From Nitrospirota bacterium (GTDB lineage Bacteria; Nitrospirota; UBA9217): a stretch of DNA of 64,000 bases. Made by a program: the position numbers and the translations under genes. Numbering within the stretch: position 1 is the first letter of the stretch; each line of letters starts with the position of its first letter. The notes below the pieces were generated by a model. It saw nothing but the letters and a program-made list of their open reading frames with translations, searched no databases and had not been told where the DNA came from. Location of the stretch: assembly GCA_963790205.1 (NCBI GenBank), contig CAWBNQ010000003.1, positions 224,001 to 288,000 on the forward strand, in the 5' to 3' direction. This document shows, piece by piece, positions 1-64,000 of the stretch.

Positions 1-376
1 GGGTCTTGCGGACTGTTTCAGGGCTGGCGGAAAGAAAAAACGCCCTCTTTAAAACCTGTGAAATGCGCTTGATGCCGAAGAGCGGGTTGGCTTCTTTTAC
101 CTCGACGATCTTCTGCCTTACCGGAGAAGGAAGACTGCGCCCCTTACCTCTGTAATGCGTTGCGAGCCCCGCTTCGCCATGACGACGATAGTCGCGCACC
201 CAGCGCCCGACCGTCCCACTGCTCAATCCGCATTCCTGCCGAATCACCGAAGCAGGGACGCTTTCTTCAACAAACTTTTTGACGACTTGAAGCTTGAAAT
301 CCGGTCCATACCGCTTGCTTCGTTTCGGGAACTTCCTTTTCCTGCCTACTTGCTGTATACTCTTTTCTGGTTTCAT
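1..376 (-). CDS. IS481-like (DDE integrase-type) transposase, N-terminal part; runs off the window
   Basis: Not in the ORF track. Manual translation from ATG at 376: MKPEKSIQQVGRKRKFPKRSKRYGPDFKLQVVKKFVEESVPASVIRQECGLSSGTVGRWVRDYRRHGEAGL...NPLFGIKRISQVLKRAFFLSASPETVRKT, with two HTH-like segments typical of IS481/IS3-type transposases. SD AAAGGAG upstream; no stop before position 1. Confidence 0.8.
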   Translation of the reverse strand, partial: MKPEKSIQQVGRKRKFPKRSKRYGPDFKLQVVKKFVEESVPASVIRQECGLSSGTVGRWVRDYRRHGEAGLATHYRGKGRSLPSPVRQKIVEVKEANPLFGIKRISQVLKRAFFLSASPETVRKT

Positions 377-459
377 GATGACACTCCTTTCAAAACCTAA
401 CTTTGGAGTGTCACCCTATTTCCTCAAATCCTTGTTATCATAAACTGGTCGCTAGGACA
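1..459 (-). mobile_element. One end of an IS481-like insertion sequence
   Basis: Minus strand begins TGTCCTAGCGACCAGTTTATGATAAC at 459, 83 nt upstream of the transposase start; IS481 ends start with TGT. The other end is outside the window. Confidence 0.6.
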
Positions 460-1473
460 AATAAGTTTGTAACCAGCCTCCGTTGCCTTACTCTCAACAA
501 ATTCAGGCAAGCGCATATCTTTGCTGAAGGGAATATCGCCGATTATTATTATGCAGTGATCCCCATTCTTTTGAAAACTGTGCCAGCGCATGAATGATTT
601 CGACATAAGGCTGGAAAAGTCGGATTTATTTGGAGACACCTTCTTTTCGAGAGATTGCCAATCATCTTTACCCAGAAACCACAGCCTCAGTCTGTTATCT
701 CTTGCATAGGTGAGTGACTTCATATAGGGTGGACTTGTTAAAATTGTGTGTATCCTGTTCATCGGCGGTTTAACATTTATTGCTGATGCACAGCGTACAA
801 CTCTTTCAGCCTTGAAGTCTAGTTTTGGGAAATTTTTGTATGTTCTATTGATTTTTGCTTTAAGTCTCGAATATACATCTCTATATTTATATAACTCTGG
901 AAATTCATCCTTAGGATATTTGCTATCACGCAAATAAGGAGCACCATGGCTTGATGGAAATGACAAAAAACCAGGACGTTGATGATGTAGTATACCCATG
1001 AGGCAAGATAAGAAGAACCATTCTTTACGTTCGCTTAAAAAATGTGACCAAATGGACACTTCAGACAACGTTCGCGGATGAAAGAAACGTTTAACCCAAG
1101 CCGGAGCACTTGCGGTTGCCTTGTCCTGTCTATGTTCTGAAAGATGTGTGTTAATTCGATCTAGACGATTGAGTGCAGTCTCTAAGGATTCGTATGGTTT
1201 GAGCTTGCCTTTTGTTAATGTTATGGCATAGTCATTAATGTCTGTAGCAAAACACTTATGGCCGCTTGCCCAGGCTTCGAGAGGGACCGTTCCCGAACCG
1301 CAAAATGGGTCATAGACCACTGACTTAGGATTTGTATAAGTGTTAATTAAATGTCGAGCTAACGCCGGTCTTATTTTGCCAACATAAGGGGATACGACAT
1401 GCAACCCTATGTCATTGCCATTATTGCTGGCGGTGATATGAGTCGTTTTTTTTAGTTTGTTTTCGACTGGCAT
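424..1473 (-). CDS. Amino-DNA methyltransferase (SPPY, probably N4-cytosine), C-terminus probably truncated by the IS
   Basis: Motif I VYDPFCGSGT near the N-terminus and motif IV TSPPY later; AT-rich; the last ~11 codons (CPSDQFMITRI) lie inside the putative IS end. Confidence 0.85.
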   Translation of the reverse strand: MPVENKLKKTTHITASNNGNDIGLHVVSPYVGKIRPALARHLINTYTNPKSVVYDPFCGSGTVPLEAWASGHKCFATDINDYAITLTKGKLKPYESLETALNRLDRINTHLSEHRQDKATASAPAWVKRFFHPRTLSEVSIWSHFLSERKEWFFLSCLMGILHHQRPGFLSFPSSHGAPYLRDSKYPKDEFPELYKYRDVYSRLKAKINRTYKNFPKLDFKAERVVRCASAINVKPPMNRIHTILTSPPYMKSLTYARDNRLRLWFLGKDDWQSLEKKVSPNKSDFSSLMSKSFMRWHSFQKNGDHCIIIIGDIPFSKDMRLPEFVESKATEAGYKLICPSDQFMITRI

Positions 1474-1605
1474 AATTTGTTGGTATACTCGGCAACAGAA
1501 CCTTTTTATACAGATAGTTAAAGATAGTATAGTATATCTATATAAAAATCAAGAAATTAGGCGAAAGCTGTAGGGTAATTTCAGTATTGATAGCTGGGTG
1601 CGATC

Positions 1606-2796
1606 ATGTCAGAAAACATTGTTCGATGCTCAAGACAAGATCTTTATAATCAAGTTTGGTCAGAACCGATGATTACCCTGGCTCAGAAATATGGTCTTTC
1701 CGATGTAGGACTCAGAAAGAAGTGCAAAAAGCTAAACATCCCACTGCCTCCCCAAGGATATTTTCTACGCGGCCCGCGAAGAAAAGCAGAGGCCCGGTCG
1801 CCATTACCACCGTTCGCGGGTAACGACACGATAGAAATTAAGCCGAGTAAGAACTCTTTTCCCCCGGCTTTTGTCGATCAAGAGCAATACAAAGAGGCAG
1901 AAGCAAGAATAGCATTCGAGAATCTCCCCGAGAACCGTATTGAGGTTCCAGAGCGCCTCACCTCGCCGCATCCACTCATAGAAAAAACAAAAGCCGTAAA
2001 AACCCTTGATGAGGGCCCAAGAGGCGGGCGCGTTATTAATGACCCATGTCGTGATTCTGGCCTGGATATCAATGTAAGCAAGCAACACCTCAGTCGGGCC
2101 TTAAGAATTATGGATTCATTGCTGAAGGCACTCGAATCAAGGGAGTTCAAAGTATCCATTTCCCCAAAATCCTATGGAAACAAAGATTGTGTAACCACCG
2201 TAACCGTACTTGGTGTCGTACATGACTTTGAACTGAAGGAAACTTTTAGGCAGGTCAAGTATGAACCGCCCAAGGAGACGAAGAAAGAGCCGTCCTGGAT
2301 GCATTATCATTCCCCATATGACTTTATCCCTTCTGGCCGGTTTACCCTGGCGATCAGTGGCTATGTAGGTGAAGGGGGCCAGAACTCCTGGTCTGACGGC
2401 AAGAAGCAAAAGATTGAGGATTGCCTCAATGACTTTATCATCGGGTTGATCAAGGCATCTGTTATCGACCGGGGAAGGGATCTCAAGCGGGAACTGGAGG
2501 AAAAGGCACGGATGGAGTTGGCCCGTAAACAGGCTGAGGAGGCCAGAAAGCGAGAAGAAGAGAAAAAGCGCCTCCAAGATCTGATTTCAGAGGCGCAGTC
2601 GTGGAAGCAGGGTCAGCTTATCCGTGAATATGCCGCAGCTGTCCGGGCCAAAGCTATTGAGAAAAATATCGAGATTATTCCGGGGGGAGAAATAGACCAG
2701 TGGATCACCTGGGCCAACCAACAGGCAGATCGGCTCGATCCCCTTGTTGAAACCCCGCCCCCGGTTTCTAATGATGAAAAGGACACGGAAACATAG
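1606..2796 (+). CDS. Hypothetical protein with N-terminal HTH-like motif, island-associated
   Basis: 396-aa ORF with LYNQVWSEPMITLAQKYGLSDVGLRKKCKKLNIPLPP motif and a charged coiled-coil C-terminus; adjacent to the att site. Confidence 0.7.
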   Translation: MSENIVRCSRQDLYNQVWSEPMITLAQKYGLSDVGLRKKCKKLNIPLPPQGYFLRGPRRKAEARSPLPPFAGNDTIEIKPSKNSFPPAFVDQEQYKEAEARIAFENLPENRIEVPERLTSPHPLIEKTKAVKTLDEGPRGGRVINDPCRDSGLDINVSKQHLSRALRIMDSLLKALESREFKVSISPKSYGNKDCVTTVTVLGVVHDFELKETFRQVKYEPPKETKKEPSWMHYHSPYDFIPSGRFTLAISGYVGEGGQNSWSDGKKQKIEDCLNDFIIGLIKASVIDRGRDLKRELEEKARMELARKQAEEARKREEEKKRLQDLISEAQSWKQGQLIREYAAAVRAKAIEKNIEIIPGGEIDQWITWANQQADRLDPLVETPPPVSNDEKDTET

Positions 2797-2889
2797 CTTG
2801 GCCGGTTATTTGGGTAGATGAGGGCTTCTGAGGGATGGTCCTGGAGGGGGTTTTTACCGTAAATTACTTCTTTTCCTGCTAAGCAACCG

Positions 2890-2919
2890 TTGACAATTTA
2901 AAGTCGATTGTGATATATT
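2890..2919 (+). promoter_or_regulatory. Sigma70-like promoter reading out of the island toward att/bamD
   Basis: TTGACA-N18-TATATT with TG extension. Confidence 0.45.
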
Positions 2920-2968
2920 GCACGGGTTGTTGTTGTGGCCGCTGAGAAGCGTGTACGTCAAGCTGGGC

Positions 2969-2986
2969 GTCCTTCCTTCGGCACCA
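2969..2986 (+). other. att site: duplicated 3' end of a tRNA, probably tRNA-Leu
   Basis: GTCCTTCCTTCGGCACCA = end of T-arm, 3' acceptor strand CTTCGGC, discriminator A and CCA; no 5' half; composition shifts from AT-rich to GC-rich here. Confidence 0.7.
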
Positions 2987-3107
2987 TCTCAAATTCAGAG
3001 ACAAACTTAGCCGATCCTCAGATTTCACGGATTACACAGCGTAGAACTTCCGGCGATTTTAAGATCCGCAAATTTTGCGTAATCGGCGGAGAAGAAAAGT
3101 CTTCCTT

Positions 3108-3839
3108 ATGAAAAAGATCATCGCCATAGTTGCCCTCGCCCTCTTGGCCGGGTGTGCCGCCGCGAAAGAACCTCCTTTCGATCCCGTGACCGTGTTTAAG
3201 AATGCCGAAGAAAACATGCGCAAGGAGAATTTTGAGAAGGCGCGCAAAGGATACCAGGAGATCCAGGAAAGGTCTCCCGACAAGAGCTACGACGCCGCGC
3301 TCATGCTGAGGATCGCCGACACCTATTTCGGCGATGAAAAATACGACGAGGCCCTCGTCGAGTACCAGGCATTCCTGAACTTCCACCCCGTGCACAAGGA
3401 CGCGGTCTATGCCCAGTACCAGGTCGCCATGTGCAGCTTCAAGCAGATGACGACCATAGACCGGGACCCCGAACCGACTCGGGCCGCGCTCAGGGAGTTC
3501 CAGACGCTCATCCGAAAGTATCCGAAGGGCATCTATGATGAGCCGGCGAAAAAGAACATCTCCCTCTGCCTGGACCGGCTTTCCGAATACGAGCTCTACG
3601 TCGGCCGGTTCTATCATAAAAAGGGCGCCTACAAGGCCGCCGTGGGGCGGTTCGATGCTCTTCTCCGCACCTACCCCGGCTCCGCGGCGGAGAAGGACGC
3701 GCTCTATTACGACGGGCTCTCGTACCGGGAGCTCGGCGAGCGCGGCCGGGCAAAGGCCGCGTTCGAGACGCTCGTGCAGAAGTACCCGTCCATGGCGGGG
3801 AACGTCGGGTCCCTCATCGACAAGCTCGCAAAACAGTGA
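3108..3839 (+). CDS. bamD: Outer membrane protein assembly lipoprotein BamD
   Basis: Lipobox LLAGC, TPR-like helices, YAQYQVAMC...RDPEPT...ELYVGRFY...AAVGRF pattern of BamD/YfiO. Confidence 0.9.
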   Translation: MKKIIAIVALALLAGCAAAKEPPFDPVTVFKNAEENMRKENFEKARKGYQEIQERSPDKSYDAALMLRIADTYFGDEKYDEALVEYQAFLNFHPVHKDAVYAQYQVAMCSFKQMTTIDRDPEPTRAALREFQTLIRKYPKGIYDEPAKKNISLCLDRLSEYELYVGRFYHKKGAYKAAVGRFDALLRTYPGSAAEKDALYYDGLSYRELGERGRAKAAFETLVQKYPSMAGNVGSLIDKLAKQ

Positions 3840-3842
3840 ATT

Positions 3843-4481
3843 ATGAAATACTACCCCGTATTTCTCGATCTGCGTGAACGGTCCTGTGTGGTCGTCGGCG
3901 GCGGACGGGTGGCCGAGCGCAAGGCGCTCTCACTGCTCGAGGCCGGAGCGAACGTGACCGTCGTGAGCCCCTCCCTTACGCACAAGCTGCAGGAACTTTC
4001 CTCTTCTGGAAAAATCGCCCATCTTGCAAAGACGTTTGAGGAAGAGGACATCGCCGGCGCCTCTATCGTCATTGCCGCCACCGGCCTTCCTGAGGTGAAC
4101 GCCGGGATCGGCCGACTGTGCAGAAAAAAACAGGTCCTCGTGAATGTCGTTGCGCCGCCGGGCGAAAGCAGCTTCCTGGTGCCGTCGGTCGTGGACCGCG
4201 GAGCGCTTTTGATCGCGATCTCAACGAGCGGTGAAAGCCCGGCGCTGTCAAAGAGGATACGCCTTGAGCTGGAGAAGACGTTTGGACCCGAGTACGATCT
4301 TTTTCTCCAGCGGATGTCGCTTCTGCGAAGCAGGCTGATGGGTCAGATAGAGGATGAGGCGGAGCGCGGCCGTGTTTTTCAGGCTGTCGCGAATTCCGAT
4401 GTCCTTGATTTGCTCAGGCAGGGAAAGCTTCACGAGGCCGATCACCGGATCGCGGAGCTATCGGGCTTGAAGCAGAAGTAA
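3843..4481 (+). CDS. Precorrin-2 dehydrogenase / sirohydrochlorin ferrochelatase (CysG N-terminal / SirC-Met8 family)
   Basis: YYPVFLDL...VVVGGGRVAERK Rossmann motif; IAISTSGESPALSK. Confidence 0.92.
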   Translation: MKYYPVFLDLRERSCVVVGGGRVAERKALSLLEAGANVTVVSPSLTHKLQELSSSGKIAHLAKTFEEEDIAGASIVIAATGLPEVNAGIGRLCRKKQVLVNVVAPPGESSFLVPSVVDRGALLIAISTSGESPALSKRIRLELEKTFGPEYDLFLQRMSLLRSRLMGQIEDEAERGRVFQAVANSDVLDLLRQGKLHEADHRIAELSGLKQK

Positions 4482-4624
4482 TAATATCCTGAAAAAGTAT
4501 TTTGACGCGGATAAAGACCGTCTCACGTTTCAGGTTTGTTGTAACAGGAGACTACAAACACGGTCTGAACTCATCTGCGGCCGCCATTCGTATTCCGGAC
4601 CATGCCTGCGGCGCGATTGAAGCG

Positions 4625-6220
4625 CTACGTCTTGTCTTTGAACATCTTCCTGAAGAGGCCGGCCTCACCTTCCTTCTTCTCCTGCGCGGTTCCTCCGGCC
4701 GCCTGGATAGCTTCACTAAGCTTGTCAGAGGCCGGGTTTTGCCGCAAACCGTCGTTGTACACATCGAGGGCCTTTGTCTTCAGCCCGCTGTGCAGATACA
4801 GGGTCCCGAGTTCGAGGTGGTACTCCGGCCTGAGCGGGTCGATCTCGATGGCTTTTTTCAGGTTTTCCTCCGCCTCGTGACGTCTCCGGGGGATGCGCGT
4901 GAGCGCGATGCCGTAACGGTAGAAGTATTCGGATTTCACGGGATCGAGCCTTGTGGCCCATGCGAAGGATTCCGCAGCCCCCCAGAAATTCCCGATGTTG
5001 AAGTCCTTCATTCCCGCCTTGAAATAGGCCGCTGCCTGCCCTGCCTTTTCCGCATAGTTCTCCACATACTCTTCCGGGCGCTTTTCCTCGTAGTGCGCCG
5101 TTGGCGCCGGCTTCCCGACGGAAGCGCCGTCATAGGCTTGGCGCTGCCCCGGGTCATTGAGCGTCTGGTAGGCGTTGTGAATTCGGGTAAAGAGCGCCTC
5201 CAAGGCTTCCTTCATATCGCTCATCTCAGCCTCGAAATGCCGGTCAGGATGATAGACCTTTGCAAGCTGGAAGTACGCCTTCCTGAGTTCCTGCGGCGTC
5301 GCGCTCCTGGACACCCCGAGCACCTGATAGTGGTCCTGATTTTTCATGGCGACCAAGGCTTCCCGGATCATCTGCCGGGTCACCACAGGCTCGGCGGCCT
5401 GCCCGGCGTCAGGTTCCTGTTCCTGTGGCCCGCTCTCCGCTGGTTTTCGCTGCCTTGCCGCGACGGCCGCTTGCGCTGCCGAGCGCGCGGATTTCATCTC
5501 TTGTTCGGTCTTTACCGCTCCCTTATCGGCCATTTTGAGCGCCAGGAGCGCATAGATTGCCTTGAGCGTATTGAAGTCTCCAAGCCCGGACAGAGTGCAC
5601 AGCTCTTCGATACTCCTGTCGCCGTCGATGAGCGAGAGGACTGACTGCTGGTCCTGTTCAAGATCAGCGCCCTGGAAGAGAAACGACGGGTCGGCAGCGG
5701 GGCGGAGCTTTGTCTTAAGCGGCGGGAGGGACTTGCGCAGGACCTGCCAATCCTGGCCGCGGATGCCTTCGATGATCAGGTTCCCGATGCTCAACCGGAG
5801 CGGTATGATATCGGACGACGGAAGCGGGCTGTCGTCGAATATGTAGCGGCCGTCGCGCCAGGCGAACAAGCTGAGGATGATTTCCTTGACCTGTTCCTTG
5901 ACGCCGGCGACCAGGTCCTGCGGTGAAATAAAGCCGAGCTCGACCAGGATTGCTCCGAATTTTTTGCCGGTTTTTTCGATGAGCTCCGTGGAGGCGTCAA
6001 CCTGCGCGCGGGTGAGTTTGCCGGAGCGGAGCAGGAAATCGCCGAGTCGGTCGCCGTCAAGGTTCGAGGCAGCAAAGATGACGTCACCGTTCTGAAAATA
6101 CACTTTTTTGATCGCCGCTTCCCGGGAGAAGATTACGGTGCCGGTCTTTTTCTCCGCCCTCAGGCTCTGGAAGAGCCAGGGGATGGTCATATCCTTGACA
6201 TCGCCCGCGGGTATGATCAT
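4625..6220 (-). CDS. DUF4388 + DnaJ (J-domain) + TPR protein
   Basis: N-terminal DUF4388/PatA-like region (KKVYFQNGDVIFAAS...RLGDFLLRSG); J-domain HYQVLGV...YHPDR; C-terminal TPRs. Confidence 0.85.
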   Translation of the reverse strand: MIIPAGDVKDMTIPWLFQSLRAEKKTGTVIFSREAAIKKVYFQNGDVIFAASNLDGDRLGDFLLRSGKLTRAQVDASTELIEKTGKKFGAILVELGFISPQDLVAGVKEQVKEIILSLFAWRDGRYIFDDSPLPSSDIIPLRLSIGNLIIEGIRGQDWQVLRKSLPPLKTKLRPAADPSFLFQGADLEQDQQSVLSLIDGDRSIEELCTLSGLGDFNTLKAIYALLALKMADKGAVKTEQEMKSARSAAQAAVAARQRKPAESGPQEQEPDAGQAAEPVVTRQMIREALVAMKNQDHYQVLGVSRSATPQELRKAYFQLAKVYHPDRHFEAEMSDMKEALEALFTRIHNAYQTLNDPGQRQAYDGASVGKPAPTAHYEEKRPEEYVENYAEKAGQAAAYFKAGMKDFNIGNFWGAAESFAWATRLDPVKSEYFYRYGIALTRIPRRRHEAEENLKKAIEIDPLRPEYHLELGTLYLHSGLKTKALDVYNDGLRQNPASDKLSEAIQAAGGTAQEKKEGEAGLFRKMFKDKT

Positions 6221-6436
6221 AGCGCTCCTTTGACGAACAGTGCGCTATTATAGCATTACCCTCCTATTCTTAAAAGATAAATAATGACCTTGTTTATTTA
6301 ATAAAATACGCATCCTGACAAAGTATGTCCAAGTTGACTATGGCGCCGGTTCCTATTATAATATCCCTGCTCCACTGTTTTTATCCGCATTGTTTATGCG
6401 AAAAACGCCCGTTTTTTGCAGACTCAGGAAAGGCCC

Positions 6437-9400
6437 ATGCAGAACTACCTTTTTCTCGGAATAGACATCGGCTCCGTGACCATCAAGACCGCGCTCCTCG
6501 ATAAGAGCGCAACAATCCTCTTCGAGTCCTGCACGCGGATGAAAGGTGACCCCGTCGCCGCCCTTGCAGAAGAGCTTGCGCGCCTCACGTCGCAATTCCC
6601 TGAACAGAGGATCCGCGCCGCGGGCATTACGGGCAGCGGAGGCAAGCAGGTCGCCGCGGTCATCGGGGCCCGGTTCATCAACGAGATCCTCGCCCAGTCC
6701 GGCTTTGCCGGGCGGTTCCATCCGGCAGCGAGGACCATCATTGAGATGGGCGGCGAGGACGCAAAACTCATTAACCTTCTGCCGGATGCAGCGAACGGCG
6801 GCGTTATCATCGAGGATTTCTCGATGAACACGGCCTGCGCCGCCGGCACGGGCTCATTTCTCGATCAGCAGGCCGCGCGCCTTCATTTGACCATAGAAGA
6901 ATTCAGCCGTATCGCGCTCCGGTCCGAGAGGCCACCGCGCGTGGCCGGCCGGTGCAGCGTGTTCGCCAAGAGCGACATGATCCATTTGCAGCAGATCGCC
7001 ACCCCGGATTACGACATCGTTGCCGGGCTGTGCTACGCCATGGCCAGGAACTTCAAGGCCACCGTGGGCAAGGGCAAAAAATTCTATCCGCCCCTGCTGT
7101 TCCTGGGAGGCGTGGCGGCCAACGCCGGCATGCACCGGGCCTTCCGTGATGTCCTGAAATTGTCCGAGTCCGACATGACGGTGCCCGGGCGCTTCAACAC
7201 CTCCGGCGCCATCGGCGTCGCGCTCATCGTCATAAAGCAGCCGGAGCAGGCAATCCCGTACCGCGGAATCGCCGCGCTTGCCGAGCATCTTGCGGCGACG
7301 AAAAAAAAGGTCCACAGCGGTGTCAGCCCTCTTTCCCTGCCCATGGGCATCATGCCGAATCCCGGCCAGGATGTTGCGCCCGATCCGTCCGGAGTGATCG
7401 AGGCCTACCTCGGCGTGGACGTGGGGTCGGTCTCGACGAACGTGGTGGTGATCGACCGGCAGCTGCGCGTACTGTCCAAGCGGTACCTGCCCACGGCCGG
7501 GAGGCCGATCGAAGCGGTGAAACAGGGCCTGGCCGAGGTGGGTGCTGAACTCGGCCCCCGGGTCAGGATCCTGGGAGCCGGGACCACGGGATCGGGCAGG
7601 TATCTTACCGGCGACATGATCGGCGCCGACGTGGTCCGGAACGAGATCACGGCGCAGGCAACGGCCGCCGCCGCGATCGATCCCCTCGTAGACACCATCT
7701 TCGAGATCGGAGGACAGGACTCGAAGTTCATCAGCCTGCAGGGCGGGGCCGTGGTGGACTTCGAGATGAACAAGGCCTGCGCCGCGGGCACCGGCTCGTT
7801 CCTTGAAGAGCAGGCGGAGCGGCTCGGCATCCGCATCAAGGGCGAGTTCGAGGACCGGGCGTTTTGCGCGGCTTCGCCCTGCAGGTTCGGCGAGCGCTGC
7901 ACCGTGTTCATGGAATCCGACCTCGTGCACTCCATGAACACCGGCTCCGGCGTGGAAGAGCTCACGGCCGGGCTTGCCTACTCCATCGCCTACAATTACC
8001 TGAACAAGGTCGTTGCGGGCAAGCGCGTGGGCGAGCGCATCTTTTTCCAGGGCGGCGTTGCCGCGAACAGGGCAGTGGTGTCCGCTTTCGAAACGATCAC
8101 AGGCAAACCGGTCACGGTCCCTCCGCACCACGAGGTCACCGGCGCGATCGGCGCCGCCATTCTCGCCATGCGGGCGGACGCGGGCACAAGCGGCTTCAAG
8201 GGGTTCGACCTGAGCACCCGTGCGTACAGCGTTACGACCTTCGAGTGCGCGGAATGCGCGAACCGCTGCGACATCAAGCGCGTGAGCTTCGACGGCGAAA
8301 AGCCGCTCTTCTACGGGAGCCGGTGCGAGAAGTACGACGTCAAGAAAAAGAGCGCGGTCGCCCACGCCCTGCCCGACCTTTTTGCCGAGCGCGAAGAGCT
8401 GCTTGCGTCCGCGGTCATCCCGGGCAACGTTCCCGGCAATGCCTTGACCATCGGCATCCCGCGCATGCTCTATGTCAACGATTTTCTCCCGTACTGGCAG
8501 GCATTTTTTGGAGAGCTCGGTTTTCGTGTCGTGCTCTCGGAGAAGACGAACCGGACGCTCGTCAACCGCGCAATCGAGACCACGGCGGCCGAGACCTGTT
8601 TCCCCGCCAAGGTCGCCATTGGTCATATTCATGATTTGCTTGACAAGAAGGTGGACATCCTGTTTCTCCCGAGTTTCATCCAGTTCCCCGCGTCTCACGG
8701 CCAGACCGGAAATTCCCAGGCCTGTCCCTATGCCCAGGCATTGCCGTATATTGCGAAGGCCTCGATCAGGTTCGGTGAAGCGAAGGTGATCGAACCAATC
8801 CTCCTTCTTCAGGACGAACGCCATTTCGAGAAGAGCATGCAGGAAATCGGCAAGGCCCTCGGCAAAAGCCGGGGGGCGGTGAGACGGGCGCAGCGGCTCG
8901 CCTGGAGCGTACAGGAGAACTACCACGCTGCCGCGGAAAAGCGAGGAAAAGAGGTCCTGTCGACGCTCAAAGCCGGCGAGAAGGCGCTGGTGCTCGTTGG
9001 CCGGAACTACAATACCTGCGATCCCGGCTTGAATATGAACCTGCCGTCAAAGGTCCGCGATCTCGGTTTTCAGGCCGTCCCCATGGACTTCCTGCCGCTC
9101 CACCAGGTGGACCTGTCAGATCAGGAGCACATGTACTGGCGGTCGGGCCAGAAGATCATGGCCGCGGCCCGGATCATTCACGGGCGCCAGGACCTCTCCC
9201 CCCTTTATATCACGAACTTCGGGTGCGGTCCTGACTCGTTCATCACCCATTTCTTCCGGCAGGAGATGAACGGCAAGCCCTTCCTCCAACTTGAGATAGA
9301 CGAACACAGCGCGGACGCCGGAGCGATCACCCGGATCGAGGCGTTCCTGGACAGCCTGAACAACGGGAAGGGGGACCGGCCGGTCGCGCCTTCCGTCATC

Positions 9401-10630
9401 CTACACAAGGGCAACGGCAACGGGTCGCTTCGCCCGAAGAGGGTCTACTTTCCGCCCATGACCGACCACGCGTTCGCCCTTGCCGCCGCATTCAGGGCCT
9501 GCGGCGTGGAGACCGAGGTGCTGCCCGAGTCCGACGACGAGACGGTGCGCATCGGCAGGGAGCACACCTCGGGCCGCGAGTGCTACCCGCTCGCGCTCAC
9601 CACCGGCGACATGATCAAGGCGACGCGAAGGCCGGGATTCGAGCCGGACCAGAGCGCCTTCTTCATGCCCACGGGCAGGGGGCCGTGCCGTTTCGGCCAG
9701 TACCATCGCTATCACCGGCAGGTGCTCGACAAGCTCGGGCTCGAACGCGTCACGATCCTGGCCCCCATGCAGGACGAATCGCTGCACGACGACGTGAGCA
9801 TGTTCGACAAGGATTTCGTGCTCATGAGCTGGCGCGGCGTGTTCGCGGTGGACATGCTCCAGAAAGCCCTCTGGGAGCACCGGCCCCATGAAAAGCAGAA
9901 AGGACAGACGGACCGCGTGTACCGGGCCTCTCTTGATCGCCTGAGCAACGCCATCGAAAAGAGAGAAGACCTCCTGCCCGTATTGCGGCAGGCCTACGAG
10001 GATTTCACCGCTATCGACATCGCCGAACGCTCCAAACCCGTGATCGGTGTCGTGGGAGAGATCTACATCCGCTCGAACCGGTTCAGCAACGAGGACGTCG
10101 TGCGCCAGATCGAGAGGCTCGGCGGCGAGGCCTGGGTCGCGCCGATCTCCGAATGGCTCCTCTATGTCAACAATACGGCCAAAGTATCGGCGAAGATGAA
10201 CCGTTCATGGAAGGACCTGCTCAAGGCATACCTGACGCAGCACGTGCAGCACCGGGATGAGCAACGCTTCCTGGGCGGCTTCAACGGAAGCATGAGGAGC
10301 CTGCGCGAACCGAGCATCGAGCAGACCCTCCGCTCGGCGCTGCCCTACATCCACCATTCCTTCGAAGGAGAGGCCGTGCTGTCCGTGGGAAAGGCCATCG
10401 ACTACATCAACCGCGGCGTCTCGGGCATTGTGAACGTGATGCCCTTCACCTGCATGCCCGGCACGATCGCGACCGCGGTCTTGAAACGAGTGCGTGAAGA
10501 GCACGATAACATCCCTCTCCTGAACATTGCCTACGAGGGACAGGGGGACTCCCAGACCCTGACGCGGCTCGAGGCCTTCATGCACCAGGCAAGGTCCTAC
10601 CAGGAGGCGAAGAAGCGCCGCATTAAATGA
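6437..10630 (+). CDS. 2-hydroxyacyl-CoA dehydratase activase fusion (two BcrAD/BadFG ATPase domains + DUF2229 / dehydratase-like domains)
   Basis: Two GxDxGS...GG(E/Q)D(A/S)K...CAAGTGSFL modules, CxxCxNxC, TCFPAK, NFGCGPDS, ECYP, PFTCMPG motifs. Confidence 0.9.
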   Translation: MQNYLFLGIDIGSVTIKTALLDKSATILFESCTRMKGDPVAALAEELARLTSQFPEQRIRAAGITGSGGKQVAAVIGARFINEILAQSGFAGRFHPAARTIIEMGGEDAKLINLLPDAANGGVIIEDFSMNTACAAGTGSFLDQQAARLHLTIEEFSRIALRSERPPRVAGRCSVFAKSDMIHLQQIATPDYDIVAGLCYAMARNFKATVGKGKKFYPPLLFLGGVAANAGMHRAFRDVLKLSESDMTVPGRFNTSGAIGVALIVIKQPEQAIPYRGIAALAEHLAATKKKVHSGVSPLSLPMGIMPNPGQDVAPDPSGVIEAYLGVDVGSVSTNVVVIDRQLRVLSKRYLPTAGRPIEAVKQGLAEVGAELGPRVRILGAGTTGSGRYLTGDMIGADVVRNEITAQATAAAAIDPLVDTIFEIGGQDSKFISLQGGAVVDFEMNKACAAGTGSFLEEQAERLGIRIKGEFEDRAFCAASPCRFGERCTVFMESDLVHSMNTGSGVEELTAGLAYSIAYNYLNKVVAGKRVGERIFFQGGVAANRAVVSAFETITGKPVTVPPHHEVTGAIGAAILAMRADAGTSGFKGFDLSTRAYSVTTFECAECANRCDIKRVSFDGEKPLFYGSRCEKYDVKKKSAVAHALPDLFAEREELLASAVIPGNVPGNALTIGIPRMLYVNDFLPYWQAFFGELGFRVVLSEKTNRTLVNRAIETTAAETCFPAKVAIGHIHDLLDKKVDILFLPSFIQFPASHGQTGNSQACPYAQALPYIAKASIRFGEAKVIEPILLLQDERHFEKSMQEIGKALGKSRGAVRRAQRLAWSVQENYHAAAEKRGKEVLSTLKAGEKALVLVGRNYNTCDPGLNMNLPSKVRDLGFQAVPMDFLPLHQVDLSDQEHMYWRSGQKIMAAARIIHGRQDLSPLYITNFGCGPDSFITHFFRQEMNGKPFLQLEIDEHSADAGAITRIEAFLDSLNNGKGDRPVAPSVILHKGNGNGSLRPKRVYFPPMTDHAFALAAAFRACGVETEVLPESDDETVRIGREHTSGRECYPLALTTGDMIKATRRPGFEPDQSAFFMPTGRGPCRFGQYHRYHRQVLDKLGLERVTILAPMQDESLHDDVSMFDKDFVLMSWRGVFAVDMLQKALWEHRPHEKQKGQTDRVYRASLDRLSNAIEKREDLLPVLRQAYEDFTAIDIAERSKPVIGVVGEIYIRSNRFSNEDVVRQIERLGGEAWVAPISEWLLYVNNTAKVSAKMNRSWKDLLKAYLTQHVQHRDEQRFLGGFNGSMRSLREPSIEQTLRSALPYIHHSFEGEAVLSVGKAIDYINRGVSGIVNVMPFTCMPGTIATAVLKRVREEHDNIPLLNIAYEGQGDSQTLTRLEAFMHQARSYQEAKKRRIK

Positions 10631-10797
10631 CCTCCGGCAGGTTTCGTTCTTTCTTTTATTCAGGTTGGGCGTGAAACCAGAGTGAACATCTTTCACGCTG
10701 CGATTTTCCTCGAAAAATCATGCTGCAGGAGGCGTTTTAGCAGCGCGTTGAGGGAGCGTGAAGAAAATTGCCCGTTGAAAAAATCTTTATAATCAGC

Positions 10798-10826
10798 TTG
10801 ACAAGGAATTGAGAAAGCGGTATTCT
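10798..10826 (+). promoter_or_regulatory. Sigma70 promoter of the csp gene
   Basis: TTGACA-N17-TATTCT, 60 nt upstream of the start codon. Confidence 0.65.
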
Positions 10827-10885
10827 CTAACCATCCGTGGACAATACCCGGACAAAATTCAAAAAGAAGCAGAGGAGAAACAAGA

Positions 10886-11089
10886 ATGGCAAACGGTGTA
10901 GTGAAGTGGTTCAATAACAGCAAGGGGTTCGGCTTTATCACGCAGGACAATGGCGAGGACGTATTCGTGCACTTTTCGGCCATCGCGGGAGACGGCTTCA
11001 AGTCGTTGAACGAGGGCGACAAGGTTACGTTCGAGGTCGTAAAGGGACCCAAGGGCCTGCAGGCAGCCAATGTGTCCAAGACCTCGTAA
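10886..11089 (+). CDS. csp: Cold-shock protein (CspA family)
   Basis: [15 protein letters not shown] (RNP1), DVFVHFSAI (RNP2); SD AGGAG. Confidence 0.97.
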
Positions 11090-11118
11090 TTAAAAAAAAC
11101 ACTTTCATTAACCATGTT

Positions 11119-11149
11119 AAAGCCCCGGCGTTAAACCGGGGCTTTTTTT
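11119..11149 (+). terminator. Rho-independent terminator after csp
   Basis: AAAGCCCCGG-loop-CCGGGGCTTT followed by a T run. Confidence 0.85.
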
Positions 11150-11173
11150 ATTGGCCGGCGTTTCAGCTTGCCG

Positions 11174-11212
11174 AAAAAAAGCAAGGGCGATGATTTTTCA
11201 TCGCCCTTGCTT
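11174..11212 (-). terminator. Rho-independent terminator of the small membrane protein operon
   Basis: GCAAGGGCGATG/CATCGCCCTTGC 12-bp stem, with A7 on the + strand side. Confidence 0.85.
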
Positions 11213-11274
11213 GTGGAATCCTGAATTCCCATGCAGTTTCTATAAGGGTTTTAATTCCGCAATCCGCATTCGGC

Positions 11275-11592
11275 TTACGCCTTGACTTCCGCTTCCTTCT
11301 TCTCGCGCATCGCCGCCGGGGCTGAGACCACGAAACCCATGACCGTGCCCAGCAGGCCGCCCACCACGATGCTCACCGCGGCCGCGCAGGCGATCCCCAC
11401 CGCGATGCCCATCACCACCGCCGCCCGCACAAACAGCGTCGGCTCAACCGCGCCGCCCGAAAGCTTCTGGAGCAGGATCAAGGTCCCGTAGCTCCCGAAG
11501 TAGAACCCCGGCACGATCCCCAGCGCCAGAAACACCAGCCCGCCGATGCTCGCCCCGATCTTCATTCCCGCTTTTACCGTCTCGTTCTTCAT
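11275..11592 (-). CDS. Small glycine-rich membrane protein (paralog 2)
   Basis: 105 aa, hydrophobic, GxxxG-rich; SD GAAAGGAG; similar layout to the upstream ORF. Confidence 0.8.
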   Translation of the reverse strand: MKNETVKAGMKIGASIGGLVFLALGIVPGFYFGSYGTLILLQKLSGGAVEPTLFVRAAVVMGIAVGIACAAAVSIVVGGLLGTVMGFVVSAPAAMREKKEAEVKA

Positions 11593-11642
11593 GATTGTCT
11601 CCTTTCAGCCGCGGCTGGATTATTTTAATCCAAACTGCATGG

Positions 11643-11972
11643 TTAATTGCGTCTGATGTTCACATGCTCGCCGGCAGTACGAAGAGGAATGCCTGTTGCC
11701 GTGTCGATCGCATTTCCGACAAGCCATCCTGCCGTTGACGTTGCCGTAACGATAGCGATCCCTGAGACCATCACACCGACAAGCATGGACAATAATACGA
11801 TGGACCTCGATACGACCCCCGGCTCGAGCGGCAGCCCGAAGAGCATACCGGCGAATTTGATGCCTGCTGCGCCGCCCAAAAGACTGCCGGGCAGAAGCCC
11901 GAAAATCGCGAAGAGCACCACTCCTGCGCCTGCCCCGATGTATGCAGCTTTTCTTGATAAGGTCGTTTTCAT
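11643..11972 (-). CDS. Small glycine-rich membrane protein (paralog 1)
   Basis: Start MKTTLSRKAAYIGAGAG at 11972 with SD GGGAGG; hydrophobic glycine-zipper-like helices. Confidence 0.8.
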   Translation of the reverse strand: MKTTLSRKAAYIGAGAGVVLFAIFGLLPGSLLGGAAGIKFAGMLFGLPLEPGVVSRSIVLLSMLVGVMVSGIAIVTATSTAGWLVGNAIDTATGIPLRTAGEHVNIRRN

Positions 11973-12011
11973 TTTTGTTTCCTCCCTTTCGTTCGTTCTT
12001 GCCAGAGTAAT

Positions 12012-12028
12012 TGCATTATGCATGCCAA
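12012..12028 (-). promoter_or_regulatory. Sigma54 (-24/-12) promoter
   Basis: Minus strand TTGGCATGCATAATGCA resembles TGGCAC-N5-TTGCA; 40 nt upstream of ATG 11972. Confidence 0.75.
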
Positions 12029-12317
12029 GCCATAACTCGTTGAATTTCTGGAAATCCAAGCGTTAAATTTTTTGCAGAGCTGAGAAAAGAAGATTTCAGG
12101 ATATCCGGAATGCAAAGAAACGGCGCTATGGGACGATTTTGAGGAGGGAAATCTTATGATCAAAAGCAATTTAATTATGACAAGGTCGTAAAAAGCCTTG
12201 TCTCGCACAAAGCCGAGAAGCCACAAAGAAAAAACCTTTTCAGTATCGATGAAATTTTCTTCGTGTTCCCGCCTGTACGAACCTTCCTTGTGCCTCCGGG
12301 CGAACGTTTGAACTTTT

Positions 12318-13619
12318 GGCTCTCCCGGGTTTAGCATGGATACATGTCTAGCCCGCCGCAGTGAAAGTAAATTGCTGTCTTGAAGTGTTCCTTGTTCCGA
12401 AATCCGTAGGCCATCTTTTTGATTGTCTGTATCTTGCTGTTGAGCCCTTCGCTGACCGCATTCGTTATGCGGTGCTGAAGATAAGTCAGAACGTTAGCAA
12501 TATGTCTTTTGATCGTTCCTGCTGCGTCAATGATTGGCTTCAGCCTGCTGTGTGTTGCCCAGAAATACCACCGCTTCCAGAATTTCCTCGCTGACTCGGC
12601 ATAGTTGTAATGCCACAACTTCCGAAACGTCTCCTTGATGGCCCACGCGCGTCCTACCTTCAACTCAAGCTTTTGTAATGCGGCAAATTCCCTGCGGCGT
12701 TTCTCCGGAACGTTCTCCTTGCTGTACAGCCACAAGTACTTACTCCCCTTGAGCGTTTCGTCACCTTCTTTCATCCGCTGCCGATGTTCCTGCTTTCGTA
12801 CCGTGTCTACCGCTTTCCCGAGGTAGCCCATAATGTGGAACCGGTCGAAAACGATCTTGCTCTCGGCACCAGGCACATGGGCACGCGTCGCCTCAAGGTA
12901 GGGCTCCCACATGTCCATTGCAACCGCCTCGAGGCCTTCTAATTGCTCCGGCGTCAGACTCTTGTAATAGCTCTCCAGACTGCTCTGTTTGCGGTCATCC
13001 TCGATGTGCTCTACCGTGCCTCCGTCTATATCGCTTACCAGCGTCAGGTATGTATGACCCTTGGCAATGGCTTTCTCATCGACGCCGATCCGGGGAACGA
13101 CGCGGTCTTGTTTCCGAAGCTTTCCGCGCTCTACGGCGCGTTCCATGAGGTTCCATGCTTCGTCCCAGCTTATCCGCAAGATCTTCGTGGCCCCGGTTAT
13201 ATCGCACTCCCGAAGAACATCTATGGCCAACCGCTCAAATAAAACCGTGAATCGTGACTTCGGTTCCGCCCAAGGGACCCGAACCTGCAAAATCCCATGC
13301 TCTGCACACGTTATGCGGGGAATACGCGCATGCAAGTACGTCTTGAACTGGCAACTGTCAAGGTGACGCCATAACCGCTCTTCGGCATGATCATAGACCG
13401 TCGACTCCTTCGAGCATTCCGGACAAGACCATACTGCGTCCTTCTCATGTTCCACCCATACATCTACCCGCTGCTGCTTTACATCCAGTTCAACTTGACT
13501 GACACTCCAGGGTGACTTCAATCCCAGCAATTGCTGATAAAGTCCGGTATCCTGCATGATCGCCTCCTCAGGCGACCATCCTATCACATATTTCTACCCA
13601 CGGGAAAGCCGGAAGAATC
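12318..13619 (-). mobile_element. Complete ISL3-family insertion sequence
   Basis: Imperfect IRs GGCTCTCCCGGGTTTAGCATGG / GATTCTTCCGGCTTTCCCGTGG; 8-bp target duplication GAACTTTT at 12310-12317 and 13620-13627. Confidence 0.92.
12331..13557 (-). CDS. ISL3-family transposase
   Basis: Zn finger CPEC...C.EHG, IGVDEK, VAMDMW, FDRFH, TNAVSEGLNSKIQ...YGFRN; SD GAGGAGG before MQDTG. Confidence 0.95.
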   Translation of the reverse strand: MQDTGLYQQLLGLKSPWSVSQVELDVKQQRVDVWVEHEKDAVWSCPECSKESTVYDHAEERLWRHLDSCQFKTYLHARIPRITCAEHGILQVRVPWAEPKSRFTVLFERLAIDVLRECDITGATKILRISWDEAWNLMERAVERGKLRKQDRVVPRIGVDEKAIAKGHTYLTLVSDIDGGTVEHIEDDRKQSSLESYYKSLTPEQLEGLEAVAMDMWEPYLEATRAHVPGAESKIVFDRFHIMGYLGKAVDTVRKQEHRQRMKEGDETLKGSKYLWLYSKENVPEKRRREFAALQKLELKVGRAWAIKETFRKLWHYNYAESARKFWKRWYFWATHSRLKPIIDAAGTIKRHIANVLTYLQHRITNAVSEGLNSKIQTIKKMAYGFRNKEHFKTAIYFHCGGLDMYPC

Positions 13620-13673
13620 GAACTTTTACGGGTTCATCAATTACGATGATCTTCACAATAGTTTACTGCGGAT

Positions 13674-13703
13674 AAAAAAGGCACCCCGTTTTCGGGGTGC
13701 CTT
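13674..13703 (-). terminator. Terminator after the DEAD-box helicase
   Basis: AAGGCACCCCG/CGGGGTGCCTT stem with adjacent A run on +. Confidence 0.85.
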
Positions 13704-13737
13704 GCAATTTTTCCGGAGAATCAATTACGGTTTCAGC

Positions 13738-15129
13738 TTATGCCCACCGCGACTGGCGGCCGGGCCTGGCGCTTCTGAAGTCTCCGGACTTACCGCCTTC
13801 GCTTCTGAAGCTTCTCTTGTCGTCCCTGGATATCCGGCTGTCCGCATAGGGCTTCCGGCCGGGTCTGTCGCCGAAAGAATTTTTAGGTGATGCGCCCTGT
13901 CCGTACCGTTTGCCGGCGCTTGTACCCTGCCAGCGTTTTCCCGAAGACGGCGTCGATGCGCTCCCGCTGCCTGAGCGGCGCAAGGGTCGCGCCGGCTCCA
14001 GTCCCGGGATTACCATCTGGGGAATGGACTGGCCGATGAATCGCTCGATCGAGCGCAGGGAATCCACCTCTTTGCCCGAGGCAAAGGAGATGGCGATGCC
14101 GGTGGCGCCCGCCCGTCCGGTGCGGCCGATGCGATGCACATAGTCCTCGGCGTTTTTCGGCAGGTCATAGTTGATCACGTGGGTGATGCCGGAGACGTCG
14201 AGGCCGCGGGCTGCCACGTCCGTTGCCACGAGGAGTCGGATTTTGCCGCGACGCATGTTCATGATGGTGCGGTTGCGGGCATTCTGGTTCATATCACCAT
14301 GCAGCGCCGCTGACGCATGTCCCTGGGCGGTCAGCTCGCGGGCAAGCTGATCGGCGTTCCGCTTGGTGCCGGAAAAGATGATCGCCCTGGTCATGCCGCT
14401 GTCGGAGATAAGGTGCTTCAAAAGCCTGTTCTTGTGCTGCATGTCGTCCGCGGCGTGCAAACGCTGTTCGATCGCTTCAAGCGTGGTCTTCTTTCCCACG
14501 ATCTCGACTCGCACCGGATCCTTCAGCAGGCGCTGGGCCAGCTTTGCCATGCTGTTGTCCATGGTCGCCGTGAACATAAGGGTCTGACGGGTTGCCGGTG
14601 TGGCCGCGGCAATGGTGTCCACTGCCTCGCTGAAGCCCATATCGAGCATGCGGTCGGCTTCATCGAGGATCAGGATCTCAAGACGGGAAAAATCGATGCG
14701 TCCCCGTTCCATATGGTCCATGAGCCGTCCGGGAGTGGCCACGATCAGGTCCACGGGCTGGGACAAGAGCCGCTGCTGTTCAAAGTAGGGCATGCCGCCG
14801 AGGATCGCGCCGCTCCGGATGCGCATGAACTTCCCGTAGGTGCTCACCGCCGCGGTCACCTGGTTCGCCAGTTCGCGCGTGGGCGTGAGCACGAGCACGC
14901 GGGGACCCTTGGACCTTCCCGTTGACTTTGACGGCACGCTGAGACGCATGAGCGCCGGCAGTACGAAGGCCGCGGTCTTTCCGGTCCCGGTCTGGGCCGT
15001 GGCGATCAGGTCCTGGCCCGCCAGGGCCTTGGGTATGGCCTGCTCCTGGATGGGCGTGGGGGCGGTATAGCCGCAGAGCTTTATTGCTTTGAGGATCGGT
15101 TCACTGAGCTGCAATTTTGAAAAAGACAT
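13738..15129 (-). CDS. DEAD-box RNA helicase (RhlE-like)
   Basis: Q motif PTPIQ, AQTGTGKT, PTRELA, DEAD, HRIGRTGRAG, basic C-tail; start MSFSKLQL with SD GAAAGGA. Confidence 0.93.
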   Translation of the reverse strand: MSFSKLQLSEPILKAIKLCGYTAPTPIQEQAIPKALAGQDLIATAQTGTGKTAAFVLPALMRLSVPSKSTGRSKGPRVLVLTPTRELANQVTAAVSTYGKFMRIRSGAILGGMPYFEQQRLLSQPVDLIVATPGRLMDHMERGRIDFSRLEILILDEADRMLDMGFSEAVDTIAAATPATRQTLMFTATMDNSMAKLAQRLLKDPVRVEIVGKKTTLEAIEQRLHAADDMQHKNRLLKHLISDSGMTRAIIFSGTKRNADQLARELTAQGHASAALHGDMNQNARNRTIMNMRRGKIRLLVATDVAARGLDVSGITHVINYDLPKNAEDYVHRIGRTGRAGATGIAISFASGKEVDSLRSIERFIGQSIPQMVIPGLEPARPLRRSGSGSASTPSSGKRWQGTSAGKRYGQGASPKNSFGDRPGRKPYADSRISRDDKRSFRSEGGKSGDFRSARPGRQSRWA

Positions 15130-15564
15130 TCTGTTCCTTTCAAGGGGACCACTGTATTCCCGGGAAAGAGCAACACGAGAAAAATTGTTGACGCGGATGA
15201 ACGCTGATGTGGTCATGATTTGCACTGATGCGTCCTGAGACTGCAGATCAGTGTCCATCATAATTTATTCAGCGACGATCAGTGCCAGAAATTTCCTGAT
15301 GTTCTTTTTCCCGCGACGCAGTGGTCGAAGAGGTTTGCGTGCGGGCCGCAGGAACACAAAGGTATCCCTGAGAGCGGAGACGACGCCAGCACAACTATGA
15401 CCGGCATAACTACATCGTTCGCCAACCATAGGTACTGCTGCGATTTCAGAGTGGGAGCTGAAAGCTTAGGGGGGTTAGAGATCGATGATATGGAGGGCAG
15501 GGAGATGGTGACGTGTGAGTGTACTTCAGTCAAATCCTGCCGCATTGTTAAACAGTCGAAGTGC

Positions 15565-15592
15565 ATAATACAGGATTCCGGGAAAATAGCAA
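15565..15592 (-). promoter_or_regulatory. Sigma70-like promoter ~430 nt upstream of the helicase
   Basis: Minus strand TTGCTA-N16-TATTAT. Confidence 0.5.
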
Positions 15593-15731
15593 GGATTATT
15601 ATGAAAAAAATGAGGCTATAGCATGGGCGACCGTTTGTTCAATAACTCTTTCACGCTATAGAAGTGCATGTGAAAATGCCGCTTGCCTGAACGAACTTTT
15701 TGTAGTACGTTATTCGGACAGAAGGTGGGAA

Positions 15732-16013
15732 ATGAAAATCAGTGAAGACATCAAGCCCGTGACGTATCTCAAATCAAAAGCTGCGGACATGTTGCAGCAG
15801 ATCAACGAAACGCACAGGCCGGTCATCAACACGCAAAACGGGGAATCGCGCGCCGTTCTGCAAGACCCGGAATCGTATGAGCGCATGAAGTCCGCGATAG
15901 GCTTGATGAAGCTCCTGGCGCAGAGAGAAGAGGATATCCGGAAAGGCAGGACCACGGAGCAGGAAGAGATGTTCAGGCGTCTTGAAAACAAACTGAAGAC
16001 CGGGAAACAGTAG
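15732..16013 (+). CDS. Phd/YefM-family antitoxin (orphan)
   Basis: MKISEDIKPVTYLKSKAADMLQQINETHRPVINTQNGESRAVL; no toxin ORF follows. Confidence 0.85.
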   Translation: MKISEDIKPVTYLKSKAADMLQQINETHRPVINTQNGESRAVLQDPESYERMKSAIGLMKLLAQREEDIRKGRTTEQEEMFRRLENKLKTGKQ

Positions 16014-16143
16014 AAGGGAGGACGGCAAGGACGTATACAGTTTCACCGGATATTCTGTAAATCGTCCTCCAGGGGGCAAGGATTATTTCTCGATAGAGAA
16101 TAATACCCTGTTCCAGCAACTCGAGTTTTCCCTGATAAAAAAC

Positions 16144-18543
16144 ATGTCCGATAAAAAATCACTTCAGCAGGCCATAGCACGGGAAGGAACGCTTCTTTCC
16201 AGGCTGGAAAAGGTACGAGAGCAGGCACTTTCAAGGATAAATGATCTCAAGCGCGAACTCGCATCGTTGGAAGCAACCTGCTCCGAGTCTCATGCGCCCT
16301 ATGCTGCCAGAACGTCGCAGGAAAAAGTAGGGCTGTTTCGATCGCTTTTCCGCGGCAGAGTCGATGTCTTTCCCAAGCTCTGGACCAGCCGCGCCGGGAA
16401 AAAAGGCTATTTGCCCGCCTGCACGAATGACTGGGTGTCCGGCGTGTGCGGAAAGACGCGTAAACCTCCGATCAAATGCGGCGAGTGCCCAAATCGCAAG
16501 TTCCTTCCGGTGACCGATCAGATCATCATCGACCATCTCCAGGGACGTCTTGTAATCGGCGTCTACCCCATGTTCCCCGACGATACCTGCTGTTTTTTTG
16601 CCGCCGACTTCGATAAGGATACGTGGATGGACGATGTTCGTGCTTTCCGTGAAACCTGTAAAAGCATGAGCATACCCGTGGCCGTCGAACGCTCGCGTTC
16701 CGGGAACGGCGCGCATGCATGGTTTTTCTTTACAGAACCAGTGCCGGCCGCTACAGCGCGAACGATGGGATGTTTTTTGATCACGGAAACCATGAGCCGG
16801 CGTCACCAACTCAGCATGGAATCCTATGACCGATTGTTCCCCAGCCAGGACACACTGGCCAAGGGTGGCTTCGGGAATCTGATCGCGCTGCCGTTTCAAC
16901 AGGAACCGCGACAAAAAGGCAATACCGTATTTCTCGATGAAAGCTTCACGCCTTATGAAGATCAATGGGCGTATCTTGCCTCAATTGGACGATTATCGCC
17001 GGACGTCCTCCAGCGGATCGCCACCGAGGCGATACGGCAGGGCGATGTGCTCGGGGTGCCAAGAGATTCTGCCGAAGATGGGGACGATCATTCTCCCTGG
17101 AATCGGCCAGCGTCGAAGAAAATACCGAAAAAGAAAATCAACGGGAACTTTCCATCTGAAACGCACGGAGTTATTGCTCAACGTCTCTTTATCGAGAAGA
17201 AGGATTTGCCATCGCCTTTTCTGACCCGCATCAAGCGGTTGGCCGCATTTCAGAATCCGATGTTTTACGAGAAGCAGAACTTGCGTCTCTCGACGGCTCG
17301 GATACCGCGTGTGATTTCCTGCTATGAAGAACATCCCGAACATATTGCCGTCCCAAGAGGCTGCATTGACAATCTCCGCGAGCTACTTGCGGAACACGGT
17401 GTCAAGCTTTTGCTGGATGATAAACGTGTTGCTTCCGCCCATCTCTCGTTTGCTTTTCAGGGCACACTCAGAGAACCGCAGCAGGAGGCCATCAGCGAAA
17501 TCCTTAAGTACGACAACGGCGTCCTGTCAGCGCCGCCGGGATTCGGCAAAACCGTAATCGGCGCGTATCTAACTGCCGCGCGAGGATGCAGCACACTCGT
17601 GCTTGTACACAGGAAAGAGCTCCTGGATCAGTGGATCGCACGGCTTTCGCTTTTTCTCGGGATCGATAAGAAAGAGATCGGAAAGATCGGAGCGGGTAAG
17701 AACAAGCTGAACGGAAGGTTGGATGTTGCAATGATCCAGAGCCTTGTCCGAAAGGACGCGGTCAGCGATCTGGTTGCCGGCTATGGTCAGGTGATTGTGG
17801 ATGAATGCCATCATCTCCCCGCGGTTTCCTTTGAGCGGGTATTGAACGAGGTGAAAGCGCGATATGTTGTCGGTTTGACGGCAACACCGTATCGACGGGA
17901 TGGGCACCAACCGATCATTCACATGCAGTGCGGACCAGTCCGCTATTCCATTCATCCGAAAAGCCAGGAGGCAAGAGCGCAGTTCAAACACCAGCTGATT
18001 TGCAGAACAACTGAATTTACCATGGAAAATCCTGATGCCGCAATTCAGGATATTTTCGCGAACCTCGTTAAAGATGGGCGGCGAAACGCTCTTATTCTTG
18101 CCGATGTACAGCAGGCTCTCAAGGAAGGAAGATCGCCGGTTCTCCTGACGGAGCGGAAAGAGCATTTGGACATTCTTGCGGCCGGATTGCGAAGCGACGT
18201 TAAGCACCTTATCGTTTTGAGCGGAAGACTGTCAGCCAAAGAGCGGCGTGAAACCATGGAAAGACTTGCGGCAATTCCCGACGGCGAAGTGCGGCTCATC
18301 GCGGCAACCGGCCGTTACCTTGGAGAAGGCTTCGATGATCCCCAGCTTGATACATTGATTCTTGCCATGCCGTTCTCCTGGAAGGGGACCATCGTGCAGT
18401 ATGCCGGAAGGCTCCACCGGGAGCATCCGGGTAAGCATGAAGTTCGGGTGTACGACTATATCGACGCGAATGTGCCCAAGCTGCTCAGGATGCATAAAAA
18501 GCGCTTGCGCGGATTTCGGGATATCGGGTATACGGTAGATTGA
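16144..18543 (+). CDS. AEP primase-like domain (TOTE-type) fused to an SF2 DEAD/DEAH (ResIII-like) helicase
   Basis: N-terminal Cys cluster, ADFD and ERSRSGNGAHAWFFF (AEP motifs), GFGNLIALP; C-terminal APPGFGKT, VDECHH, TAT, EGFD, QYAGRLHR. Confidence 0.85.
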   Translation: MSDKKSLQQAIAREGTLLSRLEKVREQALSRINDLKRELASLEATCSESHAPYAARTSQEKVGLFRSLFRGRVDVFPKLWTSRAGKKGYLPACTNDWVSGVCGKTRKPPIKCGECPNRKFLPVTDQIIIDHLQGRLVIGVYPMFPDDTCCFFAADFDKDTWMDDVRAFRETCKSMSIPVAVERSRSGNGAHAWFFFTEPVPAATARTMGCFLITETMSRRHQLSMESYDRLFPSQDTLAKGGFGNLIALPFQQEPRQKGNTVFLDESFTPYEDQWAYLASIGRLSPDVLQRIATEAIRQGDVLGVPRDSAEDGDDHSPWNRPASKKIPKKKINGNFPSETHGVIAQRLFIEKKDLPSPFLTRIKRLAAFQNPMFYEKQNLRLSTARIPRVISCYEEHPEHIAVPRGCIDNLRELLAEHGVKLLLDDKRVASAHLSFAFQGTLREPQQEAISEILKYDNGVLSAPPGFGKTVIGAYLTAARGCSTLVLVHRKELLDQWIARLSLFLGIDKKEIGKIGAGKNKLNGRLDVAMIQSLVRKDAVSDLVAGYGQVIVDECHHLPAVSFERVLNEVKARYVVGLTATPYRRDGHQPIIHMQCGPVRYSIHPKSQEARAQFKHQLICRTTEFTMENPDAAIQDIFANLVKDGRRNALILADVQQALKEGRSPVLLTERKEHLDILAAGLRSDVKHLIVLSGRLSAKERRETMERLAAIPDGEVRLIAATGRYLGEGFDDPQLDTLILAMPFSWKGTIVQYAGRLHREHPGKHEVRVYDYIDANVPKLLRMHKKRLRGFRDIGYTVD

Positions 18544-18567
18544 GAATATTAATAATGCACCGACGTG

Positions 18568-18663
18568 GACAATAAGGTCGTGGTCATCGATAAGGCTGTT
18601 GCGATCTACAACGACAATTGGGAAAGGCATAAGGAGCACTTGGAGAGGTATCAAGGAAAATAG
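18568..18663 (+). pseudogene. C-terminal relic of a PLD-family (Nuc-like) nuclease gene
   Basis: Frame reads DNKVVVIDKAVAIYNDNWERHKEHLERYQGK*, resembling from memory the tail of Nuc-type PLD nucleases; no start codon. Confidence 0.35.
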
Positions 18664-18691
18664 CTCCATATTCTTGTCTTTTGAAATATCC

Positions 18692-18722
18692 GCTTGTCAT
18701 CGACAAGCAGTGATGTTATTCT
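18692..18722 (+). promoter_or_regulatory. Promoter with palindromic operator upstream of the PIN gene
   Basis: Palindrome GCTTGTC-ATC-GACAAGC overlapping TTGTCA-N17-TATTCT (TG-extended). Confidence 0.55.
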
Positions 18723-18810
18723 ATATCGCATGGAGTGGATCCCATGGCGAGCATGAGAAGCCATTGATGAAGTGCAGCCCGGCGAGACAGAAAAATGGTA
18801 GAATGAAATT

Positions 18811-19284
18811 ATGAAGAAAAGAGCCATATATGTTGATACGTCTGTAATAGGTGGTTGTTGCGACCTGGAGTTTCAGGAATGGTCAAATGGCATACTAAAA
18901 GATTTTCAAGCGGGTACGTTCAAACTGCTCTTGTCGGAGCTTATTGATGCGGAAATCGAGGATGCGCCAGAGGAAGTCAAAAAGGTTTACGTGAAATTCA
19001 GGCAGTGCACTGATACGATTATTTCGCTTTCTCCTGAATCCATCGAATTAGCCGAGGCATATCTTAAGCATAGGATATTGACGCACAATTATCGTGATGA
19101 TGCCCGGCATATTGCAATCGCAACAGTCGCGGGCGCGGACTTGGTCGTCAGCTGGAATTTCAAGCATATTGTTCATTTTGAAAAGATACAGAAGTTCAAT
19201 GCCGTAAATATCGAGATGGGGCACAAACCAATATCCATCTATTCCCCACGGGAGGTAACAACCCATGTCAGTAAAAGCAGTTGA
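18811..19284 (+). CDS. PIN-domain (VapC-like) toxin
   Basis: IYVDTSVIGG...E...DARHIAIAT...VVSWNFKH PIN acidic motifs. Confidence 0.88.
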   Translation: MKKRAIYVDTSVIGGCCDLEFQEWSNGILKDFQAGTFKLLLSELIDAEIEDAPEEVKKVYVKFRQCTDTIISLSPESIELAEAYLKHRILTHNYRDDARHIAIATVAGADLVVSWNFKHIVHFEKIQKFNAVNIEMGHKPISIYSPREVTTHVSKSS

Positions 19285-19444
19285 GATGGTTCGCAAGATC
19301 AGAAATCAACATTACGAGGAAACGAAAGGTTTCTCAGTAGCGGAGCAGATAAAGTTTGTTAAGAAAAAATCCGAGAAGCTTCAGAGAAAACTCAAACCGC
19401 ATCGTTCAACTACAGACACCCGTCTTGTCGGCTCCAACCGTTAG
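19265..19444 (+). CDS. Small basic protein, probable antitoxin partner of the PIN toxin
   Basis: 59-aa ORF MSVKAVEMVRKIRNQHYEETKGFSVAEQIKFVKKKSEKLQRKL... overlapping the PIN stop; below the ORF-track cutoff. Confidence 0.65.
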   Translation: MSVKAVEMVRKIRNQHYEETKGFSVAEQIKFVKKKSEKLQRKLKPHRSTTDTRLVGSNR

Positions 19445-19614
19445 CTACGGGAAGCGCGAGACCCTATCTTTGCAGCGCTCCCCTTACCAGTGGATAGATT
19501 GAAAGCAACGGAGGAAACCATGAGCTGCGGTCCGGTGTCATACTGATGTTTCAGGGTGCGCATGCAAGTGGACCTTTCGTGGATTGTATGGCACATGATA
19601 GGAAGGTGAATTAC

Positions 19615-21213
19615 ATGGCCAATGTCAAAGGCATTATAATTTCCGCATTCGCTCTGTGTCTAACGCTATTGCTGATTCTAACAAGTGTTGCTTCCGCAGA
19701 GAACGTCACCTTCATAAAGGAATACACCTATCAGGCAAGTGATATCGACAGCAAGGTGTCGAGCCGTGCAATAGCGCTGGAGCAGGTCAAAAGAGCGCTG
19801 CTGGAACAACTCGGGACGTATCTTATCAACGAAACAGATGTTAAAAATTACCAAATAACTAAAGACCAAGTAACCATGTTGACAGCTGGTGTCGTCAGCG
19901 CTGAAATTATTGATGAGAAGTGGGATGGACGGACTTACTATCTCAAAGCGAAGATGGCCGCAGACCCGAAAGAAGTGGCTAAGTCGGTTGATGCATTGAG
20001 AAAGGATGTAGAAAAAAGCAAAGAACTCGCGGACTCAAAGAAAAGAGCTGAAGAAGCAATGAAAGAGGTTGAGCGGCTAAAGAAAGAATTGGAATTAGTT
20101 AAGACAGACACCGAGAAACAGGGCGCCTATGCAGAGGCTATAAAAGATTTAACTTCGTCAGATTGGTTTGATAGGGGCTTGGCATTTCATGATTCAAACG
20201 ACTTTAAAGATGCGATTGAAGCTTATAATAACACAATAAGAATGAGTCCTCAATATGCGATGGCCTATAACAATCGAGGCGCTGCTTATTACAAATTAGG
20301 AAACAAGCAGCAGGCGATCAAGGATTACGAAAAGGCAATTGGACTAAATCCGCAACATGCGTGGGCTTACTATAACCGAGGCATTATTTATGACGATTTA
20401 GGAAACACGCAGCAAGCTATCAAGGATTACGACAAGACAATAGAGATAGATCCTCAAATCGCGGAAGCTTATTATAATCTGGGCAATGATTATGCCGCTT
20501 TAGGCAACAAGCAACAGGCTATAAAGTATTTTGATAAAGCAATAGAGCAGAATCCTCGATTTTCGAGTGCTTATGTTAATAGAGGGATTGCTTATGGCCG
20601 TTTAGGCAATGAACAGCAGGCAATCAAGGATTTTAACAGCGCAATAGAGCTGAATCCGCAAGATGCGGGTGCATACGCTAATCGAGGGGCTGCTTATTCT
20701 TCTTTAGGCAACAATCAGCAGTCTGTCAAGGATTATGATAAAGCGATAGAGCTAAATCCTAAAAATGCGATGACTTATGTTGATCGAGGAATTGTTTACC
20801 GTAAGATAGGAAACCAGCAACAGTCAATCAAGGATTTTGACAAAGCAATAGATCTGAATCCAATATTTGCTGTGGCTTACCATAATCGAGGGCTTACTCA
20901 TGGTAAGTTCGGAAACCAGCTGCAAGAAATAAAGGATTTTGACAAAGCAATAAAACTGAATCCTCAATATGCGAAAGCTTATTATAGTCGAGGTCTTTCT
21001 TATGCCATTTTAGGTGATACGAGGCAGGCTATTAAGGATTTCGACAAAGCTATAGAACTGAACCCTCAAGACGCAATGGCTTATTACGGCCGGGGGCTTG
21101 CCTATGAAAATATGGGAAACAATAAAATGTTTATCCAGGATATTAAGATAGCTGCGAGGCTGGGTAGTGAAGGTGCTCAGAACTATTTGCGTTCGAAGGG
21201 AATTGCATATTGA
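19615..21213 (+). CDS. Exported TPR-repeat protein (~10 TPRs)
   Basis: Signal-peptide-like N-terminus, coiled coil, tandem 34-aa AYxNRG...AIKD(Y/F)DKAIELNP repeats; AT-rich. Confidence 0.9.
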   Translation: MANVKGIIISAFALCLTLLLILTSVASAENVTFIKEYTYQASDIDSKVSSRAIALEQVKRALLEQLGTYLINETDVKNYQITKDQVTMLTAGVVSAEIIDEKWDGRTYYLKAKMAADPKEVAKSVDALRKDVEKSKELADSKKRAEEAMKEVERLKKELELVKTDTEKQGAYAEAIKDLTSSDWFDRGLAFHDSNDFKDAIEAYNNTIRMSPQYAMAYNNRGAAYYKLGNKQQAIKDYEKAIGLNPQHAWAYYNRGIIYDDLGNTQQAIKDYDKTIEIDPQIAEAYYNLGNDYAALGNKQQAIKYFDKAIEQNPRFSSAYVNRGIAYGRLGNEQQAIKDFNSAIELNPQDAGAYANRGAAYSSLGNNQQSVKDYDKAIELNPKNAMTYVDRGIVYRKIGNQQQSIKDFDKAIDLNPIFAVAYHNRGLTHGKFGNQLQEIKDFDKAIKLNPQYAKAYYSRGLSYAILGDTRQAIKDFDKAIELNPQDAMAYYGRGLAYENMGNNKMFIQDIKIAARLGSEGAQNYLRSKGIAY

Positions 21214-21248
21214 GAGACGATATATATGGATTTGCGTTAATTGCAAAT

Positions 21249-21311
21249 GCCTAACAATATTACTCGGACTGATAGGCTCGCAGCTTTCCAGCGGGTTATG
21301 CTGCATTAGAT
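21249..21311 (+). repeat. Degenerate attC-like site 1
   Basis: GCCTAAC (RYYYAAC)...ACTCGGACTG...CCAGCGGGTTATGC...ATTAGAT, between two same-strand genes. Confidence 0.55.
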
Positions 21312-22068
21312 GGCAGGGATGAAGATAATACAATGGCTAAATGTGGGCGTACGCGGAAGCGCATGCTGGCCTGAACAGGAAACAAAAATTCAATTTGGCA
21401 GCTATGAGTTGGTCTTAAGACCAGCCACTAAAGACACGGAGCAATCGGTCCATATTGCGCGTCAAGAATTATCCGATGATGACGCAATGACCCTCCTTAA
21501 TCGCTTCCTGAGTGTTCTTGCTTGGTGTGATGACCAGGGCATGGAGACTCTCGACGGTTGGTCTGGTAGTCCTATTCCGGTATCAGTGCCTAGACAGACT
21601 CGGCTAATTGGCTCGTCCATTGTTTTTCCCTTTTACCGAGACATAGAAAGCGATCCAAAAGCACGACTGGCATTGGCTCTATATCGTGAAGGCAGAACGA
21701 TCAATAGTATTCCATTCGCATTTTTAAGCTACTTCAAAATCTTGAACATATTTTGGAACGACAAGTGGCAAAACCACAAAAACGAAATTATCGAGGGTCT
21801 GAGGGATGTGCTCCCAATGATAACTGATGGAGAAGCGCGCAAAAATATCGATGTCTTGAGTAAACGGAAACCCGATGTCGCCGCTTATCTCCACGAATCA
21901 GGACGATGTGCTGTGGCCCATGCATACACTAAGCCCACTAAGCCGGTCGTTGATCCCGACGAGTTTTCCGATCTGCGACGACTGTCACAGGAAATATGGA
22001 TTATCAAAGCTGTTGCTGAATTCTTGATAGAGGACAAATTGCACGTGCCCCGGAGCCTCTGTGGGTAA
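21310..22068 (+). CDS. MauJ-like / HEPN-motif protein
   Basis: LLNRFLSVLAW...ARLALALYREG...FLSYFKILNI...GRCAVAHA (Rx4H motif). Confidence 0.7.
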   Translation: MAGMKIIQWLNVGVRGSACWPEQETKIQFGSYELVLRPATKDTEQSVHIARQELSDDDAMTLLNRFLSVLAWCDDQGMETLDGWSGSPIPVSVPRQTRLIGSSIVFPFYRDIESDPKARLALALYREGRTINSIPFAFLSYFKILNIFWNDKWQNHKNEIIEGLRDVLPMITDGEARKNIDVLSKRKPDVAAYLHESGRCAVAHAYTKPTKPVVDPDEFSDLRRLSQEIWIIKAVAEFLIEDKLHVPRSLCG

Positions 22069-22090
22069 ACGGGAAGCATGAAAAGAACGA

Positions 22091-22143
22091 CAAGCATGGC
22101 AGTCGAGCGGACTGCCGATTAGTTTTTCAGCAGGTTGTTATGC
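22091..22143 (+). repeat. Degenerate attC-like site 2
   Basis: CATGGCAGTCGAGCGGACTGCCG left half, and GTTATGC core just upstream of the next gene's SD. Confidence 0.5.
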
Positions 22144-22174
22144 GTAATAATCATTTGGCTTCAAAGGAGCGCAA

Positions 22175-22690
22175 TTGAACTGGTTCAAAAAATTATTTTC
22201 TGCAAACAAGGCAGCGAGTATAGAAACTGATCTTGTGTTCAAGAGCAGCAAGGATGCTTTTGAGTTCTCGTGCAAATTTATGGATTGCACACTTGGAGAA
22301 AAGAAAAGTGTTCCTGCATTAGTTGTCGACGCAAGGGAGCTTGCACCCAATATAGGGTCGGCTGTAAAGACCGAGGCAGATAAGTCGCAAATAGCAATGA
22401 TCCGTGTGGCATCAAGAACTGACGGATTTGTCATTCCGGCAAGGACTGCCGGTGCACAGTCAGCTATTCGTCCAGACTTGGCCCTACAAAGAAGGTATGC
22501 TCACGGCCACCCAGATTTAAAGCCTGGAGATCTCGTAACATTTACGGCGATGATATATAAAAGCGAAATGGTCAAAGCATTTGGAGATAAGGACGCAGGT
22601 TGGGTAGGCTTAATAACATCGAAACTTGAGCCAAAACTGAACATTCAAAATGGTCCCTCATGGCAAATTGAGGAACAATTCCACGATTAG
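22175..22690 (+). CDS. Hypothetical protein (cassette-like)
   Basis: 171-aa ORF, TTG start with SD AAAGGAG; followed by GCCCAAC at 22726-22732. Confidence 0.75.
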   Translation: MNWFKKLFSANKAASIETDLVFKSSKDAFEFSCKFMDCTLGEKKSVPALVVDARELAPNIGSAVKTEADKSQIAMIRVASRTDGFVIPARTAGAQSAIRPDLALQRRYAHGHPDLKPGDLVTFTAMIYKSEMVKAFGDKDAGWVGLITSKLEPKLNIQNGPSWQIEEQFHD

Positions 22691-22739
22691 AATAGAGTTG
22701 GTGAGTTGGTCAAAAAGGCAACTTTGCCCAACATTATTC

Positions 22740-22767
22740 GATAACGATAAGATAAGTTAACGTAAAT
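22740..22767. other. dif-like 11-6-11 tyrosine recombinase site
   Basis: GATAACGATAA-GATAAG-TTAACGTAAAT; arms are imperfect inverted repeats, and the right arm matches the E. coli XerD arm TTATGTTAAAT at 8/11. Confidence 0.45.
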
Positions 22768-23191
22768 ACTGCTCACTACACCCTCTCTCATAGCACTCCG
22801 CTTCGCTCTGCTTTCTTACGGTAAGAACCCCGCTCCGCTCAAACGCGCACTGCGCCAAGAACCGGCGCAGAGCGCACCGCGCTCCGCACAAGGGGTCTCG
22901 GCTCCGTCACCACGGCTTCTCCACTTCGCTCCGCTTGGGCTCCGCGCACTCAGCTCCATGCGCCGTTCTGCCGGGGCCTCGCATTGAAGAGTGATAACAC
23001 CCGCTCCGCGTTAACCCGGCCTTCGACACAAGTCGGCGAAGACCACACGCTTCGCGCCGTTGCCGATAATCCACAGCAAGGCAGGGGAGCGCCTTCCTGC
23101 GGCTGACCGTCTTCTCCATCGCGCTCAAGCCATGGCGCTCTGCGGGCCTCGACTAAATAGGTATTTTTCACGCAGCGTATATGAGAAAAAA

Positions 23192-24205
23192 TCACAGCGG
23201 CATGCTGGGCCGGGGGTTCAGGTCGAGGCTGGAGGTCTCGCCCTGTTTAAAATGGAGATACCCGGTGAGGGCGATCATGGCCGCGTTGTCGATGCAGTAA
23301 AACATGCCGGGCAGATAGAGCTTCATGCCTCGTTTTGCCCCCTCTTCGTTCATCCGCTTCCTCAAAGAACTGTTTGCCGCCACGCCTCCGGCAACGACGA
23401 TCCGGCGCACGTCGTTTTCAACCGCCGCCCGAATGGTCTTCTCCACGAGCGTATCCACGACCGCCGCCTGAAAGCTCGCGGCCACGTCCCTGACGTTCAA
23501 CTTCGAGTCGATCCCCCTGTCCTTGCTTTTGAAGAGCGCGATATGGTTTCTGACCGCGGTCTTGAGCCCGCTGAAGCTGAAATCGTATCCTTCGCGCGGG
23601 CCGCGGGGGAATTTCACCGCGTCGGGATTGCCCTCCTGAGCGAGCCGGTCGAGTACCGGGCCGCCGGGGTAATCCAGATCGAGCAGCTTTGCGACCTTGT
23701 CGTATGCTTCGCCCGCCGCATCGTCCCGGGTCTGACCGAGCATCCGGTAGTCTCCGAGTCCCTTCACGTGGTAGAGCGCCGTGTGCCCGCCGGAGACCAG
23801 TAATGCGAGGTACGGGTAGCCGATGTCGGGATATTCGATATGCGCGGCCAGGATGTGCCCCTCGCCGTGGTGCACGCCGATGAAGGGGACGCCCTGTGCG
23901 TAGGCGATGGCCTTGGCAGCGGATACGCCCACGAGCAATGCGCCGATCAAACCCGGCGTATACGTGACGGCCACGAGGTTGATGTCCTTGAGGGATACCG
24001 ACGCGGCCGCAAGCGCCTCGCGGATGATCGGCACCAGGTTTTTGAGATGTTCCCGGGACGCGAGCTCGGGCACAACGCCGCCGTATTTTTTATGAATGTC
24101 GATCTGCGAGGAGACGATGCTGGACAGGACGCTCTCGCCGCGGAGCACGGCAGCCGCGGTTTCATCGCACGAGGTTTCTATTCCAAGAGTAAGCATGGGT
24201 TTCAT
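23192..24205 (-). CDS. tsaD: tRNA t6A threonylcarbamoyltransferase TsaD
   Basis: LGIETSCDET, GGVVPELASREH, HHGEGH, VSGGHT, DDAAGEAYDK, FSFSGLKT, DNAAMI; start may be 24196. Confidence 0.97.
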   Translation of the reverse strand: MKPMLTLGIETSCDETAAAVLRGESVLSSIVSSQIDIHKKYGGVVPELASREHLKNLVPIIREALAAASVSLKDINLVAVTYTPGLIGALLVGVSAAKAIAYAQGVPFIGVHHGEGHILAAHIEYPDIGYPYLALLVSGGHTALYHVKGLGDYRMLGQTRDDAAGEAYDKVAKLLDLDYPGGPVLDRLAQEGNPDAVKFPRGPREGYDFSFSGLKTAVRNHIALFKSKDRGIDSKLNVRDVAASFQAAVVDTLVEKTIRAAVENDVRRIVVAGGVAANSSLRKRMNEEGAKRGMKLYLPGMFYCIDNAAMIALTGYLHFKQGETSSLDLNPRPSMPL

Positions 24206-24313
24206 TGAAGGAACATGACAGATGAAGGGACGATGGGGAGACGCGGAGACGGGGAGATTGAAATGATTTGATGGACCTGCCCGTCGTCCTTTCACCCTTC
24301 GCCGCGCCGTTTG

Positions 24314-25276
24314 CTACTGCATCAACCTCGACACCGGCACGATAGTAATTCCCTGCCGGTCGGCATCAACGAGCCATTTCCGGAGCGCGCTGATCGTGGC
24401 CGGATGCGGGTGCCCGATACCGATGGCACGGCCGCGCTCTTTCGCGATATGCGCAAGCTCTTCCAGCTGTTTGCCGATATAGCCGGCATTGTCGCTTTCG
24501 TTGTCCAGGAACACATCGCGTTTTGCCGCTTTGAGGCCGAACTCTTTCGCCGTGGCATAGGCCACGCTTTTCGGGTTCGTGAGGCTGTCGAGGAAGAGGA
24601 GGTTTCTGGCCTTGAGCTCGGCCATCAGAAATTTCATCGCTTCCCTGTTCTCGGTGAGCGCCGAGCCTTCATGGTTGTTGACGCCCACGGCCCCGGGGAC
24701 GGAAGCGACATCGTCGCTGAGCGTGCTCAAAAAGTCCAGGGGAGTCATGTCCGAGCGCAGGGTGCCGGGAGACGACCTCATGTTCCTGTCTTTCGGCTCC
24801 ATGGGAAGGTGGAGCAGGACCTCCCGCTTGTTCTGCAAGGCCAGCTCCGCCACTTTCCTTGACTGCGCCAGTCCGGGCATGACTGCACAGGTGATCTTGC
24901 CGGGAAGGGACATGATATCGCGGGCAGGCGCCAGGTCCTGCCCCAGGTCGTCGATTACGATGGCGACGAGGACCGTTTTCTCCGGACGGACGCCCCCCAG
25001 CAACTCCGGCCCCATTGCGGGCTTCTGCGGTAGCTTTTTACTCACGCGTGCAGAAGGCTTTTTTGGCGCCGGTTTCTCGTGGGTCGCCTGCTCCTGCTGC
25101 ACGGTCTGCTGGGGAGCCGGCTTCTTTCCCCCCGGGGAACGAAATTTGCGCAGCGGGCCCCACAGGATCAGCGCGATTGCGACAACGACGACGATGATGC
25201 CGACGGCGACCGTGCGGTCGTAGCGGCTGCCCTTGCGCCTTGATCTTCCTTTTGCCGGGAGTTGTTTTTTTGCCAT
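24314..25276 (-). CDS. Divergent polysaccharide deacetylase (YibQ family), membrane anchored
   Basis: AIVIDDLG, LLHLPMEP, GVNNHEGS, FLDSLT, RDVFLDN, AIGIGHP. Confidence 0.92.
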   Translation of the reverse strand: MAKKQLPAKGRSRRKGSRYDRTVAVGIIVVVVAIALILWGPLRKFRSPGGKKPAPQQTVQQEQATHEKPAPKKPSARVSKKLPQKPAMGPELLGGVRPEKTVLVAIVIDDLGQDLAPARDIMSLPGKITCAVMPGLAQSRKVAELALQNKREVLLHLPMEPKDRNMRSSPGTLRSDMTPLDFLSTLSDDVASVPGAVGVNNHEGSALTENREAMKFLMAELKARNLLFLDSLTNPKSVAYATAKEFGLKAAKRDVFLDNESDNAGYIGKQLEELAHIAKERGRAIGIGHPHPATISALRKWLVDADRQGITIVPVSRLMQ

Positions 25277-25449
25277 GGCAAGCCTTTTATACAGTATTAC
25301 GATAAAAAAAACCAGAGAATTTTTGGACGGAAGCAGCGCGTTCGTCAAGAAGCACGCCGTTTTTTGGCTTGACTTAGATCGGAGCGGCTTTTATACTGTT
25401 TGACACGCACCGGTATGTGCATGGATGAGGTAGAGGAGGTTTTGCCAGC

Positions 25450-26478
25450 ATGAGCTTCAAATATATTCGAGAAATCCCGCAGCCCGTCGAGATCCTTGGG
25501 TCGATGCCGCTTCCCGCCTCTCTTACGGAGGTGAAGAACGCCCGCGACGAGGAGATCCGGGCGGTGTTTACCCGCAAGGCCGATAAAGTGCTTCTCATCA
25601 TCGGGCCCTGCTCGGCCCACGACGAGGACGCCGTGTGCGACTACATCTCACGGCTGGCCAGAGTACAGGCCGAGGTGAAGGACAGAATCATCATCATCCC
25701 CCGGATATACACGAACAAGCCGCGAACGACCGGGATCGGGTACAAGGGCATGGCCCATCAACCGAACCCGCAGCAAGAGCCGAACATCGTCGAGGGCATC
25801 AAGGCCATCCGCAAGATGCACCTCCGGGCGCTCAAGGAATCCCACCTTCCTGCGGCCGACGAGATGCTCTATCCGGGCAATTATCCTTATCTCGAAGACG
25901 TGCTCGCCTACGTGGCCGTGGGCGCCCGCTCGGTGGAGAACCAGGCGCACCGGCTGACCTGCAGCGGGCTCGATATTCCCGTGGGCATGAAAAACCCGAC
26001 CTCGGGCGACCTGGAGGTGACGCTGAACTCAATTCAGGCCGCCCAGGCGCCCCACCTGTTCAGCTACAACCGGTGGGAAGTGAAAACCTCCGGCAATCCT
26101 CTGGCGCACGCCGTCCTTCGCGGCGCTGTTGACCCTCACGGGGTGACTGTGCCGAATTATCATTATGAAGACCTTATCTGGTTTGCCGAGGCGTACCGGA
26201 AACGCGGCCTTGCCGATCCCACGATCATCGTGGATACGAACCATGCCAACTCGAACAAGAAGTTCGCCGAACAGCCCCGGATCGCCATGGAAGTGATGCA
26301 GAGCCGCCGGCACTCGGCGCTGCTCAAGGATATGATCAGGGGTTTCATGATAGAAAGTTTCATCGAGGAAGGCAGCCAGAAGGTGACGGAGAACGTCTAT
26401 GGGAAGTCCATCACCGATCCCTGCCTGGGGTGGAAGGACTCGGAGAAGCTCATCCGCGATCTGGCGGAGATGGTTTAG
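25450..26478 (+). CDS. 3-deoxy-7-phosphoheptulonate (DAHP) synthase, class I
   Basis: IIGPCSAH, KPRTTG.GYKG, VGARS, VGMKNPT, DTNHANS, GKSITDPCLGW. Confidence 0.95.
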   Translation: MSFKYIREIPQPVEILGSMPLPASLTEVKNARDEEIRAVFTRKADKVLLIIGPCSAHDEDAVCDYISRLARVQAEVKDRIIIIPRIYTNKPRTTGIGYKGMAHQPNPQQEPNIVEGIKAIRKMHLRALKESHLPAADEMLYPGNYPYLEDVLAYVAVGARSVENQAHRLTCSGLDIPVGMKNPTSGDLEVTLNSIQAAQAPHLFSYNRWEVKTSGNPLAHAVLRGAVDPHGVTVPNYHYEDLIWFAEAYRKRGLADPTIIVDTNHANSNKKFAEQPRIAMEVMQSRRHSALLKDMIRGFMIESFIEEGSQKVTENVYGKSITDPCLGWKDSEKLIRDLAEMV

Positions 26479-26572
26479 AACGGCGCAGAGCGCATGAAGA
26501 TCCTGCGCAGTGAGGCGGGGCATCCGCCCTGACCCGTATCCTACCCCTTTTGAGAAGCCTTTGATCCTTTCG

Positions 26573-27412
26573 TTATCTGCTCTGGTCCTTTATCCCGGAC
26601 CGCGACTTCCGCAAAGCGTTACACGCACGCTCGTCTCGTAAAGCGCACGCCTTCTGAAAATCTGAAACTGCCAGCTCCTTGTTGCCTGTATTCAGATAGA
26701 GATTTCCTCGATTGTTATAGGCCACAACATTATTTTGGTTCAATGCAATGGTCTTGGTAAAATCCTGCAAGGCCCGGTCATATTGCTTAACAAGAAAACA
26801 GGTAACCCCCCGGTTGTTATACTTTCCTTTCCGCAACCCAGGCCACTGATTCCACATGAACGGGATGAAGACCGAACAATAAACCCGTTACCCCCGCGGC
26901 GATCAGTGCTCCCTTGTTCAAACCGTTTAAGCTGTTTAAACTGTTTAAGCCGGCTGGACTCGTTTGCAATAACCTCGTTACAAGCACTACCACGATAAAG
27001 GTATTGGCAGCGTGGAGAAGAGTATTGGTCAGATGATGGACCAGAGGGTTCAGTCCCCAGACGGCATAATCCAGGGCATGGGACATCCAGGTAAGCGGAT
27101 GCCGGTTGGCGGCGTAGAAATCAAGAAAAGCCCATTTGAAAAAAGCGGGATTAAGGGAACGGATATGCGGATTCTCAAAAACATACAGGGGGTGATCCCG
27201 GTTCACAAACCCCTTTCGAAGAGATTTCAGATATACTAGAAAAGTCAGCAAAGAAACCGAAGCCGCAAGATAGTAGGTAGCATTTTGCGTTCTCTGCGCA
27301 GTGGTCTTTTGCGACAACCCGGCGTCATCAGGTCTGTGCAAGGGTTTCGTGCTCCCCCCACAGCGCCGCTTGCCTCCGGCGTCTTTTTCTTTTTTCTGGA
27401 AGACTTACCCAT
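26573..27412 (-). pseudogene. Degenerate, internally deleted duplicate of the TMTC-like gene
   Basis: Near-identical to the 5' part of 27613-29646 up to VESVAWVAERK, then jumps to the last TPRs; frameshifts; WDD changed to RDH. Confidence 0.85.
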
Positions 27413-27612
27413 AAAAGTACGACACCTCCCCCTTTGGTCGCCGCTCTTTGTGGGGTGTCCGGTTGTCGCTCGACGGATGGCTCCCAGCACCTGGCCGGTG
27501 TGTGCCCTTGATAAGGAACTTCTTGAAAGCGAACTACCGCATCATGCGCCGTGTTTTCCCCCCGCCTGAACAACTGTCCGCGCTTGTCTTGGCAGGATGG
27601 CGTCCGCGTTGC

Positions 27613-29646
27613 TTATCTTCTGTACGCCTTCAGGACAGCGCATCCCTTTTGATCGCCTAAATCGCAGGCCTTCTGAAAATCCGAAACAGCAAGCTCTCTG
27701 TTGCCGGCTTTAAGATAGAGATTTCCCCGGGTGCCATATGCTTCAGCGTAATTCTCATCCAGTTGAAGCGCCTTGTTCAGATCTTCTAACGCCCGGTCAG
27801 GCTGCCCCAGAAGGGAATAAGCGAGCCCGCGATTGCCGTACGTCATCGCCGAATCAGGCTTGATGTCGATGGCCTTGTTAAATTGTTCAATGGCCTTGTC
27901 GAACAAACCGGCCTTGCCGTATACCATGCCCTTGTTCGTATAGGCTTCACAACTGCGCGGGTTCAAGGCAATGGCGTTGTCGAAGTCCGCCAGTGCTTTG
28001 TCCGTCTGCCCTAGGTTGCTATAAGCATAACCTCGGTTAATATAGGCGTAATAATCAGACGGATCCAGGGCAATTGCCCTGTTGAAATCATCCAGCGCCC
28101 TGTCGATCCGGCCCATGGCCAGGTAGGCCAAACCTCGATGATAATAAACGAAAGGAATCTCTCTGCGTTGATTTTCAATAACATGGTTCCAAAGGGTGAA
28201 GTTGTTCCTCCAAACGCTGATTTGCCGAACGGTCAGGTAGGCCAAGGGAAACAGTAAAAAAACAATCGCGGCCGCAGACGCGATTGTTTTGAGGATTTGT
28301 TTTTTGATTCTTTCCGCTTTCATTGAAACCCATGCCGCCAGGATACCCATGACAAGGAATGGCCCAAGGCTGGGTAAATACGTGTATCTGTCCGCCATTG
28401 CTTGCCCACCCACCTGAACAATGCCGAGCACGGGGGTCAACGTTACGACATAATAACTCCAGGCTGATACCCATAATTTGACTTTGCGCAAGACGCCCAC
28501 GCAGAGCAGGGTAATCCCGAGCACCAGAAGAATGGACAAGAGATACTCGAAAGAAAGCGCGGAAGCCTCCTTTGGATAAGGATAATAAGGGACCAGAGCC
28601 AGTGGAAATGCCAGTTTCCCAAGATACGCGACAACGGCCTTGGCAGCCACTGCGAGCCGTATTGACAATGGCAGGTACTTCATCTCGACAATCGCGTTCC
28701 CTGACTTTTGCGCCAAAACAGTCAGTATCGACGAGATAAAGCTCAGCGTAATGAACGGGAGTTTTTCGAATAGAGCGAAGCGCAATGATTTCACGGACTG
28801 AATTCTCCTGAGCGGAAACCAGTCTACAATTAGCAACACAGCCGGGAGGGAAACAGCCATTGGCTTGCTGAGCAGCGCAAGGACAAAGAACCCGAGAGCG
28901 CAGAAATAGCGCTTATTGGTAAGGAAATTTGGGCCTTCTCCGGCCTTGCCGTCGTCTTTTGACCGCCGGCCACCGGCGGCCGATTGTTGGCTGCCCGCAT
29001 ATTTCATGTACATCATGATGCTGAGCAGGAAGAAGAGCGCGCAGAGGAGGTCTTTCCTTTCCGCAGCCCATGCCACCGATTCCACGTGAGCAGGATGCAG
29101 ACCGAATAATACACCGGCCACTCCTCCCGCGATCAGGGTCTTCCGGTCGTCCAGGAAAGTGGCCGACCCTTCCAATTGCATCCTCTCCCGGTAGACCTCC
29201 AGAAGTCTTACGATCAGTAAGACGACAACGAAGGTGTTGACTGCGTGGAGAATATTGTTGGTCAGATGATGACCCAAAGGGTTCAATCCCCAGACAGCGT
29301 AATCCAGAGCATGGGATATCCAGGTAAGCGGATGCCAGTTGGCGGCGTAGAAATCAAAAAACGCCCATTTGAAGAACGTGAGATTGAGGGAGCGAATATG
29401 GGGATTCTCAAAAACATACAGAGAGTCATCCCAATTAACAAACGCATTTTGAAGAGTTTTCAGATATACCAGAAAGGTCAGCAAGGAGACCGAAGCCGCA
29501 AGATAGTATGCGGCGTTTCGCGTTCTTTGTGCAAAAGTCTTTTGCGGCAACCCGGTGTCATCAGGTTTGTTCAAGGATTTCACGCGACCTTCGTTGACGC
29601 AGGTTCCCTCCGTCTTGTTCTTCTTTTTTTTTGAAGACCTGCCCAT
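27613..29646 (-). CDS. TMTC-like GT-C membrane glycosyltransferase with C-terminal TPRs
   Basis: FVNWDD acidic loop after TM1, WHPLTWISHALD, HPAHVESVAW..ERKD, LLSK, ADRYTYLP, many TM helices, ~5 TPRs. Confidence 0.8.
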   Translation of the reverse strand: MGRSSKKKKNKTEGTCVNEGRVKSLNKPDDTGLPQKTFAQRTRNAAYYLAASVSLLTFLVYLKTLQNAFVNWDDSLYVFENPHIRSLNLTFFKWAFFDFYAANWHPLTWISHALDYAVWGLNPLGHHLTNNILHAVNTFVVVLLIVRLLEVYRERMQLEGSATFLDDRKTLIAGGVAGVLFGLHPAHVESVAWAAERKDLLCALFFLLSIMMYMKYAGSQQSAAGGRRSKDDGKAGEGPNFLTNKRYFCALGFFVLALLSKPMAVSLPAVLLIVDWFPLRRIQSVKSLRFALFEKLPFITLSFISSILTVLAQKSGNAIVEMKYLPLSIRLAVAAKAVVAYLGKLAFPLALVPYYPYPKEASALSFEYLLSILLVLGITLLCVGVLRKVKLWVSAWSYYVVTLTPVLGIVQVGGQAMADRYTYLPSLGPFLVMGILAAWVSMKAERIKKQILKTIASAAAIVFLLFPLAYLTVRQISVWRNNFTLWNHVIENQRREIPFVYYHRGLAYLAMGRIDRALDDFNRAIALDPSDYYAYINRGYAYSNLGQTDKALADFDNAIALNPRSCEAYTNKGMVYGKAGLFDKAIEQFNKAIDIKPDSAMTYGNRGLAYSLLGQPDRALEDLNKALQLDENYAEAYGTRGNLYLKAGNRELAVSDFQKACDLGDQKGCAVLKAYRR

Positions 29647-29698
29647 GGCAATTAAGATGCCTCCTCCTTAACGAAAAACGTTACCAGCCAGGATCTTT

Positions 29699-29925
29699 AA
29701 TTTTGAGTCAAGTTTTAGAATTGAATCAAAACCTGTATTCACACAAAGTCACGCCCTGCTGTTGCCAAAACGCGGGTGCAGGCGAAGCCAACGAAGAAAC
29801 GCGGGATGAATGGTTCAAGCCCCTGCGCTCTTTGTGCCGTGTGAGAATCGTTCTGCTTTTGACTTGATTCAGCTTTGACGGCCTGAGGCCGCGCCTCGTT
29901 AATCGTTCCTGTTTCCGTGAATACC
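29699..29925. repeat. Dispersed ~230-bp repeat (REP/MITE-like), copy 1
   Basis: Collinear with 56735-56945; identical 42-nt core at 29747-29788. Confidence 0.8.
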
Positions 29926-29935
29926 CGTCCGCCGC

Positions 29936-31462
29936 TCAATCAAACAGGGGAATGAACCAGCGTGCAGTTACGTGGAAAAGAAAATAGGGAAAATCGGAAG
30001 CGATAAAAATAATGCAGACCGCTGCCGAGAGGCTTAGCCGCGGGCTTCCGCTCCGGAAGAGACGCGGCAGATAATAGCTGGAGACAGCGTAGACCGCGCC
30101 CAGGACCGGGAAAAGATAGCGCCCCTGCACAGTCAAACCGAGCGCTCCGGTGTCAAGATAGGTCGGGTAGTTTACGTAGAACAGAAGAAACAATGCGTAA
30201 AAAACGACGATCGTCATCAGACAGGTCGGAAGCCACGCCGCATCCGAGGGCCGCCAACGGATCAGGATGCCGAGGACTGTCAGTACGCCCAGGGCGGCAA
30301 AGGGCCAGATGGTCGGACCCTCGTTAAACATTTGAAAATGTCCGAAGATGCCGAAGATCCCTGCCGACATATGCGGTACCCAAAAGGCCATGTATGCCAG
30401 GGGTCCCGACAATTCGGTGCCATCGTTTTTCAGGTCACTATAGTTATTTATTAGATATATCGTATCGGCCCGGTCGCCCGGATGCTTGATCTGCGAGGCC
30501 ATGGCCAACGCTTCTTCTTTGGAGATGCGGCCCTCCTTGAACTGAGAAAATATAATGCTTCGCGCCTCAAGCCGGTTTTGCATGGCTATCTCCGGAGAAA
30601 GAACTTGGGACATCTGCGGGGACAGGTCCCCGTAGTAATAGTAATTGCCGCCATACAGTTGGATATTCAGTGCCAGACCGAATAAAATTCCGAGCGCCAG
30701 CCCCCACCGCCGCCATCCTGCAGCTTTGAAATAGGCGAGCAGCGCACCGGGCAGCAGCCGAATGTTTTTGAACTCGTAAAGGAGCAGGAGAAGATTGAGG
30801 ACCAGAACCACGGGCAAAAAAGAAAACTTGGTGAGACTTCCCGCCATTTGGCAGAGATACGAAGCAGCCAGCAGATCACCGGAACGGTTTTTAAAGAAGG
30901 CGAGCATATAATACACAGCCATGGCAGCCAGGAGATTCGTCAGATTATCGTACGATACGAAGGCGGAAAGAAACGTAAACATGATGGTATTCGTCATGGC
31001 GACGATCAGGAGGAGCTGGGTAAGCCGGTCGTCAGTCAGGAGACGGAGCATGCGCCAGACAAAATAAACAGTGGCGAAAGCAAAGGGGATGTTGAGAAGG
31101 CGCAGGAACAGGAGGTCCGGAATGCCGAAGAGGTTCAAAGAAAGGAGTTTGCCCATGGTCCAGTAATAGAGCCAGGGAATGTTGGTTACCAGGCCGTACT
31201 CGTACGTTTCGGGAGAGTTTTGCGGTAGAAAAAAGACCTTGGAAAAGATCCTGCTTAATTCAAAATGAGTATGTTCGTCCGGCGGCACATACGGGGATAT
31301 GGTTCCGGCAAAAAAAAGGAGCCGTAACCCGAAATAAACCAGAAGAATCATAACCGACCACTTAAAAAACCGCGATGGCGGAAACGTCTCCTCCGGCGTT
31401 GTCTTGATGCGGGGAGAATCGGATTTGGCTGGTTTTCCCCGCCTCCGTAACTTGCGCGCCAT
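29936..31462 (-). CDS. Polytopic membrane protein, DUF2142 / GT-C-like
   Basis: PPDEHTH loop motif after TM1, VSYDNL, LTKFS, QGRYLFP; ~12 TM helices. Confidence 0.7.
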   Translation of the reverse strand: MARKLRRRGKPAKSDSPRIKTTPEETFPPSRFFKWSVMILLVYFGLRLLFFAGTISPYVPPDEHTHFELSRIFSKVFFLPQNSPETYEYGLVTNIPWLYYWTMGKLLSLNLFGIPDLLFLRLLNIPFAFATVYFVWRMLRLLTDDRLTQLLLIVAMTNTIMFTFLSAFVSYDNLTNLLAAMAVYYMLAFFKNRSGDLLAASYLCQMAGSLTKFSFLPVVLVLNLLLLLYEFKNIRLLPGALLAYFKAAGWRRWGLALGILFGLALNIQLYGGNYYYYGDLSPQMSQVLSPEIAMQNRLEARSIIFSQFKEGRISKEEALAMASQIKHPGDRADTIYLINNYSDLKNDGTELSGPLAYMAFWVPHMSAGIFGIFGHFQMFNEGPTIWPFAALGVLTVLGILIRWRPSDAAWLPTCLMTIVVFYALFLLFYVNYPTYLDTGALGLTVQGRYLFPVLGAVYAVSSYYLPRLFRSGSPRLSLSAAVCIIFIASDFPYFLFHVTARWFIPLFD

Positions 31463-31667
31463 ATATTTTCGTCTTCCTTTTCCTTTATCGTTGTGTTATC
31501 TTTTCAAAACATATCGTTACGGTTTTTTTATTGTCGGCTAAGCTGTCGAAGATTTTACCTTATTTGACTCTGTCCTGCAATCAGAAGTTTGGTCCGATTG
31601 CAGAAATTACCTTTGATGGTTGCAGTCGTGTATGATTGGTCCGGGCATCTTGCAAGGAAAAGGCCTC

Positions 31668-32726
31668 TTGAAGATATTATATATAACGAGAAAGTATCCG
31701 CCGTCGGTGGGCGGCATGCAGAAGTTCAATTATGACCTCGTTATGGAACTGCGAAAAACAGTAGATGTCGAACTGATAGCGCTCGGGAAAGCTCAATATC
31801 ACCTCGCGTGGTTTATGCCCTACACATTCTTCCAGGGAATGAGGAAGGGCTGTGATGCAATACATATAGGGGATGGCCTTCTGGCGCCCGTCGGATGGCT
31901 ACTCTCGAAAATCAAGAAGAAACCATATACCGCCACCGTATACGGCCTTGATATCACCTATAAAAACAAACTCTATCAATCGGCGGTCATCCCGTTCATA
32001 AAAAAAGCGAACCAGGTAATCTGTATCAGTGAAAACACCAGGAACCTTTGCCTGGAGCGCGGCTGCGGAGCAAAAAACACCGTTGTGATACCCTGCGGCA
32101 TACCTGTCGGCAACGAGAAAAAACAGGGTAAAAAAAAAGCAAGAGAACAGATTGCGAGAACATACAACATCAACGCCGATGGTCTGCTCCTCCTCAGCGT
32201 CGGAAGGCTTGTCAAAAGAAAGGGGATTGCATGGTTTCTGCAACAGGTGCTCCCCTCGCTGAAAAAAACCACACTCATCGTCGCAGGAGAGGGGCCGGCA
32301 AGGGAAGAAGTCAACAGAGCAGCAGGAGGAGTAAAAAACGTTCGTATCCTTGGAAGAGTGGATGATGAACTCCTCCAATTACTGTATAGGGGAAGCGACG
32401 CTTTCATTATGCCTAATATCGTAGTGGAGGGAGATGTAGAGGGGTTTGGGATAGTCCTGCTGGAAGCGGGACAGAACGGCCTCTATTCCTTTGCAAGCAA
32501 TATCGACGGAATTCCGGAGGCGGTCAAGGACAGGGTAAACGGCAGGCTGCTGGAGAGCCGGAATGCCGAAGAATGGATAAAGGAGCTTTCCCGGTTTGAA
32601 GGCAACAGGAACGAACTAGAGAAGATGGGAGAACAGGCCAGCGAGTATGTGATTGACCATTACTCATGGGAAGGAATTGCAGCGGAATACAAAAGTGTCT
32701 GGAGAGAAATATTGAAGAAATCATAA
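31668..32726 (+). CDS. Glycosyltransferase family 4
   Basis: LKILYITRKYPPSVGGM, VGRLVKRKG, EGFGIVLLEA; TTG start. Confidence 0.9.
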   Translation: MKILYITRKYPPSVGGMQKFNYDLVMELRKTVDVELIALGKAQYHLAWFMPYTFFQGMRKGCDAIHIGDGLLAPVGWLLSKIKKKPYTATVYGLDITYKNKLYQSAVIPFIKKANQVICISENTRNLCLERGCGAKNTVVIPCGIPVGNEKKQGKKKAREQIARTYNINADGLLLLSVGRLVKRKGIAWFLQQVLPSLKKTTLIVAGEGPAREEVNRAAGGVKNVRILGRVDDELLQLLYRGSDAFIMPNIVVEGDVEGFGIVLLEAGQNGLYSFASNIDGIPEAVKDRVNGRLLESRNAEEWIKELSRFEGNRNELEKMGEQASEYVIDHYSWEGIAAEYKSVWREILKKS

Positions 32727-32868
32727 CCGTTGACGCGAGCAAAATGGGGATGGTATAGTATTTTATTCCAGGTTTCATAGGGCAATGCCGCCTGCAGGGA
32801 AACCCTGGGATGGCAAGGGAATGGGCCGTTTAAAACAGAAATAGTTTGTCTCGTTCGAGGAGTGCCAG

Positions 32869-33814
32869 GTGCTGAATCCGCCCGCATTAGAGATCTCTAC
32901 CAATATAGGTTGCCCGGTTGCCTGTGCCTATTGCCCACAACCTATTCTTCTGGCCGCATACCGGAAACGGTCCTCCGTTTATCTGATGTCCTTCGAATGT
33001 TTTACAACATGCCTGAATAAAGTCCCTGTTGAGGTCGCCGTCGATTTTTCCGGTATGAGCGAGGCCTGGAAGAACCCGGAATGTACGCGGATGGTCCAGT
33101 ATGCCAGCGGGAGAGGTCATCGGGTGCGCATTCACACTACCCTCACGGGAATGCGGAAGGAAGACGTGGAGATGCTGTCCGCGTTGCCGTTGGATGCGTT
33201 TCGCGTGCATTTGCCGAGCAGCAACAATCTGGAAAAGATTGTTGTCGATGTAAAATATCTTGAAGTGCTGGAAAAGGTCGCCAGCCTCATTCCGGCGGCG
33301 CGCTTTGTTTGCTTTGGAAGACGGGCGCACCCAGCCGTAAAACAACTCCTCAAGAAATATCCCGCGGCAAAAATTCGAATGGCGTCCGCAAGCAACCGCG
33401 CCGACAATGCGTGCTCTGAAGGGAAACCGGTCTTTTATATGAAGAAAGGGGCTATGCAGTGCAGCAATAACGCCCGCTACAACATACTGCTCCCGAACGG
33501 TGACGTCATCCTCTGCTGTATGGATTATGGCCTCAAAAACGTCCTCGGAAACCTGCTTTCCATGGATTATAATGAGCTTTTCCAAGGGCCGGAGTTCCGC
33601 AAGATATGCGCCGGATTCAAAGACCCCCTCTTTGGAGACGCTCTGCAGGTCGTGCACGGTATTCGGGTGTCACGCGAATATCCTTGCCAATATATACTAC
33701 CGGGTCCTGCATTGGCTGTCCAGTTATCCAGTCCTGCGTTCATGGCCGCAGTTCGTTCACTCGGTGAAAAGAAATTTACTGCGGTATGCGCGGTATCCGA
33801 AAAAATCCCGATGA
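32869..33814 (+). CDS. Radical SAM/SPASM-twitch protein with an apparent +1 frameshift near 33625
   Basis: CPVACAYC; PNGDVILCC; the terminal LCRSC Cys motif lies in another frame that ends at 33814. Confidence 0.8.
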
Positions 33815-33919
33815 CGGAATATATCAGAGAAATGCCGTGCCCCCTTTCCCAAAAAACAAAAACCCTATTTCCATAACAGCCGTACATTCTTTCCACTCAA
33901 CCCGCGAAGCTCAAAGGGC

Positions 33920-35209
33920 ATGAAAAAACAACTTAAAAAAGCCGGAAATTACCTCAGGGAAAATCTCTTCACCAACAAAAGCGCCGGCCAGACGATCATG
34001 AAGAACAGCTTCTGGCTGTTTCTTGCCGAGGGGACCAATAAAGGGATACGGTTCCTGGTCACCATTCTCATCGCGCGGAATTTTTCACCTGGAGCATACG
34101 GCGTATTCGGATATGTGTTCTCCGTTATGACGTTGATCGCAATGATCGCCGATTTTGGCCTCACCAACATCACGATCCGGGAACTGGCAAAGAAGCGCAC
34201 GGAAGCAAAAAAATATTTTGAGGATGCAATATCATTAAAAATACTTCTTACCGTCATCGCATTTGCATGCATGATAGCAGCGGCTGCTTTTTTGAACCCG
34301 AATATCCGGATGCTCGCGGTTCTCGCGGGTCTGTCGATCTTGCTGGAAGGGATGACCGATTATTTACGAACGTCGTTTCGCATGACCGAACATACGCAGT
34401 TCGAAGTTGTCGTCAAAGCCGCGCCCGCGCTTATTTTGATCGGCCTCGTCATAAGCTGCATTCTGCTAAAACGTTCTCTGACGGATATTCTTTTTGGATA
34501 CATTATTGCGCACCTTTTCGGGCTGCTGCTGTCTCTCCGGTTAATTGACCGGAAGATGACATTTTCCATAAATGCATCATTTGTCAGGCATTTGCTCGGA
34601 GAATCCTGGCCCCTGTTTCTCGGGTTGGTTTGCACGGCTGCTTACGGACAAATAGACCTGATACTCATTAAAATCTACCGGGGGTTTGCCGAGGTCGGAC
34701 TCTACCAGGCCGCTTATAAGCTGTTATTCGGATTTCAATTGCTGAAAGTGGTCCATATGGCCATGTTCCCGCGATTGGCCACATTTTATGCGGAGGGAAG
34801 CAACTTAGAATACAGAAAGTTAATGCGGACATCTATTGTTTTGAGTCTCACTGCTCTGGTACCGATAGGGCTTATTACCACATTTTTCCCCGCAGACATT
34901 ATCAAGCTTTTTTTCGGTCAACATTATGTGAGCGCATCCATAGCACTGCCGCTTCTTATCTGGAGCGGAATAATTTCGTTTATAAATACTTTTTTCTCGT
35001 ACACGCTCATCATTTCAGGGCACCAGAAGGGCTGGCTCATCCTAGAGTTCCTGGCATTAGTCCTTTTGATCATTATCGAGGTAACCTTGATACCGCGCAT
35101 CGGCTTTTTCGGCGCCGCAATTGCTACCTTAGCCGGTGAATTGATTTTTCTCGTTCTGATCGTTGCCGGTGTTTATTCAAATCGAAAACTCAGGATTATT
35201 TTTTTCTAG
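33920..35209 (+). CDS. Wzx-like oligosaccharide flippase
   Basis: MOP-family pattern KNSFWL...IADFGL...IREL; VGLYQAA; GAAIAT; ~12 TM helices. Confidence 0.9.
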   Translation: MKKQLKKAGNYLRENLFTNKSAGQTIMKNSFWLFLAEGTNKGIRFLVTILIARNFSPGAYGVFGYVFSVMTLIAMIADFGLTNITIRELAKKRTEAKKYFEDAISLKILLTVIAFACMIAAAAFLNPNIRMLAVLAGLSILLEGMTDYLRTSFRMTEHTQFEVVVKAAPALILIGLVISCILLKRSLTDILFGYIIAHLFGLLLSLRLIDRKMTFSINASFVRHLLGESWPLFLGLVCTAAYGQIDLILIKIYRGFAEVGLYQAAYKLLFGFQLLKVVHMAMFPRLATFYAEGSNLEYRKLMRTSIVLSLTALVPIGLITTFFPADIIKLFFGQHYVSASIALPLLIWSGIISFINTFFSYTLIISGHQKGWLILEFLALVLLIIIEVTLIPRIGFFGAAIATLAGELIFLVLIVAGVYSNRKLRIIFF

Positions 35210-35870
35210 CCACTACGAAGAAGCCAAGAGGGAGCCGCTCAGATTGGCGATTGTGCAAGAGTGATCCTAAGGCATAAAAGGACAAAGAATTCACTAATAA
35301 AAGCGGCGAGATGACCTTGAACCACCAGGAGCGTTTTGACAGTATATTAAGCAGGTTGATGTTGATCACCTGGCCGAGCGTTGTCCAGCTGTTTCCCACC
35401 GATTGCAATTCAACAATCTCAAAGCCGTTTCGCTCCAGCAGCAAGCGCAATTGCTCAGGTGAAGGCCTGCCATAATCATGGGGGAGATCGTGCAACTCCC
35501 ACACAAAGGAAACCGAAAGAATAAGCCCCCCGGTCCTGGCAAGGAGTCGATACAGTTCCCGTACAAACGTGTCCTGATCTGGGAGATCATCAAGGATTTG
35601 AGTGCACAAAATCCAGTCAACTGAAGCCTCTTTCAGCGGATACGGAAACATCGCCAAGTCATGGATGATATCGGCATTCGTTCTATCAAGCCCGATATAC
35701 TTTTTGACATGCCTGAACTCTTCGCGATAAGGCTTTTTCCCGCAACCAACATCCAGCAGTACCCCGAAAATCTGCGACTGCGTCTTTCTGATTTTTTTTC
35801 GAATCAGATATCTGTCAATATGGATCAACTGCGTTATTTGCGCTCGAAGTCGCCCATTATTTGGCTGCAT
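35196..35870 (-). CDS. Class I SAM-dependent methyltransferase
   Basis: LLDVGCGKKPY motif I; HDLPHDYGR. Confidence 0.88.
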   Translation of the reverse strand: MQPNNGRLRAQITQLIHIDRYLIRKKIRKTQSQIFGVLLDVGCGKKPYREEFRHVKKYIGLDRTNADIIHDLAMFPYPLKEASVDWILCTQILDDLPDQDTFVRELYRLLARTGGLILSVSFVWELHDLPHDYGRPSPEQLRLLLERNGFEIVELQSVGNSWTTLGQVININLLNILSKRSWWFKVISPLLLVNSLSFYALGSLLHNRQSERLPLGFFVVARKK

Positions 35871-36603
35871 AATTCACCTTCAAGGACGCGGTATTCACAC
35901 ACGTAATAACCCGACCTTCACGCTGCAGCAGAAGTACTCGTTGGAAGATTCGTTCCAGGTTCTCCCATTCATGCTGCTTATCTATTTCAAAGGCATGCCC
36001 CCATATATGCCATATCCCGGCAGTTGCCAGGGCATAATCCAGATTGGCAAGAGAATATTCATACCAGTTCTTTTCCCACAAGCGATGTTTAACGAAAAAC
36101 AGTATATAAGCCAAATCCCTGCTCAGCAATGCCTCTTTGATGTAATGCCGCCTGCAATGCTTCCCGATAGGATTCGTGGTCGGGGCCAGCAAGGGATCCG
36201 GCACCGTGAACCTGCACTCTCGAACAGTCCTGGCATACTCAAACCCCAACTGGCGCACGGCGGCAACTGCAACGGATGGTGTTCTCCCTCCGGGATAGCA
36301 GAAAGAGGTGACTTCCCGTCCCAGTATTAGTTCCAACCGTTCTTTGCCGCTCTTTATCTCTTCATAAACGTCGGAAGCGGGAATCCGGTCCAGATAATGG
36401 TGATGATAGCCGTGCGCGCCGATCTCAAAACCCATTTCGCTTAGTTGAACGATCTGCCCGGGAGCGAGGGTCTCTCTGCCCTCGACATTCGTGATCGGAA
36501 CATAGAACGTTGCCGGGAGGCCGTATTTGTTGAGCAACCCGGCAATTTCGAGGTCCCTCGGATCGCCGTCATCGAAACTGAGCGTTACGATCGCGGGCTT
36601 CAT
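35857..36603 (-). CDS. Polysaccharide deacetylase (NodB/CE4)
   Basis: TLSFDDG, ATFYVP, EIGAHGYHH, FCYPGG, WHIWGH. Confidence 0.9.
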   Translation of the reverse strand: MKPAIVTLSFDDGDPRDLEIAGLLNKYGLPATFYVPITNVEGRETLAPGQIVQLSEMGFEIGAHGYHHHYLDRIPASDVYEEIKSGKERLELILGREVTSFCYPGGRTPSVAVAAVRQLGFEYARTVRECRFTVPDPLLAPTTNPIGKHCRRHYIKEALLSRDLAYILFFVKHRLWEKNWYEYSLANLDYALATAGIWHIWGHAFEIDKQHEWENLERIFQRVLLLQREGRVITCVNTASLKVNYAAK

Positions 36604-37760
36604 GAATTACCCCGTATCACCCCGTCATAGACTGACAGGAGAGTCCGGTAATATGCCGGTTTCGAGAAAGACTTAAGATACTTGGCTCTTGCGCGCGTAC
36701 CCATTTCACGGGAAAGGGCATGGTTTCGCATGAGATGTATGATTTTTTCCGAAAGATCATCGGGGTCGTTGGGCCGGACAAGAAAGCCGGTTTCCTGGTC
36801 ATCCACAAGATCGGGGAGACCTCCGATGTTGCCGGCAATTATTACTTTCCCACGGGACAAGGCTTCGATGCCGGCCATCGAACAATTTTCCACATATTTA
36901 CTCGGTATGACGACACAGAGGGCGTCATCGATTTCTTCCATCACCCGGGCATTCGGCAATTTGCCGGTAAAGGTAATGAGGTCCGACACCTGAAGGTCCG
37001 CGGCGAGCTTTTTTAACGTTTGCTCTTCAGGTCCGTCACCAACGATCTTGAGTCTGACCCCGGGGATGACGGGCCGGACCCCGGCCAGAGCCTTTATCAG
37101 AACATCGACGCCCTTTTGCTCAGTGAGGCTGCCGATAAAGAGAAAAGTATCATTCCGTGGGGGTTTTGATGAAGGTTCGCGGTCAGATAAAACAAAATTT
37201 GGAAGGAGGGTAATGTTGTTCACGCCCAGATTCTTTCTCGTCCAATTCATGAGGCATACCGAGGGGCTGAAAAAGCGGCGCACGGTCTTCCGTATGATGA
37301 ACCGGTGCAAAGAAAGCTTGAAGGCTTTCAAACCCTGATAAATCCTGTTAAAGGGCTTGCGGGGATAGCAACTCGAGTAAAAACATCGGTAGCCGAAACC
37401 GCTTTCACAGGGCAGACGGCTTCCTTTGACGAGAGATGTTTTCGGGCAAACTATCTGAAAATCATGCAATGTCATTACGATAGGGACCTTCAGGTGATAG
37501 GCCGCCAATAAAACGGCAGCGGAGACATTTCGGTAGATATTATGAGCATGCATAATATCCGGTTCAAATTTGCGGATTTCCTTGAGAATGAAAAAGTAAT
37601 GCCTGATGCTGAATACACGGCCAGCCAGAAGTCCGGGTCTTGCCGGAGCATACAACAGTACGGAATGCCCTTCTTCTTCCAGCATCATTCTTGTCGCATG
37701 GACTATCTGCTCCGCCCCCCCAGGCTCATCAAAAAAATCGTGAACGAGCAGGACCTTCAT
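36600..37760 (-). CDS. Glycosyltransferase family 4
   Basis: MKVLLVH...GGAE, TLHD, KGVDVL, ENCSMAGIEA. Confidence 0.9.
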   Translation of the reverse strand: MKVLLVHDFFDEPGGAEQIVHATRMMLEEEGHSVLLYAPARPGLLAGRVFSIRHYFFILKEIRKFEPDIMHAHNIYRNVSAAVLLAAYHLKVPIVMTLHDFQIVCPKTSLVKGSRLPCESGFGYRCFYSSCYPRKPFNRIYQGLKAFKLSLHRFIIRKTVRRFFSPSVCLMNWTRKNLGVNNITLLPNFVLSDREPSSKPPRNDTFLFIGSLTEQKGVDVLIKALAGVRPVIPGVRLKIVGDGPEEQTLKKLAADLQVSDLITFTGKLPNARVMEEIDDALCVVIPSKYVENCSMAGIEALSRGKVIIAGNIGGLPDLVDDQETGFLVRPNDPDDLSEKIIHLMRNHALSREMGTRARAKYLKSFSKPAYYRTLLSVYDGVIRGNS

Positions 37761-38824
37761 GGCATCACCGCAGTTTCATCCAGCACTTGCTGATACCGGC
37801 CGATGAACCGGCCGAGCTGATATTCAGGACTTATCGGCGGAACTCGTTTTTGATTCTTCAACTCCGATATGATTGCGCCCGCCAGGGCGGAACAATCGCC
37901 GAATTTTACCAGGACTCCATAATCCTTCTCTTTGAGAATCTCACGGATGCCGTCTACTTCGGTCCCCACCACACGCGTTCCGGCCGCAAGGGCCTCGATG
38001 ACGGTAAGTCCGAACCCTTCGAACATGGATGGAACGACAACGCACCGGGCCCGATTGTATAAAGAATTCAGCTGATCATCGGGAACGGATCCCAGGAACG
38101 TGACATTTTGCTCCAGATTCAGCCTGCCGACAAGGGCTTTCATTTTTTCAAGGGAGCTGCCTTTCCCTCCAACCAGCAGGTGGACATCCGTAATCTGTTG
38201 CCGGACGAAGGACATGCTCCTGATTAAAAACTCGACGCCTTTGCGTTTGTCGATGCGTCCGATATAGAGGACGATATTCTGCTTTTGCTGCCTGCGGAAA
38301 GGATAAAATTTATTAGTATCAACGGCATTATGTATAACCAGAATTTTTTCTTCAGGGACATGGTAGCGCTCGACTAAGATACGCTTGGTATCTGCAGATA
38401 CGCACACAATCCTGGAAGCCAGTTGATACGTTCTCCTTTCGAACGGCAGGAATATACGCTTCCAGAATTGTGATTTTATATAGGTGGATTGCTGCCAATA
38501 CGTGTGGTGACAGGTGACAATCACCGGGATCGGAAGCCGCTGTGTGAGAAAAACCCCGCCTGGACCGGAATGGACATTCAATTTGTCCAGATGATATTCG
38601 GAAATTATCCGGTAAACATTAAAGAACAGCCAGATCGACACGCCTACTTGCTTGAAAAGACGAATAGCCCGGAAGTTTATGCGTATGTGACGAGGCAGCG
38701 AGTTGCAGGCAGGAGAGAAGAAGAGCATGTCCGGGCGTTTCAGTTCGGAAAACATCAGAGAGGTATGTCTTCCAATACCGCCGGTAAACGGGAAAAAATC
38801 ATATGTGACTACGCCGATTTTAAT
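37757..38824 (-). CDS. Glycosyltransferase family 4 (apparent ATT start)
   Basis: KIGVVTYDFFP..GGIG, IGRIDKRKG, EGFGLTVIEA; GGAGG 6 nt before ATT at 38824. Confidence 0.85.
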   Translation of the reverse strand: MKIGVVTYDFFPFTGGIGRHTSLMFSELKRPDMLFFSPACNSLPRHIRINFRAIRLFKQVGVSIWLFFNVYRIISEYHLDKLNVHSGPGGVFLTQRLPIPVIVTCHHTYWQQSTYIKSQFWKRIFLPFERRTYQLASRIVCVSADTKRILVERYHVPEEKILVIHNAVDTNKFYPFRRQQKQNIVLYIGRIDKRKGVEFLIRSMSFVRQQITDVHLLVGGKGSSLEKMKALVGRLNLEQNVTFLGSVPDDQLNSLYNRARCVVVPSMFEGFGLTVIEALAAGTRVVGTEVDGIREILKEKDYGVLVKFGDCSALAGAIISELKNQKRVPPISPEYQLGRFIGRYQQVLDETAVMP

Positions 38825-38861
38825 ACCCTGCCTCCGATCATCATACTTCCCCCGTCCGCGC

Positions 38862-40870
<2,009 letters not shown>

Positions 40871-40893
40871 AATAAATAGACCCGGACCCGCGG

Positions 40894-41231
40894 TTATTTC
40901 GTCCCCATCCTATATTCGCTCAAAATAAGCACAACGGGTGGCGGCGGGATGGTGTAATTTTTGGCATCATCATACCATTTATAGACCGTGACGTCAGGCG
41001 TATTTTTGTCCACGACGCCGACCAGCGTGTAACCATTTCTCAAGAAACCACCGAACCAGACGAATATATATTTTTCAGATTCCGGCGTGCCGCTTGCAAT
41101 GACTGCCGCGAAGTCGTTGGCCAATTTTTTACAGAGGAAAAATATGAGCAGCACGGTCAGGCAGTTCACCGCCAGCAGCCCCAGGGCCGGATATTTTTCG
41201 TCTTCTGTTTGTTCCTGAGAGTGTTCATCAT
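40894..41231 (-). pseudogene. Internally deleted relic of a membrane (GT-C/GT39-like) glycosyltransferase
   Basis: One TM fragment (LGLLAVNCLTVLLIFFLCKKL) fused to a C-terminal fragment (EKYIFVW...YTLVGVVD); out-of-frame start. Confidence 0.5.
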
Positions 41232-41258
41232 GTTGTGCCCTGGAATGAAATAAACTCG

Positions 41259-41996
41259 CTATCTGAAAAGAGAACAGGGACCAAACCCCAGCTTGCAAAG
41301 ACGGAACTGAAGGGCCGTTTTCAATACTCCAAAGCCGTAGATAATACTGCGCCGGAAACTGATAGAGGACGCTTCAGTAAAATACCTGGTGGGGCAGCTT
41401 ACCTCGCCGATCCGGTAGCCAAACCAGATGATCTGCGCCAGCATCTCGTTGTCAAACACAAAATCGTCTGAATTCCTGTCAAGCGGCAGCCGCTCCAGTA
41501 CCTCGCGGGAAAAAGCCCGGTACCCGGTGTGGTATTCGGAAAGTTTATGGCCGAGCAGGATGTTTTCCACGAACGTCAGGAAACGATTGGATATGTATTT
41601 ATAGAGCGGCATGCCGCCCCGCAAAGCGCCGGTCCCCAGGATTCGGGAAGCCAGAACAACATCGAATTCACCATAGGCTATCATGGCGGCCATTGCCGGG
41701 ATCAATTTCGGCGTATACTGGTAGTCGGGATGAAGCATGATGACAATATCCGCGCCCAGTTCCAGGGCCGTTTTATAACAGGTCTTCTGGTTCCCGCCAT
41801 AGCCGACGTTCTTTTCATGAATGATGACCTTGATGCCCAGTTCGTGGGCCGCTGCGGCGGTGCCATCCCAGCTTGCATCGTCCACAAGGACGACATCGTC
41901 CGTAAAGGCAAAGGGGATCCCCCGGTACGTCATCTCCAGGGTTTTCGCCGCATTATAGGCGGGAAGGACGACAACGACTTTTTTACCGTTTACCAT
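41259..41996 (-). CDS. GT2 polyprenol-phosphate glycosyltransferase (DPM1-like)
   Basis: [43 protein letters not shown]. Confidence 0.88.
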
Positions 41997-42210
41997 GGAA
42001 TGTGCCCCTTATCGGAAATAGTCATTGGCCTATTCATAAGAGTCCGCCTTTTTTTTCGATAGACCCTGTTCGCCATTCCGTTGAAAACCGTCCGGCTTAG
42101 GCCGCAGGTCGGGCTCGATCCTCATCATATCCTCAAGATGTTTTTCATCGGCAAAAACAAATGAGCATCGCCCTTTTGACAGCGCGTGGGTAAGGCGCCA
42201 CGGTTCGTGA

Positions 42211-43171
42211 TTAATAACCCATGGCTTTTGCACATCCTTCTTGGTACCCTAAATCGCACGCTTTCGTAAAATCCCGCGCGGCAAGCTCTTTGTTGCCCAT
42301 TGCAATATAGAGATTCCCGCGGTTTACATAAGCCATGCCGAAATCACTGTTTAATTCAATTGTTTTATTAAAATCAGCCAGAGCCCTGCCCTGTTGACCG
42401 ATGAGGGAATATACATAGCCTCGGTCATAGTACGCCATCTGGTCGCTCGGATTGAGCGTTAGGGACTTATTGAAATCAGCTATCGCCTTGTCAAACAATC
42501 CAAGCTTGCCATGATCAATTCCTCGGCTGATATATGCCTTATACGCAAGCGGATTTAAGGAAATTGCCTTGTCGAAGTTTGTCAATGCCTCGTCAAACTC
42601 CTCCTTCAGGTCAAAAACCTGGCCACGATTAAAATAGGCGTCGGCGGATGGATGGAGAACAATTACCCTGTCGAAGTCCCTGAGCGCCGCATCATAACAC
42701 CCCATTTTTTTTAAAATAACTCCGCGATTATTATGGGCCGCATAATTAAGAAGGATCCAATATGATCGCCCTGTCATAATCTGCGATTGCTTTATCCATC
42801 TGCCCCGTTCTGTCAAAAAAGAAGCCTCGATTATAATGCGCCTGCGCATCGTCCGGTTTAATAGTTACCGCTGTCTGGAATTCTTGCAGGGACTCGCGCA
42901 TGAGTCCCGCGTTGTAATAAGCATCTCCGAGACAATAATGAGGTCTCGTCTTGTTGGGGCTCTTTTTTACCACATCCTCCCACAGACCTGTTTCATCATG
43001 GAAAACCTTGTTCCTAGAGCAGGTCGCGAAGGAAAACAAAAATATAATCACCGCGGCAACCAGCATAAATCCGGAGTTCAACCGGCGCTTATGCAGGGAG
43101 GACGGTAAAATCCAGGCCGTGGCATTTTGCCGCTTCTCATATGCATCCGACCGCTTTGTTTTTATGACCAT
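42211..43171 (-). pseudogene. TMTC-like relic: last TM + TPR array, frameshifted near 42748
   Basis: RNKVFHDETGLWEDVVKKSPNKTRPH motif then TPRs; DPS-TAA followed by NYAAHNNRG in the +1 frame; the multi-TM GT-C core is absent. Confidence 0.75.
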
Positions 43172-43472
43172 TCATCCGGGGCCTTGTCTTTGTAAAAATA
43201 AGCCGATTATTACCGGAAGTGATATGCGCCTCTCGCCGAACCACGACCATGCGGAAAAAAAGAAAAAACGTCGCACGGTTCTTGCGCTATCTCGTTTTTC
43301 ACCGAGATACCGTTGCCCTGGGCCGGACCCGCCGACAGGGGCATCGGAAAGCGAAATAACCAACCTTTCAGAGACCGCGGGAAGGAGTAAACGCTGAATG
43401 TTTCTCCTGTTGAGCTTCAATTCTCAAACTTCCTGATAACCACGCCTCTTCCCCGAGATCCGGTCAAGGTCG

Positions 43473-44921
43473 CTATATGATGAAAACCGCCTGCAATACC
43501 AGAAACAGTATCACGAGATACCGGGAACTAAAATATAGGATTTTATCGCTTTTCACCTCAGATATATTGCCAGCGGTATCTTTAAACCAGACATACATTC
43601 TTTTCGTGCCGTTCCCATCGCTCAGCGTAAAGGGGATCTTGCCGGAATATGCCTTGACCGGCAAGAAGGTTTTCCAGCCTGGATCCGAAGCTTCCGGCAC
43701 ATCCGGACTTTCGGACACAAAATACGCCATTATTTTTTCTCCCGTGACCGCGGCCGCGGATATCGATAGCGTGACGGCTTTTTTGGTGATCAAGTATGTG
43801 TTGCCTTTATGATTGATGAAGTTCGATGGCGTCGTGTTTATCAGTGGTCGGGTGACCGCCCAGGTGTAACTGGCAGGCGACGACTCGATGTTCCTGGCGG
43901 CATTGATAGCCTTCACGCTGAACGTGTGGCGCCCCTCGGCCAGGCCTTCGTAGGTCGTCGGGGAGGAACAGGCCGAATAGCCGCCGGAATCAAGTTTACA
44001 CTCGAATGTTGCGCCGGCCTTCGAGGACGTAAACCCGAAGGAAGCCGGGGCAAAATCCGAAGTGACAGAGGGCCGGCTCGTGATCATCGCCTCGGGCGGC
44101 CGGGTGTCCAGAATGATAGAATCGCTTGCGGCCGTGGACATGCGTTCGGCGGCGTCCTTGAACCAGACGTAAACTGTTTTTGTTCCGTCGCCGCTGCTCA
44201 GGGTATAAGGAACGGTGGATGAATAGGATGAGGTCGGCGGCGTCACCGCGACCCAGCCTGGCGCCTTTGCATCGGGTGGAGCGGGGCTTTCCGCAACATA
44301 GTAGGCCGATATGCCGGCATAGCTCACGGCAGCTATCGCAAGCGATACGCCGGCTGAATCCGTCGAGGTCTCGCCCCGGTTGATAAAATGGTCGGTCGTC
44401 GTATTGGAGGGGGCCATATCGACAATCGTAAATCTGCGTATCCTGGACCATGCGCTGCTTTTCTTGAAGGCATTCAGCGCCTTTACCCGCCAGTAGTAGA
44501 CGCCGGGCGCCAATGCCGCGGTCGACTTATACGATTTAGCTGCCGTGGCGGCGTTGAGGATTGTCGGGGTAAAAGCCGGTCTTTTCGATACCTCTAGCCG
44601 GTACGAGGCCCTGCCGGGAGAGCCCCTCCAGGAAAGACCGACACTCCAGTCCTCCATCAACGCGGCATCCGGAGGCGCGAGGAGGGTCGGTCGAGCGGGC
44701 GCTGACTTGCCGGCATTGACAGGAGTTTTTTTGGCGGCCGTGTACTTATTCCGGGTCGGTTTGTTTTGGCGCGGTTTAGTGTTGGTGACGGATGATCCTT
44801 CTTTGCTTGCTTGAGCGACCGTGGTATTCGGACCAGCAGGACTGACGTGGTTCGCGCCGGCCCGAGCCTGCGCCGGCACTATGAAAAAAATCAGTATGAA
44901 GAGGGAAACGACTTTTTTCAC
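43473..44921 (-). CDS. Secreted Ser/Thr-rich FN3/Ig-like repeat protein with hydrophobic C-terminal tail
   Basis: GTG start with SD GAAGGAG; signal peptide (AQA); YYWRVKA FN3-like domain; two copies of a GxGTKxxYVWFKD domain; GATFECKLD domain. Confidence 0.8.
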   Translation of the reverse strand: MKKVVSLFILIFFIVPAQARAGANHVSPAGPNTTVAQASKEGSSVTNTKPRQNKPTRNKYTAAKKTPVNAGKSAPARPTLLAPPDAALMEDWSVGLSWRGSPGRASYRLEVSKRPAFTPTILNAATAAKSYKSTAALAPGVYYWRVKALNAFKKSSAWSRIRRFTIVDMAPSNTTTDHFINRGETSTDSAGVSLAIAAVSYAGISAYYVAESPAPPDAKAPGWVAVTPPTSSYSSTVPYTLSSGDGTKTVYVWFKDAAERMSTAASDSIILDTRPPEAMITSRPSVTSDFAPASFGFTSSKAGATFECKLDSGGYSACSSPTTYEGLAEGRHTFSVKAINAARNIESSPASYTWAVTRPLINTTPSNFINHKGNTYLITKKAVTLSISAAAVTGEKIMAYFVSESPDVPEASDPGWKTFLPVKAYSGKIPFTLSDGNGTKRMYVWFKDTAGNISEVKSDKILYFSSRYLVILFLVLQAVFII

Positions 44922-45549
44922 GGCTCCTTCACCTTCGGCCTTATCACACTTAAGCAAGCGCCGATATTATACTCTCTCCGCGTATTCAAGTAAATGTAAT
45001 TCCCCGGACCGCTTGCTCTTTATCTTTCTTATAAAGAAGCCGTATCAATACGGAGTGGGAAAAGCAAACCCCGCTAGAGAACAAGTTCTTCGGCGATTAT
45101 AAATTGTGGTTTTGCGCCATAATCTCTTATGGTAAATATCAGCCGCCGGCAGGAGTCGGCAGCTTCCTCGCGCCCGGTAAAGAAGGCAGCGCATCTTTTC
45201 GGCGAGCGAAAAGAACCATAAAAGAAATGAGATGCCGCCGTGTCGAAGGGTACCAAATCAGCGGTATCGCCGTCAAGCAAAATGAACGGGGTCCCGGAGG
45301 AGCCTGCCAGAGAATTATTTTTAATTTGCGATTCCCCGTAGCGTGCTACGGGGTCGCCTTATGGGTTCATTCAGGACTTCTCGTTTCTTTCAGGGATCAG
45401 CAGCCGAATATGCGCGGTTGAGTCATGTCCTCATCGGTGAAATGTGCGCGGACGCCCGCGCAAAAGCTTCTGAAACCTGTTGCCGGACGCGGCAAGAAAG
45501 GCGAGTCTCCTGCATTTTCTTTCCCGTGTGTCATCCCGCGTATTATCAA

Positions 45550-45578
45550 TTGACTTCCCCCGCGCTCCTTGGTACTAT
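45550..45578 (+). promoter_or_regulatory. Sigma70 promoter, probably leaderless, for the secretion operon
   Basis: TTGACT-N17-TACTAT with TG extension; ATG 7 nt downstream; no SD. Confidence 0.65.
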
Positions 45579-45585
45579 ACGGGCA

Positions 45586-46512
45586 ATGTTAGGTTTTTTT
45601 GCGAGAAAGCCCGGCTTGGGCATCGAGATTACATCTTCAGCAGTGAGACTGGCCGCGATAGCGGGCAGCGCAGCGAACGCCTCCGTGCTCTTCACGAAGA
45701 CGGCGGATCTGCCGGCAGGCATCGTGAATGAGAACTACGCTGCGCCGAACGTATGTGAGGTAGACGCCTTAGTCAATGTGCTGCGTGAGAGCTTGTCCGC
45801 CGTTTCGGCCCTTCATTTACGACGGGCGGCCTTAAGTCTGCCCGACGGCGTGTTCCGCGTTCAAACCGTCGAGTTCGACGAGCTGCCGGACAAGGCCATG
45901 GACCGGGAGCGGCTTATCCGCTGGCGGCTCGAGAAGAGCGCTTACGATATTGCCGACACCGTCCTCCGGTATCAGGTCCTGAAGCGGAAGGGCGGAGGTT
46001 TTACCGTCCTGGTCTGCATGGCCAAGCAGGCCGTCATATCGCAATATGAGGCGGTCCTCATCGGGCTGGGGCTCGAACCTTGGTCCGTGGGGCTTTCTTC
46101 CTTTCATACCCTGAATTTCTACTCCTCCTACCTGTCGAAGGCATCTTCGGTGGCGGCGATGGCCCAGGTGTCCGAAGATTCCTTTACAACCATTATTTGG
46201 GAAGCGGGCGGCGCGTGGTTTTACCGCTTCAAGGAAGTGAAGCGGGGGCGCGCGGACGAGGTCAAAACAAGGCTTATGCGCGAGATCGATGACTCCCTCC
46301 ATTTCTATAGGCACATGGACCGGACGCAACAGTCCGGGCTGGAGCGCCTCTATCTTACGGGAGATGCCGCGGTGTCTCATGGCCTGTCAGCGGGGCTCAA
46401 GGCCATGACGTCGCTCGACATAGAGGTCCTGTCGCCTTCCGCCGTCATTCCCTCCCTCAACGGCGCGGGCCCGGAACTGGCGGCGGCGCTGGGTGCGGGG
46501 TGCGGCTTATGA
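45586..46512 (+). CDS. PilM/GspL-like actin-fold assembly protein
   Basis: LGIEITSSAVRLA, ALSLPD, RLYLTG; first gene of an MNOP-secretin operon. Confidence 0.8.
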   Translation: MLGFFARKPGLGIEITSSAVRLAAIAGSAANASVLFTKTADLPAGIVNENYAAPNVCEVDALVNVLRESLSAVSALHLRRAALSLPDGVFRVQTVEFDELPDKAMDRERLIRWRLEKSAYDIADTVLRYQVLKRKGGGFTVLVCMAKQAVISQYEAVLIGLGLEPWSVGLSSFHTLNFYSSYLSKASSVAAMAQVSEDSFTTIIWEAGGAWFYRFKEVKRGRADEVKTRLMREIDDSLHFYRHMDRTQQSGLERLYLTGDAAVSHGLSAGLKAMTSLDIEVLSPSAVIPSLNGAGPELAAALGAGCGL

Positions 46513-47051
46513 TCCCGGTCAATTTTGCGAGCAGGAATTACCGGCTTATTGCGCGGATACAGACCGTTTTGCTTGCGGCGATCGTCGTCCTCTGCGTGGT
46601 CATGGCCGGGATGATCTGGACCGCTGCTTCCCTGCGCAAGAACATTTCCGTCATGGACCTGAAGCTGAAGGAGGTTGAGGCGGCTGACGAGAACCTGCGG
46701 CCGGCGTTCAGGGAACGCGAACAGCTCGTGAAAGACCTCTCCCTCATGTCCGGCGTCCTGGCGTCGAGAAGGTTTTCCTGGACGCGGCTGCTGACGCGCA
46801 TCGAGTCGGTCGTTCCCCTCGGGATGGAGCTCAAGCGTGTGGCATTCAACCCCGGGGACCATACCTTGACGCTTGAGGGCACGACGCAGTCACCGGAGTC
46901 GCTTCGCAATCTGGTCGTCGGGCTGGAAAAGTCCTCATCATTTAAAGACCCGTTTCTTAAACGCCAGTCTATTGAAAAGGGGAATAATTCATTCGATGTG
47001 GTCGCTGTCTATCGCGAAGATGCGGGCCCCGCTGTGGCTCAAGGAAAATAA
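46509..47051 (+). CDS. PilN-like protein
   Basis: IPVNFASR, TM helix, coiled coil, FSWTRLL..IE; ATGA overlap with the upstream stop. Confidence 0.8.
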   Translation: MIPVNFASRNYRLIARIQTVLLAAIVVLCVVMAGMIWTAASLRKNISVMDLKLKEVEAADENLRPAFREREQLVKDLSLMSGVLASRRFSWTRLLTRIESVVPLGMELKRVAFNPGDHTLTLEGTTQSPESLRNLVVGLEKSSSFKDPFLKRQSIEKGNNSFDVVAVYREDAGPAVAQGK

Positions 47052-47541
47052 CAGGAAGCTGATGACGGCGGCGCTTGCGTGCGTCGGGCTCGTCTGCGCG
47101 GACCTGCTTCTGTACGGCGTGCTGATCGCCCCTTCGGCCGCGCGGCTTAAAACGGCGGAGACAAGGTCCGCCGAGCTCAGGCGGAGGCATGCCGAGGCAG
47201 TCCTGTTCCAGAAGCAGAGGCCGTTGTTCGCGGGGATCATGGCCGGGATACCCGCTCAGAAGGACATGCCGATCCTGGTGAAAGATCTCGTACAAAAGGC
47301 CCGGCGGCTGAACCTGTCCGTGGCCTCGGTAAAGTACGATATGCCGAAGCGCGCCGGCGGGGAATTCACCCTGCTTACGTTTTCCTTTCCGGCCGAGGGC
47401 AGGTATCAGGACATCAAGCGGTTCATCTATGACGTGGAGACCGCCGACCGCCTTGTCGGGATCCAGGACCTGAAGCTGGATGGCGAAAAGGGCCGGGTGA
47501 AGCTGGAGATGAAACTCGTCACGTATGTAAAGGGGCAATAA
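47020..47541 (+). CDS. PilO/GspM-like protein
   Basis: N-terminal TM; FPAEGRYQDIKRFIYDVE motif. Confidence 0.8.
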   Translation: MRAPLWLKENNRKLMTAALACVGLVCADLLLYGVLIAPSAARLKTAETRSAELRRRHAEAVLFQKQRPLFAGIMAGIPAQKDMPILVKDLVQKARRLNLSVASVKYDMPKRAGGEFTLLTFSFPAEGRYQDIKRFIYDVETADRLVGIQDLKLDGEKGRVKLEMKLVTYVKGQ

Positions 47542-47549
47542 GACTGGCG

Positions 47550-48275
47550 ATGACGTTCACGCAGGAGCGACAAAAAAAAATCCTTATCGCGCTGACCGCA
47601 GTTCTCGCGCTTCTCATAACCTACCGCATCCTCACCGCGGAGAAGCCGAAAACCGCGCCGCTCACGTATAAGCGCGGCGCGGTCGCCAGTTCGCCGGTGC
47701 GGCAGGGGGTGTTGTCCCAGGCAGGAGGCGCAGACCCCTTGAATGTCTTCCTGGAGCGGCGTGCGGAAAATTTCCCGGGCGTGGCCCGCGACATTTTCAG
47801 GATGGAGAACCCGGCGCCCAGGCGGAAGCCGGCAGCGTCACAGCCGGCTCCTCCCGTGCACGTAAAAACACCGGAGGAGATTGCCGCCGAAGCGGCTCTG
47901 AGCGCTGCGGAGGCGGCGCGGGCGGACCTGTCGAAATTCCGTTTCCTCGGCTATCTGACCAGCAAGGACAACACGGTGTTTCTGTCCAAGGACGGTGAAC
48001 TCTTCATCGTCAAGAGCGGGGACCAGGTGCTCAGGAACTACAAGGTAATAGAGACGGGCAAGGACCATGTCGTTTTGCTCGATACGATTACTCGCGTCGA
48101 AGTGCGCATTTATCTGTCCGGCGCTGCTCCACAATACCAGCAGCCGCAACCGCAACAGGCGCCGCCGCTGTCGCCGCAACAGGTGCAGCCGCAACCGCAG
48201 CAGTCGCCGCAGCCCGTACCTCAACCTCAGCAACAGCGGCCGCCGATCTACAGGAAACGACCGGCGTCCGGCTAG
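47550..48275 (+). CDS. PilP/GspC-position membrane protein with Q/P-rich tail
   Basis: TM anchor, RDIF, FRFLGYL...VFLSKDGELFIVKSGD; operon position. Confidence 0.65.
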   Translation: MTFTQERQKKILIALTAVLALLITYRILTAEKPKTAPLTYKRGAVASSPVRQGVLSQAGGADPLNVFLERRAENFPGVARDIFRMENPAPRRKPAASQPAPPVHVKTPEEIAAEAALSAAEAARADLSKFRFLGYLTSKDNTVFLSKDGELFIVKSGDQVLRNYKVIETGKDHVVLLDTITRVEVRIYLSGAAPQYQQPQPQQAPPLSPQQVQPQPQQSPQPVPQPQQQRPPIYRKRPASG

Positions 48276-48395
48276 AGATAAAGCAGCGGTACGGGGAGAT
48301 GCGTCGTACTATTATTGGCCAGGTCATCGGAAAACCCGGATTTCCCGTTCAGTCCGGCCCGGTTTGAATAAACAGTACCCATGAGGAGGTAGAGA

Positions 48396-50755
48396 ATGAA
48401 AAGGAGTATGCTCGGGCTTGCGGCGTTTCTGCTGCTCGCGGCGCTCGCGGGCTGCGCGGGTTCCCAGGCGTTCCAGCGCGGCGAGCGTTATGCCGATCGG
48501 GGAGAATGGGACCTTGCCGTGAAGGAATACCGGGAAGCCAACACGCGCTCGCCCCAGGACATCGAATACCGTTCGGCGCTGCTCAGGGCACAGGAGACCG
48601 CGGCGAACGAGCACTATAAAAGGGCGCGCAAGTTTCTGAAGGAGCGGAAGTTCGACCAGTCCATCGAGGAGCTTCAGCAGGCCCTGTATCTCAACCCTTC
48701 GAATGCGGCCATCCAGAGCACGCTCAAGTCCGTGCTCGATATAAAGCAGGCGGAGGAGCACTACCGCGCATCGCTCACGTTCCAGGAGCTCGGACGGTTG
48801 AGCGACGCCATCAGCGAGCTGAACCAGGCGGTGGAGCTTGATCCGGAAAACGTCAAATACCTCGATTCCCTCGACAAGCTGCGGAAAAAGAAGGCCGAAA
48901 CCGAGCCGGAAGACGCGCTCACCCTGGCCTCGGACAAGCCCATTACCCTGAATTTCAAGAACACGAACATCAAAGACGTCTTCGATTTCCTGTCCAAGCT
49001 CTCGGGCATCAACATCCTGTTCGACGAAGAAGTGAAGGCGCAGCCGGTGACCGTGTTCGTCAAGGACGTGTCGTTCCAGTACGCGCTCAACCTGCTCCTC
49101 TCCACGAACAAGCTCTTCATGAAGAAGGTCAGCGCCGACACCATCATCATCGTCCCCAAGACCAAGGGAAAGCTGGACCAGTACCAGGACCTGATGGTCA
49201 AGACCTTCTATATCAACAACGCGAAGGCGAAAGAGGTCGTCAACCTGGTCCGGTCCATGCTCGATGTCAAAAAGATATACGTGAACGAGATCCAGAACTC
49301 CATCACTGTGCGCGATACGCCTGAGAAAATAAAACTGGTGGAGAAAGTGATCGCCGCGAACGACCTCAAGGAAGCGGAGGTCATTCTCGACGTCGAGATC
49401 CTCGAGCTGGCAAGGACCAACTCGCTGAATGTCGGCTGGAACTTTACGCCCGGGCTGACCGCCGGAGCAACGGTCCAGAGCATTACTCCCCCGACCGGCG
49501 TTTCTATCCCCGCGGGCAGTATCTCCCTGAACGAGCTCAGAAACCTGTCGAGGGACAATATTTTTGTAACCCTCCCCGGTATTGTGATGAACCTGATCAA
49601 ACAGGATTCCGATGCCCAGACCCTTGCCAACCCGCGGGTCCGCGTTCTGAACAACAAACAGGCGAAGTTCCATATCGGAGACAAAATTCCGATCCAGACC
49701 TCGACCATCCAGTCCACCGCGACGGCCGCCGTCACGTCCACCTTCGAGTATAAGGACGTCGGCATCAAGCTCAACATCGAACCGACCATCCACCTCAACA
49801 ACACGGTGACGCTCAAGATGGCGATGGAAGTCAGCACCCTCGGCCAGCCGCTGGATTTCGGGAACGGGCAGAAACAGTACAAGTTCGGGACCCGGAACAC
49901 GGAGACGATCGTAAACCTGCGGGACGGAGAGACCGTGATCATCGGGGGACTGATCAAGGATGAGGACACGGAAGAGCAAGATCAAGGTTCCCGATCCTCG
50001 GCGATATACCTCTAGTGGGCAGGCTGTTCTCCTCGACGGACGACGAAACGATCAAGACGGACATCCTCATGTCGATCACGCCGAACATCGTGCGCAATAT
50101 GGAGCTGCCGGACAAGGACACGCAGGCGTTCTGGTCGGGGACGGAAGAGGCCTACGCCACCACGCCGCTCTTCGTCACCGCCGGCAAGAGCACCAAGCCG
50201 TCGAGCAGGGCGCCTGACAAGACCGAGGTGCTCGAATCCATGGCGAAGTCCGGGGCGGCTGCTCCGGCGGCCGGGTTAGCGGCGAAGACGCTGTCGGCCC
50301 CGACGACCACGGCGACAGGACAGCCTTCCGGCGCGCCATCCGTCGCGGCTTTGGAGCTCGAACCTTCGGAAGGAACGGTCCAGGTCGGACAGGAAATGAG
50401 GGTGGAACTGACCGCCGGCGGGATCAAGGACCTCTACGGGGGCATTATTACGCTGAGCTACGATCCCAAGGTATTGGATTTCAAGACCGCGAGCGAGGGA
50501 ACGTTCCTGAGGAAGGACGGACAACCGACCTCGTTCCTTTTTTCGAACAACATCAATGCAGGGACCGTGGACATTTACATAACGCGCATCGGCGGGCGAG
50601 GCGGCGTAGGCGGCTCAGGAAGCCTGTGTACCCTCGTATTCCAGGGCAAATCGGGCGGAACAAGCGAGATAACCATGAAGAGCGTGAAACTGATGAATAT
50701 GGCACGGGAACAGATCGGGAGCGAAAGCAAAAAGGCGAAAGTGGTTGTGAAGTAG
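48396..50755 (+). CDS. gspD: Secretin (GspD/PulQ-like) with N-terminal lipoprotein-TPR and C-terminal cohesin domain; split by two +1 frameshifts
   Basis: LAGC lipobox, ITLNFK, LANPRVRV, YKDVGIKLNIEP, GETVIIGGLI. Removing one base at ~49968 and one at ~49991 restores KVPILGDIPLVGRLFS. Cohesin-like LSYDPKVL...EGTFL...GSGSL. Confidence 0.88.
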
Positions 50756-50879
50756 GACGGCGGCAGGAGCGCCGTATTGAATATTTGAAAACTGGAAAGC
50801 GCAAAGGGAAAAAACATCATCCAGAGGACGCTCTGCAATCTGAAATTTCCAATTTTCATTTTCCAGTTCATTCTAGGCT

Positions 50880-51365
50880 ATGAGGGAAAAGGGTTTCACG
50901 CTTATAGAGCTGCTGGTAGTCATCGCTATCATGGCCATCCTGGCTTCGGCGGCAATGCCCCTTTCGCGCATGACCGTCAAACGGGCCAGGGAAATCGAGC
51001 TGCGCGCCAATCTCAGGACCTTGCGCACCGCGATCGACGCGTTCAAGGATGACTGTGAGAATAAAAAACTTTCGACCTTTGAAGGCTACTGTAAAACCGA
51101 GCAGAACAACTATCCGGATTCCCTCGAACAGTTGACGGAACCGCTGAAAATGAGCGGAGCCGTGGACAAGACCCGGAAATATCTTCGGAGGATCCCCCGG
51201 GACCCCATGACCGAGCTTGATTCACCGGGCAACCCGAACAACTGGGGGCTGCGTTCCTACAGCGATGATCCGGATTCCACCCAGTGGGGCGGCGATGATG
51301 TGTTCGATGTCTATTCGAAGAGCGACAAGACGGCCCTTGACGGCTCAAAGTACAGTACCTGGTAA
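50880..51365 (+). CDS. Pseudopilin (GspG/PulG-like)
   Basis: KGFTLIELL class III signal; YLRRIPRDPMT; DVFDVYS. Confidence 0.92.
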   Translation: MREKGFTLIELLVVIAIMAILASAAMPLSRMTVKRAREIELRANLRTLRTAIDAFKDDCENKKLSTFEGYCKTEQNNYPDSLEQLTEPLKMSGAVDKTRKYLRRIPRDPMTELDSPGNPNNWGLRSYSDDPDSTQWGGDDVFDVYSKSDKTALDGSKYSTW

Positions 51366-51374
51366 TGAGTAAGA

Positions 51375-51794
51375 ATGAATAAGAATGAAACGCATAATAT
51401 GAAAAGTTCCGGCGAGCGCGGCTTCACGCTCATCGAGCTCATGGTCGTACTTGCGATCATCGGTATCCTCGTTACGATCGCCCAACCGAACCTGAAACGG
51501 TCCATCACCAGGGCCCGTGAGGCCGTGCTCAAGGAAGACCTGTTCCAGATGCGCGATGCCATCGATCAATATTACACGGACAACGGCAAGTATCCCGCGA
51601 CCCTCAAGGACCTGGTCAACACGCAGGAGGGGACCAAGAGCTATCTTCGGGACGTGCCCCGGGACCCGTTCACCGGCGCTGATGACTGGATCACGGTCGC
51701 CGCGCCCGAAGGCGGTGAAGAGGACGGGGTGTTCGACGTACACAGCGCCAGCCCCCTGATTGCCACGGACGGCACGGCGTACAATACGTGGTGA
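51375..51794 (+). CDS. Pseudopilin (GspG/OxpG-like)
   Basis: RGFTLIELMVV; MRDAIDQYY.D.GKYP; YLRDVPRDPFT; start may be 51399. Confidence 0.92.
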   Translation: MNKNETHNMKSSGERGFTLIELMVVLAIIGILVTIAQPNLKRSITRAREAVLKEDLFQMRDAIDQYYTDNGKYPATLKDLVNTQEGTKSYLRDVPRDPFTGADDWITVAAPEGGEEDGVFDVHSASPLIATDGTAYNTW

Positions 51795-51845
51795 GGTTTT
51801 CCGTTCGCCGCCATGATTCCCCGCGGTTAAGGAAGCAAGAACGTG

Positions 51846-51875
51846 TTGACTTACTCCGTCTCATTCTGATATTAT
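51846..51875 (+). promoter_or_regulatory. Sigma70 promoter, probably leaderless, for gspF-gspE
   Basis: TTGACT-N18-TATTAT (TGn-extended); ATG 6 nt downstream; no SD. Confidence 0.6.
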
Positions 51876-51881
51876 CCATCC

Positions 51882-53072
51882 ATGCCCCATTTTACCTACA
51901 AGGCTGTTCGGGAAGACGGGACCACCGTAACTGACGAGGCCACGGCAGCTGACGTTGCCGAGCTCCGGCAGGAGCTGGAGGCCAGAGGCTACCTGGTTTT
52001 GGGCCTCGAAAAGAAAAAAACCTCCTTATGGAGCGGCCGCGGCAGCGCAAAGGACTTCCTCATCTTCAACCAGGAATTCGCAACGCTCGTCAAGGCAGGA
52101 CTGCCGATCCTCCAGGCGATCGAACTGCTGCACAAGCGGACGGAAAAGCCGGGGTTTCGGAACGCCCTCGAGAGCATCATCCATGATATCAAGGGGGGAG
52201 CAGCGCTCTCGGACGCCATGACCCGGCATCCTGCATACTTTTCGCCCCTCTACACGGCCACCGTGCGGGCGGGCGAGAAGAGCGGCGCCCTTGTCGATGT
52301 GCTCAGACGCTTCACCCTCTATCAGAAAAAAATGATCACGGTGGTGGGCAAACTGAAAATGGCGCTCGCCTACCCGGTCTTTCTGGTCGTCTCTCTCTTC
52401 GCGGTGCTCCTGCTCTTTTTCCTCTTCATCATACCGAACTTCACGCAGATGTACAGCGAGCAGGGCGGGAAGCTTCCGCTTTTGACGAGGCTTCTCGTTT
52501 CGTTTACCGCGGCGCTTACCCACTATGCGCCGTTTGTCTTCGTCAGCCTTCTCGTTGCGGGCGCCGGCTTATACTCGTGGCAGAAGACCGAGACCGGCAG
52601 GAAGACGGTCGATGGCTTGAAGCTCAAAATACCGCTCGTCCGGTCGCTCATCATTCAGTACGTCCTCGCGCAGCTCACCCGGACGCTTTCTACCGTGCTC
52701 CGGGGCGGCATTCCGCTGGTGCAGGCGCTCGACACCACCGCCGGCGTGATCAGCAACACGGTCGTCGCCGGGAGATTGTCGGAAGCCAGGGAACTCGTGA
52801 CCCAGGGCGTGAGCCTTGCCGATGCCTTCGAACGCACCCGGCTGGCGCCGGACATGACGGTCCGGATGATCGCGGTCGGGGAATCGTCCGGCGATCTTCC
52901 GCAGATGCTCGAGGATGTCGCGGATTTCTACGATCAGGAGGTCGAGAACAGGCTGACCGCCATCACGACGCTGATCGAGCCGGTGCTCATGCTGTGCATG
53001 GGGCTTGTGATGGCGGTGATCGTGGTTGCTCTCTACCTGCCGATATTCGAAATGGGGGCGCAGATACGATGA
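51882..53072 (+). CDS. gspF: Type II secretion inner membrane platform protein (GspF/PilC)
   Basis: LVKAGLPI, AGEKSGAL, AYP, GESSGDL, LIEP, YLPIF. Confidence 0.93.
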   Translation: MPHFTYKAVREDGTTVTDEATAADVAELRQELEARGYLVLGLEKKKTSLWSGRGSAKDFLIFNQEFATLVKAGLPILQAIELLHKRTEKPGFRNALESIIHDIKGGAALSDAMTRHPAYFSPLYTATVRAGEKSGALVDVLRRFTLYQKKMITVVGKLKMALAYPVFLVVSLFAVLLLFFLFIIPNFTQMYSEQGGKLPLLTRLLVSFTAALTHYAPFVFVSLLVAGAGLYSWQKTETGRKTVDGLKLKIPLVRSLIIQYVLAQLTRTLSTVLRGGIPLVQALDTTAGVISNTVVAGRLSEARELVTQGVSLADAFERTRLAPDMTVRMIAVGESSGDLPQMLEDVADFYDQEVENRLTAITTLIEPVLMLCMGLVMAVIVVALYLPIFEMGAQIR

Positions 53073-54793
53073 TGTCATTCCGGAGAAGACGCCTGGGAGA
53101 GATCCTTTCGGCCAAGGGGCTCGTGACCGAGGAGCAGATCGCCGACATCCTGTCGAGAACCGAGGGGAGCCGGATGCGGATCGGAGAACTTCTCATGACA
53201 GAGGGGCTGGTCACCGAGGAGTCCCTCGCGAAGGCGCTGGCGGAACAGCGGGACCTGCGTTACGTCGACCTCCTGGACTTCAGCGTCAACGCCAAATTCT
53301 TCACAACCATCCCCGTCAATCTGATGCAGCGATACCAGTTCGTTCCCATGGAAGACGCCGGGGACATTTTGGTCGTCGCCATGACCGACCCGAGCAATAT
53401 TCCCTCCATCGACGAGCTCGAAATGGTCCTGGGCCGTCAACTTGAGATCTGCGTGAGCACGCCCTCGGCCATCCAGGCGGTCCTGAAGCGGAGCGGCGGT
53501 TCGGAACAGGCGCTCCATGCGGTCTCCGAAGACTTTATGTTCCAAATCATCAAGGACAAGGAAGACGGCCAGGGCGAGGAAGTGCTTTCCCTCGAGAGCA
53601 TCGACAAGGACGAAAGCCCCATCATCAAGCTTATCCACACCACGGTGTTCGACGCCATCCAACGGAGGGCCTCCGACATCCACATCGAGGTCACGGACAG
53701 GAACGTTTTGATCAAGTACCGCATCGACGGCGTGCTCTACCCCGCAGTTGAGCCGATCGACATCAGGTTCCACAGCGCCATCGTGTCGCGCATCAAGGTC
53801 ATGAGCGACCTCGACATCGCCGAGCGGCGCGTGCCCCAGGACGGCAGGTTCAAGCTCAGGACCGGCGGGAAGACCATCGATTTCCGTGTTTCTATTCTGC
53901 CCTCCGCCTTCGGCGAGGACGTGGTCATCCGCATCCTCGACAAGGAATCCATCACCGCCGGGGTGAACTCGCTCAAGCTCGACAGCCTCGGTTTCGACGA
54001 AAACGATCTCAAGCGGTTCCGCAAGAGCATCCAGGAACCCTATGGCATGGTCCTCGTGACCGGCCCCACGGGGAGCGGCAAGACCACGACCCTCTACGCC
54101 GCCATGACGGAGATCAATACCGGCGAGGACAAGTTCATCACCATCGAGGACCCTGTCGAGTACCAGCTCCGGGGCGTAACGCAGATCCCGGTGAATGAAA
54201 AGAAAGGGCTCACCTTCGCGCGCGGCTTGCGCTCGATCCTCCGGCATGACCCGGACAAGATCATGGTCGGCGAAATCCGCGACGCCGAGACGGGCCAGAT
54301 CGCGGTCCAGTCCGCGCTCACCGGGCACCTGGTCTTCACCACGGTGCATGCGAACAACGCCTTCGATGTGCTCGGCCGCTTCCTGAACATGGGCATCGAA
54401 CCCTACAACTTCGTGTCATCGCTCAACTGCATCCTCGCCCAGCGGCTCGTCCGCATACTGTGCCCCCGGTGCAAAAAACCCATTACCCTGTCGAGAAAGG
54501 AACTCGAAGACTCTGCAATGGATTACGAAAAGTACGGAAATCACCGGTTCTATGAGGCCGGGGGGTGCAAGGACTGCAATTTTACGGGTTTCCGGGGCAG
54601 GAAGGCCATAACGGAATTTCTCGATCTTTCCGACCGCGTCCGGGAAATGATCCTCGAAAGGCGGCCGTCGTCGGAGCTCCGGAAGGCCGCCATGACCGAG
54701 GGCATGACCACCCTCCGCCAGTCCGCGCTTGCGAAGGTCTATGCCGGCGATACGACCGTGAAGGAGATCAACCGGGTAACGTTTATTGAATAA
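53069..54793 (+). CDS. gspE: Secretion ATPase (GspE/PilB) with MshEN-like N-terminus
   Basis: RLGEIL, ASDIH, PQDGRF, GPTGSGKTTT, TIEDPVE, LRHDPD, TGHLV, CPRC/CKDC. Confidence 0.95.
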   Translation: MMSFRRRRLGEILSAKGLVTEEQIADILSRTEGSRMRIGELLMTEGLVTEESLAKALAEQRDLRYVDLLDFSVNAKFFTTIPVNLMQRYQFVPMEDAGDILVVAMTDPSNIPSIDELEMVLGRQLEICVSTPSAIQAVLKRSGGSEQALHAVSEDFMFQIIKDKEDGQGEEVLSLESIDKDESPIIKLIHTTVFDAIQRRASDIHIEVTDRNVLIKYRIDGVLYPAVEPIDIRFHSAIVSRIKVMSDLDIAERRVPQDGRFKLRTGGKTIDFRVSILPSAFGEDVVIRILDKESITAGVNSLKLDSLGFDENDLKRFRKSIQEPYGMVLVTGPTGSGKTTTLYAAMTEINTGEDKFITIEDPVEYQLRGVTQIPVNEKKGLTFARGLRSILRHDPDKIMVGEIRDAETGQIAVQSALTGHLVFTTVHANNAFDVLGRFLNMGIEPYNFVSSLNCILAQRLVRILCPRCKKPITLSRKELEDSAMDYEKYGNHRFYEAGGCKDCNFTGFRGRKAITEFLDLSDRVREMILERRPSSELRKAAMTEGMTTLRQSALAKVYAGDTTVKEINRVTFIE

Positions 54794-55181
54794 AGAAGCC
54801 GGGGGTCCCTTCCGTTTATCTCCCCGCCTGACAACGCGTTGCCTTTCTTTGCCGAAAAATTCAGGGAAGGCCGGGACGCGCCTCCGGTTTGACTTTGCCC
54901 GTGACGGGCCCGCGGCGCGTCTCATAACGTTGGCGACGCCGAAGCCGCACGCAATAGGCCGCCGGCCCTTGCCGGGGCTCAACTGTCGTTGTTCATTTAC
55001 AAAGACCGTTTCAAGACCGGATGAATTATATTGCAAACCACTCCTGAACCTGCTATTATTATTGGACTAAATTGGACAAAAGATCAAGCACGTCATGTCT
55101 CTTCGCGGCGAAAAGAATAAAGAAGTTTTCCGCAGGTCATGTTTCTTGTCCTCGGGAAAGGGAGCATGCCGACTCTAATTA

Positions 55182-56630
55182 ATGAATATGCCTGATGTAT
55201 CCTCCAAAATTACCACTCACGCCCCGCACCTGCGTCCCGACCTTGGTAAACTGAAGGTTCTGGTCGTTGATGATGAATTGCTGATCAGGTATTCGTTGCA
55301 GCGCCTCATCGAACGAGAGGGCTTTTCCGTCATTACAGCGGATTCCGGACTGCAGGCGCTGCAGCAATTCGAACAAGAGAAACCCGAGGTCGTTATCCTG
55401 GACATTCGCCTTCCCGACGCAAATGGTCTGGACCTTCTGAAAACCATCAAGGAAATCAGCCCTTCCGTGACCGTTGTCATGGTAACAGCCTGTCCCGATA
55501 TACGAAGCAGCGTAGAGGCGATGAAGATGGGCGCTTTCGATTATCTTGATAAGCCCATCGATATCGAGAAGCTGACGAATATCCTGAATACGTTGAAGCA
55601 GGAACGGCCCCGGGCCAAGACGGTACACTTGCCGGGCAGCGTCGCGTTCAAAAGCGATGCCATGAACGAGGTGCTCAGGATCACCGAGCGTCTGGCCAAT
55701 AAAGGAGACGTGACGGTCCTGGTGCTCGGAGAAAGCGGGACGGGAAAGAGTTTCCTGTGCAGGACCGTGCATGAACTGAGCCCGCGCAAAGGACGGCCGT
55801 TTGTCGAGATCGGGTGCTCAACGATCCCCGAGCACCTCATCGAGAGCGAGCTCTTCGGATATGAGAAGGGCGCGTTCACAGACGCAAAGACATCCAAAAA
55901 AGGGCTCATCGAGACGGCGGAGGGCGGCACGGTCTTTCTCGATGAGATCGGAGACATGCCCACGGCGATGCAATCAAAGCTCCTCAGTCTGATCGAAGAG
56001 CGGAAATTCAGGAGGGTCGGAGGGCTCCAGCAGCTCAACGCCGATGTCCGGATTCTCGCCGCCACGAACAGGAACCTCCACGACCTCGTGCAGGAGGGAA
56101 AGTTCAGGCTTGATCTTTATTACCGCCTGAACGTCGTCACGATAGAAATGCCGCCCCTCCGCACGCGGGCGGAAGACATTGCCCTGCTGGTGGAGCATTT
56201 CCTGAAACATTTCAGTCAGAAGCACTCCTGCCAGACCAACAGCATAACGACGCCGGCCTTGGAAGCACTGCAAAACTATTCCTGGCCGGGCAATGTGAGG
56301 GAGTTGAAGAACCTCATGGAAAAGCTCGTGGTCATGTCAAAGTGCGACAAGGTCGGCGTTGACGACCTTCCATCGGAGATCCTCGCTGCAAAAGGGGACC
56401 CCGCCCCCGCGGCGCAGAAACCCTTGAATGCTCCCGTCGGCCCTCCGGTGCAGCCTTCTGAAAACGTCAAGCGCAACAGCCTGTCGCTCAAAGTGCTTGA
56501 AGAAGAGTCCATCAGGGCCGCGTTAAAAGCGGCGAAGGGCAACCAGAGAGAGGCGGCGAAACTCCTCGACATCACCAGGGACACGCTGCGCTACCGCATG
56601 AAAAAGCTGGGCATTGAATCGGCTCGGTGA
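55182..56630 (+). CDS. NtrC-family sigma54-dependent response regulator
   Basis: Receiver (VVDDE, LDIRLPD, KP); AAA+ GESGTGKS, GAFTDA, FLDEIG, WPGNVREL; Fis-type HTH. Confidence 0.95.
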   Translation: MNMPDVSSKITTHAPHLRPDLGKLKVLVVDDELLIRYSLQRLIEREGFSVITADSGLQALQQFEQEKPEVVILDIRLPDANGLDLLKTIKEISPSVTVVMVTACPDIRSSVEAMKMGAFDYLDKPIDIEKLTNILNTLKQERPRAKTVHLPGSVAFKSDAMNEVLRITERLANKGDVTVLVLGESGTGKSFLCRTVHELSPRKGRPFVEIGCSTIPEHLIESELFGYEKGAFTDAKTSKKGLIETAEGGTVFLDEIGDMPTAMQSKLLSLIEERKFRRVGGLQQLNADVRILAATNRNLHDLVQEGKFRLDLYYRLNVVTIEMPPLRTRAEDIALLVEHFLKHFSQKHSCQTNSITTPALEALQNYSWPGNVRELKNLMEKLVVMSKCDKVGVDDLPSEILAAKGDPAPAAQKPLNAPVGPPVQPSENVKRNSLSLKVLEEESIRAALKAAKGNQREAAKLLDITRDTLRYRMKKLGIESAR

Positions 56631-56734
56631 CTCGTTCCGGATTGTCTCGCGAACTGCTTCCTTTTCGCTTTCTTGTTGCATCGACGGAACGCATCTCCGA
56701 ACGCCTCCTGAAAGTACTTTACAAAGCAAGCCTG

Positions 56735-56945
56735 AATTTTGAGTCAAGTTTTTTGAATTCACACAGTCACGCCCTGCTGTTGCCAAAACGCGGGTGCAGG
56801 CGAAGCTCACGAAGAAGGGCTGTATGAATCGTGCAAACCTCCGTGCTCTTTGTGCCTTGTGTGAGAAATCGTTTTGCTTGAGACTTTACTCATGCCTCGT
56901 TTGGTCCGAGGCGGGGCCTCGCTCAATATCAGTCTGTTACGAATA
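56735..56945. repeat. Dispersed ~210-bp repeat (REP/MITE-like), copy 2
   Basis: Same orientation as 29699-29925; identical 42-nt core at 56765-56806. Confidence 0.8.
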
Positions 56946-57146
56946 TAATTTCTTCCAGAATGGGGAAAAGGCGGATATTCGGTCTTTTCAATGTTTCTCC
57001 GGATTAACCCTTTTGTCTCATTTTGTCTCATAATAGAGTTAAAAAACCAGCAACGAAGAGCGAAATCACCCAAGAACCAAATTATTTCGGCATTTATGAG
57101 TCCAGCGTAGATACAAATGCATTGTTATATAAAGACTATAATATCC

Positions 57147-57162
57147 TGGCACTTCTATTGCA
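57147..57162 (+). promoter_or_regulatory. Sigma54 promoter (consensus)
   Basis: TGGCAC-TTCTA-TTGCA, downstream of the NtrC-family gene, with an AT-rich tract upstream. Confidence 0.85.
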
Positions 57163-57488
57163 TAATTTATATACAGTATAATGTTAAGGCTTCTTTCTGA
57201 ACGCTTTATTCAGAAAGAAGCTGGTTGGGCTAAGCCGTTGCGCGCCACGTCGCTATGGGATTTCAAATGATTTGTCAGCTTAAAACGAAGTCCGCGGAGA
57301 CAGCATTGGCAGGGGCGTGAGACTTGTTCGGGTGAAAAGCGGCGATTCCGGACTGCTCCGCAAGCCCCTTTCGTAAAAGACTATACAGGAAAAAGGGCTT
57401 TTGGGCAATAGGGTATCGTTGCGAAAGACGTGACTTTTTTCGGGGATGGATGTCGGAGTCGGGTTGTTCATTTCAGTGCTTGTGGTAA

Positions 57489-58682
57489 TCATATTCGCGG
57501 CGGTCCTTTGCAGCGCGCGGGCTGCATGATCTCGATTGTGCGCATTCTGCGTTCGCCGCAGGCAGGGCATTTGGCCACGTCAATGCCGGCGATCCTGAGC
57601 AAAGCTTCCTGCCACGTCTCAGTCTTCTGCTCCGCCTCGTTCTGATCAACGCAGGCCAGAAGCTCTCTGCATTGGTCGAGTTTCTTTCTGCGGCATCTGT
57701 TTCCCAACAGACCGTAATGCCTGATTTTGACAAACCGGTCGGGCAGGACATGAAGCAGGAACCGCCGGATGAACTCATCGGCGTCCACGGTCATGATCTT
57801 GCTTTTGTTGCTGTCCGCGTAGTCGCGCCACCGGAAGGAGATCTTGTCGTCCATCATCTTCACGAGCCGGTGATTGCTGATCGCGATACGGTGGGTGTAT
57901 CTGCCGAGATACTCAAGAACGCCTTTTGTTCCGTCGAACGGCGGCTTACAATAGACGACCCACTGCTTCTTGTACAAATCGGCGATGAAGGCCTTGAAAA
58001 CTCCCGGCGACGCAAGATGGCTTACGACGCCGGGGTAGACAAGTTTGTTCTCGGCACGGAGTTTTTTCAGATAAGCGAGAAACTTCCCCCGAAAGAGTTT
58101 CGACATGACCTTGACGGGAAGGAAAAAGCCATTCTTGCATGATTTCCATTTCCGTCCGCCCTTGGACAATCCGCCGCCGGTGACGATGTTGTGGAGATGC
58201 GGATGATCCATAAGGTTCTGTCCCCAGGTGTGCAGGATCGAGATAAAACCGATTTCCGCGCCCAAGTGTTTCTGCGTATTCGAGAGTTCCGTCAGGGTTT
58301 CCGAAACGGCCTTGAACAGGATCCCGTAGAGGGCCTCCTGGTTCCGGAGCACAAGGGGATTGAGTTTATCGGGGATGGTAAAAACGACATGGAAGTAAGG
58401 AATGGGAAGCAGGTCTTCTTCCCGGGCCTCGATCCACTGCTCTTTTTTAAGGAACTGGCACTTGGGGCAATGCCGGTTTCTGCAGGAGTTGTACGAGATC
58501 ACTTTTGTCCCGCAGTGCTCGCATTCGTCCACGTGACCGCCTTGGTCGGCGGTGCGGCAGGTCTCGATCGCCCGCATGGCGCGAAGACGATTCAAGGGCA
58601 TGGGATGAGCGTTCCGGTAAAGAGGACCGTACCGGCGAAAGATGTCCGCGACTTCGATCTGTAGGCTATCTCGCGTGTACAC
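57489..58682 (-). CDS. IS91-family (Y2 HUH) transposase with Zn-binding domain
   Basis: CRT..GGH...CEHC...YNSCRNRHCPKC, YFHVVFT, HTWG...HPHLH (HUH), YLGRY, RHYGLL. Confidence 0.95.
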   Translation of the reverse strand: MYTRDSLQIEVADIFRRYGPLYRNAHPMPLNRLRAMRAIETCRTADQGGHVDECEHCGTKVISYNSCRNRHCPKCQFLKKEQWIEAREEDLLPIPYFHVVFTIPDKLNPLVLRNQEALYGILFKAVSETLTELSNTQKHLGAEIGFISILHTWGQNLMDHPHLHNIVTGGGLSKGGRKWKSCKNGFFLPVKVMSKLFRGKFLAYLKKLRAENKLVYPGVVSHLASPGVFKAFIADLYKKQWVVYCKPPFDGTKGVLEYLGRYTHRIAISNHRLVKMMDDKISFRWRDYADSNKSKIMTVDADEFIRRFLLHVLPDRFVKIRHYGLLGNRCRRKKLDQCRELLACVDQNEAEQKTETWQEALLRIAGIDVAKCPACGERRMRTIEIMQPARCKGPPRI

Positions 58683-58703
58683 CGCGGGTGTCGCGTGTGC
58701 AGG

Positions 58704-59561
58704 CTACGAGGTTTGTGGAGGATTTAAGAAGGGGCCTAAGTCCAGAGGGCTCACGATCTTTGAGAGGTTCTTTTTGCTCACGTGGAGATAAATAGTGGTC
58801 GTTCTCACCGACGCATGGCCGAGCAGAAGCTGAATATAGTGCAGATCAGCTCCCGACTCCAGCAGGTGTGTGGCGAAGCTATGCCGAAGCGTGTGACAAC
58901 TTGCCGGCTTCGTGATGCCGGCTTTTTTCTTCGCGCGTTTGAACGCCTCTTGGACGGTGCTAATGGAAATGTAGTTTTCAGGCTTTTCTCCCGGAAAGAG
59001 CCAATGCGTCGGTCTATATTCTTTCCAGTATTCCCGAAGCGCTTCCAGCGCTACCTGGGATAAAAGGGTATACCGGTCTTTTTTGCCTTTGCCCTGGTCC
59101 ACGCGTATCAGCATACGGCTGCTGTCGATGTCCGTGATCTTGAGCCGGGCGGTCTCGCTCGCCCGGAGCCCTGCCGAGTAGGTCACCATCAGCATCACGC
59201 GCTGCTTCAGGCTGGGAGTGGCTTCGAACATGGCCTGTACCTCCTCCCGTTCGAGAACGATAGGAAGTGTCTTGGTCGTCTTCGGATAGGGAATCTTGTC
59301 CATCACCCAACCTTTGCCCAGCGTCGTTTCATAGAGGAACCGCAGCGCGCTGTAAGTTATCTTCAGGGTGGATAGCGATACCTTCTTATCCCGGACGAGG
59401 TAAAGCAGATACGCTTTGACATCGCCGTCTTCCAAAAGGTCGGGCGGTTTTTTAAAATGGCGTTCCATATCGCGCGCCGCCCGGTGATACAATGATTGCG
59501 TCTTCGGGGCTAATCCTCGAAGCACCATGTCGCCCTGCATCTGTTCTTTGAACGTTTCCAT
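58704..59561 (-). CDS. Tyrosine recombinase (N-terminal SAM-like domain)
   Basis: YSAGLRASE (R), GKGKKDR (K), HTLRHSFATHLLE, LLGH...TTIY. Confidence 0.95.
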   Translation of the reverse strand: METFKEQMQGDMVLRGLAPKTQSLYHRAARDMERHFKKPPDLLEDGDVKAYLLYLVRDKKVSLSTLKITYSALRFLYETTLGKGWVMDKIPYPKTTKTLPIVLEREEVQAMFEATPSLKQRVMLMVTYSAGLRASETARLKITDIDSSRMLIRVDQGKGKKDRYTLLSQVALEALREYWKEYRPTHWLFPGEKPENYISISTVQEAFKRAKKKAGITKPASCHTLRHSFATHLLESGADLHYIQLLLGHASVRTTTIYLHVSKKNLSKIVSPLDLGPFLNPPQTS

Positions 59562-59975
59562 TGCATAATCTCCTTCCGTTGAATCGAAATTCCAACGGCA
59601 TGACGCCGATGGTGATGCGAAAGAAGATTGTAGAACGGTCAGGATTATGAAGCAAGGAGCGAGACGAAGAAAATCTATCGAGATATGCGGGGATGAATTG
59701 TAGAGAGACTTATTGGAATGCGAATAACACCGCCGCGCAGCGGCTTAGTTCAACCGGCATTTGGAGCTTTTCCAGGGGATATCAAAATCTGTAAAGTTTC
59801 GGGAAAAAGCCAATGTGGAGCAAGATAGACAGATTAAGCTGTCAAATTATTCAAGTGGTTAATGCGCCGAACGCGTCAATAAGGAGCTTAATCATCTGTT
59901 TTTAAAGGTTTTAATTTTATTGACAACAGTTAGCTATTAGATTAACTTGTACCAGTCTTTTAAAGGAGAATACTA

Positions 59976-62900
59976 ATGTCGTACTTAAAAAAATTGAAGT
60001 ATACCGTGTTGTTATCAGCACTTATGATGACCGGACTTATGTCTTTTGTTGTCACCTCGGCTGTCGCGGACCCTCTGGCTGACGCGCTCGACAATCCCGT
60101 TCAGACGGACGGCGTGACGCCTCTGGCGTTTACCCCGGCCGGGGCCGCGCCCTGGTCCGCGGTGACTGCGACGCTGTACAACGGCGGTTCCGGCACTGTT
60201 GCCCAGAGCGGCGCCATCGGCGGAGGGGCGTATTCCTCGATCACGACGACCGTGACCGGGCCGGCCTCCCTCTCGTTCTATCAGAAGGTGTCCTCGCAGC
60301 TCACCTATGACAAATTGACCTTCTCCCTCGACGGCTCGGTAAAGAGCACGATCAGCGGCTCGGTCAACTGGCAGCAGAAGCTCTTTACGCTTCCGACCGG
60401 GACCCATACGCTCGTCTGGAAATACGCCAAGAATCTCACGATAAACGGAGGCAGCGACGCTGCCTGGCTCGACAAGGTCGTGGTGAGCCCGAATACGGCG
60501 CTCAAGGTCACGTACCCCAACGGAGGGGAGAACCTGATAGCCGGCGCCCCGGTAAACATCACGTGGAACGCCCCCGCTGCCGCCGAGAAATACGATCTGT
60601 ACTTCACGACGAACAACGGCACGACCTGGACGTCCATTGCAAGCAATTATACCGGCCCGGGTTTTATGGGCATCACGTATCCCTGGACCTGGCCGGTGCC
60701 GAAGAGCAACATGACCGCCTGCAAGGTAAAAGTTGTCGCGAAAAATAACGCAGGCGTCGTCGTGGGAACCGATATGTCGGACAAGGTCTTTGCCGTCAAC
60801 AACGTCCGGCTGACCTCCCCGAACGGCAGCAATGTCCTCGCGGCAGGCGGCTCGTTTGACATCACCTGGGACTCGACCGCCACGGCGACAAGCTTCAATC
60901 TTTACTACACCCTGAACAACGGAACAACGTGGACCTCTCTTGCGACGAATGCGACCGGCACCGACCATATGTGGTCGCCGCTGCCCGTGCCTCCCGCGGG
61001 CAATATGACCGCGTGCAAGGTGAAGATCGTCGCCTACAATGGTTCCAGCATGATCGGCACGGACATCTCCGATGCGCCCTTTACCATGCAAGTGCTCAAG
61101 GTGACCGCGCCGAACGGCGGAGAGCTCATGAGCGCCAAGACCGGCACGTACACGATCGGGTTTCTCGTTTCCGGTTTGACCAACACTTCCGCGAGCGCGA
61201 CCGTCTCGTACACCATCAACGGCGGCTCTTCCTGGCCCGTGATCGGCATAATCTCGGGCGGCAGCGCCATTACCCCCGGAACGTACACGTGGGATTGGCA
61301 AGTGCCTGCCGTATCCGCTGTCAAGAACGCCAAGGTAAAGGTCGTGATCAAGAGCAAATCCGGCGTTGTGCTCGCCACGGACACGAGCGACGCCAATTTC
61401 ACGATCCTTCCCGTTTTCACCATCTCCGGCACGGTGAGCGGAGCAACCGTCACCAGCGTCACCATGACGCTGGGCGGAGACGACAGCAACACAACCACGA
61501 CCGACTCCCTTGGGAAATACTCCTTTAAGACGCTTCTCAAAGGGAACTACACAATATCTGCCGCCAAGGCCGGCTATTACTTCAATCCCGCGAGCACGGC
61601 CCTGGCCGTCACGACGGCGAACATCACGACCGCGAACTTCAAAGCCACGGTGTCCTTGAACCCCACCTACACCCTTTCCGGCACGGTGAGCGGAGCAACC
61701 GTTACCGGCGTGACCGTGACCCTGGCCGGCACGGTGAGCGGCAGCGTCCAGACCGCCGTGGACGGAACATACTCCTTCACAAACCTGCCTGCGGGCAATT
61801 ACAACGTGACGCCGGGCAAGACGGGGTACACGTTCGGCCCCCTGAGCAGAGGAGTTATTCTGAGCGCCGCCGATGCCCCCGGAGTCGATTTCGCGGCATT
61901 GCCGAGCGCCGGCGCCACTTACAGCATCTCGGGCAAGGCGACCTATAACGGGGCCGGCATCTCCGGCGCAACGATCACGATGATCGGTGATGCCAACGCC
62001 ACGGTCCTTACCGACGCGGGCGGAAATTATATTGTCAAGGGGCTCAAGAACGGCTCCTACACCCTCACGCCGAGCAGCGCACTGGCATACGATTTTTCGC
62101 CGGCAAGCGTTACGAAGAAAGTAAGCGGCGGGAGCCTCACGGGCGTCAATTTTACCGGCCTGGGCCCGGTCCTGGGAGTCTTGATCACGTCTCCAAAGGC
62201 GCCGCCCCTTGCGTCATTCACGCAGAACATACCCTCCAACGACCATACCGGCCCATATGATGAAATATTCCCGGGCATGGCGAACCTCTGGTCCCTTGAC
62301 ATGGATTTCAGCCTCGTGAACGGTTTTGATAACCAGTTTTATTATGCCGAGGAACTGGGCGTCGGGGGAATTTTCACCAGTGTCGCGTCCGGGATTTCAA
62401 ACTTCGATACCAGCGGCGCTGGAGACAGCGGCGGGGGAAACCTTTTCCCCATAGACCAGATGTTCGGCGATCCTACAAATAATTTTAACTGTTATGACCC
62501 GTCTGACTGTTCTCCTCCCACGTTCTATACGCCGGTCATGGGGGCAGCGGACGGCGTTAAGATTGCGACGGTATCGGACGGCGCATCAATGGCAGGGTCG
62601 CTTCCCACCGGGCTTTTGTCGACGTCGGTGACGGGAACGTATGCGGCGTTCCTTAATGCAACGACCGACTCGCGCTTGCAGACTACGCTGGACCTGACCT
62701 CGCTTCCGACAGGGTCGGCAATCAATATCTCCTGGGGTAATTCCGTATTTTTGCAGATGGACCTGCTGCAGCCCCTGCCCCCGTCCTACACCCCGAGCTA
62801 CCAGGTTGTTTTGCGGAACATGGACGGGAGCTTGCTGAAGACCTTGTATAACAACCCGCCTGTAGGCTTGCATGATAATAAGGGGCCAATAACTGTTTAT

Positions 62901-63773
62901 GATTCCCCAACGTATCCGTTAGCGGGGAAAAAGGTCATCCTTTCTTTTGAGATGAACAGTTCGAACTTCCCCTATGGCCAGACCGTCGGCACAAACCCTT
63001 TCCCCAGCCAGGCGTACGCGATCATCGATAACGTATCCGTCCTTAAGTACGGCACTACTTATGAGTATGTGACCAACGGCGATTTCGAGACCGGAGACCT
63101 GACCGGATGGACCACGAACACGCCGGCGGAGGTGCAGAACATCACCTCGGGCGCGAGGTCCATTCCCGTAGGAACGGGAACGGATAAGCTTACGGTCAAG
63201 CGGTCCTTCTATACCGTGCCGAACAAGCTCTGGGGCAGGTGGGTGGACGTGATCTCGAACCCTACCGGCCACTCAATCACCACGACCGTTTCCTATGAAT
63301 CCGACCTGGAATCCTCCGGCGCGGGAGTCATCTACGACCCCGTGTCCTACAGCACCAGCACAACGCCGGCGCCCCATGCCCTCACCTCATGGGATTCCTC
63401 CTATTTCCTGTGCGGCGGTGTCCCGGGTTGTGACGGGACCCGCGATGTCGGCCTGGTATTCGGGAACGCAGCCACCGTGGATTTTTCATCGGAAACGGCT
63501 AATGGAATGTATAATGATATCGCTGACGGCAGCGAATACATCGATGTCACCTACAACATTACCGTGCCGGCGTACGGCAGGGTCGCGATCGTCAACTTCG
63601 TTCTTATGGACGGCACGGACACGGGCGTGGCCGCAACGGACACAACATTTCTGGCGTCGCAAATCGATGACGAGGCAAAGAACATCTTGAACAACTTTTG
63701 GACCGATCCCCAGTACCGGGACGGGATGACGACGCAGCAGATCAATGCGATTTGGAATTTCCCCCGGCCATAG
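59976..63773 (+). CDS. Large secreted Ser/Thr-rich surface protein (Ig-like and carboxypeptidase-regulatory-like repeats)
   Basis: SD AAAGGAG; signal peptide; three xPNGGE-type Ig repeats; three (I/L)SG(T/K)...GxYxF repeats; VTNGDFETGDLTGW; unassigned C-terminal domain. Confidence 0.88.
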   Translation: MSYLKKLKYTVLLSALMMTGLMSFVVTSAVADPLADALDNPVQTDGVTPLAFTPAGAAPWSAVTATLYNGGSGTVAQSGAIGGGAYSSITTTVTGPASLSFYQKVSSQLTYDKLTFSLDGSVKSTISGSVNWQQKLFTLPTGTHTLVWKYAKNLTINGGSDAAWLDKVVVSPNTALKVTYPNGGENLIAGAPVNITWNAPAAAEKYDLYFTTNNGTTWTSIASNYTGPGFMGITYPWTWPVPKSNMTACKVKVVAKNNAGVVVGTDMSDKVFAVNNVRLTSPNGSNVLAAGGSFDITWDSTATATSFNLYYTLNNGTTWTSLATNATGTDHMWSPLPVPPAGNMTACKVKIVAYNGSSMIGTDISDAPFTMQVLKVTAPNGGELMSAKTGTYTIGFLVSGLTNTSASATVSYTINGGSSWPVIGIISGGSAITPGTYTWDWQVPAVSAVKNAKVKVVIKSKSGVVLATDTSDANFTILPVFTISGTVSGATVTSVTMTLGGDDSNTTTTDSLGKYSFKTLLKGNYTISAAKAGYYFNPASTALAVTTANITTANFKATVSLNPTYTLSGTVSGATVTGVTVTLAGTVSGSVQTAVDGTYSFTNLPAGNYNVTPGKTGYTFGPLSRGVILSAADAPGVDFAALPSAGATYSISGKATYNGAGISGATITMIGDANATVLTDAGGNYIVKGLKNGSYTLTPSSALAYDFSPASVTKKVSGGSLTGVNFTGLGPVLGVLITSPKAPPLASFTQNIPSNDHTGPYDEIFPGMANLWSLDMDFSLVNGFDNQFYYAEELGVGGIFTSVASGISNFDTSGAGDSGGGNLFPIDQMFGDPTNNFNCYDPSDCSPPTFYTPVMGAADGVKIATVSDGASMAGSLPTGLLSTSVTGTYAAFLNATTDSRLQTTLDLTSLPTGSAINISWGNSVFLQMDLLQPLPPSYTPSYQVVLRNMDGSLLKTLYNNPPVGLHDNKGPITVYDSPTYPLAGKKVILSFEMNSSNFPYGQTVGTNPFPSQAYAIIDNVSVLKYGTTYEYVTNGDFETGDLTGWTTNTPAEVQNITSGARSIPVGTGTDKLTVKRSFYTVPNKLWGRWVDVISNPTGHSITTTVSYESDLESSGAGVIYDPVSYSTSTTPAPHALTSWDSSYFLCGGVPGCDGTRDVGLVFGNAATVDFSSETANGMYNDIADGSEYIDVTYNITVPAYGRVAIVNFVLMDGTDTGVAATDTTFLASQIDDEAKNILNNFWTDPQYRDGMTTQQINAIWNFPRP

Positions 63774-63795
63774 CCTTGATGCTTGCTTCGTCCGC

Positions 63796-63835
63796 GATGA
63801 CGACGCAGCAGGTCAATGCAATCAGGAATTTCTGA
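63796..63835 (+). repeat. Duplicate of the gene's 3' end (37 nt, 4 mismatches to 63725-63761)
   Basis: Reads MTTQQVNAIRNF* versus MTTQQINAIWNF in the gene. Confidence 0.85.
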
Positions 63836-63881
63836 TGTATAGTGCACGGGTAAATCTTTATCCGTTATAGCGAGCGAAGTG

Positions 63882-63920
63882 AAGCGGTCCCGCGGGAAAA
63901 GCGGGGCCGCTTTGTTGTTT
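63882..63920 (+). terminator. Rho-independent terminator
   Basis: AAGCGGTCCCGC/GCGGGGCCGCTT stem followed by TGTTGTTT. Confidence 0.7.
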
Positions 63921-64000
63921 GCAGCAGGCCATCCCGCCCAATTCGCAGAGGTCTGACCTGACCAAACCGGCTTCTCAAGCCCCGCGGCCTTCGCTGAAAG

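Follow-up and report, generated by a model that had tools for sequence, protein, structure and literature searches.

IS91 circularises and inserts the bottom strand of its DNA, and its transposase, TnpA, inserts such a bottom-strand circle without a recombinase (PMC13181058). The pairing of an IS91-like transposase gene with a tyrosine recombinase gene has already been catalogued (PMC9208149; 10.1101/542381), one member of the pair has been noted beside an attC site (PMC9229058) and arrays of ISWz1 have been reported to form circles (PMC11322121). The pair is widespread, and the literature that we searched, in part available only as extracts, held no paper on a folded junction, on a division of labour between the two enzymes or on a mechanism; subscription reviews, ISfinder or TnCentral may describe the ends. 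We take ISShvi3, ISWz1 and ISSod25 to form one group of IS91-like elements with an upstream tyrosine recombinase. A related logic is that of the CTX phage and of IMEXs, in which rolling-circle HUH replication yields single-stranded DNA with a folded site that a tyrosine recombinase integrates; IMEXs borrow the host XerC/D for this purpose and integrate at dif. The strand-biased circularising (SE) elements combine copy-out of one strand with integration by a tyrosine recombinase, as is proposed here, and the report on them also mentions CTX (PMC9345347). In integrons, the strand of attC that IntI recombines is the bottom one (10.1101/2022.09.11.507474), and the I2 helix of the integrase contacts one extrahelical base of the folded site (PMC11641012). 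Below we describe an element in which features of these systems occur together.

Results

The element and its copies

The window, that is, the whole stretch of 64,000 nucleotides from a Nitrospirota bacterium that was analysed, contains an element with two genes on the minus strand:

57182..59753, minus strand: whole element, 2572 bp, one of seven genomic copies that differ by 0-1 base
58704..59561, minus strand: tyrosine recombinase, 285 aa, PF13495 (SAM_4 N-domain) and PF00589, with R133, K158, H223, R226, H249 and Y258 intact
57489..58682, minus strand: IS91-type Y2 HUH transposase, 397 aa, PF14319 and PF04986

The seven copies in this genome are 99.9-100% identical. Four are identical, two (the window copy and one other) share a single substitution at position 57229, and one carries a 1-base insertion that shifts the frame of the transposase gene. 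In all seven, a host purine (G in six cases, A in one) precedes the TT with which the element begins, and at the other end a terminal A is followed by a host TT, so that TT is present at both element-host junctions. One copy, at C3:721569, splits a long host gene. When its flanks are joined with TT retained once, an ORF that spans 270 codons plus at least 1000 more is restored; joins that are off by one or two bases leave just 32-93 codons on the shorter side. The ends of the element are thus exact and there is no target duplication, as an earlier note on this DNA had claimed; the same joins rule out that the TT is itself a 2-bp duplication and make it a core shared by element and target. Restoration of this kind was informative at four of the 38 sites looked at, the other three of which belong to more distant lineages and are less clear. 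Recent expansions were also found elsewhere, with four copies at 99.96-100% identity in one genome (G343) and four at 98-100% in another (G027). Judged by its sequence, the window element is an intact, autonomous mobile element that has been spreading recently.

A true empty allele was not found for the window site: the two flanks occurred together in 0/60 relative genomes, and in the four sequencing runs examined no contig bridged an empty site. A search of the element against Rfam gave no match, and scans for promoters and terminators gave signal at chance level only. Right-end relics exist among the loci collected, and the one examined is a deletion product.

The two enzymes

The earlier note had read the genes as a tyrosine recombinase and an IS91-like Y2 HUH transposase, and domain searches (PF13495/PF00589 and PF14319/PF04986) confirmed both. 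Against the IS91 model NF033538 the transposase scored 471 bits, with a cut-off of 125, and it is about 27% identical to classical IS91 transposases. It has the Zn domain, and H160-x-H162, Y258 and Y262 are invariant among 19 homologues.

For the recombinase, integron-like chemistry had been proposed. It is related to IntI, but it is not an IntI: its score of 204.6 bits against TIGR02249 lies below the cut-off of 265, and the I2 insertion of IntI is missing, leaving a 33-column gap where the host IntIs carry it. The closest solved structure is that of IntI4 (PDB 2A3V, E 3e-40). Across 45 recombinases, five catalytic residues were invariant (45/45) and the tyrosine was present in 44/45. In both trees, rooted with a small Xer-like outgroup, the element recombinases and the IntIs formed sister groups, with a support of 96 that fell to 59 after distant rows were added; a nesting of IntI inside the element recombinases, considered as another possibility, was unsupported. 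By these trees the element recombinase is sister to IntI without being an IntI, a placement consistent with 10.1101/542381.

Ends and predicted folded junction

The structures assigned to the two ends are as follows:

59734..59753, minus strand: left end, outer-helix arm opening with TT, on the recombinase-upstream side; likely the ter end from IS91 geometry, as given in PMC13181058
57224..57244, minus strand: subterminal box, pairing with the left-end arm in the outer helix, with AAC at its end
57189..57221: inner helix, a 13-bp perfect stem with a 7-nt loop, covarying in homologues; terminal part variable in length
57182..57188, minus strand: unpaired strand of 6 nt and, at the crossover, the terminal A; faces the 2-nt strand 57222-57223; likely the ori end

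The stem 57189-57201/57209-57221 and a long repeat, 57220-57244/59734-59758, are the top inverted repeats of the region. The perfect 13-bp stem had been pointed out in the earlier note, which named a host origin of the hairpin as an argument against its own reading. Host origin is ruled out, since the stem (fold z-score -3.2/-4.9) is carried by all seven genomic copies and hence belongs to the element. Of the 23-nt inverted-repeat flanks that had also been described, the repeat is real, but its element-encoded part measures 20-21 bp and the extra pairs in the window copy are supplied by host bases. In this repeat the left terminus pairs with a box that lies 42 nt in from the right end.

Joined in silico, the two ends form an outer helix of 21 bp and an inner one of 13-14 bp, separated by an asymmetric loop. 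The fold has a z-score of -7 to -9, and 0/300 shuffles were as stable on either strand. The long hairpin expected from joining the ends was therefore recovered; its likeness to attC is partial, as it has a 2x6 or 2x7 loop and no extrahelical bases and is not a canonical attC. In the integrated state, too, the outer helix can form, by using the host G at -1. As DNA, the predicted end-to-start junction was seen in one of the four sequencing runs, on a contig of run X1 that passes from 59751 back to 57180, and an equivalent junction was seen in two homologous loci, one of them a tandem (L090) and the other at a contig end (L054). These sightings fit a circle or tandem copies, and single or double strands, alike.

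Homologues were taken from relatives, from at least 78 genome loci and from at least 80 metagenome loci. Among the matches listed, the survey of ends covered 174 element records, duplicates included, using a search pattern derived from close relatives; 107 distinct sites had the end-to-end repeat and 90 had the inner stem. The stem was placed without using the left-end dinucleotide, which was encountered again 7 or 8 bases past the stem in 41 and 33 cases, respectively, of the matches listed. After removal of four visibly wrong calls, 86 ends from these listed matches were clustered into 49 end types, in which two helices around a 2x6 or 2x7 loop, including the repeat between left terminus and box, covary well above partner shuffles. 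The terminal part ranges from 11 to 91 nt across homologues. The inner helix has no extrahelical bases in its first 8 bp, where ungapped pairing was found in 43-49 of the 49 clusters at positions 1-7 (stems having been sought ungapped). A recombinase gene lies upstream in 187/190 transposase matches with room for one, a redundant set from one transposase clade. The ends are thus conserved among homologues along with both enzymes, as the earlier note had anticipated.

Mismatches within the two helices were distributed unevenly. In the 49 clusters, top-strand A.C mismatches exceeded G.T mismatches by 36:1 in the outer helix and by 41:10 in the inner one, a combined bias of 77:11 toward G.T wobbles on the bottom strand, when base composition predicts a ratio of about 1.3:1. 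The clusters leaned toward A.C in 39 cases and toward G.T in three, with seven tied, and the bottom-strand fold was the more stable in 48/49. Since a double-stranded inverted repeat gives no wobble bias, these counts suggest that the bottom strand of the joined ends likely folds on itself as single-stranded DNA. The terminal A of the window copy also pairs with the box on the bottom strand, as a G.T wobble. It had been proposed that ATT in place of GTT immobilised this copy; this is refuted, because all seven near-identical copies end in A|TT, which makes the terminal A the usual condition.

Target sites

Two host segments at the window site make up the target:

57176..57181, minus strand: host target half downstream of the crossover, TT then a purine
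59754..59762, minus strand: host target half upstream of the crossover, G at -1 and AA at -9/-8

Among the matches listed, close relatives have a purine at -1 in 45/45 distinct left flanks (35 G, 10 A) and, at +1 to +3 of 39 right flanks, T in 36, T in 38 and a purine in 39. Because the right dinucleotide sometimes varies and the left never does, the crossover was placed at R|TT. Close relatives thus insert at R|TTR, often at attI. The integron-like crossover put forward earlier is upheld by the R|TT targets and their invariant purine, with A|TT on the element side. The accompanying expectation of frequent insertion at attC/GTT sites stands for R|TT, often in attI, but not for attC, which is a minority target in this lineage. 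Nor are the tetranucleotides of classical IS91 the targets: CTTG/GTTC are unused, and the right flanks, TTR, read NYAA on the bottom strand.

Further target information lies away from the cut. In sites that are not attI-like, A was found at -9 in 19/30 and at -8 in 17/30 (p ~3e-5 against the genome background, a value that local AT richness may inflate and that treats related elements, which are non-independent samples, as separate). In this genome all seven copies have AA at these positions, the window copy included. Counted by host, the AA was present in 7/7 sites of G000, 5/5 of G023 and 6/10 of G031, all of which bear IntI, and in just 1/9 of G027, whose targets are mostly A|TT (6/9). Information on both sides of the cut fits a two-armed recombinase site better than a one-sided IS91 tetranucleotide.

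Three copies in this genome share an attI-type flank. At C6 there is a divergent intI, and beyond the element comes a cassette array that bears attC. The three attI-type platforms are 84-95% identical, as against 99.9-100% for the elements, and this favours separate insertions; conversion is the alternative, given that the last 69 platform bases are identical. An attI-like motif, by itself no proof because it occurs eight times in the genome and as frequently in reverse controls, was present in 13/45 distinct left flanks among the matches listed, four of them with a divergent intI or a remnant nearby. The C6 and C3:525873 copies are attI-like cases additional to these four, and three more insertion sites lie near or within intI. 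The attI insertions use the bond at which IntI crosses over and are oriented like cassettes, and an unoccupied attI paralogue by the third intI of the genome has the same G|TT end as the occupied sites of G023.

The window copy itself occupies a secondary site in an intergenic region that is neither attC nor attI-like; attC was ruled out here by fold z-scores of +1.1/+0.3 and a negative attC scan. For the lineage as a whole, attC is a weak candidate for the main target, being outnumbered by attI and secondary sites. A home-made attC scan passed 4/25 GTT-class sites, with 10/621 in the null, a stricter scan passed 0/25, and a second count gave 3/54 sites, of which L050 and L238 are the only convincing ones. 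Three other loci (L066, L069 and L071) have the appearance of attC insertions as judged by eye only. Within 1.5 kb after the right end, an attC-like site was found in 10/39 elements and in 0/60 random windows.

Host integrases and other lineages

When all candidates were scored, IntI was not found in G027, G168 or G343. The G027 and G343 genomes are 99% and 100% complete, and the element has spread to multiple copies in both. The same architecture is present in other lineages with CGT, GAC, GAA or CCC cores; the core matches at the left junction, the box and the right junction are above shuffles, and GAC and CGT cores alternate among sister recombinases. A host IntI accompanied the GTT box in 9/10 genomes and other boxes in 2/27, a tally in which the hosts are non-independent and several genomes had only 32 candidates scored. 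One host, G222, has IntI, yet both its sites are A|TT. In the G027 comparison, element variant and host IntI are confounded. With a -9/-8 signal that is strong in IntI-bearing hosts and weak in G027, host IntI may do part of the insertion work.

Discussion

The model that best fits these comparisons, and that we hold to be rather probable, is copy-out by the HUH enzyme with integration by the element's own recombinase. By analogy with IS91, the HUH enzyme would nick the right end, copy out the bottom strand and terminate at the left end. The copied-out strand would close into a single-stranded circle, the joined ends of which would fold into a two-helix recombination site, and the recombinase would exchange this single bottom strand with a double-stranded R|TT site, that of an integron attI included. 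The product would be resolved by replication, as in integrons. The incoming strand would pair with the box that the element itself carries, and this would in part determine the target; such pairing would account for the use of either G or A at -1 and for the fact that cores differ in other lineages. The exact ends, the seven near-identical copies without duplication, the junction DNA, the covarying helices, the targets and the intact catalytic residues are observed; both chemistries and their order, a circle rather than only tandem copies, and the ends at which the HUH enzyme would act are inferred. Cleavage by an HUH enzyme at the same bond would yield the same junctions, so the junction sequence cannot separate the chemistries. 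Among the points against the model, the recombinase is without the I2 helix, which IntI uses on folded sites (PMC11641012), and the 2x6/2x7 loop is unlike the near-symmetric loops of the host attC sites. The missing I2 does match the missing extrahelical bases, one of which I2 contacts in attC, and the model predicts that a recombinase without I2 acts on a folded site without such bases.

It is unlikely, if worth serious thought, that the HUH transposase carries out both steps as in IS91, the hairpin serving for ori/ter recognition, for bringing the ends together and as a base-pairing guide to the target, and the recombinase only resolving multimers or excising. Recombinase-free insertion by TnpA is its precedent, guide pairing is known for the HUH enzymes of IS200/IS605, the right flank reads NYAA on the bottom strand and so resembles the left-end TCAA, in the manner of the IS91 ori target and ter, and the tandem copies would possibly need resolution. 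This account is at odds with target information 8-9 bp beyond the cut on its far side, with an ori-adjacent motif that is not CTTG/GTTC, with targets that include attI at the IntI crossover bond in cassette orientation, and with a recombinase that is the closest kin of IntI and is almost never lost. In another account, which we consider distinctly improbable, the GTT-class elements are cassette mimics moved mainly by host IntI, with their own recombinase as a backup in IntI-less hosts. IntI puts cassettes into many genomic GWT sites, according to 10.1101/2022.09.11.507474, and the association of the GTT box with host IntI (in non-independent hosts), the excess of attC-like sites past right ends, and the prevalence of G|TT and of AA at -9/-8 in IntI-bearing hosts, with A|TT in G027, all agree with it. 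The recent multi-copy spread in G027 and G343, the A|TT sites of G222, the persistence of the architecture with CGT, GAC, GAA and CCC cores, and a folded site without the extrahelical bases that help define attC do not.

We give very little credence to a third account, in which both excision and integration fall to the recombinase, acting on single-stranded DNA that folds transiently, in the manner of a cassette, while the HUH enzyme does no more than amplify the circle or is a mere passenger. Pairing of the outer helix through the host G at -1 gives an integrated copy two partial sites, but the transposase keeps the HUH motif, both tyrosines and the Zn domain, and no recombinase-only element with these ends was seen in searches seeded on the transposase and the end motifs.

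If copy-out by the HUH enzyme and integration by the element's recombinase hold, a single unit of 2.6 kb combines rolling-circle transposition with integron-type recombination, and a standing question becomes testable, that of how tyrosine recombinases acquired the ability to use folded single-stranded DNA. A wider reading, which we advance tentatively and whose chances we put a little short of even, is that these are self-mobilising cassettes: the HUH enzyme would make the single-stranded circle, an I2-less sister of IntI would integrate the folded junction, and the box would set the core triplet. They would then offer a living model of the state that preceded integrons, in which recombination of single strands had arisen but I2 and extrahelical bases had not. 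The GTT lineages would both parasitise and seed integron arrays, and a change of the box would switch the target core. A copy that occupies the first position at attI comes to lie between the cassette array and its promoter region. The version of the element in the genome described here is intact and was recently active; it is present in seven copies, and its target rules are known.

Comparison with known systems

Like IS91, IS801, IS1294 and IS1294b, the element has a Y2 HUH transposase, makes no target duplication and has its bottom strand implicated. It differs in carrying a recombinase in place of orf121, in its target, which is R|TTR plus distal information and not CTTG/GTTC, and in its 20-bp end-to-end inverted repeat, whereas IS91 is defined by the lack of terminal inverted repeats (PMC13181058). 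From the group of ISShvi3, ISWz1 and ISSod25 it is set apart by the descriptions: the available portions of those reports do not describe a folded junction, a strand bias, attI targeting or core covariation. Unlike IMEXs, it has its own recombinase and many sites, with seven unrelated or attI targets in one genome. The att sites of SE elements are reported without attC-like inverted repeats, in contrast to the ends described here, and the accessible part of PMC9345347 describes no HUH transposase for them.

With IntI (IntI4, PDB 2A3V) the recombinase shares the SAM_4 domain, an intact R-K-H-R-H-Y set and a sister position in both trees; the low TIGR02249 score (204.6 vs 265 bits) and the 33-column gap at I2 distinguish it. 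With attC cassettes the element shares two helices with an unpaired spacer, a variable terminal structure, computed bottom-strand folding, the G|TT crossover, and first position at attI in cassette orientation. Unlike attC, for which two to three extrahelical bases are a criterion (PMC11641012), its site has none, and it has a 2x6/2x7 loop, a 20-bp outer arm and A|TT on the element side. Unlike a cassette, it brings its own enzymes and has relatives in other lineages with cores other than GTT, and in place of dependence on host IntI there is multiplication in G027 and G343, two genomes in which no IntI turned up. As its inverted repeats and its disregard of CTTG/GTTC depart from IS91, and its lack of extrahelical bases and of host dependence departs from cassettes, it is a canonical member of neither. 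It would work like a self-mobile cassette, with a site that, by its sequence, is attC-like and not an attC.

Surroundings of the element in the window

Two host ORFs in the window were noted:

48396-50755: ORF for a secretin-like protein, within a gene cluster for type II secretion or a pilus
59976-63773: predicted secreted protein of 1265 aa with repeated domains

The second begins about 220 bases from the left end of the element, the end upstream of the recombinase gene, and the insertion occupies its upstream region. The secretin-like ORF apparently lies in two frames, with a break near 50015. An 18-nt inverted repeat (89%) was found between window positions 57266-57283, in the right non-coding part of the element, and 59834-59851, in host DNA past the left end; this pairing is probably due to chance.

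Junctions and target sites

At the right junction (window 57178-57183) the + strand reads TATAAT, where the empty site would be TATAAC. The right flanks of many elements start with TTAT, and AT-rich DNA resembling a -10 sequence is therefore often the landing place of the element. In genome G027, three copies (L025, L027 and L322) occupy the identical position, next to a short palindrome, within copies of one repeated sequence, which resembles the end of a transposase gene. Genome G343 carries four copies (L055 and L232-L234) that are 99.96-100% identical; since either junction of these copies shows TA or AA, the first core base appears to be of mixed inheritance.

Integron integrase genes and relics of the element

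The host IntI proteins of this genome are extended at the N-terminus by a long stretch (463 aa on contig C5). The intI gene beside the copy on contig C6 (L005, G000:C6:108700-110381) is broken by an insert of about 130 bp with stop codons, and in G174 an intI coding sequence carries a close relative of the element (L286, contig C318). At the relic L007 (G000:C3:666990-667520), the final codons of an intI directly adjoin what is left of a related transposase, namely its 68 terminal codons together with its right end, and cassettes come next. The loss of attI, of the bulk of intI and of the left part of the element is probably the result of a deletion. Two further relic right ends, at G000:C1:331877-332351 and G000:C5:215456-215810, are followed by an attI-type sequence within about 140 and 90 bases, respectively. 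Arrays lacking an integrase gene may be seeded by the element, through either insertion or deletion upstream of attI.
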